Positions 1 to 36,598 of a stretch of 36,598 nucleotides of DNA are shown piece after piece; within the stretch, counting starts at the first letter, position 1, and the number at the start of each line of letters is the position of its first letter. The notes under the pieces are model-generated. The model ran no database searches. It had not been told where the DNA came from and saw only the letters and a list, made by a program, of their open reading frames with translations. Source of the stretch: a virus; IMG/VR virus record IMGVR_UViG_3300025536_000007, positions 1 through 36,598 of that record. One strand, given 5' to 3'. A program made the translations under genes and the position numbers.

Positions 1-127
1 AACAGTGATATAGCCGAAACCAAAAGTCAGTAGAACGTCAAAAGCAACCGTAACGGCTAGAAGAACTACCTGTCGAGATTGTTTCTTATCGGCACGAGCC
101 AGTGCTTCCACCTGGAGGTCTATGGGG
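1..127. repeat. Terminal overlap copy 1: 127 bp identical to 36472..36598, closing a circular or circularly permuted genome
   Basis: Read directly: bases 1-127 (aacagtgatatagccgaaacc...ggtctatgggg) recur base-for-base at 36472-36598. The repeat lies inside a coding frame. Confidence 0.9.
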
Positions 128-177
128 TTTTCTTCTAGCTCTTTATTTAGTGCTGCGTTTCTAGTGTCTAAACTCAT
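1..177 (-). CDS. 5' portion of the junction-spanning membrane protein gene (same gene as 36241..36598); ATG at 177
   Basis: The minus-strand ATG at 177-175 overlaps the upstream stop (ATGA). It reads MSLDTRNAALNKELEENPIDLQ, then runs in frame into the repeat-borne VEALARADKKQSRQVV..., which continues from 36582 downward. Confidence 0.55.
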   Translation of the reverse strand, partial: MSLDTRNAALNKELEENPIDLQVEALARADKKQSRQVVLLAVTVAFDVLLTFGFGYITV

Positions 178-536
178 TCTGGTATATCCCTCTTTAGAGC
201 CAACAGCCGTTGGTTCTCTTCCCTTAGCTCCTTAATAATTTTCTGCAATTCTGCGATTTTACTATCTTGCAAAACGGAACTTGTTTTGAGGTCAGAAAGT
301 TGAGCCATGACTTTGGATAGTTGGTCGTTAACCTCTTCGAGACGGTGCTCTAGTTTCTCGGCACGCTCCTTATACTCAGCCCGAAGCTTATTGCTCTCAG
401 CCCATAATTCTGCTGCTGCAGAAGTGGTAATATTCCCTGAAGTGTTACGTTTCGCAACAGAGTAAGTCACCGCGCCGCTGACAACAGCAGTAACCACTAC
501 TCCTGCAAAGACTAGGAAAGGAGTCACCCAATCCAT
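174..536 (-). CDS. Membrane-anchored coiled-coil protein, function unknown (sits between tail fibre and lysis genes)
   Basis: 120-aa ORF. It has an N-terminal hydrophobic helix (FLVFAGVVVTAVVSGAVTY) followed by heptad-rich LEHRLEEVNDQLSKVMAQLSDLK...LQKIIKELREENQRLL. It is tightly packed with its neighbours. Confidence 0.6.
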   Translation of the reverse strand: MDWVTPFLVFAGVVVTAVVSGAVTYSVAKRNTSGNITTSAAAELWAESNKLRAEYKERAEKLEHRLEEVNDQLSKVMAQLSDLKTSSVLQDSKIAELQKIIKELREENQRLLALKRDIPE

Positions 537-539
537 GCT

Positions 540-1436
540 CTAGTACCTGATTATTTTGTTTAGGATTATTGTTGGCTGTACGTTTGCCAGTGTTGCTGAG
601 CCGCCAGAGTCAGTAGTCCCATCATGTCGGTGGTTTATATTAGTGCCACCACCAGTCATAGCAACACCGCTGGTAAGGTTGACCATATTCCCACTAGAGA
701 ATGTGTGAGTGTGAGCTGAGTTTACATTCTGAGCACCACCAGCACCACCAAGAACGTCGCCGTCAAGCGGAGAGGTGAGCCTGTTGGCACTTGAGCCACC
801 CATATCATCTTTACCAGCAATCACTCGCCCACGAAGGTCTGGCAGATTGAAGGTAGTTGAGCCGTCACCAGTGCCGTAGGTTGTGCTGAGAACTGCAAAC
901 AAGTCAGCGTATGTAGTACGAGATATTGCTTGACCGTAACAGAATAACCAGCCTGTAGGAGCAGCTGAACCAGCAAAGTCTAATACAGAGCCTACTGGGG
1001 TTAAGTTGGCAAGTGTTCCTTGAGGTGAGTCAACTGGAGCGTCAGCTTTGAGCTCTCCTTCGGGAGTGTGCGCTACGAATAGCCCATCAACAAGGCTGTT
1101 GACCCAATATGATGTAGGAATACACTCAATAAAGTCGCCAATATCGTTTCCAATATCTACATAACCTGGGGCAGTGGTAAGGTTTGTAATAGTGTTCGCA
1201 CCACTGTTTACGAGCCCTTTGTAGCTGACTAAATCGCTGACAGAAACCTCACCCGTAAGAGGGTCAGTGGTTTTCTTGTAAGTGATGAAAAATACTGGAG
1301 TGTCTTCGGTAAACTTGCTGAGGTCGAACCCATCCAACACAGTTACACCAGCTGTTCGCTCGGCAGTAACGGTTGTAGCTACCGCATAGTCACTGTCTAT
1401 GCTGGCTTTTCCAAATAGGTCGGTTATCTCAGCCAT
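540..1436 (-). CDS. Tail fibre / receptor-binding protein with C-terminal phage tail-collar (MdpB-like) domain
   Basis: 298 aa. The motif GWLFCYGQAISRTTYADLFAVLSTTYGTGDGSTTFNLPDLRGRVIAG and the ending ...NVQPTIILNKIIRY are the classical tail-collar signature. Confidence 0.75.
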   Translation of the reverse strand: MAEITDLFGKASIDSDYAVATTVTAERTAGVTVLDGFDLSKFTEDTPVFFITYKKTTDPLTGEVSVSDLVSYKGLVNSGANTITNLTTAPGYVDIGNDIGDFIECIPTSYWVNSLVDGLFVAHTPEGELKADAPVDSPQGTLANLTPVGSVLDFAGSAAPTGWLFCYGQAISRTTYADLFAVLSTTYGTGDGSTTFNLPDLRGRVIAGKDDMGGSSANRLTSPLDGDVLGGAGGAQNVNSAHTHTFSSGNMVNLTSGVAMTGGGTNINHRHDGTTDSGGSATLANVQPTIILNKIIRY

Positions 1437-1441
1437 GACGG

Positions 1442-2545
1442 TTAAACTCCGTAGCCGAGGTCATTTTCGGACTTCTTTTTAATGCCCAAGTCCTTGTCAT
1501 TAACCGCAATTGCTCGTACCGCTAAATTACCTGGGGAGTTCATTCCATCAGAGGCTACTGGGGTTAGAGCTCCAGCGTTCGCGCCACGGATGTTGGTGGT
1601 GTCATATTTAGCAATATCTTGTGTGTAGTCGCCGAGGTCTGGGGTTGCCATTTCTCGAGTTTCGCCAGTGTAGCTTGGGTTCATGAAGGCAGCACCAGCA
1701 ATCATGCTGTTGATACTATTGCCTTCATTCATGATACGGTCACGCTCAGCTGTTTGTTCGGCAGCACCATAAACATCAGCTTTCTTATAAAGAGCTGTTT
1801 GCTTGTCTTGAAGATATTTACGAGTTGCCTCACCTTCGTCATAGCCGTACTGGTCTTGAATTTTCTTTATGTCGTTTTCGTTGCCGACAGTGTAGTCATT
1901 CCAAGAAGAATCCAGCTCTCGGTTATTTGTCGCTTGAGTCACGTTAGCTTTTCGGTTACTCATATTGGCTGCATCAAGAATTTGACGAGTCAATGCTCGT
2001 GAACCACCAAGCCCAAGTGTCGATAGTGAGCTAACAAGGTTTTCGAGAGTATTTCGAGTGTTTAGGTCGGTGTCAGTTTTAGCACCTGAGAAATCCTGAA
2101 GAGTAGATAATTTTTTACCCTTGTATTTGCCTTCTTCGCGCTCTTTTTCTTCTTGCTTCTCGCGGAGGGTAGTGTCTCGCTTGATAGCCGCCTTCTGAAT
2201 TGCTTGGTTTTTTATGGTGTCAAGTGAAGAAATTAACGAATCAAGGCTTGAGAGTTGAGCTGTATCAAGAGCTTTGGCTGTAGTGCCAGAGCCAAAAGTA
2301 GAAGCACCTAGAGTGCTGTCACCACCTGCAACTGGGTCAGAAATCTCCTGAGCTCCATTTAGCCCCAAGTTCCACACTTGAGCCTGCTGAGGTGTACCCA
2401 TATTAACGGTAGTACCTGCGCTAACGTCCTTATACCAAACGTTACCGTCTTGACCAATCCAATAAACGTCACCATCTCGAGAACCAGCTGGGACAGTTCC
2501 CATTTCTAGTGTTTGTGGTTCTACCGTTCCCATTGTTAGTGCCAT
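1442..2545 (-). CDS. Virion/tail-associated protein, function unknown
   Basis: 367-aa ORF inside the tail gene block. It has an RBS (gggagaataaagcaATG) and a coiled-coil, charged middle region. I recognise no family motif. Confidence 0.55.
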   Translation of the reverse strand: MALTMGTVEPQTLEMGTVPAGSRDGDVYWIGQDGNVWYKDVSAGTTVNMGTPQQAQVWNLGLNGAQEISDPVAGGDSTLGASTFGSGTTAKALDTAQLSSLDSLISSLDTIKNQAIQKAAIKRDTTLREKQEEKEREEGKYKGKKLSTLQDFSGAKTDTDLNTRNTLENLVSSLSTLGLGGSRALTRQILDAANMSNRKANVTQATNNRELDSSWNDYTVGNENDIKKIQDQYGYDEGEATRKYLQDKQTALYKKADVYGAAEQTAERDRIMNEGNSINSMIAGAAFMNPSYTGETREMATPDLGDYTQDIAKYDTTNIRGANAGALTPVASDGMNSPGNLAVRAIAVNDKDLGIKKKSENDLGYGV

Positions 2546-2585
2546 TGCTTTATTCTCCCTGTTTGTTTTCTGCTTTTATAGCTTA

Positions 2586-2594
2586 ATTGTATCA
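2586..2594 (-). promoter_or_regulatory. TG-extended -10 element (TGATACAAT) directly after the upstream stop; candidate internal late promoter
   Basis: The minus strand reads tgatacaat 11 nt after the TAG at 2605-2607 and ~40 nt before the ATG at 2545. The same 9-mer recurs at 14219-14227. Confidence 0.4.
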
Positions 2595-2604
2595 TATCAT
2601 ATCA

Positions 2605-4686
2605 CTAAATTTTTATCACGCCTCTTTGACTCAAAAATTCTATGCCGACACCTATATAGGTGAAGAGCATACTCAGATGAGATAACTCGTAATAGGTGTC
2701 TTGAGTATTTGCTCGAACCGAAAAGCTCATGTAAGCTGCGTTTTTGCGCACTTTCTGGCTGACTTTCTTATCTGATGGGTCTTGGAAACTCAAGAGGTCA
2801 GCAACAGTTTCATCCCAGCTGCGGTTATTCCAAGCACCACGAGAAGTAGTCGTGTCATTGCCCCTGATAGCATCCCAACCGCTCAAACCAGTAACACTCG
2901 ATTCATTGAATGGTACGAGGCTAGTTTTAATAATGTCACCATTCTTTGAGTGAACGTTAATCTTGAGCTCCACAATACCAACTGCTTGGTCAAACTGCCA
3001 GATATTCTTGAGTAAGTGTACCCACTCGAGCTTGTTGTCTTTCACGAACGGTATGAGACCACTGTCGATGTAGGACTCAAAGACACCACTAAAGTCGGCG
3101 TGACTGTGTGAGTTCTTATAATAACGGAGTAATTTGTTGCCTTGTCGGATGTATAGGCTTGGGCTCTCATTTTCAGTCGATGCCCAGCGGAAAATACAGT
3201 CAGACTCAATACGCCAGATTGACCAGATACCACCGTGAAGGATATCGTACATCCAAATCTCGTTATTGGTTTGAGCACCGTAAGCAACGCTCCAGTAAAG
3301 AGCCTCATCATAGTAGGCTGAGTATGTTTTTGACAAATCAGACTGAGCCAAGTTGAGCACTCGGTCACGGATTGCCGAACTGATAATATCTGTAGATTGG
3401 ATGCCTGAAACGTTTGGCTTCACACCAGTTGACTTGAAGCCTTCCATTGAGAGGTAGTAAGCATTGTTGTTGGCGCGAATAACAGAGAACGGCGCGTCTG
3501 TGCCATCGTTACCTTCACGCTTCTTGAACTGATATGTACCAGTCGAGAAGGTCTGACCGTTAGCAGTAATGCTGTTAGTAGTCGCATAAACATCCCAAAT
3601 CGCACCTTGCCCAGCCATTGTACGAGTCAATAGGTTGATACAGGTCGTACCAGCGTTATCACGACCAAGCGTAATTGCCATGACTCTTTCGTTGCTGCCG
3701 TTGTTTATCTCGTAACTGTCAGAGCCGTTTGCAGAACCGAAGTAAAGCTCGTTGCCAATATCGCCACCCCAGTAGATAAGACCATTTGTGCCAATCGCCC
3801 AAAGTCGCCCAGAGATATTCGTAAAGTACCAAGCGACAATACCTTCAGTAGTATTTTCTACTGGTGCGCTCTGCAATAAGGTGATTTCACCAGTGTCAGT
3901 CCAGGTTTCTTGTGTGATAGGTATGCTGTCTCCAACCAGCAAGTATTCGCCGTCTGTTGGAGCACCAGCTCCAGTAGGCACACTTGCAACGTAAACGTTC
4001 CAACTTACTGCGTCTGGGTCAAGAGTAAATGCGCTAATGTCGATGCCGACTGATTTTGTGCCATTCCAAGTGTCTCGGATTGTTGAAGATGTAACACTGT
4101 CGGCTGGCGACATTTCCGTGCTTCCGCCGATGCCGTTAAATGCAACTCGGTAATAATAGTCAATCGCGGCTGTTCCGCTAAAACCAACTGGAGTAGCGAC
4201 AGGGGTGTCTGTCGGATTGTCCACCAATACTAGCTGTTTCAGGTCGCCAGAGGCTATCTCGTAGTAGCTGAAAGCGTCAATACCGTTGCCAATAACCACG
4301 ACGCTTGCAATCTGAGTAAATGAGAACTGGGCTTCATTGCTATAGACAATATCTGCCAGCTGAGTCCACTCAGAGAGGTCATCTTCTAAAACATAGAGCC
4401 AGGCATCTACTCCGTCAGTGAACACATTAAGCAGCCCCTCAGTTTCGTCGGCTCTCTTGAAAGCGAAGTCACAGCCAAGCGGAGTTAACCCTTCTGGTAG
4501 GTCAGGGATGCCACTCTCGTTGAATGAGCCCCGAGGTCGGACAATAGCGTCATAGTCAAAAATAACATTATAGGCAGTTTTTAACGCATCTTCTGCCATA
4601 CGACTCTTAGAGAAATACGAAATCTGACCGCGTTTCCAGTTGTCGAGGTCTTTCACTTGGATGTCATCGGAGGTCTTGTTCGCCAT
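2605..4686 (-). CDS. Large tail protein, nozzle / tail tubular B-like (beta-rich)
   Basis: 693-aa ORF between the two fibre genes. It is beta-strand-rich and Gly/Trp/Tyr-rich (IWMYDILHGGIWSIWRIE, LWAIGTNGLIYWGGD), like podovirus nozzle proteins. The assignment rests on size and position only. Confidence 0.4.
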   Translation of the reverse strand: MANKTSDDIQVKDLDNWKRGQISYFSKSRMAEDALKTAYNVIFDYDAIVRPRGSFNESGIPDLPEGLTPLGCDFAFKRADETEGLLNVFTDGVDAWLYVLEDDLSEWTQLADIVYSNEAQFSFTQIASVVVIGNGIDAFSYYEIASGDLKQLVLVDNPTDTPVATPVGFSGTAAIDYYYRVAFNGIGGSTEMSPADSVTSSTIRDTWNGTKSVGIDISAFTLDPDAVSWNVYVASVPTGAGAPTDGEYLLVGDSIPITQETWTDTGEITLLQSAPVENTTEGIVAWYFTNISGRLWAIGTNGLIYWGGDIGNELYFGSANGSDSYEINNGSNERVMAITLGRDNAGTTCINLLTRTMAGQGAIWDVYATTNSITANGQTFSTGTYQFKKREGNDGTDAPFSVIRANNNAYYLSMEGFKSTGVKPNVSGIQSTDIISSAIRDRVLNLAQSDLSKTYSAYYDEALYWSVAYGAQTNNEIWMYDILHGGIWSIWRIESDCIFRWASTENESPSLYIRQGNKLLRYYKNSHSHADFSGVFESYIDSGLIPFVKDNKLEWVHLLKNIWQFDQAVGIVELKINVHSKNGDIIKTSLVPFNESSVTGLSGWDAIRGNDTTTSRGAWNNRSWDETVADLLSFQDPSDKKVSQKVRKNAAYMSFSVRANTQDTYYELSHLSMLFTYIGVGIEFLSQRGVIKI

Positions 4687-4711
4687 TTTTGTTTCCTATT
4701 CTGTTTGTTTT

Positions 4712-4720
4712 ATCATAACA
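4712..4720 (-). promoter_or_regulatory. TG-extended -10 element (TGTTATGAT); candidate internal late promoter
   Basis: The minus strand reads tgttatgat 2 nt after the fibre-gene stop (4723-4725) and 25 nt before the ATG at 4686. Its leader, aaaacaaacag, is shared with the 2546-2585 leader. Confidence 0.35.
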
Positions 4721-4722
4721 GA

Positions 4723-6579
4723 TTAAGCTGTACGCTTCCACATTCTCACTACTATATATGGCTGCAAGTTATTATGCGCTCCGTCGCCACCAGTATTTTG
4801 GTTTGTGGCAGTTGCAGCCTGGTTTGTGGCGGTTGTGGCGGCGGTAGTTTGGTTAGCCCCAGTGTTACCACTAAGGTTAGCCGTACCAGTAATACCAGTA
4901 CCCGAGGTAGAGGTTGTAGCAACACGTTCTTGGTGAGAGTGAGCATCTTGAGTGTGGTTATGGCTATTTTGGGTGTGCGTGTGCGAAGGCATTTCGGCAG
5001 CTGTAAGGGTGACGGTTTTTGCGCCACCAGTTTCTTCGTCAGTATCAAATTCGGTCTGCCCTGAATCAAAGCCAACTGGCACACGTCCAGCGCCAAAAGC
5101 AGCCCAAGTCCCTCCAATGAAAGTGCCAGGATTAGTATTGCTAGTATTAATATAAATTGAGCCTACGGGAAAAGCTGCTAATAGAGTGGCAGCTTGTTTT
5201 GTGGCATCAGAAGTATTATTTGCATTACCTAGCCCTATAGTCGTTCTAGCGGCAGCTGCATCAGCATCGTCCACTAAGCTAGCACCAAAAGCAGAAATGG
5301 TCGTGCTAGCTGGCAAAGATAATGTTTTAATATCTGCATCTACCTCAGAGTCCATCAAAGCTCCAGCCGCAGTGACGTTAGCTGTATCTGTTACATCGGC
5401 AGCAGTCTCGATTCCAGCTAATTTGGTCTTTTCAGTAGCAGTATAATTTTTATTGGTTGCACCATCAGTCATGTTGTCTTGGTCGAAAGCATCATCACCA
5501 TGAGCATTAGGGTCATAAATAGCAGCCAACATATCACCACCGCCAGGGATAGCCTCCCATGAAGCGTCTGTACCATCAGTCTTCAAGAATTTGCCAGAAT
5601 GACCCGTCTGTGAAGGACTCAAATCGTCTACTGAAGTTGGGATTGTAGGCTTGCCAGTTAAGTCAGAATAAACTCCTGTTGTGGCAACAGTGGCTAAATC
5701 GCCTGGCTGTACCGCAGTATCAGCAGTAGCACCTTGAGTGTCAGTAGCATAATCAGCTGGGTCAAAAGCTTTTACGGCGGCAAGATTAGTCACTTCAGAG
5801 TCCATAAGAGCACCAGCAGTCGTTACATTCGCTGTGTCTGTTACATCGGCTGCGGTTTCAATCCCAGCCAATTTAGTTTCTTCTGCGACAGTAAACCATT
5901 TATTCGTAGCGCCCTCTGTGATGTCGTCAGTGTCATCTGTGGCTTTCATAAATGCGCCAGCACTGGCTACGTTGGCTGCATCAGTGACATCTGCACCAAC
6001 TTCAATTCCAGCTAACTTACTCTCCATTGTGTCTAAATCAACAGCCTGAGTAACGGTTATAAAATCAGTTTTTGTTTTAATCGCTGGTACATTGTTTGCG
6101 TTAGTTTCAATTACGTCCAAATCTACTGCTTGGGTAACAGTAATAAAATCAGTCTTCGTTTTAATACCAGGCACGTTATTGGCATTTGCTTCGATAGCAT
6201 CAAGGTCAACCGCCTGAGTGACGGCAATAAAACCAAGCTTTGTTTTCTCGGCTGCGGTTGCAAATTTCTTAGTTGTTGAGGCATCTGAAATGTCATCAGC
6301 ATCAAGTACAACCGCGCCTGTTAGCCCATTGACCGAATCAACAGCACTGTCAAGTGTAGCTGATACTATCGGATTCGCAGGGTCAGTTGCATCTACGGTA
6401 ATGTTCGTACCAGCAATAATAGTCTGAACACCACTCTGCATGTCAACTAGAATACCCCCTGGGGTCGTACCATCGCCTATATAGAGTTTCTTTTCATCAG
6501 TAGTAAATACAGGTTCACCAATTTGAGGCGTATAGGATGTGCGATTTGCCTCTAGTCCACGACGAACTTGAATAATCAT
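4723..6579 (-). CDS. Tail fibre with internal repeat modules and a C-terminal tail-collar-like, His-rich domain
   Basis: 618 aa. It has a repeated [KN]x[FY]TxxEKTKLxGIE motif and 28-aa tandem units. The C-terminus reads FPVGSIYI...GTWAAFGAGRVPVG...EMPSHTHTQNSHNHTQDAHSH...NNLQPYIVVRMWKRTA. Confidence 0.75.
   Translation of the reverse strand: MIIQVRRGLEANRTSYTPQIGEPVFTTDEKKLYIGDGTTPGGILVDMQSGVQTIIAGTNITVDATDPANPIVSATLDSAVDSVNGLTGAVVLDADDISDASTTKKFATAAEKTKLGFIAVTQAVDLDAIEANANNVPGIKTKTDFITVTQAVDLDVIETNANNVPAIKTKTDFITVTQAVDLDTMESKLAGIEVGADVTDAANVASAGAFMKATDDTDDITEGATNKWFTVAEETKLAGIETAADVTDTANVTTAGALMDSEVTNLAAVKAFDPADYATDTQGATADTAVQPGDLATVATTGVYSDLTGKPTIPTSVDDLSPSQTGHSGKFLKTDGTDASWEAIPGGGDMLAAIYDPNAHGDDAFDQDNMTDGATNKNYTATEKTKLAGIETAADVTDTANVTAAGALMDSEVDADIKTLSLPASTTISAFGASLVDDADAAAARTTIGLGNANNTSDATKQAATLLAAFPVGSIYINTSNTNPGTFIGGTWAAFGAGRVPVGFDSGQTEFDTDEETGGAKTVTLTAAEMPSHTHTQNSHNHTQDAHSHQERVATTSTSGTGITGTANLSGNTGANQTTAATTATNQAATATNQNTGGDGAHNNLQPYIVVRMWKRTA
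5341..5433. repeat. Dispersed intragenic repeat copy B (EKTKLAGIETAADVTDTANVTAAGALMDSEV)
   Basis: A ~93-bp segment clearly similar by eye to 5791-5883. The peptide is nearly identical while many third-codon positions differ. Confidence 0.8.
5791..5883. repeat. Dispersed intragenic repeat copy A (EETKLAGIETAADVTDTANVTTAGALMDSEV)
   Basis: Partner of 5341-5433. A weaker third copy (SKLAGIEVGADVTDAANVASAGAFM) lies at about 5947-6021. Confidence 0.8.
6031..6231. repeat. Tandem 84-bp (28-aa) repeat, about 2.4 units, inside the fibre gene
   Basis: The unit FI(A/T)VTQAVDLD(A/V)IE(A/T)NANNVP(G/A)IKTKTD occurs twice and is followed by FITVTQAVDLD. The DNA copies have diverged at synonymous sites. Confidence 0.85.
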
Positions 6580-7325
6580 TAGAAGCCACCTCCATCAATG
6601 TGATTGAACGAGCCTCCTCCGATACCAATACCAGCTTCAATAGCTTGAGACAGTGATGTTATCGTTCTATTTGTAGTTCCCTTAACTGAAAGTATTTGAG
6701 TATGACGGTTGTTAGAACGCATTGTCTTCATATAAATTTCTGCCTGCTTGTAGTATTTATCGGCATTTCGCGCAATAAACGGCACTGGGCTAGCATCACA
6801 GATAAATGCTGCCATAGATGTGACTAACCAAGGCACACTATCGACACGCACTGTTTGAGCAGCTGTAGTATACGTTTCGGGTAATAAATATGCAGGTAGC
6901 TGAATAAAAGTCCCAACCAGCTCTTCTGGTACACTTTTGAGATGTAAGCCATCAGATGCTAGCATACAAATATCCTGAGCATTAGTCGCCTGAAATAGGG
7001 CTTGGTCTACCATTTTATACTTCTTCATAACTGCACCAGCTCCATCGACAAAATAGATACTATCAAGCGGAGTATTGCCGACAACCACTCTATCCATATC
7101 GGGGAAGTCATATTGCGATATCCCAGAAGCTACTGCATCTGGCAACTGATACTCCATGTCAAATAATGACTGCCATTTGACATACGGTGTTTGACCCCAC
7201 ATTTCAAGTACTTGATTCAGCACACTAAGATAAGTCAGCCAGTCATCACTGCCTTCAACTTGCGCCTCGAACTCACTATTTACTTTGGTGTAAGCTTTGT
7301 CAATGATTTGCTGAACAGTTGCCAT
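6579..7325 (-). CDS. Head-tail adaptor / tail tubular A-like protein (positional call)
   Basis: 248-aa ORF between the portal block and the fibre gene. Its stop overlaps the fibre start (TAATG at 6577-6581). Confidence 0.35.
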   Translation of the reverse strand: MATVQQIIDKAYTKVNSEFEAQVEGSDDWLTYLSVLNQVLEMWGQTPYVKWQSLFDMEYQLPDAVASGISQYDFPDMDRVVVGNTPLDSIYFVDGAGAVMKKYKMVDQALFQATNAQDICMLASDGLHLKSVPEELVGTFIQLPAYLLPETYTTAAQTVRVDSVPWLVTSMAAFICDASPVPFIARNADKYYKQAEIYMKTMRSNNRHTQILSVKGTTNRTITSLSQAIEAGIGIGGGSFNHIDGGGF

Positions 7326-7329
7326 AATG

Positions 7330-7611
7330 TTACCTCAGTTCGTTTTTGATTTTTTCTAGGATTTTAACAAGTTCGTCGCTCACCTCAAACTGTAGCTCAA
7401 GTGCTTTGCCAGAGACAGGCTTTTTGTTCTCTTTTAGGCGCTCGCGCACTGCAGCAACAGTTTTATGCTGGGCAATGTGCTTGTCGAGTACCTTGTGGAG
7501 CTTGTCTTTTTCACTGCGCTGTTCTTGAGCCTGCTTTTTAGCGGCTTTATCGACAAAAGTATCACGATTAGCTCGTTGGAGCTCTTCGCTTGATTGATAT
7601 TCAGGGTTCAT
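7330..7611 (-). CDS. Small charged helical protein, unknown function
   Basis: 93-aa ORF with RBS ggaggtttaacATG immediately after the portal stop. Confidence 0.55.
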   Translation of the reverse strand: MNPEYQSSEELQRANRDTFVDKAAKKQAQEQRSEKDKLHKVLDKHIAQHKTVAAVRERLKENKKPVSGKALELQFEVSDELVKILEKIKNELR

Positions 7612-7612
7612 G

Positions 7613-9481
7613 TTAAACCTCCGCCTCTTCTTCCGCTGCTTGCAAGCCCAGGTCTCCAGCAGTTAGTTGGATGCCATATTTCGCAGCAGCTTGGATTTTA
7701 CCAGCAGCAGGCAAGTCCCTGAAGGCAATATTAACAGTGGGAGGCTTTACCTCGTCCATCTGCTGATTCTTTTTCTGGGCATCTTGAGCAGCCTGAGCCT
7801 TGGCTTGTTGCTCTTCGGTAGCCACATCAGCTAGAGCTTTCTGCATGGTTGCAGAAATTTTAGCACTATTCTCAAGGTTAGAGTTCTTCGTCATTTCTTC
7901 CATCAACAGAGGCATGACCGAGCGCATAACTCTCGCCATACTTGGGTCAGATTTAGCAGCTTCGAAGAATCCAGTCATAAAGGTGTTGAGCCGTTTCAAG
8001 TCCTCTTCTTTTGCAAGGTCTCTAGTGCTCTCGAAGTTTACAGTGATATTCACGCCACGAGAATCGCTCAAATCAAGCTTCACTTGGTTCTTTTCATTCA
8101 CCTTTTTAGGGTCAACTTCACGGATAAGGTTAGCATATTCTTCATCAAGAGTGACCATTGGCACGGCGTTGTTCTTGTCGGCAATTGCTTTTACTTCAGC
8201 TAGATAGATGTTGATTTTATTCTCAAGCACCATTTCAAAGTAGGTTTCGTAATTTTTGCGGTAGTAATTGTTGTCTACATCAGCTTTCTCACGCTGGTCA
8301 TTCACCCCTGCCTGGGTCTTAGAATAGGTTGGGTCACCAGAGCTTGCTGAAATACTACTATCACTTGAGCTTGGCAGGGAAGTAAGGAGCACAGTCTTGA
8401 GCAGATTGTAGAGATTTGGGAAATTCTGAATGGTCATTGTGTCAATTGGGAGCAAGTCAACTTTGCCCTCTTCATCGTTCAAGAACATTGTGTTGCCCTT
8501 GGTCAGATTGAATGTGTCTTCGTTGAGCGAAATGCCTTTGACTGTTTTAGCTGGGTCTGTGTTGTAGTCGGAAGTGTAGATAAAGTTACGAAGCAGTGAG
8601 GTTAATGATTGCTGTGCGCCATACGCCATGTCGATAAGTGAGCGACCCATAATGCTCGAACCGTCATAATCAGAGTAAAGTCCGACAATACGACGGCGGC
8701 GAGAGAGATTAGGGATTACACGGAGAATCGTGCCTGACGCGTAGTGCCAGTCAACAACCCAGTTATCATCAACATACTTGAACAGCTCAAACATGTGCTC
8801 TGGCAAGCCTTCCATAGCAGCTTTGATGTTGACATTGTCTTTGCCAGAGTTTTGACCAGCACCATAGTCGAGGACTGTCTGAAGCCCCTCTTTATCCCAT
8901 GTGCCGCCAATTTCATCGTCACTACCCTCGATAAGCTTTTTAATGTCATCTTCGGTTTTGAGCGTTCGAAACTGATTGAAGTTGTTGCTATTGATGTTTG
9001 AAGACCATGCTTCTGGGTAATAGTCACCCCAGTAGATAGGCACTTCACCAACGGTATATTCACCGTGGTCATTCTCAAATGGTAGATAAACAGCACAAGC
9101 GCCAAAAGTAGCAGCATTTCGAAGTTCAATCCATTGCTTCTGCAACAGACCATAGCCCTTAGATGAACCAGAGCGGAGCAGGATTTTAACAGCAATAAAC
9201 TCATATACGAGGTCTTCAGCCTTACTTCGGCTATGCCCATCGGTCATAAATGTCGGTAGTTTTTGAATAACATTCTTCGGCATCTTCTCAAGATAAGAGG
9301 CGAGAGTATTGTCCACTAGCTCAGCGTACTCCATCTGACCATTGGTATTTACTGGTGGTTTACGGTAAAAAATACGCTCGTTGCGCTCTGTAAAACCCTG
9401 AGTCACTCTGTCCATAAACTCTTGACTATCGTCAAGCTTCTTTACAAGGTCTTCGGCTGTTAGTGGAAATCCGTTATTCAT
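7613..9481 (-). CDS. Probable portal protein
   Basis: 622 aa, the only portal-sized protein in the structural arm. It has an acidic C-terminal tail (AAEEEAEV) and its own TG-extended -10 upstream. I cannot recite a diagnostic motif. Confidence 0.5.
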   Translation of the reverse strand: MNNGFPLTAEDLVKKLDDSQEFMDRVTQGFTERNERIFYRKPPVNTNGQMEYAELVDNTLASYLEKMPKNVIQKLPTFMTDGHSRSKAEDLVYEFIAVKILLRSGSSKGYGLLQKQWIELRNAATFGACAVYLPFENDHGEYTVGEVPIYWGDYYPEAWSSNINSNNFNQFRTLKTEDDIKKLIEGSDDEIGGTWDKEGLQTVLDYGAGQNSGKDNVNIKAAMEGLPEHMFELFKYVDDNWVVDWHYASGTILRVIPNLSRRRRIVGLYSDYDGSSIMGRSLIDMAYGAQQSLTSLLRNFIYTSDYNTDPAKTVKGISLNEDTFNLTKGNTMFLNDEEGKVDLLPIDTMTIQNFPNLYNLLKTVLLTSLPSSSDSSISASSGDPTYSKTQAGVNDQREKADVDNNYYRKNYETYFEMVLENKINIYLAEVKAIADKNNAVPMVTLDEEYANLIREVDPKKVNEKNQVKLDLSDSRGVNITVNFESTRDLAKEEDLKRLNTFMTGFFEAAKSDPSMARVMRSVMPLLMEEMTKNSNLENSAKISATMQKALADVATEEQQAKAQAAQDAQKKNQQMDEVKPPTVNIAFRDLPAAGKIQAAAKYGIQLTAGDLGLQAAEEEAEV

Positions 9482-9504
9482 TGTTTATTTTTCCTTATGT
9501 GTTA

Positions 9505-9513
9505 ATTCTACCA
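9505..9513 (-). promoter_or_regulatory. TG-extended -10 element (TGGTAGAAT) upstream of the portal gene
   Basis: The minus strand reads tggtagaat 3 nt after the TAA of the 1555-aa gene (9517-9519) and 23 nt before the ATG at 9481. Confidence 0.4.
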
Positions 9514-9516
9514 CGA

Positions 9517-12500
9517 TTAGAAGCTCCTGTCAGAGTAATTCTGGCTGCGGTCTCTTTTAATCTCATTCCCTAGTTTTACTTTTATGTTTACAGGGGTAAA
9601 GCGAGCATCAGCTACTTTTGCCATTTGACGAGCCTGGACTGGACTCCAGCGGATGCCTGTGTTGCCTCGGTCTCCTGGCTTGTTAGAAGCTCTCTTTCCG
9701 TCTCCAAAGCCCCAAGGAGTAAAGCCCTTGTCATCTTCGGGATATTGAGCAGCAGGAGTAGCGCCCTTGCTCGCGAGCATTGCGTTCAAAGAGTTCCACA
9801 GATAAGTCTGACCAGATTTAGTTGAGCCCAAGCCATCAGCATCAAAGAAGCCAGTTTCATCAAGCTCATCCATCAAACCAAGCAACTTCTGATAACTTTC
9901 GGAGTTGCTCAAAATAGCAGCCTGCTGTTCGCCTATTTTAGCTTTTTCGGCTGCATATTGCTCATAGCTGATTGCTTTCTGATTCTTGAACCTATCCCAT
10001 AACTGTCTGTCTTGCTCTGCGAGAGTAACATTGAGCATTTCATTCTGGTCAGCAGGCAAATCAGTTGCAGCGATAGCGTTCTTGATAGCCTGCATCGAGA
10101 GCGGCAGCTTAGTGCTCTTTGAGCCACTCTTATTTGGCACTGAAACATCAGATTTAACTTCCCTACCATCAAGCGTCAACAAGTCCATCCCAGTATCACC
10201 ATAAAAGCCCTCACGTATCTGTTGAGCCAAATCAGTTAGCTTGGCATTTTTTTCAAGCTTTTTGGTGTTGTCTGGCGTTTTTTTGCCATTCACTTCTGGT
10301 GCATCAAGGAAAGTAATTGCATCTTGGACTGATTTGAAGTTGTTATTCTTGCCAGTGTCGTAAGTGTTAAACATATCTTGAGTGTTTTTGCCAAGACCAG
10401 CTTCACGACCATATTCTACTAAGTCAGTAATCCTGTCGTTAAATTCAGCTGTACTTGAGTCATTTATGGTCTTATTACTCACAACACCTTGATTATCAAT
10501 AGTACGAACACGACCTGCATTATCTCGACTATCTCTTAGGTCGTTATAGAAATCTGGGTCATAGCTCTTCTGAACAGTATTCTTAAACCATTGAATCATA
10601 TTGTCGTCATAAACGGTTTTAGCGTTCAAGCTCTCGCCTTTTTTACCTGCTACATACGGCTGAATACTATTGTTCGAGCCTGGTACAAATGATTTTGCCG
10701 TGTTAACGGCATAAGACCTAGCGGCATACCCTTCATCTTCGCCACTCGTTAACGAATCTACCGCGCCAGTTGTAGTATTCATTTGGTCAATATAAGGTAG
10801 GCTGCCCGTAACCATCCCAGCATAATATTGCCAGTCTCGAGGATTGCCAGAGGCAATATCGCTCGCCATTGCCTGAGCTGTACCAGCTAAAGCGATTGGC
10901 AATTCAAGTGAGGTTGCACGAATCGGAACGTACTCATTATCGCCGACCTTGATTGACCAGCCTCGTGGCTTATCAACTTCGTCACCATCGTTGTATTGAA
11001 TCATACCAGAGCTTGCGAGAGCAGCAGCACCACTCATTATTCCATAATCAACAAGCTTACTTTTAATAGTGTTAATTGCGTTGGCAGTACCGCCACGCTG
11101 GTCAACACGGATTTCATCGAGCAAGCTCTTTGCAAACGGATTGAGGTCTTGCCTCACCGTAGTTTTCATCAAATTAGTAGCTGTACGAACGAATGGGAAA
11201 ATCAGGTTTTTAGCCGCCATTAAGCCGCGTGCTCGGGTCGCATCCTCTTTAGAGAGTCCAGCAATCATCTGGTCAGCGAGGCTGTTATGGTTCTCGACTC
11301 GATTTAAGAACTCTGTTTTTGCTCCATCATCACCAGTACGGATATATTCTTTCCAAGCTTTTAGAGCGTCAGTTGCTTGCTTGCGGTTCGTCATGCCGTT
11401 ATCAACACCGATAAAGGTGTTTACGAGAGCTTCCATTTCATTACCAGCTGTACCAGATAGTTTTTTAGCCTGTGCGCTGCTCAGGTCACGACCTTCGAGT
11501 TCTTTGTACGCCCAACGAGTCAATTCTTCTCGAACAGCACCACGACGAGTGTTTGCCAATGATGTAGTCGGAATCATAGCTGTTCGATAGGTGTTGCCGA
11601 CAATATATTTAACGGCTTCAACAGGGCTACGAGGAGCACCTTTCCAATTGCTCAACTCAGCCTTAGCAGTATCTTTGAGAATATTACCATTGCCAAAGGT
11701 ACTCTTCAGCATCTTGCCTGGGTTTTTTGCCATCAATTTAAGATTAGCGCTGATTTCCTGGGCAATGTTGCGCTCAACAAGCCCTGCGCTTGTCAAAACA
11801 CTGGCGTTACGAGTACCAATAATATTTGTCATATTGTTGACAACACGAGTCTTGAAGTCACGACTGCCTTCCATTCGGTTAATCTCGCTCATAAGTCGGC
11901 GCATAGTTTGAGCCATATCACGAGTTACCCGAGAACGGTCACGAGAGACGTTCGGGTCAAGTGCGTCTTCGCCACCTTCAGCATAAGCCTTCTGATTCGA
12001 CGCTTCGAGCTGATTATATTCTTGGAGTTGCCGTTCGAGCGCCTCAAATTGAGTAGTGACACGCTCAGCCTGTCTTGGCTTCACCCCACCTTCGCGCAGA
12101 ATCTCACGAACGGGGCTCTCAGTATCTTTGCCCATGCCTACAGCATCAGCAATCTGTTGCTTCACAGCAGAGCTATCATCTAGCAACGGCATGAGCCTTT
12201 GAGCCACTTCAGCACGAGTCATTGGAGAGCCGTCAGGGTTAGTACCAGGTATATTCGTTGCCATTTCGTCAGGAATGTTCTCGTCAACACGAGGGGTCTG
12301 GGCTTCAGCCTGTTGAAGTTGCTGATTGATGACTGCTTCTTCAGCCTGATTTTTGCCAACTCGAGCTTCTTGTAAGCCGCGGATTTCCTCAGAGCGCACA
12401 ACTGGTAAATCGATAGGTCGTACAGGGGCAACTCCATCCATCGTAACGGGAGCATCGGCAGGTCGCACAATACCATCAGCTACAGGAGAAACATCAGCAA

Positions 12501-14184
12501 CGTTCACTGGAGCTTCAACATTAGCTGGGACTCCATCAATAATTGCAGGAGCTTCGAGTTCTGGGTCACGAATAGGGCTTACTCCAACGGGGTCAGTACT
12601 CACTACGCCGTCTGGCATAGGTGCTTCAGGTATATCCAATAATTCAGGTGTGTTTCTGCCCACTGGAGTTAGGTTAGCGTTCTCGACAGAAACATTTTCG
12701 CCAGCGACAACAGGAGTTACGGTAGATTCATCGACGACACCAGTTCGTTCGATAGGAGCAAGCTCTTCAGCGAACTTAGGGGCAAACTCAATGTTAGCAT
12801 CATCTACAGGGGTGTACTCAAGCTCGGGGAGATTCTCGGCGAGAGAACCAGCATTTGCGCCGCCACCGCGATTCCTAAATCGGTTGACTCCTGCAGCAGT
12901 ACCAGTAAAGACACCACCAGCCGCAGTACCAACTACAGCAGATTGACCAACTTGCGTTAGAAGTTCTGCAACCTTATCGGCATCAATTTCGCCATTTTCA
13001 TCAAGTAGAGTGCCGTCATTGCCGAAATATTCAGCAGCGGCTTGAGCGCCAGCCTCACCACCTTCTATCAAAGAAGGGACAACATAATCAGCGGTCAATT
13101 TTTTTAGTAGAGTTTTTTCAGCCTGAGTAGCAGTTTTAGTCGCGACCTTAGCGCCCAAAGACTGAACCAATTTACCACTACCACCGAGGAACGTACCAAC
13201 AACATCTATTGCACCAGAACCAGCACGACCAGCTCGTTCGCCAGCGTCAAGCTCTTCTTGGAGTCCAGTGGTGTAATCCGTACCCTCACCAGCGCCAGCC
13301 TCATAAATAGCCTTACCGCCTATAGGCAGAGCAGTAGCAACACCCTGAATGACATTGCCACCAAAACGGAATACATCATCAACCCCAGTATTTTGCTTGT
13401 CGTCAACACCAGCTACAGCATCATAAGCGCTCATTTGTCGCATGGCGTTTACGGTGTCATTGAGCCGACCAAAGAACCCAGAGTCGTTTTTATCGAAAGC
13501 ACCAATGGCTTCGCCAGCAGCACGACCACGAGTTGAGTTGTCTTCAGCTAGGGCTGAGTTGTAAGCTGCCAGTTTTTTGGCTTGATTTGCCGCGTTAGCG
13601 TCAAGCACATTGCCATTATCATCGTAAGCTCGGTTGAGTAGCTCAGTATTGTATCTGGTACGAGCCATTGTTTCAGCTCGTCTTGAAGCTGCGCCACCGT
13701 CCATGAGACGACCCCAAAAATCTAGGCTGTCTTTCTCCTGCTTAAACGCATCGTCATAATACTTTTTCCAACCAGTATCTTGTTTAATTTCCTCAACATC
13801 GAGTGTTTGCCCTTGACTATCTTGAGCGTTGCCTTCGCGGAACTCACGAGACCGCTCAGCAGCGGCAACTGCAACAGCTCTAGCGGCAGATTGTCGGCGA
13901 GCTTCTGCAATTTCAGCGTCTCTTTGCATCTTCTGTTCATCGACTTGAGCCTTTTGGTCAGATACTAAATAATTTCCTGGGTCGGGAACTTGTGCTACTG
14001 GCTGTTGAGGCTGGTTGAAAATACCGCCCTGTTGCTGGTCATCTTCCTGCACGGCTGGAGCATCAGCCCCACTTGGAGCTGGTTGCCAAGAACCACCCTG
14101 AACAGAGGCAATTTGCTTTATTGCCGTACCGCCGAACAGGTCGTCTTTTTTATCTTCCTCGTCACCCCAGTTTATCAATGCCAT
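9517..14184 (-). CDS. Giant virion protein (internal/ejection protein or tape-measure-like), 1555 aa
   Basis: Single uninterrupted ORF. It has a Gln/Asp-rich N-terminus, Ala/Gly-rich helical stretches and a Pro/Val-rich linker (about 12400-12850). Its size and position next to the portal resemble podovirus internal virion proteins. Confidence 0.5.
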   Translation of the reverse strand: MALINWGDEEDKKDDLFGGTAIKQIASVQGGSWQPAPSGADAPAVQEDDQQQGGIFNQPQQPVAQVPDPGNYLVSDQKAQVDEQKMQRDAEIAEARRQSAARAVAVAAAERSREFREGNAQDSQGQTLDVEEIKQDTGWKKYYDDAFKQEKDSLDFWGRLMDGGAASRRAETMARTRYNTELLNRAYDDNGNVLDANAANQAKKLAAYNSALAEDNSTRGRAAGEAIGAFDKNDSGFFGRLNDTVNAMRQMSAYDAVAGVDDKQNTGVDDVFRFGGNVIQGVATALPIGGKAIYEAGAGEGTDYTTGLQEELDAGERAGRAGSGAIDVVGTFLGGSGKLVQSLGAKVATKTATQAEKTLLKKLTADYVVPSLIEGGEAGAQAAAEYFGNDGTLLDENGEIDADKVAELLTQVGQSAVVGTAAGGVFTGTAAGVNRFRNRGGGANAGSLAENLPELEYTPVDDANIEFAPKFAEELAPIERTGVVDESTVTPVVAGENVSVENANLTPVGRNTPELLDIPEAPMPDGVVSTDPVGVSPIRDPELEAPAIIDGVPANVEAPVNVADVSPVADGIVRPADAPVTMDGVAPVRPIDLPVVRSEEIRGLQEARVGKNQAEEAVINQQLQQAEAQTPRVDENIPDEMATNIPGTNPDGSPMTRAEVAQRLMPLLDDSSAVKQQIADAVGMGKDTESPVREILREGGVKPRQAERVTTQFEALERQLQEYNQLEASNQKAYAEGGEDALDPNVSRDRSRVTRDMAQTMRRLMSEINRMEGSRDFKTRVVNNMTNIIGTRNASVLTSAGLVERNIAQEISANLKLMAKNPGKMLKSTFGNGNILKDTAKAELSNWKGAPRSPVEAVKYIVGNTYRTAMIPTTSLANTRRGAVREELTRWAYKELEGRDLSSAQAKKLSGTAGNEMEALVNTFIGVDNGMTNRKQATDALKAWKEYIRTGDDGAKTEFLNRVENHNSLADQMIAGLSKEDATRARGLMAAKNLIFPFVRTATNLMKTTVRQDLNPFAKSLLDEIRVDQRGGTANAINTIKSKLVDYGIMSGAAALASSGMIQYNDGDEVDKPRGWSIKVGDNEYVPIRATSLELPIALAGTAQAMASDIASGNPRDWQYYAGMVTGSLPYIDQMNTTTGAVDSLTSGEDEGYAARSYAVNTAKSFVPGSNNSIQPYVAGKKGESLNAKTVYDDNMIQWFKNTVQKSYDPDFYNDLRDSRDNAGRVRTIDNQGVVSNKTINDSSTAEFNDRITDLVEYGREAGLGKNTQDMFNTYDTGKNNNFKSVQDAITFLDAPEVNGKKTPDNTKKLEKNAKLTDLAQQIREGFYGDTGMDLLTLDGREVKSDVSVPNKSGSKSTKLPLSMQAIKNAIAATDLPADQNEMLNVTLAEQDRQLWDRFKNQKAISYEQYAAEKAKIGEQQAAILSNSESYQKLLGLMDELDETGFFDADGLGSTKSGQTYLWNSLNAMLASKGATPAAQYPEDDKGFTPWGFGDGKRASNKPGDRGNTGIRWSPVQARQMAKVADARFTPVNIKVKLGNEIKRDRSQNYSDRSF

Positions 14185-14218
14185 GTTTTTGTTTTTCCTT
14201 TTTTCGGATTATATGTGT

Positions 14219-14227
14219 ATTGTATCA
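14219..14227 (-). promoter_or_regulatory. TG-extended -10 element (TGATACAAT) upstream of the 1555-aa gene
   Basis: The minus strand reads tgatacaat directly after the TAA at 14228-14230, 34 nt before the ATG at 14184. Confidence 0.4.
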
Positions 14228-14917
14228 TTATTTGAGCAATTTTGTTGATGCTTCATGTTTGAGTAGCACCTCTCTCCAAAACGGTATTGCGTCACGACTA
14301 TCGAGCACTTCTCTCTCAATTGCTTCAACGCCTGGACTGCCATAATGCGGTATCTCAACTTCACATCCAAGGACTTGAGCCTCTATGTTACAGCGCCCCT
14401 CAGCAATCACTCGTCTGTATTTAGCCATCTCTTCCAAAAGCCTCCTGCGGTCAAGCCCCCCGACATGGTGAACCTCCATAGGTAAAGAATTTATATAGCT
14501 ACTCTTAAACTTCCAAAAATTACCAATAAAGGCAATATCTCTTATCTTTTCAGTCTTGAATTTCTCCACATATTTTGTATCGACACTCAATGGTATGTAA
14601 ACCGCTTTTTCTCCAACGGCTTCCAGCTTCTCTACAGTCGATGGCTTAGAGCATACCCACAAAATATTTTTTTCTAAAAATTGCTTATACATCTTTTCGG
14701 GGCTCAAATTGTGATGGCAAACAAATATACAGTTGTTAGGCACTTTTCTTGGCTGAAGCGTCCCGCCAGCAGTCACAATAAACACATTCGCTTTGATATG
14801 AGGTAAGATTAGCTCTTCAATCTCTTGACCATAATAGTGAGCGCCGTTATGAACATTCCCGATGCCGCGATTACGCCAAGCGCGGTAAGGAGGGTCTGTT
14901 GTGCCGAGCACCTTCAC
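14228..14917 (-). CDS. Glycosyltransferase-like protein (GT-B/CgeB-type C-terminal motif), moron gene 2
   Basis: 229 aa. The GTG start overlaps the nitroreductase stop (GTGA). The segment RDIAFIGNF...RRVIAEGRCNIEAQVLGCEV resembles the conserved ...fvG...R.fEa.a.G... end of group-1 glycosyltransferases. This is a weak motif-level call. Confidence 0.35.
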   Translation of the reverse strand: MKVLGTTDPPYRAWRNRGIGNVHNGAHYYGQEIEELILPHIKANVFIVTAGGTLQPRKVPNNCIFVCHHNLSPEKMYKQFLEKNILWVCSKPSTVEKLEAVGEKAVYIPLSVDTKYVEKFKTEKIRDIAFIGNFWKFKSSYINSLPMEVHHVGGLDRRRLLEEMAKYRRVIAEGRCNIEAQVLGCEVEIPHYGSPGVEAIEREVLDSRDAIPFWREVLLKHEASTKLLK

Positions 14918-15531
14918 AGAAGCACACTTTCAATTAACCGACGGGTCTTTTCTATCGGCTCTGGGTGTGGATAGCCGAGAGCTATTGCCCCACAGTAAAT
15001 CAAGTCATCACCACCGAATCGCTCATAAAAGTAGTCTCGGTCAGCACTTCTCACCTGTGGATTTATAAATGCTGTATGCAGACCAAGTGAAGTCGCCACC
15101 AGCATTGCCGTTTGAGCCATAATGCCAGCATCCAAATAAGAGTTGTAATTCACCTCGTCCCCGTTTTCGCCGCCCTTATAGGCATTTTTGTTGGCAAAAA
15201 GCATCAAAACTGTCGGTGCTCGGTACATCCAGCCAGTTCCACCTACGAGCAAGCCGTTTAACAGGGCTTTATCATCTCGGTCTTGTACAACCCTAACTCT
15301 CGCGCCAAAACGGTCACAGGAAGACGGACAATGCCTCAAAGTATCGAGAATCTTCTCTAAAAATTCAGAATCGACCTGTCTGTCGTCAAATCGCCTATTT
15401 GAGTGACGCTCTTTGACTAAAGCTATCAATTCATCTCGCTTACCGCCTGGGTGTGACTGATGAGCCAAGTATCGAGCTTGAAATTCATCTACATTTTCAC
15501 TTTTTATTTCTGAGCCTACGCTATTCTTCAT
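14914..15531 (-). CDS. Nitroreductase-family flavoprotein, moron gene 1
   Basis: 205 aa. The segment RHSNRRFDDRQVDSEFLEKILDTLRHCPSSCDRFGARVRVVQDRDDKALL matches the nitroreductase N-terminal signature (R-S-x-R-x-F ... PS ... vv). No Shine-Dalgarno site precedes the ATG. Confidence 0.7.
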   Translation of the reverse strand: MKNSVGSEIKSENVDEFQARYLAHQSHPGGKRDELIALVKERHSNRRFDDRQVDSEFLEKILDTLRHCPSSCDRFGARVRVVQDRDDKALLNGLLVGGTGWMYRAPTVLMLFANKNAYKGGENGDEVNYNSYLDAGIMAQTAMLVATSLGLHTAFINPQVRSADRDYFYERFGGDDLIYCGAIALGYPHPEPIEKTRRLIESVLL

Positions 15532-15545
15532 ATCTTGATTATAAA

Positions 15546-15572
15546 CAAAAAAACAGGGTATTTCTACCCTGT
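15546..15572 (-). terminator. Rho-independent terminator after the capsid gene
   Basis: The minus strand reads ACAGGGTA-GAAA-TACCCTGT, a perfect 8-bp stem with a GAAA loop, followed by TTTTTTT. It lies 22 nt after the capsid stop. Confidence 0.85.
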
Positions 15573-15593
15573 TTAATTGTCGGTTTCAAGTGA

Positions 15594-16436
15594 CTAGCTT
15601 GAGACTGAAGTTTCGAGGATGGCTGCGACACCTTTTTGCTTTGGAACTGACACGACACAAGTGTACATGTAGAGACAGAGCAATAGGCTACCAAATGCTG
15701 CTGCACTCTCACCAACCTTGGAGTCATCCAAGAATCGGGGAGCTGAAACGACATCTGGGTTAACCACGACCATACCAACATTGTCTGCTAATAGGTCGGC
15801 TGGCACTTCCTTGATTTTGATGCCAGCGAGCATACCGATGTCACCGCTACGCAAGGTCTTTTCAGTACCAGGCGTATAAGGAACGAAGTGGTCGCTCAGA
15901 CGAATGCTATCGGCAGTGGTCGTATTCACATAACCAAGCATTTTCTTACCAAGGCGAGCATTGATAAGGAACGCACGAGCTGCTAGAACATCTGCGTAAC
16001 CATCAGCCGTTGCAGCAACGTTCTGACTGTTAGCAGTGGCAATTGCTGCCAAAATACCGAGACGATAAGCGTCGATTAACGGAACAAGCTGCTCTGTGAC
16101 AATAGCATGAAGGACTTTTCCACCTTCGGTGATGCTGTTGTTAGTTGCGATGACTGTTCGGTCAAGGAACTGCTTAATATCTTTTTGCTGGTCAAGCGTG
16201 TAGGTGTTGATAGTCGAGTCAACATTCACGATTCCAGCGATTTGCTCACTGAATGTATCAGTAGCGTCGTGGTTAGTAACTGCGCCAGCAGTAACTACAG
16301 TACGAACTTTAACTGTCTTAGAACCCTTCTCGAACTTGATTTCTTTGTTATTTCCTTCAAGTTCTTTTGTGTAGCTTTCGTCATCAAACGGCTGGTCAAT
16401 GACTGGGCTATAAATTTCTGAAGCTGTAATAGCCAT
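15594..16436 (-). CDS. Probable major capsid protein
   Basis: 280 aa. It is driven by the strongest consensus promoter in the arm, carries a long leader and is followed by a strong terminator. It sits just after the scaffold-like genes. Confidence 0.6.
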   Translation of the reverse strand: MAITASEIYSPVIDQPFDDESYTKELEGNNKEIKFEKGSKTVKVRTVVTAGAVTNHDATDTFSEQIAGIVNVDSTINTYTLDQQKDIKQFLDRTVIATNNSITEGGKVLHAIVTEQLVPLIDAYRLGILAAIATANSQNVAATADGYADVLAARAFLINARLGKKMLGYVNTTTADSIRLSDHFVPYTPGTEKTLRSGDIGMLAGIKIKEVPADLLADNVGMVVVNPDVVSAPRFLDDSKVGESAAAFGSLLLCLYMYTCVVSVPKQKGVAAILETSVSS

Positions 16437-16579
16437 AATTTTTACCCTTTCGAGGTCTAATTTTTAATAGTGTTTGTGTTGATGACACACGATTACATCG
16501 AGTGCTATCCGCTTTATTCGCCGAAGGAAGTGACTACCTTTACACCTTTTTCTCAACTAATAAGCGTTAAGCTAATTTG

Positions 16580-16609
16580 ATTATAGCGTGATAATTTTAA
16601 CTTTGTCAA
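16580..16609 (-). promoter_or_regulatory. Consensus sigma-70-type promoter for the capsid gene (TTGACA-18-TATAAT)
   Basis: The minus strand reads ttgacaaagttaaaattatcacgctataat. This leaves a ~135-nt leader before the ATG at 16436. Confidence 0.7.
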
Positions 16610-16715
16610 CAAGCAAAAAGCGCCCTGTAGAGAGCGCTCTGCTTCCAAGGATTTATTACGGTTAAACCCTGTCCGACCAAAACCGACAGCCTAAATGACT
16701 GCAAAAACCATTGTA

Positions 16716-17375
16716 CTACAATGCTTCAACTTCTTCAGTTTGAAGGTCAGCTTCCTTTTCTTCAATGCTTTTGAGCTGAACTTTGGAAAGCACACCAGTT
16801 GAATTTTCGCGAAGCATGATTTCACCAGTCCTCTTGCTTCTCACAACAGAGAACATCGACTGAACGTGCTTGTCTGAGGTGATTTTGATTCGCTTGTCTT
16901 CCTTGCTGGCACTCAACCCTTCACGGATTGCTGCTGCAATTTCAGAACCTTCACTTGGTTTTTCAGCCTTAGCCTCTTCCTCGAGACGTTTCTGCTCTTC
17001 GATAGCTGCCTGAGCCTCTTCCTCTTCCTTGCGAGCAACTTCAGCGGCAGCTTCGGCAGCTTGACGCTCGACTTCCAACTCTTCTTCAGTTTTCTCTGGC
17101 TCAGTCGGAGTAGTTGGTTCGGTTGGAAGTGTTGGCTCATCTCCAGCTGGAGTAACGTCTTCTGAGCTATCGTTATCAGAACCTTCGTCCCCACCATCGT
17201 TGGTGTCCTGTGGCTCATCCGCACCATTTTCTTCGTTTTCTGGTGTGGTGGTGTTTTCATCACCAGCTAGTGCTTGGTCAATTGCAGTCTGAATTTCCTC
17301 GTCAGTAACACCTTCGGTGAACTCAAGACCCAGTTCTTTTGCGTCTGCAAGTAGTTTTTCTCGGTTATTTTCCAT
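16716..17375 (-). CDS. Acidic scaffold-like protein with N-terminal HeH/Rho-N-like motif
   Basis: I prefer the start ATG at 17375 (RBS gagaggagaaataatcATG), giving MENNREKLLADAKELGLEFTEGVTDEEIQTAIDQ. A long E/A/T/P-rich coiled region follows. Confidence 0.5.
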   Translation of the reverse strand: MENNREKLLADAKELGLEFTEGVTDEEIQTAIDQALAGDENTTTPENEENGADEPQDTNDGGDEGSDNDSSEDVTPAGDEPTLPTEPTTPTEPEKTEEELEVERQAAEAAAEVARKEEEEAQAAIEEQKRLEEEAKAEKPSEGSEIAAAIREGLSASKEDKRIKITSDKHVQSMFSVVRSKRTGEIMLRENSTGVLSKVQLKSIEEKEADLQTEEVEAL

Positions 17376-17377
17376 GA

Positions 17378-17611
17378 TTATTTCTCCTCTCGTGAGAATG
17401 TTACTGCTTTTACTGCCCACATTTGCGCGGTCTGAGCTTCCGTAATTGCTACTGAAGCCAAACGAGCTCGCTCGTCGCGGTTCTCACCACGGTCATCGTT
17501 CAAGATGTCAGCTATTTCAGCATATAGTTCTTTTAATTTTGTTACCTTTTCGTCGCCACTAGGGTTAAACGATACGCCCATTGCTTTCTGACCGAATGTT
17601 GGGTTATCCAT
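17378..17611 (-). CDS. Small conserved-looking phage protein, unknown function
   Basis: 77-aa ORF with RBS aagaggagaaataatattATG. Its stop lies 2 nt before the next ATG. Confidence 0.55.
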   Translation of the reverse strand: MDNPTFGQKAMGVSFNPSGDEKVTKLKELYAEIADILNDDRGENRDERARLASVAITEAQTAQMWAVKAVTFSREEK

Positions 17612-17654
17612 AATATTATTTCTCCTCTTATTTTTTTACTATTTTACTATTCTA

Positions 17655-18947
17655 CTAAATTCGCTTGTTAATACCGAGCTCCTTGTAAAGCTCGTTGGCT
17701 GCATTAACATTCGGGTCGGATGAACGGCTGTGAGGCACGCTCACACTTGAGCCTCTCTCGACGCTATCGTTCACACCATTTAGCGGCAGATTGCGCTTCT
17801 TGGCGCTGATTCCTTTGAGAGCCTTAAGAATTTTGTTCGGGTCAATCCGAAGCCCAACAATGACTGGCAGTTTGTCTTCTTTGTTGCCAGGCTCAGTGCC
17901 AGGCAAATATTCAATAGATTCTTGAATGATTGGCATTGCCTCGGCTGCAAAGTCTTCATCAAACTTGCCGCTGGTGCTGACTAACTCTGGGTATTCATCC
18001 ATCAAGCCAGCCAAAGCATCATAGGCATCAGCCGATTTCTTCATCAACTGGCGCGTCTGAGTTTCCTGGTGCTCTTGAACGCGAGTAGCGTAGTTAGCCT
18101 TCGCATCACGTTCGGTGGCTCGCTGGTCGTAGCCATCTTTCCAGCGCCGCCAAGCAAGCTCAGCCTGCTCTGGGGTTAGGTCTAGGATATCACCAGTTTT
18201 ATTGTCACGAACTTTACGGAAATCACCAATCGTGTACTCAGGGTCTTCCTGAGAAACTTTCACTTTATTAACGGTGGCATCTTTTTCACGAAGTTGCTTT
18301 TGCAAATCTTCAATCACTTGGTCGCGGTCTTTGACCTCAGAGGTAAGCTTCTGAAAACGCTTCTCTACTTCTGGGTTGGATTTTCCTGGGCGCTTGCCCT
18401 GCTCTTCTTCCGACCCATCCTCCGAGCCCTCGTCCGACGCTGCGCCCTGTTCGTGTTCTTCCTGTCCAGCTCCGTCAGCTCCTCCTTCAGAACCGTCTTT
18501 GCCTGCTCGCTCAGAATCGCCTTCATCTCGGGATTTAGAGCCGCGAACTCCACCGTCAGCTTCCTCTGATTCGCTAGGTACTTTTCCTGAATCCTTGCCG
18601 ACTTTCGAGCCCTTCGCGTCAGAATCATCTCCTGAATCGCCATCCTTACTTGAATCAGGTGCATTTTTCGACTTATCTTTGTCGTCAGCGTTTTTTGCTG
18701 ACCCAGAAGCGGCACTTCCTGATGAGTCTTTCCCATCATCTTTAGCTCGAACCTGAGAGGTCTTAGGTCGTCCTTTAGATTTACCAGAGGGCGCTTTAAC
18801 TTTGATTCCAAGGTCGTCATACATCGACTGAACCTCGTCGGCGCTTGGCTCTGGGGCGCTTCCCTCGGCTTGCCCTGCTGGTCGTTCATTGTTTGGCTGT
18901 TGCTGTTCATTTTCCGCTCCTTCGATTGGTTTTTCGTTATCGTCCAT
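17655..18947 (-). CDS. Scaffold-like protein with ~190-aa acidic low-complexity N-terminal region
   Basis: 430 aa. The N-terminal half is D/E/S/G/K low complexity. The C-terminal half is helical and coiled (VIEDLQKQLREKDATVNKV...). It lies immediately downstream of terL. Confidence 0.45.
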   Translation of the reverse strand: MDDNEKPIEGAENEQQQPNNERPAGQAEGSAPEPSADEVQSMYDDLGIKVKAPSGKSKGRPKTSQVRAKDDGKDSSGSAASGSAKNADDKDKSKNAPDSSKDGDSGDDSDAKGSKVGKDSGKVPSESEEADGGVRGSKSRDEGDSERAGKDGSEGGADGAGQEEHEQGAASDEGSEDGSEEEQGKRPGKSNPEVEKRFQKLTSEVKDRDQVIEDLQKQLREKDATVNKVKVSQEDPEYTIGDFRKVRDNKTGDILDLTPEQAELAWRRWKDGYDQRATERDAKANYATRVQEHQETQTRQLMKKSADAYDALAGLMDEYPELVSTSGKFDEDFAAEAMPIIQESIEYLPGTEPGNKEDKLPVIVGLRIDPNKILKALKGISAKKRNLPLNGVNDSVERGSSVSVPHSRSSDPNVNAANELYKELGINKRI

Positions 18948-19029
18948 TTTACCCTCTCTTATGATTTTTATTGCCTGCCCCGTTTTTTAGAGTGTTTTTT
19001 ATCTTAATCATAACTATACTATACATTAG

Positions 19030-20463
19030 CTAAATAAACATAGAAAAATTGTTATTTTCGTTTTGGTTCTTGCCTCCTATCGTTAATTCTTGTTGCATCA
19101 ACTGCCTCAACCTCTCAGCTTTAGCGGCTTTTGTATCGGAAACTACTTTCGGGTCTTTGACTTTAATTGTGGAAAAAGTATTATCTGCGGTGATGTTATA
19201 TTTCTGAATCGCCTGACCCATATAGCAAAGCGAATCCACGGTGTCAGAATAACCGCCAACGTGAGTTGGCTTGCTTGACCAAATATGCAGACGCTCATTC
19301 CACTCGTACTCGAGTTTTTCCAAACAAGTAATGATACGCTCTAGCCCCTCATCAATCTTCAAGCCAACGAAAATACGACGCAAGAAATTGAGCTTATCCT
19401 CGATACGGTTCGGCTTCGCCAAGACAACAGTATTCGTGATGCCCTCGTTGAATAATGACTGTTTGTAGCTTTCGTTCCGAGCCCCCTTGCGATGAGCAGC
19501 ATCGTGCGGCAAGAAATGGGTATGTACCTGCCAGGCGCGTTCTTTCCACTCACCAATGTACCAGGTCACATCCTCGTTGCGATTCTCGATATGGTCAATC
19601 ACTCTCGGGAAGCCTTTTCCATCAACCTGGAACAAAATAATCGAAGTATAGTCAGCATTACCTAAGTCCCAAGCGGTGTAGTAAGGGATTTTGTCATCGC
19701 CTTCAACCTTCATGACGCGCCCTTCTTCTTTCATGATTTTGGTCAAAGCACCGAATACCGAACCTGAGTTTGGTGAGACCCAGCTCGTCATATACTCCTG
19801 CTGATAGAGCGCATCGTTTCCGTATTTGGCGATAATCTTCTTACGCTCCATCTCCAAAAAGCCTTTTGCCATATACTGAGCAACCTCTTTCATGCCGCAG
19901 TGCATGTTGCTGTAGAAAGCAAACTCTGGGTGAGCCTGAGCAAACTGAGCCTCTTCATAAAAATGATTCTTACCACGAGGCGTAGAAATCATCACGCGCC
20001 AACCACCAGTCTCCGCAAGCATGGCTGTGATAAATTCAATCGAAGCTGGGTTTAGAACAGCGTACTCGTCAAAGACCACCCCGTTCAGACCAGCACCAAC
20101 CAGTTTGTCGGCTTTGTTGATGCCGATGAGCTTAATGACCGAGCCATTACTCAGCTCAATCTCCATCTTGGCAGAGTTCATCCTAACCACCATGTCAGGT
20201 GGTATCATGTCGAGGAACTTCACCCCCTTAGAAGTCATAGCAATCCAAATGTCATTGTATGCTGTTGCGTAGTTATCAAAACAATACCAATATGTGCCTG
20301 GCTTGCGAATCGCCTCGCGTATCAAAAGATTCCAGGCAAATAATGACTTGCCTGCACGACGCGACCAGCACAGCACAATATAGCGGATGCCGTTATCAAA
20401 AGCCTTGAGCACTGCCTTCTGGTAAACACGCAGCACTAATCCAGCGCCGATGCTCAGTTTCAT
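19030..20463 (-). CDS. terL: Terminase large subunit
   Basis: Walker A-like CWSRRAGKS and Walker B-like GVVFDEYA, followed by a nuclease half (...FLPHDAAHR...). The ATG at 20463 overlaps the TerS stop (ATGA). The track start at 20490 is also possible. Confidence 0.8.
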   Translation of the reverse strand: MKLSIGAGLVLRVYQKAVLKAFDNGIRYIVLCWSRRAGKSLFAWNLLIREAIRKPGTYWYCFDNYATAYNDIWIAMTSKGVKFLDMIPPDMVVRMNSAKMEIELSNGSVIKLIGINKADKLVGAGLNGVVFDEYAVLNPASIEFITAMLAETGGWRVMISTPRGKNHFYEEAQFAQAHPEFAFYSNMHCGMKEVAQYMAKGFLEMERKKIIAKYGNDALYQQEYMTSWVSPNSGSVFGALTKIMKEEGRVMKVEGDDKIPYYTAWDLGNADYTSIILFQVDGKGFPRVIDHIENRNEDVTWYIGEWKERAWQVHTHFLPHDAAHRKGARNESYKQSLFNEGITNTVVLAKPNRIEDKLNFLRRIFVGLKIDEGLERIITCLEKLEYEWNERLHIWSSKPTHVGGYSDTVDSLCYMGQAIQKYNITADNTFSTIKVKDPKVVSDTKAAKAERLRQLMQQELTIGGKNQNENNNFSMFI

Positions 20464-21119
20464 TCGACTGCCTCTATTTGGACGTACCAAACACCATTTT
20501 CGTCCTGCTGGGCTTCATATGGAGCAACGTCAGCGTAGTCCTCGAGCATAATAGTGTCCTCACCCTCAAGTCGCACCACATCAGCCACCGCACCATCCAG
20601 GTAGTCAAACAAAAGCTTAATCGCACTCAAATTAGCACCGCGCATCGCAATGCCATACAAATTAGCCGCCATCACCTCAGCCACCTCGTAGCGGTCTTTA
20701 TCGTCAAGCACTTTATAACTGTAATCACGCTCTTTTTCACCAATCTCATCCACCATACTCTTGAGCAAAAGACCTGGCGCATTGTCAGCGGAAATCACCA
20801 CCTTGTTTTCAGTCGGCATAATCCGAACCTCGTCACGCACGCGGTCATCAATTTCTGGCTTCCGCTTTTTCGTTCGGGCATCGACATAGAGCGTGCGAAC
20901 CAGTGTGCGTTTTATCACAACCACCTTCTCTGGCTTGCCCAAAATTCGCTCGAACGCCATTTGGATAGCTTTGACATCACCGCCCTCGCAGCAAATACGA
21001 ATCAGCTCAGCAACGACTGCCTGATTTGAGGTGAGCTCGTGAAGGCTGCGCCGAAACACGCCATATCTCTGAGGCAGGAATACATTAAAAGAGTTTTGTA
21101 GCTTCTTGGATTGTGCCAT
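20460..21119 (-). CDS. terS: Probable terminase small subunit (positional)
   Basis: 219-aa ORF translationally coupled to terL. I recognise no motif. Confidence 0.4.
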   Translation of the reverse strand: MAQSKKLQNSFNVFLPQRYGVFRRSLHELTSNQAVVAELIRICCEGGDVKAIQMAFERILGKPEKVVVIKRTLVRTLYVDARTKKRKPEIDDRVRDEVRIMPTENKVVISADNAPGLLLKSMVDEIGEKERDYSYKVLDDKDRYEVAEVMAANLYGIAMRGANLSAIKLLFDYLDGAVADVVRLEGEDTIMLEDYADVAPYEAQQDENGVWYVQIEAVE

Positions 21120-22479
21120 AGTATCTGCCTTTTAATTTTTCGCCGTAGGCTTTCCAATCTTTGCCCAAGAAATTTTCACCAAATTGTCGGGAGAGCTCGT
21201 TGAACCCTGAGCGCATTTCTTCAATTGTTTCTTTTGTTAGCATGAATCTCTGCGCCCCCTCGTATGCAAACTTGTATTCCGAATAGGTCAGCACACGCCC
21301 CTCTTCTACGCACATTTTGCCATAAGTGTTGGCTTCCTGCAACCAAAGCACCCAGCCGTACATCTGGTACTCGTCAATCTCAGGGCGAGTCACTTCACCC
21401 TTCGCCAGTTTAATCGCACAGTTCACGGCGTAATTCAGCCACGCCTGTTTGTCGGCTAAAATCATCCGCTTCATTTGCCCACCGTCAGCCCTCGGCTCAA
21501 TGTAGGTGTAGAGACAAAAGCGCACACGGTCAACCAAAGACTGCTCAAAACTAAGAGTAGTCGGCGCGTTGGAAATCACCTCAATGAACCCGTAGTTGGT
21601 CGTCTGGTAAATTTCCGAGCCCTTGACCTCAACCTGTATCGGGTCTCCGCTCGCCATCAAGTGCAACGTACCATAGTTGTCATTGTTCTGATTCTTCGAG
21701 CCTTTAGCATCGGCATCATACAGATATGTCGTGTTGTCCATGTGTTGCGTATAGAACCTGCCCCAGTTTCGTGAAAGCGAGAACACGCCTGCACCCGAGC
21801 CCAAGACTTCAGCGAGCCCTTCGGCGAGCGTCGATTTGCCCGTTCGAGATTGACCAAACGTGAATAGTAGCCCGTGGTTGCCGATAATCGCTGAGCCAAC
21901 TGACCAGTCGCGCACTTTTTGCTGATGCTCGTCCATCGTCTCGTACCATTTATTCCAGGCAACACTCGGCTCATAGTCTGGCTTGTATTTCAATCGTGAC
22001 GCACGGGTAGTCGGATTATCCAAGAACCGCTCCTCGTCAGAATTGAGCTCGCCAGTGTAGCCATCAAGGATGCAATTCTCCATCTCAAAATAGCGGCGGT
22101 TGTCAAACGAAATCTCACGAGCGTACACCTGAAAGTAATCCCAGAGCGCTAGGTTTCGTTTGGTTGACCAATTAGATTCAGCCAGTTCTGGGAACGCTGC
22201 CATCGCGTCGCGCCAAAACTCAATCTGCTCACCACGGCGATACTGCTTCCATTGGTTGCCAACGCGGATAGCCAAGCCATGCTCGCTGCGGCGAAGGTAG
22301 AGTGGGGACTTTCGCCCGTTTAGGCACGAAAAGTTATCGGCAACTGCTCGGTAGAACCACTGCAATGTGTCCTGATTCCGAACCGTCTCGGGCATAACTG
22401 GCAACTCATCATTTGGAGTATTTTGTATCGCCTTAATATCCTCGGCGTTTTTCTTCTTTATTTCATCCTGGTCTGCCAT
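21085..22479 (-). CDS. D5/P4-type primase-associated SF3 helicase (NTPase)
   Basis: P-loop FTFGQSRTGKSTLAEGL, preceded by a D5_N-like region (FDNRRYFEMENCILDGYTGEL...YKPDY). I prefer the ATG at 22479, with RBS gggaggttggtaATG. Confidence 0.7.
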   Translation of the reverse strand: MADQDEIKKKNAEDIKAIQNTPNDELPVMPETVRNQDTLQWFYRAVADNFSCLNGRKSPLYLRRSEHGLAIRVGNQWKQYRRGEQIEFWRDAMAAFPELAESNWSTKRNLALWDYFQVYAREISFDNRRYFEMENCILDGYTGELNSDEERFLDNPTTRASRLKYKPDYEPSVAWNKWYETMDEHQQKVRDWSVGSAIIGNHGLLFTFGQSRTGKSTLAEGLAEVLGSGAGVFSLSRNWGRFYTQHMDNTTYLYDADAKGSKNQNNDNYGTLHLMASGDPIQVEVKGSEIYQTTNYGFIEVISNAPTTLSFEQSLVDRVRFCLYTYIEPRADGGQMKRMILADKQAWLNYAVNCAIKLAKGEVTRPEIDEYQMYGWVLWLQEANTYGKMCVEEGRVLTYSEYKFAYEGAQRFMLTKETIEEMRSGFNELSRQFGENFLGKDWKAYGEKLKGRYYGTIQEATKLF

Positions 22480-22868
22480 TACCAACCTCCCTGACTGTGG
22501 TCAATCGGGTTGATATTATTCTTGCGACAATTCTCCTCAAAGCTGAGCCACTGCAAATTATCGCAGCCATAGCCCTTTTCTGGGAAAACGCGGTCAATAC
22601 TCGGGCTCAAGTGAAGCGGAAAGTCAGCCAGCGCCCAGTCGTACCAAAGCGCCATGAAGGTGTCAATATTATCAGTCGCCTTGCACCACGCAAAAAACTC
22701 CTCCTTCGTGCAAATCCCCTTGCCATTCGCCCCACTCGAATTTGTCGAGCGACCCTCGTGTCTCGCCACCATATGCGCGTAGCGTTTCTGCCATATCCGA
22801 ATAAAATTGTAGCGGCGCTGCTCAGTCTGATACGCCAAGTTCTTCTCTCGAGCCTCTTTGCTAGACAT
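22479..22868 (-). CDS. HNH-type endonuclease
   Basis: C-terminal SIDRVFPEKGYGCDNLQWLSFEENCRKN resembles HNH_3-type nucleases. I prefer the ATG at 22868. Confidence 0.5.
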   Translation of the reverse strand: MSSKEAREKNLAYQTEQRRYNFIRIWQKRYAHMVARHEGRSTNSSGANGKGICTKEEFFAWCKATDNIDTFMALWYDWALADFPLHLSPSIDRVFPEKGYGCDNLQWLSFEENCRKNNINPIDHSQGGW

Positions 22869-23094
22869 CGCGACCCCCAAGATTCTTGAAGCCCTCGGGG
22901 ATGACCACCGAACTCACATTTTTAGTAGCGATGGAGATAGTGCTGCCACTCCGCGCATCGACTGTCTCAAAAAAGGCAGGAGCGTTCGGCTCGGCAATAA
23001 TAGCCATAAGCTCTTTCGCGACCTGCCTGGTCAGATAATACACGTCTTTGTTAGTCATTGAGACTAGCGCCAGACGTTCATTTTTTCCACTCAT
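22861..23094 (-). CDS. Hypothetical protein
   Basis: 77-aa ORF with RBS gagggtaacacacaaATG. Confidence 0.5.
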   Translation of the reverse strand: MSGKNERLALVSMTNKDVYYLTRQVAKELMAIIAEPNAPAFFETVDARSGSTISIATKNVSSVVIPEGFKNLGGRDV

Positions 23095-23148
23095 TTGTGT
23101 GTTACCCTCACTTGATGATTGATATTTGATTGATGGTTGCGGCGATTT

Positions 23149-23529
23149 TTACTGTTGCCGCTTCAGCCTCGTCTCCTTAGCCTTCCGCTCCTCGCGATAT
23201 TTTTTCTGGCGACGCGCCTCAGCTCGCTTCTGAGCCTCCGAACGACTCGCCCTAATCCCCCTATAATACTCCGACCAATACTTTTTAGTAGCCTCATACG
23301 CCGCCTCATATGTGGAAAACTCCTCGCCCTCCCCAATCGGCACTTTCGTCGTCTTCCCCAGCACCCGTATAATCGCCTTCGTAGAAACCAACAGAAAACT
23401 GCCGTCCACGCCCCTGCGGTACTCTCTATCAAAATTTGGAGTCGAGATTTTTATGCGCGTTGCCGAATACTTATTGGCTAGTGCGACAATCTCTTGCTCC
23501 ATCTGGTTATATGCTTCGGTTTCTTTCAT
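23149..23529 (-). CDS. First gene of the minus arm; basic C-terminal tail, unknown function; apparently leaderless
   Basis: 126-aa ORF. The ATG lies 7 nt downstream of the -10 hexamer at 23536-23541, and no Shine-Dalgarno site is present. Confidence 0.55.
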   Translation of the reverse strand: MKETEAYNQMEQEIVALANKYSATRIKISTPNFDREYRRGVDGSFLLVSTKAIIRVLGKTTKVPIGEGEEFSTYEAAYEATKKYWSEYYRGIRASRSEAQKRAEARRQKKYREERKAKETRLKRQQ

Positions 23530-23535
23530 ACGCTC

Positions 23536-23565
23536 ATTCTAGCACGGGCGAGAATTACTTGTAAA
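23536..23565 (-). promoter_or_regulatory. Promoter of the minus-strand arm (TTTACA-18-TAGAAT with TGc extension)
   Basis: The minus strand reads tttacaagtaattctcgcccgtgctagaat, followed by gagcgtATG. Confidence 0.55.
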
Positions 23566-24139
23566 CACTTTTTTGTTGTATTTTGTTGTAAAAAGTAAAC
23601 AAGTAAATTGTTTATGGATTTATTTCCGTCAGGCGAAAAGTACGCATATATATATTTTATTATATATCCCTACCTATACCCCACCCCCCTTGCCCCTTGC
23701 TTTCTCCTGTATTATATTTCCTTATATATATACCTACCTATATGCTCATGCTTACTGTTGGGATTTTGTTTGTGCATATACATCTATGTATGATTGCCCC
23801 ATGCTTACATACGCAGCAGCAACTACCTAGATACTGCTATAAATAACCTGTTATACCTGAAACATATTATAACATAAAACATATTATATAATGTCGTTGT
23901 CAATAATAAACACTTTTTTTTATAAACTCTCTCTAAAAAACAAAAAAAGAAAAAAAACAAATTAAAAAACTGACCTTCATCTGTTATTTTCGTTATGACC
24001 AAAAATAAAATGTTTATTTTTTTACCCCGAAATAAACCAAAAAAATAGTGTAGCTTATTTTTACAAAACAATAAAACCCATTTTTTTACAAATCTACCCC
24101 TGTTAGCAAAAAAACAATAAAAAATAAACAAGAAAAGTG
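23566..24139. other. Gene-free AT-rich control region with iteron-like repeats, A-tracts and a C/G-tract (candidate origin/regulatory hub)
   Basis: No credible ORF. It contains a tandem ttttgttgta x2 (23571-23590), CATGCTTAC x2, AAACATATTATA x2, tacctata x2, TTTTTAC(A/C) x3 and long A-runs at 23925-24135. Confidence 0.45.
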
Positions 24140-24168
24140 TTGACAAACATGCTGCGGTTTGATACTAT
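24140..24168 (+). promoter_or_regulatory. Early promoter P1 (TTGACA-17-TACTAT with TGa extension)
   Basis: Reads ttgacaaacatgctgcggtttgatactat. The -35 is a perfect consensus and the -10 is TG-extended. Confidence 0.75.
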
Positions 24169-24174
24169 ATATAC

Positions 24175-24659
24175 ATAGCAAAAGCAAAGGCTATAACGGA
24201 AATAACCACAACCGAGCGGAAAACGACAAAGCGAAATGCAGTCACCGCCAACAGTGGCAACACCATCAAATAACCATAGCAACGGCTATAACAGTACGAG
24301 CAGCAACGCAACGATTACGGCGGGCAATCCCTGGAAGATTGCAACTTTAATTGACGCAACGGGAGCTGAGCACCTTAACAATTAAAAAAATGCACAAGCG
24401 ACAAGCTATGGAATTTAGCGGCGGTGCAATAATAAACGGTGATACCTTCACCTCTGATTGAAAAGTTACGATTGAACCGTACACGCTGCAACCTATATTT
24501 TTTACAAACTTACGGCATCAACTCACATTCAATCAGGCGCGAGGGTATCACCAAAGAGCAACGATTATGAGTTGTTGCTCATCCCTCATAACGCGGTGTT
24601 ATGGGCGATGAGTAGCAACGCAAAGGCTACTATATAAATTAAGCGAAAGGAAATAAATC
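24175..24659 (+). ncRNA. Long structured 5' leader / candidate ncRNA transcribed from P1
   Basis: About 485 nt lie between the predicted TSS and the first RBS-equipped ATG (24660). Multiple long complementary segments and five (A)GCAACG copies are present; see findings. Confidence 0.5.
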
Positions 24660-24857
24660 ATGGTTTTAATATATTTTCAAGGCATCGAACGGGCTTACCC
24701 ATTATCGCAATGGGCTGAATTGTATGTTGATTATGTCAACAACTTTTTGACTGTTGAGAAATGGGCAGAACATTACAGCCTCACACTCGAGCAAGCAAGC
24801 GAAATAATCGCAGTGGGCAAAATAACTGATAGCTTTAGTAAACCGTACACTTTTTAA
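24660..24857 (+). CDS. Early protein, possible small HTH-like DNA binder
   Basis: 65-aa ORF with RBS gaaaggaaataaatcATG. The segment TVEKWAEHYSLTLEQASEIIAVGK is helix-turn-helix-like; this is weak. Confidence 0.55.
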   Translation: MVLIYFQGIERAYPLSQWAELYVDYVNNFLTVEKWAEHYSLTLEQASEIIAVGKITDSFSKPYTF

Positions 24858-24876
24858 TTGAAAGGCAAAAACAAAA

Positions 24877-25008
24877 ATGGACTACTATTCACGAAAAAAG
24901 CGCGAGCAGGCGAAAGCAGCACGGCGTGAAACCATAAAAATTTGGGCAACAGCGGTGGTAACTTTACCCGTTTTGTGGCTTTTTATGGTTCTATTTTTAA
25001 GCATTTAA
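24877..25008 (+). CDS. Small membrane protein (43 aa), below the ORF-track cutoff
   Basis: My own translation gives MDYYSRKKREQAKAARRETIKIWATAVVTLPVLWLFMVLFLSI*. It has a basic N-terminus plus one TM helix, and an aaagg motif 11 nt upstream. Confidence 0.4.
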   Translation: MDYYSRKKREQAKAARRETIKIWATAVVTLPVLWLFMVLFLSI

Positions 25009-25022
25009 GAAAGGCAATTACT

Positions 25023-25436
25023 ATGACATATGCACAACTAAAGCAAGAACGACAGGCAAAATATGACCAGCTTTTTAATGAGATTGGTCTATTTTGGGCA
25101 TTTGGGAACGACCAGTTTGACGAGGGTAAGAAAAAGCACCCAGTAACAGAGGGTCACAAATACTGTTCAATCGGAGCAGGTGGCTATTTTCCAGGGCAAA
25201 ACAAACAGGCATATATTGACGGCATGGACGCAATAAACGCCTGGGAGAAGACAGCAAAGGCAGAATTGAAAGCTAATCGAGCAGAGACAGAACAGGCAAT
25301 TTTGTACGAATTGCAAAATCATGAGTGTTTTTACACTGGCGATATTGACGAGGTGGTTGACATTTTCAAGGGTGTTTACACTATCGAGCAAATCCGCGCA
25401 GTCTATCGCAAAAACTTAGCAACGGCGGAGGTGTAA
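25023..25436 (+). CDS. Early protein, unknown function
   Basis: I prefer the ATG at 25023 (RBS gaaaggcaattactATG) over the track start at 24942. The product is 137 aa, MTYAQLKQERQAKYDQLFNEIGLFWAFGNDQF... Confidence 0.55.
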   Translation: MTYAQLKQERQAKYDQLFNEIGLFWAFGNDQFDEGKKKHPVTEGHKYCSIGAGGYFPGQNKQAYIDGMDAINAWEKTAKAELKANRAETEQAILYELQNHECFYTGDIDEVVDIFKGVYTIEQIRAVYRKNLATAEV

Positions 25437-25438
25437 AG

Positions 25439-25678
25439 ATGACCATACAAACTAAGATGTTTGACGGGCAACGGGTCAATACTCGCACCTATCGCAACGT
25501 AATTGAAAACGTGGACTTAGCACAATACATTGAGGGTTTCTACGCACAACGCGAAAGCAATCAGTGGGGCGTGTTGATACAGCTCAAAGGTAAAGAGCGA
25601 ATTTTACGCCGCAGTTTCGGCAAACTCGCAAACGGCGAGACAGTAACAAATTTAAGCATGATTGAAGGGATAAAATAA
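25439..25678 (+). CDS. Early protein, unknown function
   Basis: 79-aa ORF with RBS ggaggtgtaaagATG. Confidence 0.55.
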   Translation: MTIQTKMFDGQRVNTRTYRNVIENVDLAQYIEGFYAQRESNQWGVLIQLKGKERILRRSFGKLANGETVTNLSMIEGIK

Positions 25679-25830
25679 TGAGTGAAGAACTAAAGCAGGA
25701 AATTACAGACTTAGGTCACTACTACCGACAGCACAAAATTGCCAAAATGGTCAAAAGTCATCCTGGCTTTGTGGCTGAAGATTTTGCCAAATTACTGGCG
25801 AAGCTGCACAAAGAATTAGAGATAAACTAA
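25678..25830 (+). CDS. Small early protein (50 aa), below the ORF-track cutoff
   Basis: My own translation gives MSEELKQEITDLGHYYRQHKIAKMVKSHPGFVAEDFAKLLAKLHKELEIN*. The ATG overlaps the previous stop (TAATG). Confidence 0.45.
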   Translation: MSEELKQEITDLGHYYRQHKIAKMVKSHPGFVAEDFAKLLAKLHKELEIN

Positions 25831-25837
25831 ATAAGTA

Positions 25838-25866
25838 TTGACTTTTAAGCTACAGCATGATAGCAT
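25838..25866 (+). promoter_or_regulatory. Early promoter P2 (TTGACT-17-TAGCAT with TGa extension)
   Basis: Reads ttgacttttaagctacagcatgatagcat. The shared leader motif follows at 25876-25898. Confidence 0.6.
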
Positions 25867-25906
25867 AAGGGGTATGGCAAGCAAGGGCTATAGAAAGGAA
25901 AGTAAT

Positions 25907-26062
25907 ATGAGCGTATCACTACTCGAAGTCATTGAATCAGGCGGTTATGACATAACCACTGTTGAAGATGCAAGATGGTTGGTATCAAAACAATCAGAGT
26001 TTGAGCAGCTTATCGGTGAGGCAGAAGCCGTCATTGAGGCAAGCGAGGCGAGCGATGATTAG
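25907..26062 (+). CDS. Small highly acidic early protein (51 aa)
   Basis: The ATG at 25907 follows gaaaggaaagtaat. The product is MSVSLLEVIESGGYDITTVEDARWLVSKQSEFEQLIGEAEAVIEASEASDD. The track start at 25838 is the -35 TTG of P2. Confidence 0.5.
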   Translation: MSVSLLEVIESGGYDITTVEDARWLVSKQSEFEQLIGEAEAVIEASEASDD

Positions 26063-26312
26063 CATAGCAGTCAAAGAAGAACGCAGTTTGTGGGTGCTTG
26101 AAAAGCGATACCGGTGGAAGTTTCCAAGGTTAGGTTGGAATGACCCGAAACAGGTACTTTTAGGTGTATCGCTGCAATATCACTCACGGTACGACCAGGA
26201 ACACTACAGCAAATGCAACCCTTGTTGGGATGACCACCAAGACCATATGCAGGAAATGGAAATGGACGCACGGGACGATGCAGCAGAATATCAAAATGAA
26301 GAAGAATTTTAA
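26055..26312 (+). CDS. Early protein, unknown function (85 aa)
   Basis: The ATG at 26055 overlaps the end of the previous gene by 8 nt. The product is MISIAVKEERSLWVLEKRYRWKFPRLGW... Confidence 0.45.
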   Translation: MISIAVKEERSLWVLEKRYRWKFPRLGWNDPKQVLLGVSLQYHSRYDQEHYSKCNPCWDDHQDHMQEMEMDARDDAAEYQNEEEF

Positions 26313-26322
26313 GGGGATGGGC

Positions 26323-26454
26323 ATGAAAATACCAGTCAAATTTTACACAGATGTAACAGGCTTTTCTATCGGTCAAATCGCTGAAATTGCAGGAAAATTC
26401 GGCAATTTAGTAAGAGTCGGCGAAAAACAATATGTCGTGGAGTTAATATCATGA
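26323..26454 (+). CDS. Small early protein (43 aa; alternative start at 26317)
   Basis: RBS aaggggatgggcATG. The product is MKIPVKFYTDVTGFSIGQIAEIAGKFGNLVRVGEKQYVVELIS. Confidence 0.45.
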   Translation: MKIPVKFYTDVTGFSIGQIAEIAGKFGNLVRVGEKQYVVELIS

Positions 26455-26720
26455 CGGACGGCATGGAATTTATCGCAACACCAGCGAAAGACTACAGCGG
26501 CAAGAAAAAGACTGTCGCAAAAACCAAAACAATAACACCAAAGAAAGTAACCAATATGAGTAAAGACCAATTTAAGAAAGCGAAATCGGCTCACAAAGCT
26601 GAAATTGCGAAAATCAAGGCTCAACGCGCTAAACTGAAAGCTGACATCAAAAAGCATAAGCTTTTGATTAAGCAGGCGAAGATAGTGTATAAGTTAAGCA
26701 AAATGAAGGAGTCAAAATAA
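26451..26720 (+). CDS. Lysine-rich basic protein (histone/H1-like composition), possible nucleic-acid binder
   Basis: 89 aa, very rich in Lys, with a coiled KAEIAKIKAQRAKLKADIKKHKLLIKQAK segment. It has an ATGA overlap with the upstream gene. Confidence 0.5.
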   Translation: MTDGMEFIATPAKDYSGKKKTVAKTKTITPKKVTNMSKDQFKKAKSAHKAEIAKIKAQRAKLKADIKKHKLLIKQAKIVYKLSKMKESK

Positions 26721-26950
26721 TGGCAGGCACAGTTGAAGGCGGCAAACACGCCGCTGCAACCAACAAGCGACTTTACGGCGAAGGTTTCTACGCTCGTATT
26801 GGCGCGATAGGCGGCAAAAAGGGTCGCACTGGTGGGTTCTACTCGGCAACCTGTAATGGTTGTGAATGGAGTCGGAATCAGCACAAGAAGGCAGAATGTG
26901 CAGGAGCTAAAGGCGGCACGATTAGTCGCAGAACGAAAGTAACAATTTAA
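26720..26950 (+). CDS. KGG/Em-like small stress-protein-like protein
   Basis: 76 aa. The segments GGKHAAATNKRLYGEGFYARIGAIGGKKGRTGG and GAKGGTISRR resemble the GG...G.egY..iG.KGG repeat of KGG/LEA-5 type stress proteins. Confidence 0.35.
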   Translation: MAGTVEGGKHAAATNKRLYGEGFYARIGAIGGKKGRTGGFYSATCNGCEWSRNQHKKAECAGAKGGTISRRTKVTI

Positions 26951-26971
26951 TTTTCCAAGGAGGAAAATATC

Positions 26972-27307
26972 ATGGCTAAGAATGAATTAGTAGCAAAGTT
27001 TGAGAAGAACCAGCAAGAAATTGCAAAACTGAACCGTAAAATCGAGGCAGCTGTTGGCGATGCAGTCACCAAAAAGGCTGAGCTTGAAAAGCAAAACACC
27101 GATATGCGTGCAGCGATTTACGAAGCGATGGAGGCAAACGACGTTGATAAGTTTGACGGCGACCTCATCACCATCACACGGGTAAAACCAACAACTCGCA
27201 CGACCTTTGACTCAAAGAGGTTTCAGGAAGAGCGACCAAAGACATACGCCAAGTACTTGAAAACTGGCAACGTCAAAGGCTCAATCCGTATAGCGGTTAA
27301 GGCATAA
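26972..27307 (+). CDS. Gp157-like protein (position and composition)
   Basis: 111 aa with an N-terminal coiled coil, lying directly upstream of the SNF2 helicase as in Gram-positive siphophage replication modules. RBS aaggaggaaaatatcATG. Confidence 0.3.
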   Translation: MAKNELVAKFEKNQQEIAKLNRKIEAAVGDAVTKKAELEKQNTDMRAAIYEAMEANDVDKFDGDLITITRVKPTTRTTFDSKRFQEERPKTYAKYLKTGNVKGSIRIAVKA

Positions 27308-27308
27308 T

Positions 27309-28502
27309 ATGCAGCTGTACCCTAGTCAAGAAAGCTACCTGACTAGACTGGGGAAGCGACCATATTTGTTCGCTGAAGTCGGAACTGGCAAAACACTGAT
27401 GGCACTTTTCCGCGTACACCGCACAGGAACGCGGAAGGTGCTTATCATTTGCCCAGCATCGGTTAGAGACACACAAGTTTGGGAGCTTGACCTTGAAAAG
27501 TCAGGATTACACTTCGACCAGTTCGAGGTGCAGGGTTTCAGCTTCTTGCAGAAATTCAATACAGTGGATTTTACGAAGTATCGTGACCATTACGTCATTA
27601 TTGACGAGGCGCACAAAATCAAGAATAGCCAGAGCAAACAGGGCATGGGCGCATTTCAGTTATGCAGTTTGGCAAAAGGCTATTTATTTTTGAGTGGTAC
27701 TCCGATGAGTAACTGGTCGCACGCCGTCAACTACGCCAAGATTACGGGGCTAGTTCGGCATAAGACTGAGTTTTACAAGCGGTTCGTGGTGGAGCAACGG
27801 TCATATGCTCACAAGGGTATGGACATCGTGGGCTATCGCGACACCGACACTCTAGTTAAATGGTGGAATAATATTGCGCTTAGGCTCAAAGCTGAAGAGT
27901 GCGTTGAGTTGCCACGCAAGCAAATCATTGACGTGCAAATTCCCGTTAAACGGAAAGAGTATATTTCGATGATTAAGAACCGCATCAACGCTGATGGTGA
28001 GCCGCTTGATTCAGCACCTAAGCTTACTTGGGCTCTTCGCAAATATGCGGAGGTTGCCCCAGAGAAGATGAACTGGGTTGTTGAGAAGGTAGAGGGTTTG
28101 CCAAACTGTTTGATATTCGCCAACACGATTCAAGCAATTGAAGACTTGAGTGCGAAATTCAAGGCAGCCAAAATCAAGCATGGTGTCTGGTACGGAGCGA
28201 AGAAAGACAAGTTCGATGACCAGCAAGTTATGATTGTGCAATATCAATCGGGTGGTACTGGTCTGAATTTACAGAAGTTCAATACGACAGTCTTTTTGTC
28301 GCCGTGCTACAGTTTCATTGACTATACTCAGGCAGTCGGGCGCACTTATCGTAACGGGCAAGAGCAGAAATGTACCTTTTACCAGTTACGAGCGGCACAA
28401 ACGATTGACGGTGCGATTTACGCGGCACTCAAAGAAAAGCGTGACTTTGACGATAAACTAACGGGCATAAAAGAAGCCTATTGGATGGAGATAATGTCAT
28501 GA
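27309..28502 (+). CDS. SNF2/DEAD-like superfamily-2 helicase
   Basis: Walker A EVGTGKT, motif II IIDEAHKIKN, motif III LSGTPMSN. C-terminal helicase motifs QSGGTGLNLQ and QAVGRTYRNGQ are also present. Confidence 0.85.
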   Translation: MQLYPSQESYLTRLGKRPYLFAEVGTGKTLMALFRVHRTGTRKVLIICPASVRDTQVWELDLEKSGLHFDQFEVQGFSFLQKFNTVDFTKYRDHYVIIDEAHKIKNSQSKQGMGAFQLCSLAKGYLFLSGTPMSNWSHAVNYAKITGLVRHKTEFYKRFVVEQRSYAHKGMDIVGYRDTDTLVKWWNNIALRLKAEECVELPRKQIIDVQIPVKRKEYISMIKNRINADGEPLDSAPKLTWALRKYAEVAPEKMNWVVEKVEGLPNCLIFANTIQAIEDLSAKFKAAKIKHGVWYGAKKDKFDDQQVMIVQYQSGGTGLNLQKFNTTVFLSPCYSFIDYTQAVGRTYRNGQEQKCTFYQLRAAQTIDGAIYAALKEKRDFDDKLTGIKEAYWMEIMS

Positions 28503-29008
28503 GAACAGAAAATGCAGGAAAGTATCTAGCAAAAACGCTTGATGAGTACCGTGAGCGCAGCGATTCAATCGCCAAAAAGTCGGAGCTTAAAGATGGCGAG
28601 CGCAAGATTGTTATTCGCCCAGGGTTTGATTTACGAGCTACAAAAGACAGTCGTTATGGTCAGGGTAGCCCGACGCTCGTATTTATGGAGCGGCGCGGCA
28701 ACGTGGCTATCGACGCAGCCTTTGGCACAGGCTGGCAAGTTAAGGGTCAAGCTCACCTTTCAATGGATGGCGAAGACATTAGTATGATGGGTTATGGTTT
28801 CTACTATCACCGATTGTACAAAAAAGATGTGAAATACCCAGAATACGCACATCAGGAAAAAGATTGCCCATTGCTCGGTCACAAAAAATGCTGGGGTGAA
28901 GCTGGTTCGGCGCTATACGGTGATGAGCTGAAGTGGATTTTACTCAACTTCGGTGAAAACGGCATTTGGGATGAAATCGACAAAGCTTTCAAGGAGTATA
29001 GCCTATGA
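28499..29008 (+). CDS. Hypothetical protein in the recombination module
   Basis: 169 aa from the ATG at 28499, which overlaps the helicase stop. The track start at 28481 is also in frame. Confidence 0.5.
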   Translation: MRTENAGKYLAKTLDEYRERSDSIAKKSELKDGERKIVIRPGFDLRATKDSRYGQGSPTLVFMERRGNVAIDAAFGTGWQVKGQAHLSMDGEDISMMGYGFYYHRLYKKDVKYPEYAHQEKDCPLLGHKKCWGEAGSALYGDELKWILLNFGENGIWDEIDKAFKEYSL

Positions 29009-29727
29009 AAAAATATGCGAAAGAATTTCGTATCAGTGATGCACCCCAAAGGTCGCCTCAATGGTACAAAGATAAGGCAGGCAAGCCAAGCGCGAGTGGA
29101 CTAGCATTTTTGTTTGATGTGCTGAAAGACGGCTATACGCCGAGCGCCAAGCAAAAGAACTACCTCAAGCAATTGGCATTTGAGCGAAAGTTCGGTGTCA
29201 CCTACGAAATATTCCAAACCAAACCAATGAAAGATGGCGTGTTTTATGAGGACTTCGCCAAAATGGTGTACGAGCGCGACACAGGTAATATCCTGAGCGA
29301 AGCGTTCTCCTATGTTTCAGATTGGTTCGTGGCAACACCAGATGGCAGAGTGTACGATAGCAAAGCCAAAACGAAGCACGGTGGTTTGGAGTGCAAGGTT
29401 GTCGGCGACAAGACTTTCTTGACGCTGATGGAAGATGGTATGCCGATAGAGCACGAGCGGCAAACACAGTCGCAGATGATGGCTACTGGTTGGGATTGGA
29501 TTGACTACGTTGTAGTAAATCTGAAAACCCGAGCTTATTTCATCTTGCGAGTGAATAGAAACAATGTGCTCATCAAGCGTATTTACGAGCGATTACACGA
29601 GCCGTTGAATTTACCGACACTGAAAGATGTTGGCGTAAAGCGGTTTGATGAGAATTTGCTCGAAGGCTGGATGACAGGTAACAATTTACAAGAAGAAGAT
29701 TTAATAATTCCCGATTTGGGATTTTAA
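29005..29727 (+). CDS. YqaJ-type (lambda Exo-like, PD-(D/E)XK) recombination exonuclease
   Basis: The N-terminus reads QRSPQWYKDKAGKPSASGLA. The catalytic pattern is ATPDGRV...GGLECKVV (D...E-x-K). Confidence 0.65.
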   Translation: MKKYAKEFRISDAPQRSPQWYKDKAGKPSASGLAFLFDVLKDGYTPSAKQKNYLKQLAFERKFGVTYEIFQTKPMKDGVFYEDFAKMVYERDTGNILSEAFSYVSDWFVATPDGRVYDSKAKTKHGGLECKVVGDKTFLTLMEDGMPIEHERQTQSQMMATGWDWIDYVVVNLKTRAYFILRVNRNNVLIKRIYERLHEPLNLPTLKDVGVKRFDENLLEGWMTGNNLQEEDLIIPDLGF

Positions 29728-29739
29728 GGAGAAAAAACA

Positions 29740-29961
29740 ATGTTTTCAATATTAGCATTAACAGGCATGGTGATAGCAATGCTTTCACCAACACAACCAA
29801 CAATAGTAGCGACTTTTGAGCCAGCAGAGCCAACTGTAGTAGCAATACTGCAGCCAGCCGAGCCGACAGTGGTCGCAACATTCAAGCAGCCAGTTCTTGA
29901 GGGCATCCCTCTTGAGTCAGCTCAACCAACCATCGTAAAAACATGGACTTTAGAAAAATAA
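29740..29961 (+). CDS. Small exported/membrane protein with 11-aa tandem repeats
   Basis: 73 aa. It has a hydrophobic N-terminus (MFSILALTGMVIAMLS) followed by PTQPTIVATFE / PAEPTVVAILQ / PAEPTVVATFK. RBS aaggagaaaaaacaATG. Confidence 0.55.
   Translation: MFSILALTGMVIAMLSPTQPTIVATFEPAEPTVVAILQPAEPTVVATFKQPVLEGIPLESAQPTIVKTWTLEK
29788..29883 (+). repeat. 33-bp in-frame tandem repeat (about 3 units)
   Basis: gagccagcagagccaactgtagtagcaata... is followed by cagccagccgagccgacagtggtcgcaaca... Confidence 0.75.
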
Positions 29962-29964
29962 CTA

Positions 29965-29993
29965 TTGCATTGTTTACTTTGCTGTGATACTAT
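29965..29993 (+). promoter_or_regulatory. Early/middle promoter P3 (TTGCAT-17-TACTAT with TGa extension)
   Basis: Reads ttgcattgtttactttgctgtgatactat. It shares GCTG.G..GATACTATATA with P1. The leader motif lies at 30002-30025. Confidence 0.65.
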
Positions 29994-30032
29994 ATAGGTA
30001 CAGCAAAGCAAGGCTACAAGAAAGGTTTTAAT

Positions 30033-30665
30033 ATGAGTCAATTAACTTTCGTCCTCGGACGAAGCGGAACAGGCAAGTCAACCAGCCTCCGCAATTTCAC
30101 AGCCAAAGACGGCATTGGTTACATTACAGCAACAGGCAAGCCATTGCCATTTAAGAGCGATATTCCGCAATTCCATGCTAAGAATTACACGGAGCTAATT
30201 GCGGCAATCAATCAGAGCAAAGCGCCTGTAGTCGTTGTTGATGACTTCAACTACTGGATGAGCTTCGAAGAGTTCAGCCAGGCGAGTGTAAAGGGCTACG
30301 AGAAGTTCACTCAAATGGCGGTCAACGTCGTGAATGTTATCGAGGCAATCACCAAGAAAGATACCGACCAGCGCTTCTATATTCTTGCCCACAGCGAGAA
30401 CAACGAGGATGGTCAATTGCGCCTCAAAACTACTGGTAAAATGGTCAGCGACAAGTTCGTGCCAGAAGGCTTGACCAATCAGGTCATCGAGACAGCAGTT
30501 GTTGACCGTGAGTTTGTGTTTAAGGTGAAGACTGACGGCACTGGCATTAAAACGCCAATGGGCATGTTCAAAGAATCTGAAGTCACCATTCCAAACGACT
30601 TGAAACAGCTTGATAAAGCATTAGTAGAGTTTTACAAACCAGTAGCACCTAAAAAGGAGAAGTAA
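30033..30665 (+). CDS. AAA_24 / Sak4-like RecA-fold ATPase (recombination mediator)
   Basis: Walker A VLGRSGTGKST and Walker B VVVVDDFNYW. Its ~210-aa size and its position between the exonuclease and the SSB-like gene fit this family. Confidence 0.6.
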   Translation: MSQLTFVLGRSGTGKSTSLRNFTAKDGIGYITATGKPLPFKSDIPQFHAKNYTELIAAINQSKAPVVVVDDFNYWMSFEEFSQASVKGYEKFTQMAVNVVNVIEAITKKDTDQRFYILAHSENNEDGQLRLKTTGKMVSDKFVPEGLTNQVIETAVVDREFVFKVKTDGTGIKTPMGMFKESEVTIPNDLKQLDKALVEFYKPVAPKKEK

Positions 30666-31015
30666 TGTTACGCAACCGCAACCAAGATTTTGCAGGCTAT
30701 CGGCAGGAATACCCACCGATTCCGATGCAACCACCAGTTTACACGCCACCTAGAGACCAGCTTGACCCGAAAGATGAGCGTTTGCTCGAACTTTCACAAG
30801 AGGTCGGCAAGCTCTACGGTGTGAATGATTTGCTTCAAGAAGACAATGTTCGGCTTGAGCAAGAGAATGTGGAGTTGCGCCGTAAGAACTCACAACTCGA
30901 AAAGCGGAATCGTGAGCTCGAAGAAAGTGAAGCGCACGATACTGGGGCGAGGACGCTTGTCGAGGCAATCAGGGTAGAGTTAAAAAATAGTAAAGCTAAG
31001 AAGGAGAAAAAATAA
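30665..31015 (+). CDS. Coiled-coil protein, unknown function
   Basis: 116 aa with RBS aaggagaagtaATG. It contains the heptads LLQEDNVRLEQENVELRRKNSQLEKRNRELEE. Confidence 0.55.
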   Translation: MLRNRNQDFAGYRQEYPPIPMQPPVYTPPRDQLDPKDERLLELSQEVGKLYGVNDLLQEDNVRLEQENVELRRKNSQLEKRNRELEESEAHDTGARTLVEAIRVELKNSKAKKEKK

Positions 31016-31212
31016 TGGAAGTAATAGTCTATACGAATATGGGCAGGACATTACTGTTCGAGAACGTAACAAACTTCAGTTTTTACGCGCAGGGTTTTGA
31101 GTTTGACTATGTTGGTGCAAGCACTGGCAAAGTTCGACACGCAAATTTCAATAACACTTCGGTTGCTGGTTATGCCACAACTGAAACTAAAACTAAGTCA
31201 GGAGCTAAGTAA
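31015..31212 (+). CDS. Hypothetical protein
   Basis: 65 aa with RBS aaggagaaaaaataATG. Confidence 0.5.
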   Translation: MEVIVYTNMGRTLLFENVTNFSFYAQGFEFDYVGASTGKVRHANFNNTSVAGYATTETKTKSGAK

Positions 31213-31853
31213 TGGCAGACCAAACAGATGAGAAGGCAAAAGCAGCTGAGCAAAAAGATTTGTTCGGTGAGTTAGAAAAGAACGATGTGCAAGTTGCTGA
31301 TGACGCAGCAGAAAAAATGAAAGAAAACATCATGACCGACAAGGGTGGTGGTAACTATCTTGGAATCGGTGTCCACGATGTCGCTGTAACCAGCGTCGAG
31401 CTTGTCAAAGCCAGCACTGGTACGCTTGGCATCCAGTTCAATGTTGAAAACGAAGATGGTCAGGGGCGTGTGAAAATGTGGCTCTCTGAGGCGGCATTGC
31501 CATACACCATTGAAAATATCAGTCGGCTTGTTGTTCACAACGCTGCAGGCGACCAAAAAGAGGCTGCTCGCACTATGATGGCAAACATCGTGAGCGCAAA
31601 ATCACTTTTCAAGACCGTCCAATTGATTTTGGTAGAGCTTGAGAAAAACAAGAAGCCATTTGTGGCTCACCTTTCAATCCGTGAAGCTCGTGATGGTAGC
31701 GTCTATACCGACAAGAATGGTGTGGAGCGAGCATCAACAGAGAGCAATCTCTTGAGCTACCGACCAAAGGAAACTTCAACTCAGGCAGCTATCGCTGCAA
31801 CTGGTGGAGAATTGGTCGCTGACAAAGACACAATAAACGGGTTGCCGTTCTAA
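31212..31853 (+). CDS. Probable ssDNA-binding protein (gp2.5/DUF669-like)
   Basis: 213 aa, downstream of the AAA_24 gene as in related modules. The C-terminus ...DKDTINGLPF ends in an SSB-style acidic/aromatic tip (compare D-I-P-F). Confidence 0.45.
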   Translation: MADQTDEKAKAAEQKDLFGELEKNDVQVADDAAEKMKENIMTDKGGGNYLGIGVHDVAVTSVELVKASTGTLGIQFNVENEDGQGRVKMWLSEAALPYTIENISRLVVHNAAGDQKEAARTMMANIVSAKSLFKTVQLILVELEKNKKPFVAHLSIREARDGSVYTDKNGVERASTESNLLSYRPKETSTQAAIAATGGELVADKDTINGLPF

Positions 31854-31860
31854 CTAAAGT

Positions 31861-32110
31861 GAGGCATTGCGCCTCGCTCTGGGCAGCTCGCAGAATAGAA
31901 ACGGGAGATTACTTAGACTTTTCTATGTAGCCTTTGCGCCCGAATCCGTAGTGAGCTGTCCATAATGAGGCGCAAGAGTTGGCGATAGATGAGGGGGAGG
32001 TTCACCTTGAAAGACCAGGCAAGCCGAAGGCGAATATTCAACGGTCAAAATGATAGGTTTCATGCCGATATCGACTAAGTATGATGAGCCCCCTGCCATT
32101 TATCGCCAAC
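31861..32110 (+). ncRNA. Two-domain structured intergenic element (candidate ncRNA or cis-regulatory RNA)
   Basis: The 270-nt gap contains no ORF. Domain 1 is closed by 31867-31889 pairing with 31953-31975. Domain 2 is closed by 31978-31997 pairing with 32089-32110. Confidence 0.45.
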
Positions 32111-32123
32111 AGGAAAAACAACT

Positions 32124-33631
<1,508 letters not shown>

Positions 33632-33635
<4 letters not shown>

Positions 33636-33859
33636 GCAACAGATATCAACCAGTACCAGAAAATATGCAGCAAGACCCTGATGGCTTGTGGCGAGCTGCT
33701 GTGCCATTGCCCTTTTTTGGAATCCGCAAGGGTTGTCATTGTGATAGGAAATTCTGGAGAGAATCAAGCTACGCAACGCACTATGTCGAGGCTCACACTG
33801 ATGGGCTTCGGTACAAAAGAACCCCAACTGGCATTCATGCAGTGGAGCGGATAGGGTGA
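33632..33859 (+). CDS. Hypothetical protein (Cys/His-containing)
   Basis: 75 aa with RBS aaggagaagatATG. Confidence 0.5.
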
Positions 33860-34074
33860 AAGTCATTCGCACTAGAAGTGCCATTGTACATCGCATCGCA
33901 GACTGCGATAATTGCAACTGGAGAGATGAGGGTTATAAAACTGCTAGCCGTTATGCTCGCAGACACTCAGAGAAAACTGGTCATACTACCAATGTTGAAA
34001 ATGGGAATTATTATCGGTACAAACCAAAAGACGGCGAAACACTCGTCGACAAAAATCAACTAAGTTTAGTCTAG
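33856..34074 (+). CDS. Small zinc-ribbon-like protein
   Basis: 72 aa. The GTG start overlaps the upstream stop (GTGA). It contains CDNCNW...ARRHSEKTGH. Confidence 0.45.
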   Translation: MKVIRTRSAIVHRIADCDNCNWRDEGYKTASRYARRHSEKTGHTTNVENGNYYRYKPKDGETLVDKNQLSLV

Positions 34075-34083
34075 GAGACAAAA

Positions 34084-34266
34084 ATGGAACTCGTGCCAAA
34101 TACAAACAACGTAAGTTATATTGACGAATACCCAGAACTAAAAAAGAGAGTTTGGCTACGACGGCTTGACGCACAACGGCGCATAGGGCAGTTAGCACTA
34201 TTCCCAGAGGATATGAACCAACTAATTTTGTTCCCAATAGATGGCGAAGGAGACGAAGGGGCATGA
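34084..34266 (+). CDS. Hypothetical protein
   Basis: 60 aa with RBS aggagacaaaaATG. Confidence 0.45.
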   Translation: MELVPNTNNVSYIDEYPELKKRVWLRRLDAQRRIGQLALFPEDMNQLILFPIDGEGDEGA

Positions 34267-34616
34267 ATATTCCGACCTCTCTCCGAACCTACGACACCGA
34301 ATTACGTTACCAAGAAGACAAACAGGCAGCTCGCACAGTACCACTAGAGGACGAGCCAGCCATCCAAGAGTGGGAGCGTTGGAGGTTGATTACCAACCGT
34401 TACCCCTATGACGCAGTGTTTTCTAAGCACGATATGTTGATACCAACCGAAGGTTACTGGCAAACAGTTAAAGATGACGACCTCCATTCGATACTAGAGG
34501 AGATTGCCGCTGAGTACGATTTTTACTTCGTGAATTTTCCACACCGACAATCTATAAAAAACCTGCTTCACATTCATTTAGTGAAGCACAAGTCACGAGA
34601 GGAAATGAAGTTTTGA
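34263..34616 (+). CDS. HIT-like (histidine-triad-type) nucleotide hydrolase/transferase candidate
   Basis: 117 aa. LITNRYPYDAVFSKHDMLIP resembles the N-x-y-P-Y...H-x-L-v-x-P HIT segment, and LLHIHLV is a partial H-x-H-x-h triad. Confidence 0.35.
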   Translation: MNIPTSLRTYDTELRYQEDKQAARTVPLEDEPAIQEWERWRLITNRYPYDAVFSKHDMLIPTEGYWQTVKDDDLHSILEEIAAEYDFYFVNFPHRQSIKNLLHIHLVKHKSREEMKF

Positions 34617-34888
34617 CGGCTCTCAACCCTTGGGAAGACCACACCAGTACTGAGTGGATGGATGGTATTCGCACCGAGGAGGATTACATAAATCGCTATA
34701 AAATGGTGATTCTCTGTGCTGATTGCAATGAATGGCATCACTTTGAGCGCGACCCAAGCACATTCTTGGCTGTTGACGGTCAGGTTTGTGCCTGTGGTAG
34801 CACTCGGTTCATAGGCAGCACTATCATCAGTGAGCGAACATGGTCGCCAGACAAGAAGCCAAAGTTGCCGAAATCACGGCGCAGGTGA
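34613..34888 (+). CDS. Zinc-ribbon protein, unknown function
   Basis: 91 aa. The TTG start overlaps the upstream TGA, and an in-frame ATG at 34658 is an alternative. It contains CADCNEWHHF...CACGSTRF. Confidence 0.4.
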   Translation: MTALNPWEDHTSTEWMDGIRTEEDYINRYKMVILCADCNEWHHFERDPSTFLAVDGQVCACGSTRFIGSTIISERTWSPDKKPKLPKSRRR

Positions 34889-34953
34889 TAAAATAAACAT
34901 GTGTGGGATGTAGTCGCAGAGGTGTGACTAAACGGCAGTCTGACTGACCGCTC

Positions 34954-34990
34954 AAAATAAGCCTCAACTCGCAAGGGGCTTATTTTTATT
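34954..34990 (+). terminator. Rho-independent terminator ending the plus arm (A-run/U-run flanked, potentially bidirectional)
   Basis: Reads aaaATAAGCCTC-aactcgcaa-GGGGCTTATttttattt, a 9-bp stem including one G-U pair. Confidence 0.75.
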
Positions 34991-35121
34991 TGATATAATA
35001 GTAAGTGCATGAGTTGAAGAAAAAGGCGCAAGCCAGAAAACAAAAAGTCTGCACTTGAACACGTTAAACTAAAGTTTGAGCTTCTTCCTTCTGAGAAAAA
35101 AGTTAGAGCCCAAATTCGTAG

Positions 35122-35156
35122 GCATAAAGAAAAGCTCCGCCGTAAAAAGCGGAGCT
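35122..35156 (-). terminator. Rho-independent terminator ending the minus arm (after the holin)
   Basis: The minus strand reads AGCTCCGC-tttttacg-GCGGAGCT followed by tttctttat, 27 nt after the holin stop. Confidence 0.7.
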
Positions 35157-35182
35157 AAGTATTTTACGACATAGCGTTTTTG

Positions 35183-35452
35183 TTACTGAGGTGGTAGTGG
35201 GGTCGTCCCCTGACCAATCTTTTGGAAGCCAGTAACCAAACCTGATGCCGAAAGACCGATTACAAGCCCTGCAACACCACCGACTACTGGGACTAGGAAC
35301 TCTCCACCGAGTCCACCTATACAGGTAGAAACAATGATTATGACAACCGCTTTCCAGTTTCGTGCGAAGGCTTGCTTCACGAGCTCTGTGCCACCAATCG
35401 CTAGAAAGGTTAGTACTGCTACTGCTATTGTTGGGTCGCTTACATCGAACAT
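35183..35452 (-). CDS. Holin
   Basis: 89 aa with three hydrophobic segments (IAVAVLTFLAIGG, VVIIIVSTCIGGLGG, VVGGVAGLVIGLSASGLV). It lies directly downstream of the endolysin. RBS taaggagaataatATG. Confidence 0.7.
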   Translation of the reverse strand: MFDVSDPTIAVAVLTFLAIGGTELVKQAFARNWKAVVIIIVSTCIGGLGGEFLVPVVGGVAGLVIGLSASGLVTGFQKIGQGTTPLPPQ

Positions 35453-35462
35453 ATTATTCTCC

Positions 35463-36122
35463 TTATATTTTTTTTCTTAAATCTAGGAACTGTCGCTCGT
35501 CTGTAGTACAGCTGTTCTTTTTCAACTCAGCAATTTGAGCCCTTAGAGCTGGCACTTGACTTTGTGAGCTCCAGAACTGCACAAAGGCATTTAGGTTAGC
35601 GTCAGTTGCCTCCAACCCTGTGAATCGGTAATTATAGTTTGAGCCTGGTCGTGAGCCAGTAACCCCAATTGACAGTTCTTGTTCTTGTTCTTTTGTTATT
35701 TTCGCCATAGCACTCTCCTTTATCCATTTATCAAAATTTATAAACTGCTGACCCTGTGAAATTGGTCGGGTGTTTTTCGTTGTGTAAAGCGCCTTTGCGC
35801 CGTTTGACTCATAGTTGGCTTCGCCCTGAAGGTCAATCCAAATGTGACCATAGTGAACGCCGTCAATGTAGCCCATGTCACGGTTGACGACTATAGTGAG
35901 CCATCCCTTGCCGCTTGTACCAAGTCCTTCGCGAAGGTAGGTGTCGCCAGCGTTGATAGCGTCACCTCGAGCCTTATAGGGCTCTGGCACACCAAGAAAC
36001 TCCATGAGCGCTTTGGTCAGCGTTACACACTGCCCATTTAGCTTAGGATAGCCAGGATGAGGTACGATTTTACCAACTTGGCTATCAAGAAATGCGCGGA
36101 CTTCAGCTTTCGTTCGAGCCAT
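35463..36122 (-). CDS. Endolysin, N-terminal CHAP domain plus C-terminal putative wall-binding region
   Basis: The catalytic Cys context NGQCVTL and His context HYGHIWIDL are spaced as in CHAP amidase/peptidases. RBS ggaggacgaaaATG. Confidence 0.75.
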   Translation of the reverse strand: MARTKAEVRAFLDSQVGKIVPHPGYPKLNGQCVTLTKALMEFLGVPEPYKARGDAINAGDTYLREGLGTSGKGWLTIVVNRDMGYIDGVHYGHIWIDLQGEANYESNGAKALYTTKNTRPISQGQQFINFDKWIKESAMAKITKEQEQELSIGVTGSRPGSNYNYRFTGLEATDANLNAFVQFWSSQSQVPALRAQIAELKKNSCTTDERQFLDLRKKI

Positions 36123-36204
36123 TTTCGTCCTCCGTCATCACTTCAGATTCAGGCACATAGACTGCCTTGGCTTTTTTACTAATTTCTGGGTCGTCTGTTG
36201 CCAT
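36103..36204 (-). CDS. Possible 33-aa acidic peptide overlapping the endolysin start
   Basis: My own translation gives MATDDPEISKKAKAVYVPESEVMTEDENGSNES*. It has a strong RBS (aaaggagaaaatcaacaATG) and overlaps the endolysin ATG by 20 nt in another frame. Confidence 0.3.
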   Translation of the reverse strand: MATDDPEISKKAKAVYVPESEVMTEDENGSNES

Positions 36205-36240
36205 TGTTGATTTTCTCCTTTATGGCTTCAATTATACCAC

Positions 36241-36598
36241 TTATTTGTTTATTTCTGTATCACAGTCACGCGCTGCAAAAGTTTTATCAACAAAATCTTG
36301 GAATGAATCTACTCTGTTGGTCTGCTCTTGTGTGCGTGGCTCACTAAGGGTGAGTGATATAACGTAAGCCCATAACTCACGTTGATTCTTACGAGAATCA
36401 TTAGCGGTTTCACAATTCCGAATAAGAGCGGCTTTAGTGGTCTCACTTTGATTTGCTAGTTGATGAGTCCGAACAGTGATATAGCCGAAACCAAAAGTCA
36501 GTAGAACGTCAAAAGCAACCGTAACGGCTAGAAGAACTACCTGTCGAGATTGTTTCTTATCGGCACGAGCCAGTGCTTCCACCTGGAGGTCTATGGGG
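36241..36598 (-). CDS. Junction-spanning type-II membrane protein (3' part; the true ATG maps to position 177 of the other repeat copy; about 135 aa)
   Basis: It contains the TM helix VVLLAVTVAFDVLLTFGFGYITV followed by a Cys-containing ectodomain. The frame stays open to the window end and continues through the 127-bp overlap. Confidence 0.55.
   Translation of the reverse strand, partial: PIDLQVEALARADKKQSRQVVLLAVTVAFDVLLTFGFGYITVRTHQLANQSETTKAALIRNCETANDSRKNQRELWAYVISLTLSEPRTQEQTNRVDSFQDFVDKTFAARDCDTEINK
36472..36598. repeat. Terminal overlap copy 2 (identical to 1..127)
   Basis: Direct base-by-base comparison with 1-127. Confidence 0.9.

Follow-up and report, generated by a model that had tools for sequence, protein, structure and literature searches.

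The window analysed here is the whole 36,598-nt stretch of the IMG/VR record IMGVR_UViG_3300025536_000007, a phage genome of ~36.5 kb that is laid out in two divergent arms in a lytic style. The region under study, in the following called the leader (24175-24659, 485 nt), lies between a promoter, P1, and the first early gene. P1 (24140-24168, plus strand) is an extended -10 promoter of the sigma-70 type (TTGACA-17-TACTAT with TG at -15/-14). The first ATG with a Shine-Dalgarno (SD) sequence downstream of P1 is found at 24660; it is preceded by AAAGGA at 24646-24651 and opens a gene for a protein of 65 aa (24660-24857, plus strand), the product of which matches phrog_26669 (E=2e-11). The near-consensus nature of P1 and the position of this ATG had both been part of the original prediction, and all sequence features listed there were found in place. 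It had also counted two other early promoters with leaders of ~40 nt, whereas we found just one further promoter of the P1 type. This promoter, P2, and its short leader of ~35 nt (25838-25909, plus strand; promoter 25838-25866, hairpin TATGGC...GGCTATA at 25873-25892, SD, ATG at 25907) served for comparison. The region coincides with a switch of transcription direction and GC skew and adjoins an AT-rich repeat zone. Contig ends of related phages cluster upstream of P1, yet they spread over ~130 bp and mark no defined site; a genome terminus beside P1 is a candidate at best.

In protein searches, TerL and the helicase were ~28-30% identical to any isolate phage, and blastn of the leader region against INPHARED gave no match. 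As the closest protein relatives in INPHARED are this distant, no annotated phage was of help. We found homologous leaders on ~20 related phage contigs, comprising about a dozen distinct leader versions, with conserved position and orientation. Their shared layout consists of the extended -10 sigma-70 promoter, a hairpin at +1, an untranslated leader of 235-890 nt, and variable first genes. This architecture is present in L004, L011, L002, L140, L142-L145, L149, and L180 as well as in the human-associated clades L167-L182 and L174/L176, and a P1-type promoter precedes the leader in most relatives covering that site. L180 shares the whole 5' half with the window (66% identity over 24175-24438). 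The 3' part, on the other hand, is mosaic and fast-changing: two modules described below, D2 and D3, are found here, other hairpins or tRNAs in relatives. In L167, L175, L178, and L174, tRNA-Asn and tRNA-Met fill the same leader slot, on the same strand as the leader. Three further searches for relatives were of little use. The protein encoded by the first early gene, which varies among relatives, had matches in the same phage alone; a scan of IMG/VR with the D2 internal-loop pattern recovered the L004 contig next to 15 chance matches; and chance matches dominate among the matches listed for a 14-mer scan with CAACGCAAAGGCTAY.

The leader had not been recognised as a member of any Rfam family, and the searches agree with this. 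The window gave no Rfam match at the gathering score and a single one at E<=10, to a miRNA, which lies 5' of P1 on the minus strand and is attributed to chance, and among 13 relatives searched at a permissive E<=1 tRNAs alone were matched. The covariance models of C4, GOLLD, ROOL, and the riboswitch families did not match the leader, and ARAGORN found no tRNA within the window. Because Rfam is without a match, the leader RNAs would represent an undescribed modular RNA family.

No ORF in the leader is conserved across the related phages. A frame of 49 aa (24236-24385) and one of 14 aa at 24566 are open, and small proteins could in principle be the purpose of the region, but we consider this scarcely credible. 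The ATG at 24236 has no SD in front of it and reads ACG in L004. ORFs starting from the homologous triplet comprise 49, 11, 68, 13, and 13 codons in the window, L004, L011, L180, and L143, respectively, with unrelated products, which agrees with the expectation that the longer frame is not conserved as protein. The 14-aa frame, inspected by eye, is shifted by a 1-nt indel in L004, and L140 and L002 have no ATG there. The leaders of relatives differ by indels whose lengths are not divisible by three, and small ORFs or a leader peptide were dismissed for lack of conservation among relatives.

Comparison with shuffled sequences bore out the proposal that the leader is strongly folded, with a minimum free energy (MFE) of -124.7 kcal/mol, z = -3.38, and 1 of 100 shuffles as stable. 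The MFE alone is weak evidence, since coding windows of the same genome reach comparable values (mean z of -1.5, one at -3.8). The leaders of relatives had z values of -2.5 to -6.7 in all nine cases tested. Stronger evidence came from covariation. An alignment of the whole 5' domain (11 sequences, MAFFT and RNAalifold) was poor and revealed almost nothing, but shorter collinear segments worked. We used three alignments, A6 (comprising the elements H4, boxA-like motif, and P5), D2, and D3b, each with 500 shuffles; 90-95% of the cells pair compared to 66-81% in the shuffles (0/500 in each case). Compensatory changes back the local helices H2, H3, H4, P5, D2, and D3b, and covariation in relatives shows, on comparative grounds, that these predicted helices are real. 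A pseudoknotted core was not detected; the leader is a chain of local hairpins. Taken with the missing ORF, these results agree with the original call of a non-coding structured RNA, and we conclude that 24175-24659 is very probably a conserved structured RNA.

By MFE, the minus strand is no less stable than the plus strand. Nothing can be learned from this comparison, as the complement is U/G-rich and owes its better folding to composition, and we therefore counted G-U and A-C appositions in the consensus helices instead; a tally by hand gave ~23 G-U compared to ~6 A-C cells, including invariant U-G pairs. The count bears on the idea that the conserved element is DNA, i.e. a replication origin, an operator array, or a region for packaging or at a terminus, located within the divergent intergenic zone. 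The site at the switch of direction and skew beside the AT-rich repeats, the many contigs that break in this zone, and the palindrome of hairpin H1, which overlaps +1, would all suit such an element. However, the G-U pairs kept in the helices, some of them invariant, would correspond to A-C mismatches in the complement, and the covariation spans long irregular hairpins. Moreover, the H1-type hairpins of P1 and P2 differ in their stems within one genome, unlike shared operator half-sites, tRNAs occupy the same transcript slot, and the contig ends are scattered. An element acting as DNA is thus quite improbable.

The 5' half starts with H1 (24175-24194, plus strand), a hairpin of the form ATAGC-AAAAGCAAAG-GCTAT at the inferred 5' end. 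With the transcription start inferred from the -10 hexamer, the hairpin begins 6-7 nt past this hexamer at P1 and 6-8 nt past it at P2 in most relatives covering these sites. Its stem in relatives is ATAGC/GCTAT or TAAC/GTTA, a compensatory change from G-C to A-U. The 19-mer of H1 was also looked up in bacterial genomes, where all 18 of 18 matches are coding (AKAKAI) and unrelated, so that no clue to the host was obtained. Every relative also has such a hairpin after P2, with a stem that differs. The duplicated leader motif noticed earlier is real and corresponds to this +1 hairpin. Its second full copy in the leader, H1' (24612-24630, plus strand; GTAGC-AACGCAAAG-GCTAC), is identical in L004 and L011 and present as variants in L140 and L002; an A-rich spacer and the SD come next, as in the short leader of P2. 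The direct repeats AGCAAAAGCAAAGGCTA (24177-24193) and AGCAACGCAAAGGCTA (24614-24629) were confirmed. From them it had been proposed that ~420 nt were inserted into a short leader, a scenario that did not hold: the shortest P1 leader among the relatives measures 235 nt, so that none is of the short kind, and L180 shares the 5' half without a second hairpin copy before the RBS.

H2 (24216-24252, plus strand) is formed by GCGG (24216-24219) and CCGC (24245-24248), encloses the hairpin GCG-AAA-UGC (24230-24238), and is directly followed by an invariant CAAC. In seven sequences, 4 of 4 H2 pairs are changed on both sides and none is broken, with the stems GCGG/CCGC, TCGG/CCGA, ACGG/CCGT, GTAG/CTAC, and AACGG/CCGTT; the conserved loop is AAAGCGAAAUGCAG. 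H3 (24276-24289, plus strand), ATAGC-AACG-GCTAT followed by TAACA or TATACA, is a third copy of the leader hairpin motif (direct-repeat family D4/D8), with stems of ATAGC/GCTAT, AACC/GGTT, and TAAC/GTTA across relatives.

The enrichment of GCAACG suggested earlier was confirmed, although the plus strand of the leader carries six copies (24279-24620) and not five; with 32 copies across both strands of the window, ~0.2 are expected per 485 nt. Three long-range pairings had been proposed as well, CACCGCC/GGCGGTG, CCATAGC/GCTATGG, and GAGCAGCAAC/GTTGTTGCTC (24298-24307/24571-24580). All three are complementary in the window, and two appear in its MFE structure. In relatives they are not conserved: the first two pair at 2-4 of 7 positions in L011, L140, and L180, their bases being part of H2, H3, and P5, local helices that covary, and for the third, 10 nt long, inspection of L140 and L004 revealed no equivalent. 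Repeats and internal complementarities within a leader are also what an immunity RNA of the P4 CI or P1 c4 type would offer, in which a processed small RNA pairs with leader repeats and shuts the operon off; the six GCAACG copies and the two copies of GCAACGATTA (24308 and 24558) might be read in this way. We regard it as very improbable, because the repeats reproduce a single hairpin motif in direct orientation and do not form antisense/target pairs, neither C4 nor another Rfam family was matched even at E<=10, and by inspection no leader stretch is complementary to the RBS region.

The central part of the leader consists of H4, a single-stranded motif, and P5. H4 (24301-24368, plus strand) is a multi-helix element with outer CAGC/GCTG and inner GCAATC/GATTGC (24324-24342), the latter being one of the hairpins that the original prediction had correctly located. 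Across A6, 18 of 29 pairs are changed on both sides compared to 7.8 +/- 1.9 in shuffles, and 89.7% of the cells are paired compared to 66.5% (0/500), with slid controls at 28-37%. H4 (helices 1-4 of A6) accounts for 17 pairs, nine of them changed on both sides, and P5 (helices 5-7) for 12 pairs, also with nine. P5 (24391-24428, plus strand) is a three-tier hairpin (TGCAC/GTGCA, CG/CG, GCTA-TGGAATT-TAGC) with the conserved loop U-G-A/G-A-A-U-U, for which we saw the variants UGGAAUU and UGAAAUU, and GAAAU in L011.

H4 ends directly 5' of a boxA-like motif, GCACCTTAACAATTAA (24370-24385, plus strand). It matches the E. coli rrn sequence GCTCTTTAACAATTTA at 13 of 16 bases, although the rrn boxA of the host may differ; the E. 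coli boxA region itself was found in 5426 of 5426 E. coli genomes, with seven copies in each. Matches this good are expected by chance ~0.004 times per 485-nt strand. The gamma-proteobacterial boxA consensus is GYTCTTTAANA (PMC5725501), to which the window motif GCACCTTAACA has two mismatches (positions 3 and 5), and this consensus may not be that of the host. Structural work showed that NusB contacts only nucleotides 1-8 of boxA (PMC3177189). Of these eight bases, six match here; position 3 is A instead of U in all clades, positions 2, 4, and 5 vary, and the best-conserved part of the motif (UUAACAAUU) lies mostly outside this core. The motif was found at +173 to +221 in every long-leader clade (those of the window, L004, L011, L140, L180, L145, L167, and L174) and is kept at ~+200 even where the flanks of the clades no longer align, while the short-leader relatives L143, L149, and L147 have degenerate versions only. 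It is unpaired in the RNAalifold consensus of A6, and its probability of being unpaired (0.49-0.85, leader means 0.38-0.50) is above the mean in eight of eight leaders. RNAalifold places part of the motif in a helix in the L167 clade; these pairs do not covary. About 275 untranslated nt lie 3' of it. By inspection, 24386-24659 has no boxC (UCUGUGUGGG); P5 is found there instead.

D2 (24438-24552, plus strand) is an irregular hairpin of 115 nt, in which two 9-bp helices surround the internal loop UUCACCU/GCGCGAG. Its arms (24438-24462 and 24528-24552) form the 25-nt inverted repeat reported before and are 84% complementary. Ten of 29 pairs are changed on both sides, and 95.4% of the cells are paired compared to 81.0% in shuffles (0/500). 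Substitutions between the window and L004 fall on two compensatory pairs, ~12 unpaired positions, and one terminal pair. The internal loop is conserved in relatives as UCACNU/GCGCGAG; by inspection, it does not fit the G-A/A-G pattern of a K-turn. A candidate internal promoter in the apical loop (TTGAAC-16-TATATT) is not kept in L011 and was discarded. D2 is followed by two hairpins, which were likewise found as predicted: D3a (24556-24580, plus strand; GAGCAAC/GTTGCTC) and, directly 5' of H1', D3b (24578-24612, plus strand), an 18-bp hairpin with an invariant U-G pair. In four sequences, nine of the 18 D3b pairs are changed on both sides, with 93.8% of the cells paired compared to 80.0% in shuffles (0/500). 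Both D2, with its lower stem of 9 + 9 bp and partly pairable 7-nt loop, and D3b, with 18 bp, offer the ~20 bp of near-continuous dsRNA of an RNase III site.

The 3' arm of D3a overlaps D3b by 3 nt (24578-24580), and competing pairings had been taken as a sign of a switch or attenuator. Such an element would control the first gene and respond to a ligand, a protein, or translation through alternative structures in 24515-24630 (3' strand of D2, D3a, D3b, and H1'). One of these pairings is supported: in L004, T24579C is matched by both of its partners, A24557G in D3a and A24611G in D3b, and C24562T in D3a results in G-U. In addition, RNAalifold runs D3b into the 5' arm of H1', and 24515-24530 is 81% complementary to 24563-24578. 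The alternative pairings are confined to the near-identical pair of window and L004; L140 and L002, both of which have D3b, lack them. Since the overlap amounts to 3 nt only, D3a and D3b can largely coexist. Moreover, the SD lies outside every conserved helix, no riboswitch family was matched, and the leader has no conserved U-tract terminator hairpin, the lone candidate at 24324-24342 not being kept in L011 or L180. A switch is therefore improbable.

Our preferred reading, in which we place a little less than even confidence, is that the RNA serves the first early operon as its untranslated 5' leader, acts in cis, and belongs to an undescribed modular structured family. The leader would probably help the host polymerase to read through into the early genes. 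The mechanism itself, which combines shielding, Rho resistance, and processing, is plausible and somewhat less secure. Host RNA polymerase would transcribe the leader from P1, and H1 at the 5' end would shield the transcript from 5'-end-dependent decay. The first ~130 nt might be Rho-prone because they are A/C-rich and T-poor (24175-24304; C/G up to 1.77, 6-9 T per 78 nt). The boxA-like motif may then recruit NusB/S10 and other Nus factors and render the polymerase Rho-resistant, allowing it to cross hundreds of untranslated nucleotides, and the tRNAs in some relatives, as in rrn operons and CRISPR leaders. Finally, D2 and D3b may be processing sites of an endonuclease of the RNase III type. 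Once cleaved, the mRNA would begin with H1' and carry a hairpin-plus-SD head like that of the P2 leader, and a stable 5' RNA of ~400 nt would be freed. In this reading, the 3' modules would be exchangeable cargo.

The same features can be viewed as a vehicle for RNAs acting in trans, where the modules (D2, D3, P5, and the tRNAs) are cut out as decoys, sponges, tRNA-like or anti-defence RNAs, akin to the stable RNAs of phage tRNA clusters or to GOLLD and ROOL. The latter are large phage RNAs of unknown function that are often located near tRNA islands (bioRxiv 10.1101/2024.12.08.627333). Such a role would fit the mosaic, fast-changing content at the head of the early operon beside hypervariable small first genes, the tRNA-Asn and tRNA-Met in the shared slot, and the loops that are conserved while the surrounding helices covary (D2 UCACNU/GCGCGAG, P5 UGAAAUU, H2 AAAGCGAAAUGCAG). 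The conserved D2 internal loop and the P5 and H2 loops suggest specific recognition beyond simple processing, a point against the preferred reading. Nevertheless, no module is bounded by a terminator or a promoter of its own, the D2 pattern is confined to this phage group in the IMG/VR scan, and Rfam gave no match. The trans role, which we consider possible but unlikely, is compatible with the preferred cis-acting leader and not exclusive of it.

A still bolder and rather doubtful extension joins the two. The leaders might represent a new class of large modular phage RNAs, the first to be expressed after infection, in which a platform of H1-H2-H3-H4, the boxA-like motif, and P5 drives the Rho-proof synthesis of swappable trans-acting cargo, i.e. 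D2- or D3-type hairpins with recognition loops, or tRNAs, directed at host defence or the translation apparatus. If so, they would parallel, at the level of RNA, the hypervariable anti-defence proteins that phages and plasmids encode at their leading end. If the preferred reading is right, an uncultured phage lineage, found in environmental and human-associated samples, would open its infection with a structured RNA of several hundred nucleotides and not with a protein gene. Likewise, the antitermination signal of host ribosomal operons may have been borrowed without a lambda-like N, which would extend Nus/boxA control to non-lambdoid phages. The clearly covarying helices and conserved loops make this new RNA family accessible to biochemical probing. 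That RNA modules, tRNAs among them, replace one another at a single fixed position points to a hot spot for accessory functions based on RNA.

Among known systems, the rrn leader (boxB-boxA-boxC, rrnTAC) and the boxA elements before CRISPR arrays and suhB likewise connect a strong promoter to an extended stretch of structured RNA that is not translated and in some cases includes tRNAs, and Rho resistance is the proposed role (PMC10250234, PMC5725501, PMC7862264). The resemblance to rrn includes the single-stranded GC(N)C(Y)UUAACAAUU motif between hairpins. Unlike rrn, the phage leader has A instead of U at position 3, matches six of the eight NusB-contacted bases, and has no boxC, and its motif is located ~200 nt from the start, whereas the rrn boxes lie just after the promoter (PMC10250234).

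Large size, heavy covariation-supported structure, phage origin, and the adjoining tRNAs in some relatives are shared with GOLLD and ROOL. The leader differs from both in consisting of local hairpins in series, in the variability of its 3' half, in being the 5' UTR of an mRNA, and in matching neither Rfam model. With P4 CI and the c4 RNA of P1/P7 (Rfam C4), it has in common that it is encoded in the untranslated leader of a possible target operon and contains repeated motifs, but it matches no C4 model and shows no antisense/target arrangement.

Similar to the lambdoid nut sites, the element is located at the head of an early operon, and its boxA-like motif is followed after ~20 nt by a hairpin, P5, with a conserved loop and a covarying stem. 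In lambda, the boxB hairpin loop is a GNRA-like GAAAA pentaloop. The P5 loop is not of this kind, the phage is not lambdoid, and no N homologue was found; an Arg-rich ORF of 43 aa (24877-25008) has a transmembrane tail and no Pfam match.

The early leader of T7 is transcribed from promoter A1 and has the RNase III site R0.3 before gene 0.3. Here too, several hundred nucleotides separate the first promoter for the host polymerase from the first, accessory, gene, and a long irregular hairpin lies just 5' of the first RBS. To our knowledge, the T7 leader is not known as a conserved multi-helix RNA and is without a boxA; R0.3 is an RNase III site, whereas processing of the present leader is a presumption. 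The 5' end finally recalls ompA, a bacterial mRNA with a 5'-terminal stabiliser hairpin. H1 would similarly begin at the inferred +1, with no unpaired nucleotides in front of it, at P1 and P2 alike in most relatives covering them. Unlike the ompA hairpin, the 3' half of its loop and its 3' arm (GCAAAGGCUAU) are conserved in sequence, which hints that H1 may be recognized by a factor, beyond mere shielding.

The 485-nt leader at 24175-24659 on the plus strand is very probably a real, conserved, non-coding structured RNA. It is located in the ~1.1 kb intergenic region between the two divergent arms of the genome: a minus-strand arm (1-23529) with terminase, a DUF5906 primase-like protein and an HNH endonuclease, and a plus-strand arm from 24660 with early and replication genes, among them a helicase and a YqaJ-type exonuclease. 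The terminal 127 bases of the window (1-127 and 36472-36598) are identical at both ends, which makes it a circular assembly from a ~36,471-bp genome. An ENA contig (L166, k141_298314, 36,612 bp) was identical to it across the 6.2 kb compared. No close isolated phage was matched by blastn, and in the protein comparison TerL and the helicase show merely ~28-30% identity to any INPHARED record.

The leader follows promoter P1 (24140-24168; TTGACA-17-TACTAT with an extended -10 TG), and the first ATG with a Shine-Dalgarno sequence ahead is at 24660, opening a gene (24660-24857) whose 65-aa product has PHROG relatives. Two other early promoters had been proposed, but we found just one more of the P1 type, P2 (25838-25866), with a ~35-nt leader. 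A leftward promoter (TTTACA-18-TAGAAT, 23565-23536) has a 26-nt upstream element in common with P1 in inverted orientation (23559-23584 versus 24121-24146, 81% complementary), and the two resemble a divergent promoter pair sharing an A-rich block upstream. Additionally, within a conserved block that relatives carry upstream of P1, GTTATTTTCGTTAT (23983-23996) shows 93% complementarity to ATAACGGAAATAAC (24193-24206) just past the first leader hairpin. As relatives do not keep the second ATAAC, the match could be fortuitous or reflect a pair of DNA-level operators on either side of P1. At least eight independent contigs of relatives (L001, L003, L005, L006, L009, L014, L144, L145) stop in the AT-rich zone at ~24030-24165 or just within the leader, their ends spread over ~130 bp, and in one contig of 37.8 kb (IMGVR_UViG_3300046315_000119) the termini overlap by 195 bp, one mismatch included, with this overlap falling in the AT-rich zone upstream of P1. 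These ends could be genome termini beside the early promoter or an assembly-breaking, strain-variable region.

Elsewhere on the plus-strand arm, the second early gene (24877-25008), conserved in L011 and L180, encodes 43 aa with an Arg/Lys-rich N-terminus (MDYYSRKKREQAKAARRETIK) loosely like the lambda N Arg-rich motif and a hydrophobic tail, whose transmembrane character favours a small membrane protein. A 270-nt gap between plus-strand genes (31854-32123) has a hairpin immediately behind the stop codon of the preceding gene and, on the reverse strand, a copy of CGCAAAGGCTAC (31927-31938), with no clear promoter seen on either strand.

Relatives were gathered with three anchors, namely an upstream conserved 126-aa protein, a 50-aa protein ~1 kb downstream and an exact 19-mer of the +1 hairpin. 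The ~20 contigs recovered fall into about twelve different leader versions and include a clade of human-associated ~34-kb phages (L167-L182, L174/L176). Contigs covering the region have a common layout, in which TTGAC-N17-TG-n-TAnnnT is followed 6-8 nt past the -10 box by a hairpin (H1, 24175-24194) and, in the relatives, by 235-883 untranslated nt, a Shine-Dalgarno sequence and a first gene that differs between phages. A recognisable H1 motif is absent in the most divergent relatives, L141 and L147. Several TTGTAGACA...TGTCTACAA inverted repeats upstream of the early promoter in these two contigs (2664-3640 and 1-140, respectively) look like operator sites. Positions 1-23 of Logan contig L148 are the Nextera adapter AGATGTGTATAAGAGACAG, an assembly contaminant and not biology.

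The coordinates of the original prediction were all correct, and its 25-nt inverted repeat, three hairpins and two flanking direct repeats were all found. The enrichment of GCAACG also held, with six copies in the interval, not five, against ~0.2 expected. The leader has an MFE z-score of -3.38, which is weak proof alone because 13 coding windows of the same genome and length average -1.5 and one reaches -3.8. Two predicted long-range helices do occur in the window's MFE structure, yet the homologous positions in L011, L140 and L180 pair at just 2-4 of 7; their bases are parts of H2 (24216-24252), H3 (24276-24289) and P5 (24391-24428).

Judged from its sequence, the leader appears not to be protein-coding. 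The 49-aa frame has no Shine-Dalgarno sequence ahead, its ATG is ACG in L004, the closest relative, and from the homologous triplet five leaders give frames of 49, 11, 68, 13 and 13 codons with unrelated products. A candidate 14-aa frame at 24566 is shifted by a 1-nt indel in L004 and, by eye, is not present in L140 or L002.

The alignments of collinear segments sufficed for unaided structure prediction by RNAalifold, and the resulting pair counts held up against shuffles and slid controls. Compensatory changes among homologues were found in H4-P5, H2, D2 and D3b. The H4-boxA-P5 segment (24299-24432, four sequences; H4, 24301-24368) has 29 pairs, 18 of them changed on both sides (shuffled 7.8 ± 1.9), and 89.7% of cells paired versus 66.5% shuffled (0/500); with partners moved by 1-3 columns, 28-37% were paired, with 2-5 compensatory pairs. 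In H2 (seven sequences), all 4 pairs had changed on both sides and none was broken. D2 (24438-24552, three sequences) has 29 pairs, 10 changed on both sides (95.4% of cells paired versus 81.0% shuffled, 0/500), and D3b (24578-24612, four sequences) 18 pairs, 9 changed on both sides (93.8% versus 80.0%, 0/500). Nearly all substitutions between the window and L004 are located in compensatory pairs, wobble-preserving changes or unpaired positions. Since the structures come from the same alignments of 3-7 sequences, these statistics are strong indications below R-scape grade. The folded strand is the plus strand, because ~23 G-U cells, some invariant, outnumber ~6 A-C cells in a hand tally of the consensus helices and the tRNAs of relatives have the same orientation; whole-sequence MFE cannot settle the strand, as base composition favours the folding of the U/G-rich complement. 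A promoter-like TTGAAC-16-TATATT (24472-24499) in the D2 apical loop is present in L004 and absent in L011.

The flanking direct repeats are two hairpin copies, H1 (ATAGC-AAAAGCAAAG-GCTAT) and H1' (24612-24630; GTAGC-AACGCAAAG-GCTAC), and H3 is a third, shorter copy. The short P2 leader starts with such a hairpin in every relative, with a variable stem, conserved GCAAAGGCUAU, then AGAAAGGA and ATG. With H1', the A-rich spacer and the Shine-Dalgarno sequence (24612-24659), the long leader thus closes in a copy of a P2-type leader. The proposed insertion into a canonical short leader was not supported: a short P1 leader occurs in no relative, and L180 has the 5' half without the H1' copy. The leaders are mosaics. 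The window's 5' half (24175 to ~24440) is common to L011, L140 and L180, D2 to the window, L004 and L011, and D3b to the window, L004, L140 and L002. In some human-associated relatives the leader ends, on its own strand and immediately ahead of the first RBS, in tRNA-Asn(GUU) (L167, 6588-6664; L175, 2545-2621; L178, 4517-4593) or in tRNA-Asn plus tRNA-Met(CAU) (L174, 12225-12379). L011 (leader index 380-600) and L002 (430-600) have in common an extra structured-looking module of ~200 nt, GATATAAGTCCGAAATGGCG...CACGGTCATGGTGTG...ACATTAAAACAGCG...GCAGGCACTT, which is absent from the window and has no Rfam match.

Besides H1, all long-leader clades have just one block in common, (G)(C/A)A(C)(C/U/A)UUAACAA(U/C)U at +173 to +221. 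The window's copy, GCACCTTAACAATTAA (24370-24385), flanked by the hairpin complex H4 and the hairpin P5 with its conserved loop, is unpaired in the RNAalifold consensus, and its accessibility exceeds the leader average in 8/8 leaders. Of its 16 bases, 13 agree with the boxA region of the E. coli rrn leader, which has seven copies in each of 5426/5426 complete E. coli genomes; such matches are expected by chance at ~0.004 per 485-nt strand. To GYTCTTTAANA (PMC5725501), a gamma-proteobacterial consensus that may not be the host's, it has two mismatches. BoxA is necessary and sufficient for rrn antitermination complex formation (PMC10250234) and is found ahead of long non-coding RNAs and CRISPR arrays (PMC7862264); phages outside the lambdoid group that depend on Nus are also reported (PMC11893012). 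NusB contacts nucleotides 1-8 (PMC3177189); within them, the phage motif of every clade replaces U by A at position 3, and positions 2, 4 and 5 vary. Because of these NusB-core mismatches, the absence of boxC from the leader, the degenerate versions that short-leader relatives have and a possibly different host consensus, we do not file the motif as a proven boxA; that it works like one is a serious possibility, if short of probable. The first ~130 nt, upstream of the motif, are rich in A and C and poor in T, C/G rising as high as 1.77. Rho prefers such a composition.

From this anatomy, H1 would shield the transcript's 5' end, and the boxA-like site would load Nus factors so that Rho could not stop RNA polymerase on the long untranslated RNA. 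RNase III substrates are matched in length by D2, in which a loop that can partly pair is flanked by two helices of 9 bp, and by the 18-bp D3b. Cleavage there would turn H1' into the 5'-terminal element of the mRNA and set a stable 5' RNA free, a processing model that we put forward tentatively. An additional or alternative trans-acting role is rather improbable. It would accord with the conserved D2 internal loop (UCACNU/GCGCGAG), kept although the flanking helices in L011 are unrelated, with the conserved P5 and H2 loops and with the tRNAs filling the same leader slot in relatives, features that suggest specific partners. As to the mutually exclusive pairings predicted for a switch, the overlap of D3a (24556-24580) and D3b, with a coordinated triple change at 24557, 24579 and 24611, is the sole comparative support, and the leader contains neither a conserved terminator nor a stem masking the RBS.

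Overall, the finding of the leader is solid, while the mechanism is testable and the function a proposal. The leader matched no Rfam family, including C4 (P4/P1 immunity RNAs), GOLLD and ROOL. The RNA family is thus new, of an already known kind, namely structured leaders of early operons that carry a candidate signal for antitermination; its unusual part is the modular cargo slot. As functional analogues, the rrn leader and CRISPR leaders that bear boxA come nearest; among phage elements, lambdoid nut sites do, together with the T7 leader from A1 and the RNase III site it contains. GOLLD and ROOL, large RNAs that phages encode near tRNAs (bioRxiv 10.1101/2024.12.08.627333), are the most similar in general character.

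What the first reader, a model, noticed from the sequence alone, without database searches (positions are those of the whole stretch)
31861..32110. A 250-nt intergenic element between the SSB-like gene and VRR-NUC folds into two domains, each clamped by an 18-20 bp long-range helix
The 270-nt gap (31854-32123) is the only large gap inside the otherwise overlapping plus-strand operon, and it has no ORF.

Domain 1:
- TTGCGCCTC 31867-75 pairs with GAGGCGCAA 31967-75.
- GGGCAGCTC 31881-89 pairs with GAGCTGTCC 31953-61 (one G-U pair).
- These enclose the hairpin ATAGAAA 31895-901 / TTTCTAT 31920-26.

Domain 2:
- GTTGGCGATA 31978-87 pairs with TATCGCCAAC 32101-10.
- GATG 31988-91 pairs with CATT 32097-100.
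- AGGGGG 31992-97 pairs with CCCCCT 32089-94. Together these give 20 bp with a 2-nt bulge.

Competing pairings exist. GAGGC occurs at 31861 and 31967, both able to pair with GCCTC at 31871-75. TTGCGCC occurs at 31867 and 31934, both able to pair with GGCGCAA at 31969-75. The 5' local hairpin (31861-75) and the long-range clamp are therefore mutually exclusive.

The 3' strand of domain 2 ends 13 nt before the ATG at 32124, next to the weak AGGA RBS. The fold could gate translation of the downstream nuclease/replication genes, or the element could be a stand-alone RNA. An 8-bp palindrome CGATATCG (32066-73) sits in domain 2.
Basis: partly seen in the sequence, partly recalled or inferred. Interest (0 to 1): 0.66.

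Follow-up and report, generated by a model that had tools for sequence, protein, structure and literature searches.

The report
Conserved structured RNA between phage genes
The gap between a phage's DNA-binding-protein gene and its nuclease gene holds a previously uncatalogued, strongly conserved folded RNA element (a long rod with an invariant internal loop), followed in this phage by a second, non-conserved accessory hairpin; its job is not known but it most likely acts on the messenger RNA between the two genes.

Summary
Both halves of the 270-nt gap fold far better than shuffles (z -4.5 and -4.2).

Domain 1 (31857-31976) is a new conserved RNA family. About 30 distinct uncultured ~37-kb phages carry it, always between the SSB-like stop codon and the VRR-NUC start codon, on the gene strand. 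On 26 members, 94.9% of pair cells are standard pairs, 19 of 34 pairs show compensatory changes, and 0 of 500 shuffles reach this. G·U outnumbers A·C 78 to 4, which fixes the sense strand. It forms one long rod:
- a 20-27-bp closing helix
- a covarying CRGG/CCYG helix
- a nearly invariant loop, GUAG-CCUUUGCR
- a variable tip

No Rfam family matches.

Domain 2 (31978-32110) is not conserved. Most relatives lack it, and some carry other clamped hairpins with a similar closing helix.

Function is inferred, not shown. My best guess (0.35) is an intercistronic mRNA processing and stability element. Rivals are a translational gate, an excised small RNA and a single-stranded-DNA signal.

Verdict: a new RNA motif of moderate interest.

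The parts
31212..31853 (+). Upstream gene: SSB-like protein (213 aa), ending ...GLPF-stop
   Evidence: The PHROG match is weak: phrog_743, single-strand DNA binding protein, E 6.5e-5. There is no Pfam hit. An AlphaFold2 model (pLDDT 80) gives only weak Foldseek hits (E >= 2.7e-3), but almost all are OB-fold ssDNA-binding proteins such as PrgE, RPA and bacterial SSBs. 183 homologues were found in metagenomes.
31859..31877 (+). Alternative 5' hairpin 'A·B': arm A 31859-31865 (GUGAGGC), loop 31866-31870, arm 31871-31877 (GCCUCGC). It starts 6 nt after the SSB stop codon and is mutually exclusive with the base of P1.
   Evidence: 24 of 25 members form 5-9 bp here, with A starting 1-8 nt after the stop codon. 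On alignment A5, 93.2% of cells are paired, 2 of 7 pairs show double-sided change (A-U 17 / G-C 4), and 3 of 500 shuffles reach the observed values. The minimal subgroup changes A, B and A' together: GCGGGC/GCCCGC to GUGAGC/GCUCAC.
31867..31891 (+). P1 5' strand ('B') of the domain-1 closing helix
   Evidence: It pairs with 31951-31975 over 25 positions: 20 Watson-Crick pairs, 3 G·U and 2 mismatches (C·A, C·U). Across 26 members, helix 1 is 97.3% paired, and 13 of its 22 pairs show compensatory change.
31951..31975 (+). P1 3' strand ('A'')
   Evidence: Evidence as for the P1 5' strand. In members without a domain 2, this strand ends 6-13 nt before the downstream ATG.
31895..31899 (+). P1a 5' strand. 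This is a weak, optional helix with 31945-31949; it is absent in the minimal members L017, L023 and L133-L137.
   Evidence: In alignment A7, helix 2 is 73.9% paired and the outer pairs of helix 3 covary. It is 9 perfect base pairs in L142 (GGCGGCAGG/CCUGCCGCC) and 10 in L018.
31902..31905 (+). P2 5' strand, CGGG (pairs with CCCG at 31939-31942)
   Evidence: The second pair covaries cleanly: A-U 14, G-C 10, G·U 1, other 1. The two inner G-C pairs are invariant in 26 of 26 members.
31906..31912 (+). 5' side of the internal loop (AGA, 31906-31908) and P3 5' strand (UUAC, 31909-31912)
   Evidence: The ARA motif is conserved. P3 (YUAC/GUAG) is 91.3% paired but varies on one side only (U·G 17 / C-G 6). 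Its sequence is conserved, but covariation does not prove the helix.
31913..31926 (+). P4: variable apical hairpin (UAGA 31914-17 / UCUA 31922-25)
   Evidence: Length and sequence vary between members. Eight relatives carry a 45-75-nt extension here (GCUGG-AAAUUYAGAA...GGUUGUGMAACGACC-CCAGC), whose outer stem covaries.
31927..31942 (+). Conserved core: P3 3' strand GUAG, the 8-nt loop CCUUUGCG (31931-31938), and P2 3' strand CCCG
   Evidence: The sequence GTAGCCTTTGCRCCYG is identical in 26 of about 30 distinct members, although the flanking proteins are only 47-90% identical. The variants are GUAGCCUUGCAACC (L132), AUAGCUCUUGCGCC (L144), GUAGCCUUUGCUCC (L119) and UUAGACCUUUGCAC (L133-L138).
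31978..32110 (+). Domain 2: accessory long hairpin. The closing helix is 31978-31991 / 32097-32110, continued by 31993-31997 / 32089-32094. The interior is weakly structured.
   Evidence: The fold has z = -4.2. A 17-mer scan of IMG/VR gave only chance coding hits. About 9 of 30 relatives have other clamped hairpins at the same place, with closing helix UUGAGYGUA...UACRCUYAA. The window's GUUGGCGAUA...UAUCGCCAAC resembles this.
32111..32126 (+). Translation start region of the downstream gene: AGGA 32111-32114, A-rich spacer AAAAACAAC, ATG 32124
   Evidence: Read directly from the sequence. In all members the last clamp ends 6-14 nt before the ATG. Several members have no recognisable Shine-Dalgarno sequence.
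32124..32414 (+). Downstream gene: VRR-NUC-type nuclease (96 aa). It overlaps the next gene (3'-5' exonuclease), which in turn overlaps a Prim-Pol gene.
   Evidence: It matches phrog_93 endonuclease at E 2.9e-14. A profile of the family hits PDB 4qbn 'Nuclease' at E 9.2e-5.

Best explanation
SHOWN. Domain 1 (31857-31976) is a conserved structured element of the sense-strand transcript of the phage replication/recombination operon. It is one long irregular rod. A 20-27-bp closing helix (P1) carries a short covarying helix (P2), a nearly invariant asymmetric internal loop (ARA opposite CCUUUGCR next to GUAG), and a variable tip. A small hairpin (A·B) directly after the SSB stop codon competes for the lower half of P1. 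Domain 2 is a lineage-specific accessory hairpin of the same clamped design.

INFERRED (most likely mechanism). The element works post-transcriptionally, in cis, as an intercistronic processing and stability module.
- P1 spans two helical turns and is interrupted by conserved mismatches, so it looks like a substrate for a double-strand-specific endonuclease of the RNase III type.
- Cleavage would separate the SSB message from the nuclease/exonuclease/primase message.
- The freed lower part of strand B would then fold back on arm A. This gives the SSB mRNA a protective 3' hairpin.
- The downstream fragment would start a few nucleotides before its A-rich ribosome-binding region.
- The abundant SSB and the potentially harmful nuclease could then be expressed at different levels from one transcript.
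- The invariant loop would be the docking site of a factor (protein or RNA) that directs or modulates this step.
For: For a structured sense-strand RNA:
- Fold z-scores are -4.5 to -4.7.
- A covariance model finds exactly one copy per phage and nothing in unrelated loci.
- 26 distinct members give 94.9% paired cells, 19 of 34 pairs with compensatory change, 0 of 500 shuffles, and slid controls of 35-42%.
- Helical columns hold 78 G·U against 4 A·C.
- All 5 extra contexts reached through SSB homologues carry it.

For cis action between cistrons:
- It always sits between the SSB stop and the VRR-NUC start.
- Arm A starts 1-8 nt after the stop codon.
- The last clamp ends 6-14 nt before the ATG, whichever element comes last.
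- There is no promoter-like site or intrinsic terminator on the plus strand in the gap, so the element is read through mid-operon.

For a processing stem:
- P1 is 20-27 bp in every member, split into two ~10-11-bp halves by conserved mismatches at fixed positions.
- The idealised E. coli RNase III substrate is 22 bp (two helical turns), internal loops and mismatches steer its cleavage, and phage T7 uses five such signals in its polycistronic early RNA (PMC3867540).
- Arm A pairs only with the lower-stem part of B, which is what a 3' protective hairpin left after cleavage would need.
- Accessory hairpins (D2 types, and the L139 element) also have 17-25-bp clamps.
- There is precedent for special post-transcriptional handling of a phage SSB message: T4 gene 32 mRNA is processed, including a cut close to its stop codon, and gp32 binds its own leader (PMC3014915).
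Against: - There is no transcript, cleavage or binding data. The host is unknown, and no cultured relative exists.
- A plain RNase III site does not need a 16-nt core conserved far better than the flanking proteins. The invariant loop is therefore unexplained by processing alone.
- The A·B hairpin has only modest covariation (2 of 7 pairs, 3 of 500 shuffles) and is degraded in L133.
- Tight spacing to the stop and start codons could simply reflect phage genome compaction.
- P3 is supported by conservation only, not by covariation.
Confidence: 0.35

Rival explanations
1. Translational gate. The rod, with or without a bound protein or small ligand at the invariant loop, controls ribosome access to the VRR-NUC start. 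Through the overlapping reading frames it would also control the exonuclease and Prim-Pol genes. One variant: ribosomes terminating at the SSB stop melt the A·B hairpin and remodel the fold, and the clamps bring the stop and start codons close together, so that downstream initiation is coupled to SSB translation.
For: - The last clamp always ends 6-14 nt before the ATG.
- Several members have no Shine-Dalgarno sequence, only an A-rich leader. This favours coupling or structure-dependent initiation.
- In L001 and L002 the P1 helix extends into the AAGGG Shine-Dalgarno sequence.
- Arm A lies within a terminating ribosome's footprint.
- The downstream genes overlap.
- An invariant asymmetric loop is what a protein- or ligand-binding site looks like.
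- SSB proteins acting as translational repressors have precedent in T4 gp32 (PMC3014915).
Against: - In about 9 of 30 members, 70-290 nt of unrelated hairpins separate domain 1 from the ribosome-binding site. Domain 1 itself therefore cannot be what occludes the site.
- P1 (about -40 kcal/mol) is far more stable than A·B, so no equilibrium switch is expected.
- Pairing of the Shine-Dalgarno sequence with the element is not conserved across subgroups.
- The element is intercistronic, not in a 5' leader.
Confidence: 0.25
2. Stand-alone small RNA. The upper part of domain 1 (upper P1, P2, loop, P3, P4; about 70-150 nt) is cut out of the operon transcript, as ribosomal RNAs are cut out of their long flanking stems. 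It then acts in trans on a host or phage target, for example as a decoy, sponge, guide or catalytic RNA. The invariant loop would be its active site.
For: - The core is conserved far more strongly than the flanking proteins.
- An optional, structured peripheral extension sits in P4, with a covarying outer stem and an invariant inner hairpin. Such extensions are typical of functional folded RNAs.
- The long flanking stem resembles processing stems.
- There is one copy per genome.
Against: - It has no promoter or terminator of its own.
- No target or partner can be named.
- The CCUUU of the loop is complementary only to generic Shine-Dalgarno-like sequences.
- The strict position between the same two genes argues for a local role.
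Confidence: 0.2
3. Single-stranded-DNA signal. The hairpins form in DNA during replication or recombination. They would serve as an origin, a priming or primosome-assembly site for the nearby Prim-Pol, or a loading site for the SSB/Sak4 proteins.
For: - It lies inside the replication/recombination module: helicase, YqaJ exonuclease, Sak4-like annealase, SSB, VRR-NUC, exonuclease, Prim-Pol.
- The structure is strand-specific and hairpin-based, as in known single-strand initiation signals (from general knowledge).
Against: - Helical columns hold 78 G·U-type pairs against 4 A·C. G·U is near-neutral in RNA, but G·T is destabilising in DNA, and some members have 5 such pairs in P1.
- The structured strand is always the mRNA-sense strand.
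- The element's ends are tied to a stop codon and a start codon.
- There are no iterons or AT-rich unwinding region in the window's gap.
Confidence: 0.07
4. Non-functional insertion: remnants of small mobile inverted-repeat elements that landed in a tolerant intergenic site.
For: - Domain 2 and its relatives are variably present, have terminal inverted repeats, and occur upstream of, inside (P4) or downstream of domain 1.
- Arm A and strand A' look like a direct repeat flanking domain 1.
Against: - For domain 1: an invariant core and compensatory changes across phages whose proteins are only ~50% identical. It is single-copy per genome.
Mobility is therefore not demonstrated either.
Confidence: 0.05

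Closest known systems
RNase III processing signals between cistrons of phage T7 early and late polycistronic mRNAs
   Same: Both are irregular hairpins of about two helical turns between genes of a phage operon, interrupted by an internal loop or mismatches. In T7, cleavage leaves a hairpin at the 3' end of the upstream message (PMC3867540, and general knowledge). Here P1 is 20-27 bp with conserved mismatches, and arm A could rebuild a 3' hairpin.
   Different: T7 sites are simple hairpins capped by a small loop. Here the stem carries a 60-150-nt conserved domain with an invariant loop. There is no sequence similarity, and cleavage is untested.
Processing stems flanking 16S and 23S rRNA (and some small RNAs) that are cut by RNase III to release the enclosed RNA
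   Same: A long-range helix formed by sequences 5' and 3' of a conserved structured RNA.
   Different: The enclosed RNA here is only ~70-150 nt, of unknown function, and sits inside an mRNA between two protein genes.
Translational operators of phage replication proteins (T4 gp32 leader pseudoknot, gp43 hairpin operator, RegA sites)
   Same: A structured mRNA element in a phage DNA-replication gene cluster, next to an SSB gene. A conserved, apparently single-stranded U-rich motif could bind an ssDNA-binding protein (PMC3014915).
   Different: The T4 operator lies 5' of gene 32 and overlaps its own ribosome-binding site. This element lies 3' of the SSB gene and is a rod, with no pseudoknot in the conserved fold. 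It is often separated from the next ribosome-binding site by other hairpins.
Rod-shaped riboswitch aptamers with a ligand-binding internal loop (e.g. THF-II/folE, NMT1/xanthine)
   Same: The overall shape is one hairpin rod whose conserved nucleotides cluster in an asymmetric internal loop. There is also an alternative pairing that involves the P1 strand.
   Different: No Rfam model matches. The location is intercistronic. The competing helix lies upstream rather than downstream of the aptamer. P1 is far longer and more stable than riboswitch P1 helices.
Unnamed candidate structured RNAs predicted in bulk from IMG/VR (Fremin et al. 2023, 8,495 'DNAVirus_X' motifs)
   Same: They come from the same data source (IMG/VR intergenic regions) and the same kind of evidence (covariation). 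That study also reports motifs next to phage SSB (gp32) genes (PMC10690425).
   Different: Their gp32-linked motifs lie upstream of gp32 genes. Their alignments are not held here, so I could not check whether this motif is one of theirs.

Membership tests
Any Rfam 15 family | Score at or above the family's gathering threshold with its covariance model | tested here: not met
   There are no hits at gathering score in the whole window. The best sub-threshold hits in 31700-32300 are rli23 on the minus strand (22.3 bits against a threshold of 45) and sR42 (10.5 against 38). Seven related loci give no hits at E <= 1.
tRNA / tmRNA / tRNA-like | Cloverleaf or tmRNA fold detected by ARAGORN | tested here: not met
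   ARAGORN finds 0 genes in the window.
Intrinsic (Rho-independent) terminator | GC-rich hairpin followed by a U run on the transcribed strand | tested here: not met
   No plus-strand terminator-like site lies in the gap. The only hit there is the A·B hairpin read on the minus strand. The sequences after A·B, P1 and D2 have no T run.
RNase III processing site (T7 type) | About 20-22 bp or more of mostly double-stranded RNA, often with an internal loop, between cistrons | tested here: met
   P1 is 20-27 bp in all 25 members examined, with conserved mismatches near its middle. It lies between two cistrons of one operon.
RNase III processing site (T7 type) | Actual cleavage by RNase III, in vivo or in vitro | not testable with these tools
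   No transcript or enzymatic data are available.
Riboswitch | Conserved aptamer whose invariant nucleotides cluster in a junction or loop and whose helices are supported by covariation | tested here: met
   The core GUAG-CCUUUGCR-CCYG is invariant, and P1 and P2 covary.
Riboswitch | Location in a 5' leader, with an expression platform (terminator or Shine-Dalgarno-sequestering helix) that competes with the aptamer | tested here: not met
   The element is intercistronic. It has no terminator. Shine-Dalgarno pairing is not conserved, and other hairpins often lie between the element and the start. The competing helix A·B lies upstream of the aptamer-like fold.
Riboswitch | Specific ligand binding | not testable with these tools
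   This needs in-line probing or calorimetry.
Translational operator of a phage replication protein (gp32 type) | Overlaps or abuts the ribosome-binding site of the regulated gene, and is bound by the regulator protein | tested here: inconclusive
   The element abuts the ribosome-binding site in about 21 of 30 members but is 70-290 nt away in the others. Protein binding is not testable here.
Miniature inverted-repeat mobile element (considered for domain 2) | Multiple near-identical copies at different sites; terminal inverted repeats; target-site duplication | tested here: not met
   Terminal inverted repeats are present.
Protein-coding gene | A conserved open reading frame | tested here: not met
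   Only short ORFs overlap the gap: 32 aa on the plus strand, and 42 and 58 aa on the minus strand. Member lengths differ by non-multiples of 3, and the reading frame shifts between L001 and L002.

The most novel reading that the evidence does not exclude
Domain 1 is the founding member of a new class of functional phage RNA. It would be either a ligand- or protein-sensing switch, or a small RNA excised from the replication operon, whose invariant CCUUUGCR loop is an active or binding site. Its peripheral domain is modular: it can sit inside the tip (the P4 extension) or, as in this window, lie beside the rod as a separate clamped hairpin (domain 2). If so, the RNA would give an uncultured phage group a dedicated RNA-level control over the balance between SSB and its nuclease and primase genes.
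Probability: 0.2. Interest if true: 0.75.

Novelty: new variant of a known kind. Interest (0 to 1): 0.55.

Why it matters
Conserved structured RNAs inside phage operons are few, and experimentally understood ones are fewer still: T7 RNase III sites, T4 operators, and nut/put sites. This one has unusually clean comparative support and a 16-nt core conserved better than the neighbouring proteins. It also has a built-in alternative pairing and sits at the hinge between a protein needed in bulk (SSB) and enzymes that are needed sparingly (a junction-cutting nuclease, an exonuclease and a primase).

If the processing or gating idea holds, it shows how an uncultured phage lineage sets expression ratios within one transcript. 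It would also provide a compact, portable intercistronic control part. If the loop binds a ligand or a host factor, it would be a new sensor class.

Even as a bare motif it can serve as a marker for this phage group.

Tried and rejected
- **Rfam.** No family matched the window, the gap at permissive thresholds, or seven relatives.
- **tRNA/tmRNA.** ARAGORN found none.
- **Promoter and terminator scan.** Nothing on the plus strand in the gap.
- **Cultured phages (INPHARED).** The gap gave no DNA match. The SSB-like protein gave no tblastn match. VRR-NUC matched only Bacillus phages at 32% identity. No annotated relative could be used.
- **GTDB genome scan with the core pattern.** All 17 hits were chance matches in coding regions. 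There is therefore no evidence of prophage copies and no host assignment.
- **Plain 17-mer core scan of IMG/VR.** Most of the 55 hits were chance or unrelated coding families and were discarded by eye.
- **Loose regular expression for domain-2-like termini.** It was uninformative noise.
It pairs only in close relatives, and is rejected as the conserved fold.
- **Pairing of the invariant core with A' or the Shine-Dalgarno sequence.** It gives 10 bp in L001 and L002, but is not conserved in subgroups where A' differs. I reject it as a general feature (from the sequences).
- **K-turn, SRP, 6S, Y RNA, phi29 pRNA and group II intron domain 5.** I considered these from memory. None fits the loop sequence, and none is found by Rfam.
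- **Exclusive relationship between the P4 extension and domain 2.** D2 occurs in 6 of 16 members without an extension and in 1-2 of 8 with the canonical extension. This is not convincing.
- **Supplementary alignments of PMC10690425.** They are not held, so I could not check for overlap with its motifs.
Full report
**1. The observation**

The window's plus-strand gene run 26972-34888 is tightly packed. The 270-nt gap 31854-32123 is its only large non-coding stretch.

The whole gap folds into exactly the two clamped domains described: -99.4 kcal/mol, z = -4.7, 0 of 200 dinucleotide shuffles as good. Each domain alone is significant:

| Region | Energy (kcal/mol) | z-score |
|---|---|---|
| Domain 1, 31857-31977 | -50.3 | -4.5 |
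| Domain 2, 31976-32112 | -49.1 | -4.2 |

The opposite strand also folds well (z = -4.0), as long inverted repeats must. Folding energy alone therefore does not tell which strand matters.

**2. Context**

- The upstream gene (31212-31853) has a weak PHROG match to single-strand DNA binding proteins.
- Its AlphaFold2 model (pLDDT 80) gives only weak structural hits, but nearly all are OB-fold ssDNA-binding proteins. It ends in ...LPF, as SSB tails do.
- The downstream gene (32124-32414) is a VRR-NUC-type nuclease (phrog_93; PDB 4qbn at E 9e-5 with a family profile).
- Around them lie an SNF2-type helicase, a YqaJ exonuclease, a Sak4-like annealase, a 3'-5' exonuclease and a Prim-Pol. The last three genes overlap one another.
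- The gap has no plus-strand promoter-like or terminator-like site. The element is therefore transcribed as an internal part of the operon RNA.

**3. Is it a known RNA?**

No Rfam 15 family reaches threshold in the window. Nothing credible appears at E <= 10 in the gap or at E <= 1 in seven related loci. ARAGORN finds no tRNA or tmRNA.

The gap and the SSB-like protein have no match in about 50,000 deposited phage genomes. The nuclease matches only Bacillus phages at 32% identity.

A bulk survey of IMG/VR predicted 8,495 unnamed structured motifs, some next to gp32 genes (PMC10690425). Its alignments are not available here, so overlap with one of them cannot be excluded.

**4. Relatives**

I reached relatives by four routes:
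- protein-guided searches with the two flanking genes;
- a core-sequence pattern scanned in IMG/VR, metagenomes and GTDB genomes;
- the context of SSB homologues drawn from the large protein collection.

Together they give about 30 distinct members.
- All come from uncultured viral or metagenomic contigs, many of 34-40 kb.
- None comes from a GTDB genome; all 17 genome hits were chance matches.
- In every member the element lies between the SSB stop and the VRR-NUC start, on the gene strand.
- A covariance model built from seven members finds one copy per phage at 30-134 bits on the sense strand.
- Only two related contigs (L139, L140) have something else in that slot: a ~250-nt AT-rich stretch closed by a 20-bp clamp. 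One distant nuclease homologue (L141) sits in a different context.

**5. Anatomy of domain 1**

- **P1** pairs 31867-31891 with 31951-31975. It is 20-27 bp in all members, with conserved mismatches near the middle.
- **P1a** is an optional weak helix. It is absent in the minimal members and forms 9-10 perfect pairs in L142 and L018.
- **P2** (CRGG/CCYG) has a second pair that switches cleanly between A-U (14) and G-C (10).
- **The internal loop** is asymmetric: ARA on the 5' side, CCUUUGCR on the 3' side.
- **P3** (YUAC/GUAG) is conserved in sequence and varies on one side only.
- **P4** is a variable tip. In eight relatives it carries a 45-75-nt extension with a covarying outer stem and an invariant inner hairpin.

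On 26 distinct sequences:

| Measure | Observed | Control |
|---|---|---|
| Pair cells that are standard pairs | 94.9% | 35-42% when partners are slid |
| Pairs with changes on both sides | 19 of 34 | 0 of 500 shuffles reach any of the observed measures |

In helical columns, G·U pairs outnumber A·C by 78 to 4. The structure therefore belongs to the sense strand and behaves like RNA.

The core GUAGCCUUUGCRCCYG is identical in 26 of about 30 members, although the flanking proteins are only 47-90% identical. Four variants differ by one to three bases.

The minimal form is about 95 nt (L133-L138). It keeps only P1, P2, the loop, a 3-4-bp P3 and a small tip.

**6. The competing pairings**

The hairpin directly after the stop codon (arm A 31859-31865 with 31871-31877) exists in 24 of 25 members. 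It starts 1-8 nt after the stop.
- It is 93% paired, with two covarying pairs.
- The minimal subgroup changes A, B and A' together.
- Both pairings of strand B are thus maintained, though the evidence for A·B is much thinner than for P1. A is also degraded in L133.
- A pairs only with the part of B that forms the lower half of P1.

Its complementarity to A' holds only in the subgroup where A' reads GGCGCAA, so I do not regard it as a conserved feature.

It also conflicts with P2 and P3.

**7. Domain 2**

The clamp is real, but the domain is not conserved.
- About 21 of 30 members go from P1 to the start codon in 10-18 nt.
- A 17-mer scan of IMG/VR gave no true match.
- The closest relative (L002, SSB 90% identical) lacks domain 2 and instead has the P4 extension.
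- About nine members do carry one or two other clamped hairpins of 70-210 nt at the same place. L008 also has one upstream of domain 1.
- Six or seven of these share the closing helix UUGAGYGUA...UACRCUYAA, with a C-G to U-A exchange. The window's GUUGGCGAUA...UAUCGCCAAC is recognisably similar.

Domain 2 is therefore best described as a lineage-specific member of a loose family of accessory clamped hairpins. Its interior, including the CGATATCG palindrome, carries no comparative support.

Whichever element comes last, its closing helix ends 6-14 nt before the ATG. Several members have no Shine-Dalgarno sequence, only an A-rich leader such as AAAAACAAC.

**8. What it most likely does**

*Shown:* it is a conserved sense-strand structured element inside an operon transcript, with a candidate binding loop and an alternative 5' hairpin.

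*Inferred:* the feature common to domain 1, the accessory hairpins and the L139 element is a closing helix of about two turns. That is the size of an RNase III substrate, and internal mismatches are known to steer its cleavage. T7 uses such signals between cistrons (PMC3867540).

Cleavage in P1 would separate the SSB message from the nuclease and primase message. It would leave arm A free to fold with the remaining lower-stem part of B, forming a 3' protective hairpin. This gives arm A a reason to exist, which an equilibrium switch does not, because P1 is far more stable than A·B. It would also allow high SSB and low nuclease output from one transcript. The T4 SSB message is likewise processed and separately regulated (PMC3014915). 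I give this reading 0.35.

This reading does not explain the invariant loop, which points to a specific partner.

Rival readings:

| Reading | Confidence | Main point for or against |
|---|---|---|
| Translational gate or coupling device | 0.25 | Favoured by the fixed spacing and the members without a Shine-Dalgarno sequence; weakened by members where other hairpins intervene |
| Excised trans-acting small RNA | 0.20 | Strong core conservation, but no promoter or terminator of its own and no named target |
| Single-stranded-DNA signal for the nearby Prim-Pol | 0.07 | Disfavoured by the G·U excess |
| Inert insertion | 0.05 | Effectively excluded for domain 1 |

**9. Verdict**

The finding is real and its first half is a new, well-supported RNA motif. 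Its second half is an accessory. The function is open and needs experiments.

It is a new family within a familiar category: structured intercistronic elements of phage operons. With thousands of unnamed phage RNA motifs already predicted, I rate the interest as moderate (0.55). The rating would rise if the loop turns out to bind a ligand or host factor, or if the RNA is excised and active.

Noticed in passing
window 24438-24552 (+): This is a second long clamped hairpin. Its 25-nt arms are 84% complementary and lie 65 nt apart. The fold is -38.6 kcal/mol with z = -5.9. It lies in the ~1.1-kb non-coding stretch between the minus-strand structural genes and the plus-strand early operon, and has the same 'two-turn clamp, loose interior' design as domain 2.
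   Followed up: partly
window 23555-24021: Several AT-rich inverted repeats lie in the divergent intergenic region: 23555-23606, 23640-23737 and 23902-24021. This is probably the early promoter/operator region.
   Followed up: no
L139 and L140, about 1290-1500 (gap between the SSB-like gene and the VRR-NUC gene): In these two contigs (IMG/VR ids beginning 7000000667 and 3300007794) the same intergenic slot holds a ~250-nt AT-rich element. It is closed by a 20-bp clamp (CTACTGTATCAGATTAGCGC / GCGCTAACCTGATACAGTAG) and lacks the CCUUUGC core. By eye, it contains a possible 27-codon hydrophobic ORF.
   Followed up: no
Relatives L001, L002, L003, L042, L054, L082, L094, L119 (tip of domain 1): These carry an optional 45-75-nt extension of P4 with conserved AAAUUYAGAA and an invariant hairpin GGUUGU-GMA-ANGACC. 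The outer stem covaries. Short stretches of the window's domain 2 (GGTTCACCTTGAAAGACCAGGC) and of L004's accessory hairpin (GGTGACGCGACCCACCA) resemble it. The accessory hairpins and the tip extension may therefore be related modules.
   Followed up: partly
L008 1650-1740 (upstream of domain 1) and L018 5540-5800: L008 has an extra clamped hairpin between the SSB stop codon and domain 1. L018 has two accessory hairpins in tandem after domain 1.
   Followed up: partly
Start regions of the VRR-NUC gene in L006, L023, L084, L132, L142, L144: These have no recognisable Shine-Dalgarno sequence. The leader is A-rich (for example AAAAACAAC) and directly follows a very stable helix. Initiation may depend on coupling or on a structure-adjacent standby site.
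   Followed up: partly
L119 about 1350-1375: Between domain 1 and the accessory hairpin lies AAAAAGGGGGGTATGAAAATTAGAGCGTAG. It looks like a relic ribosome-binding site and start codon followed by a 5-codon mini-ORF. This suggests the accessory hairpin was inserted between domain 1 and the original start.
   Followed up: no
L142 553-819 (NCBI GCA_009612975.1, contig WBZP01000842.1): In a related phage contig, a small gene three genes upstream of the SSB-like gene carries the Pfam Acb2_Tad1_hairpin domain, which is found in anti-defence sponge proteins.
   Followed up: no
window 31861-31875, minus strand: Read on the minus strand, the A·B hairpin scores as a terminator-like site: a 6-bp stem followed by a T-rich tail. 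No minus-strand gene lies upstream of it, so this is probably incidental.
   Followed up: no
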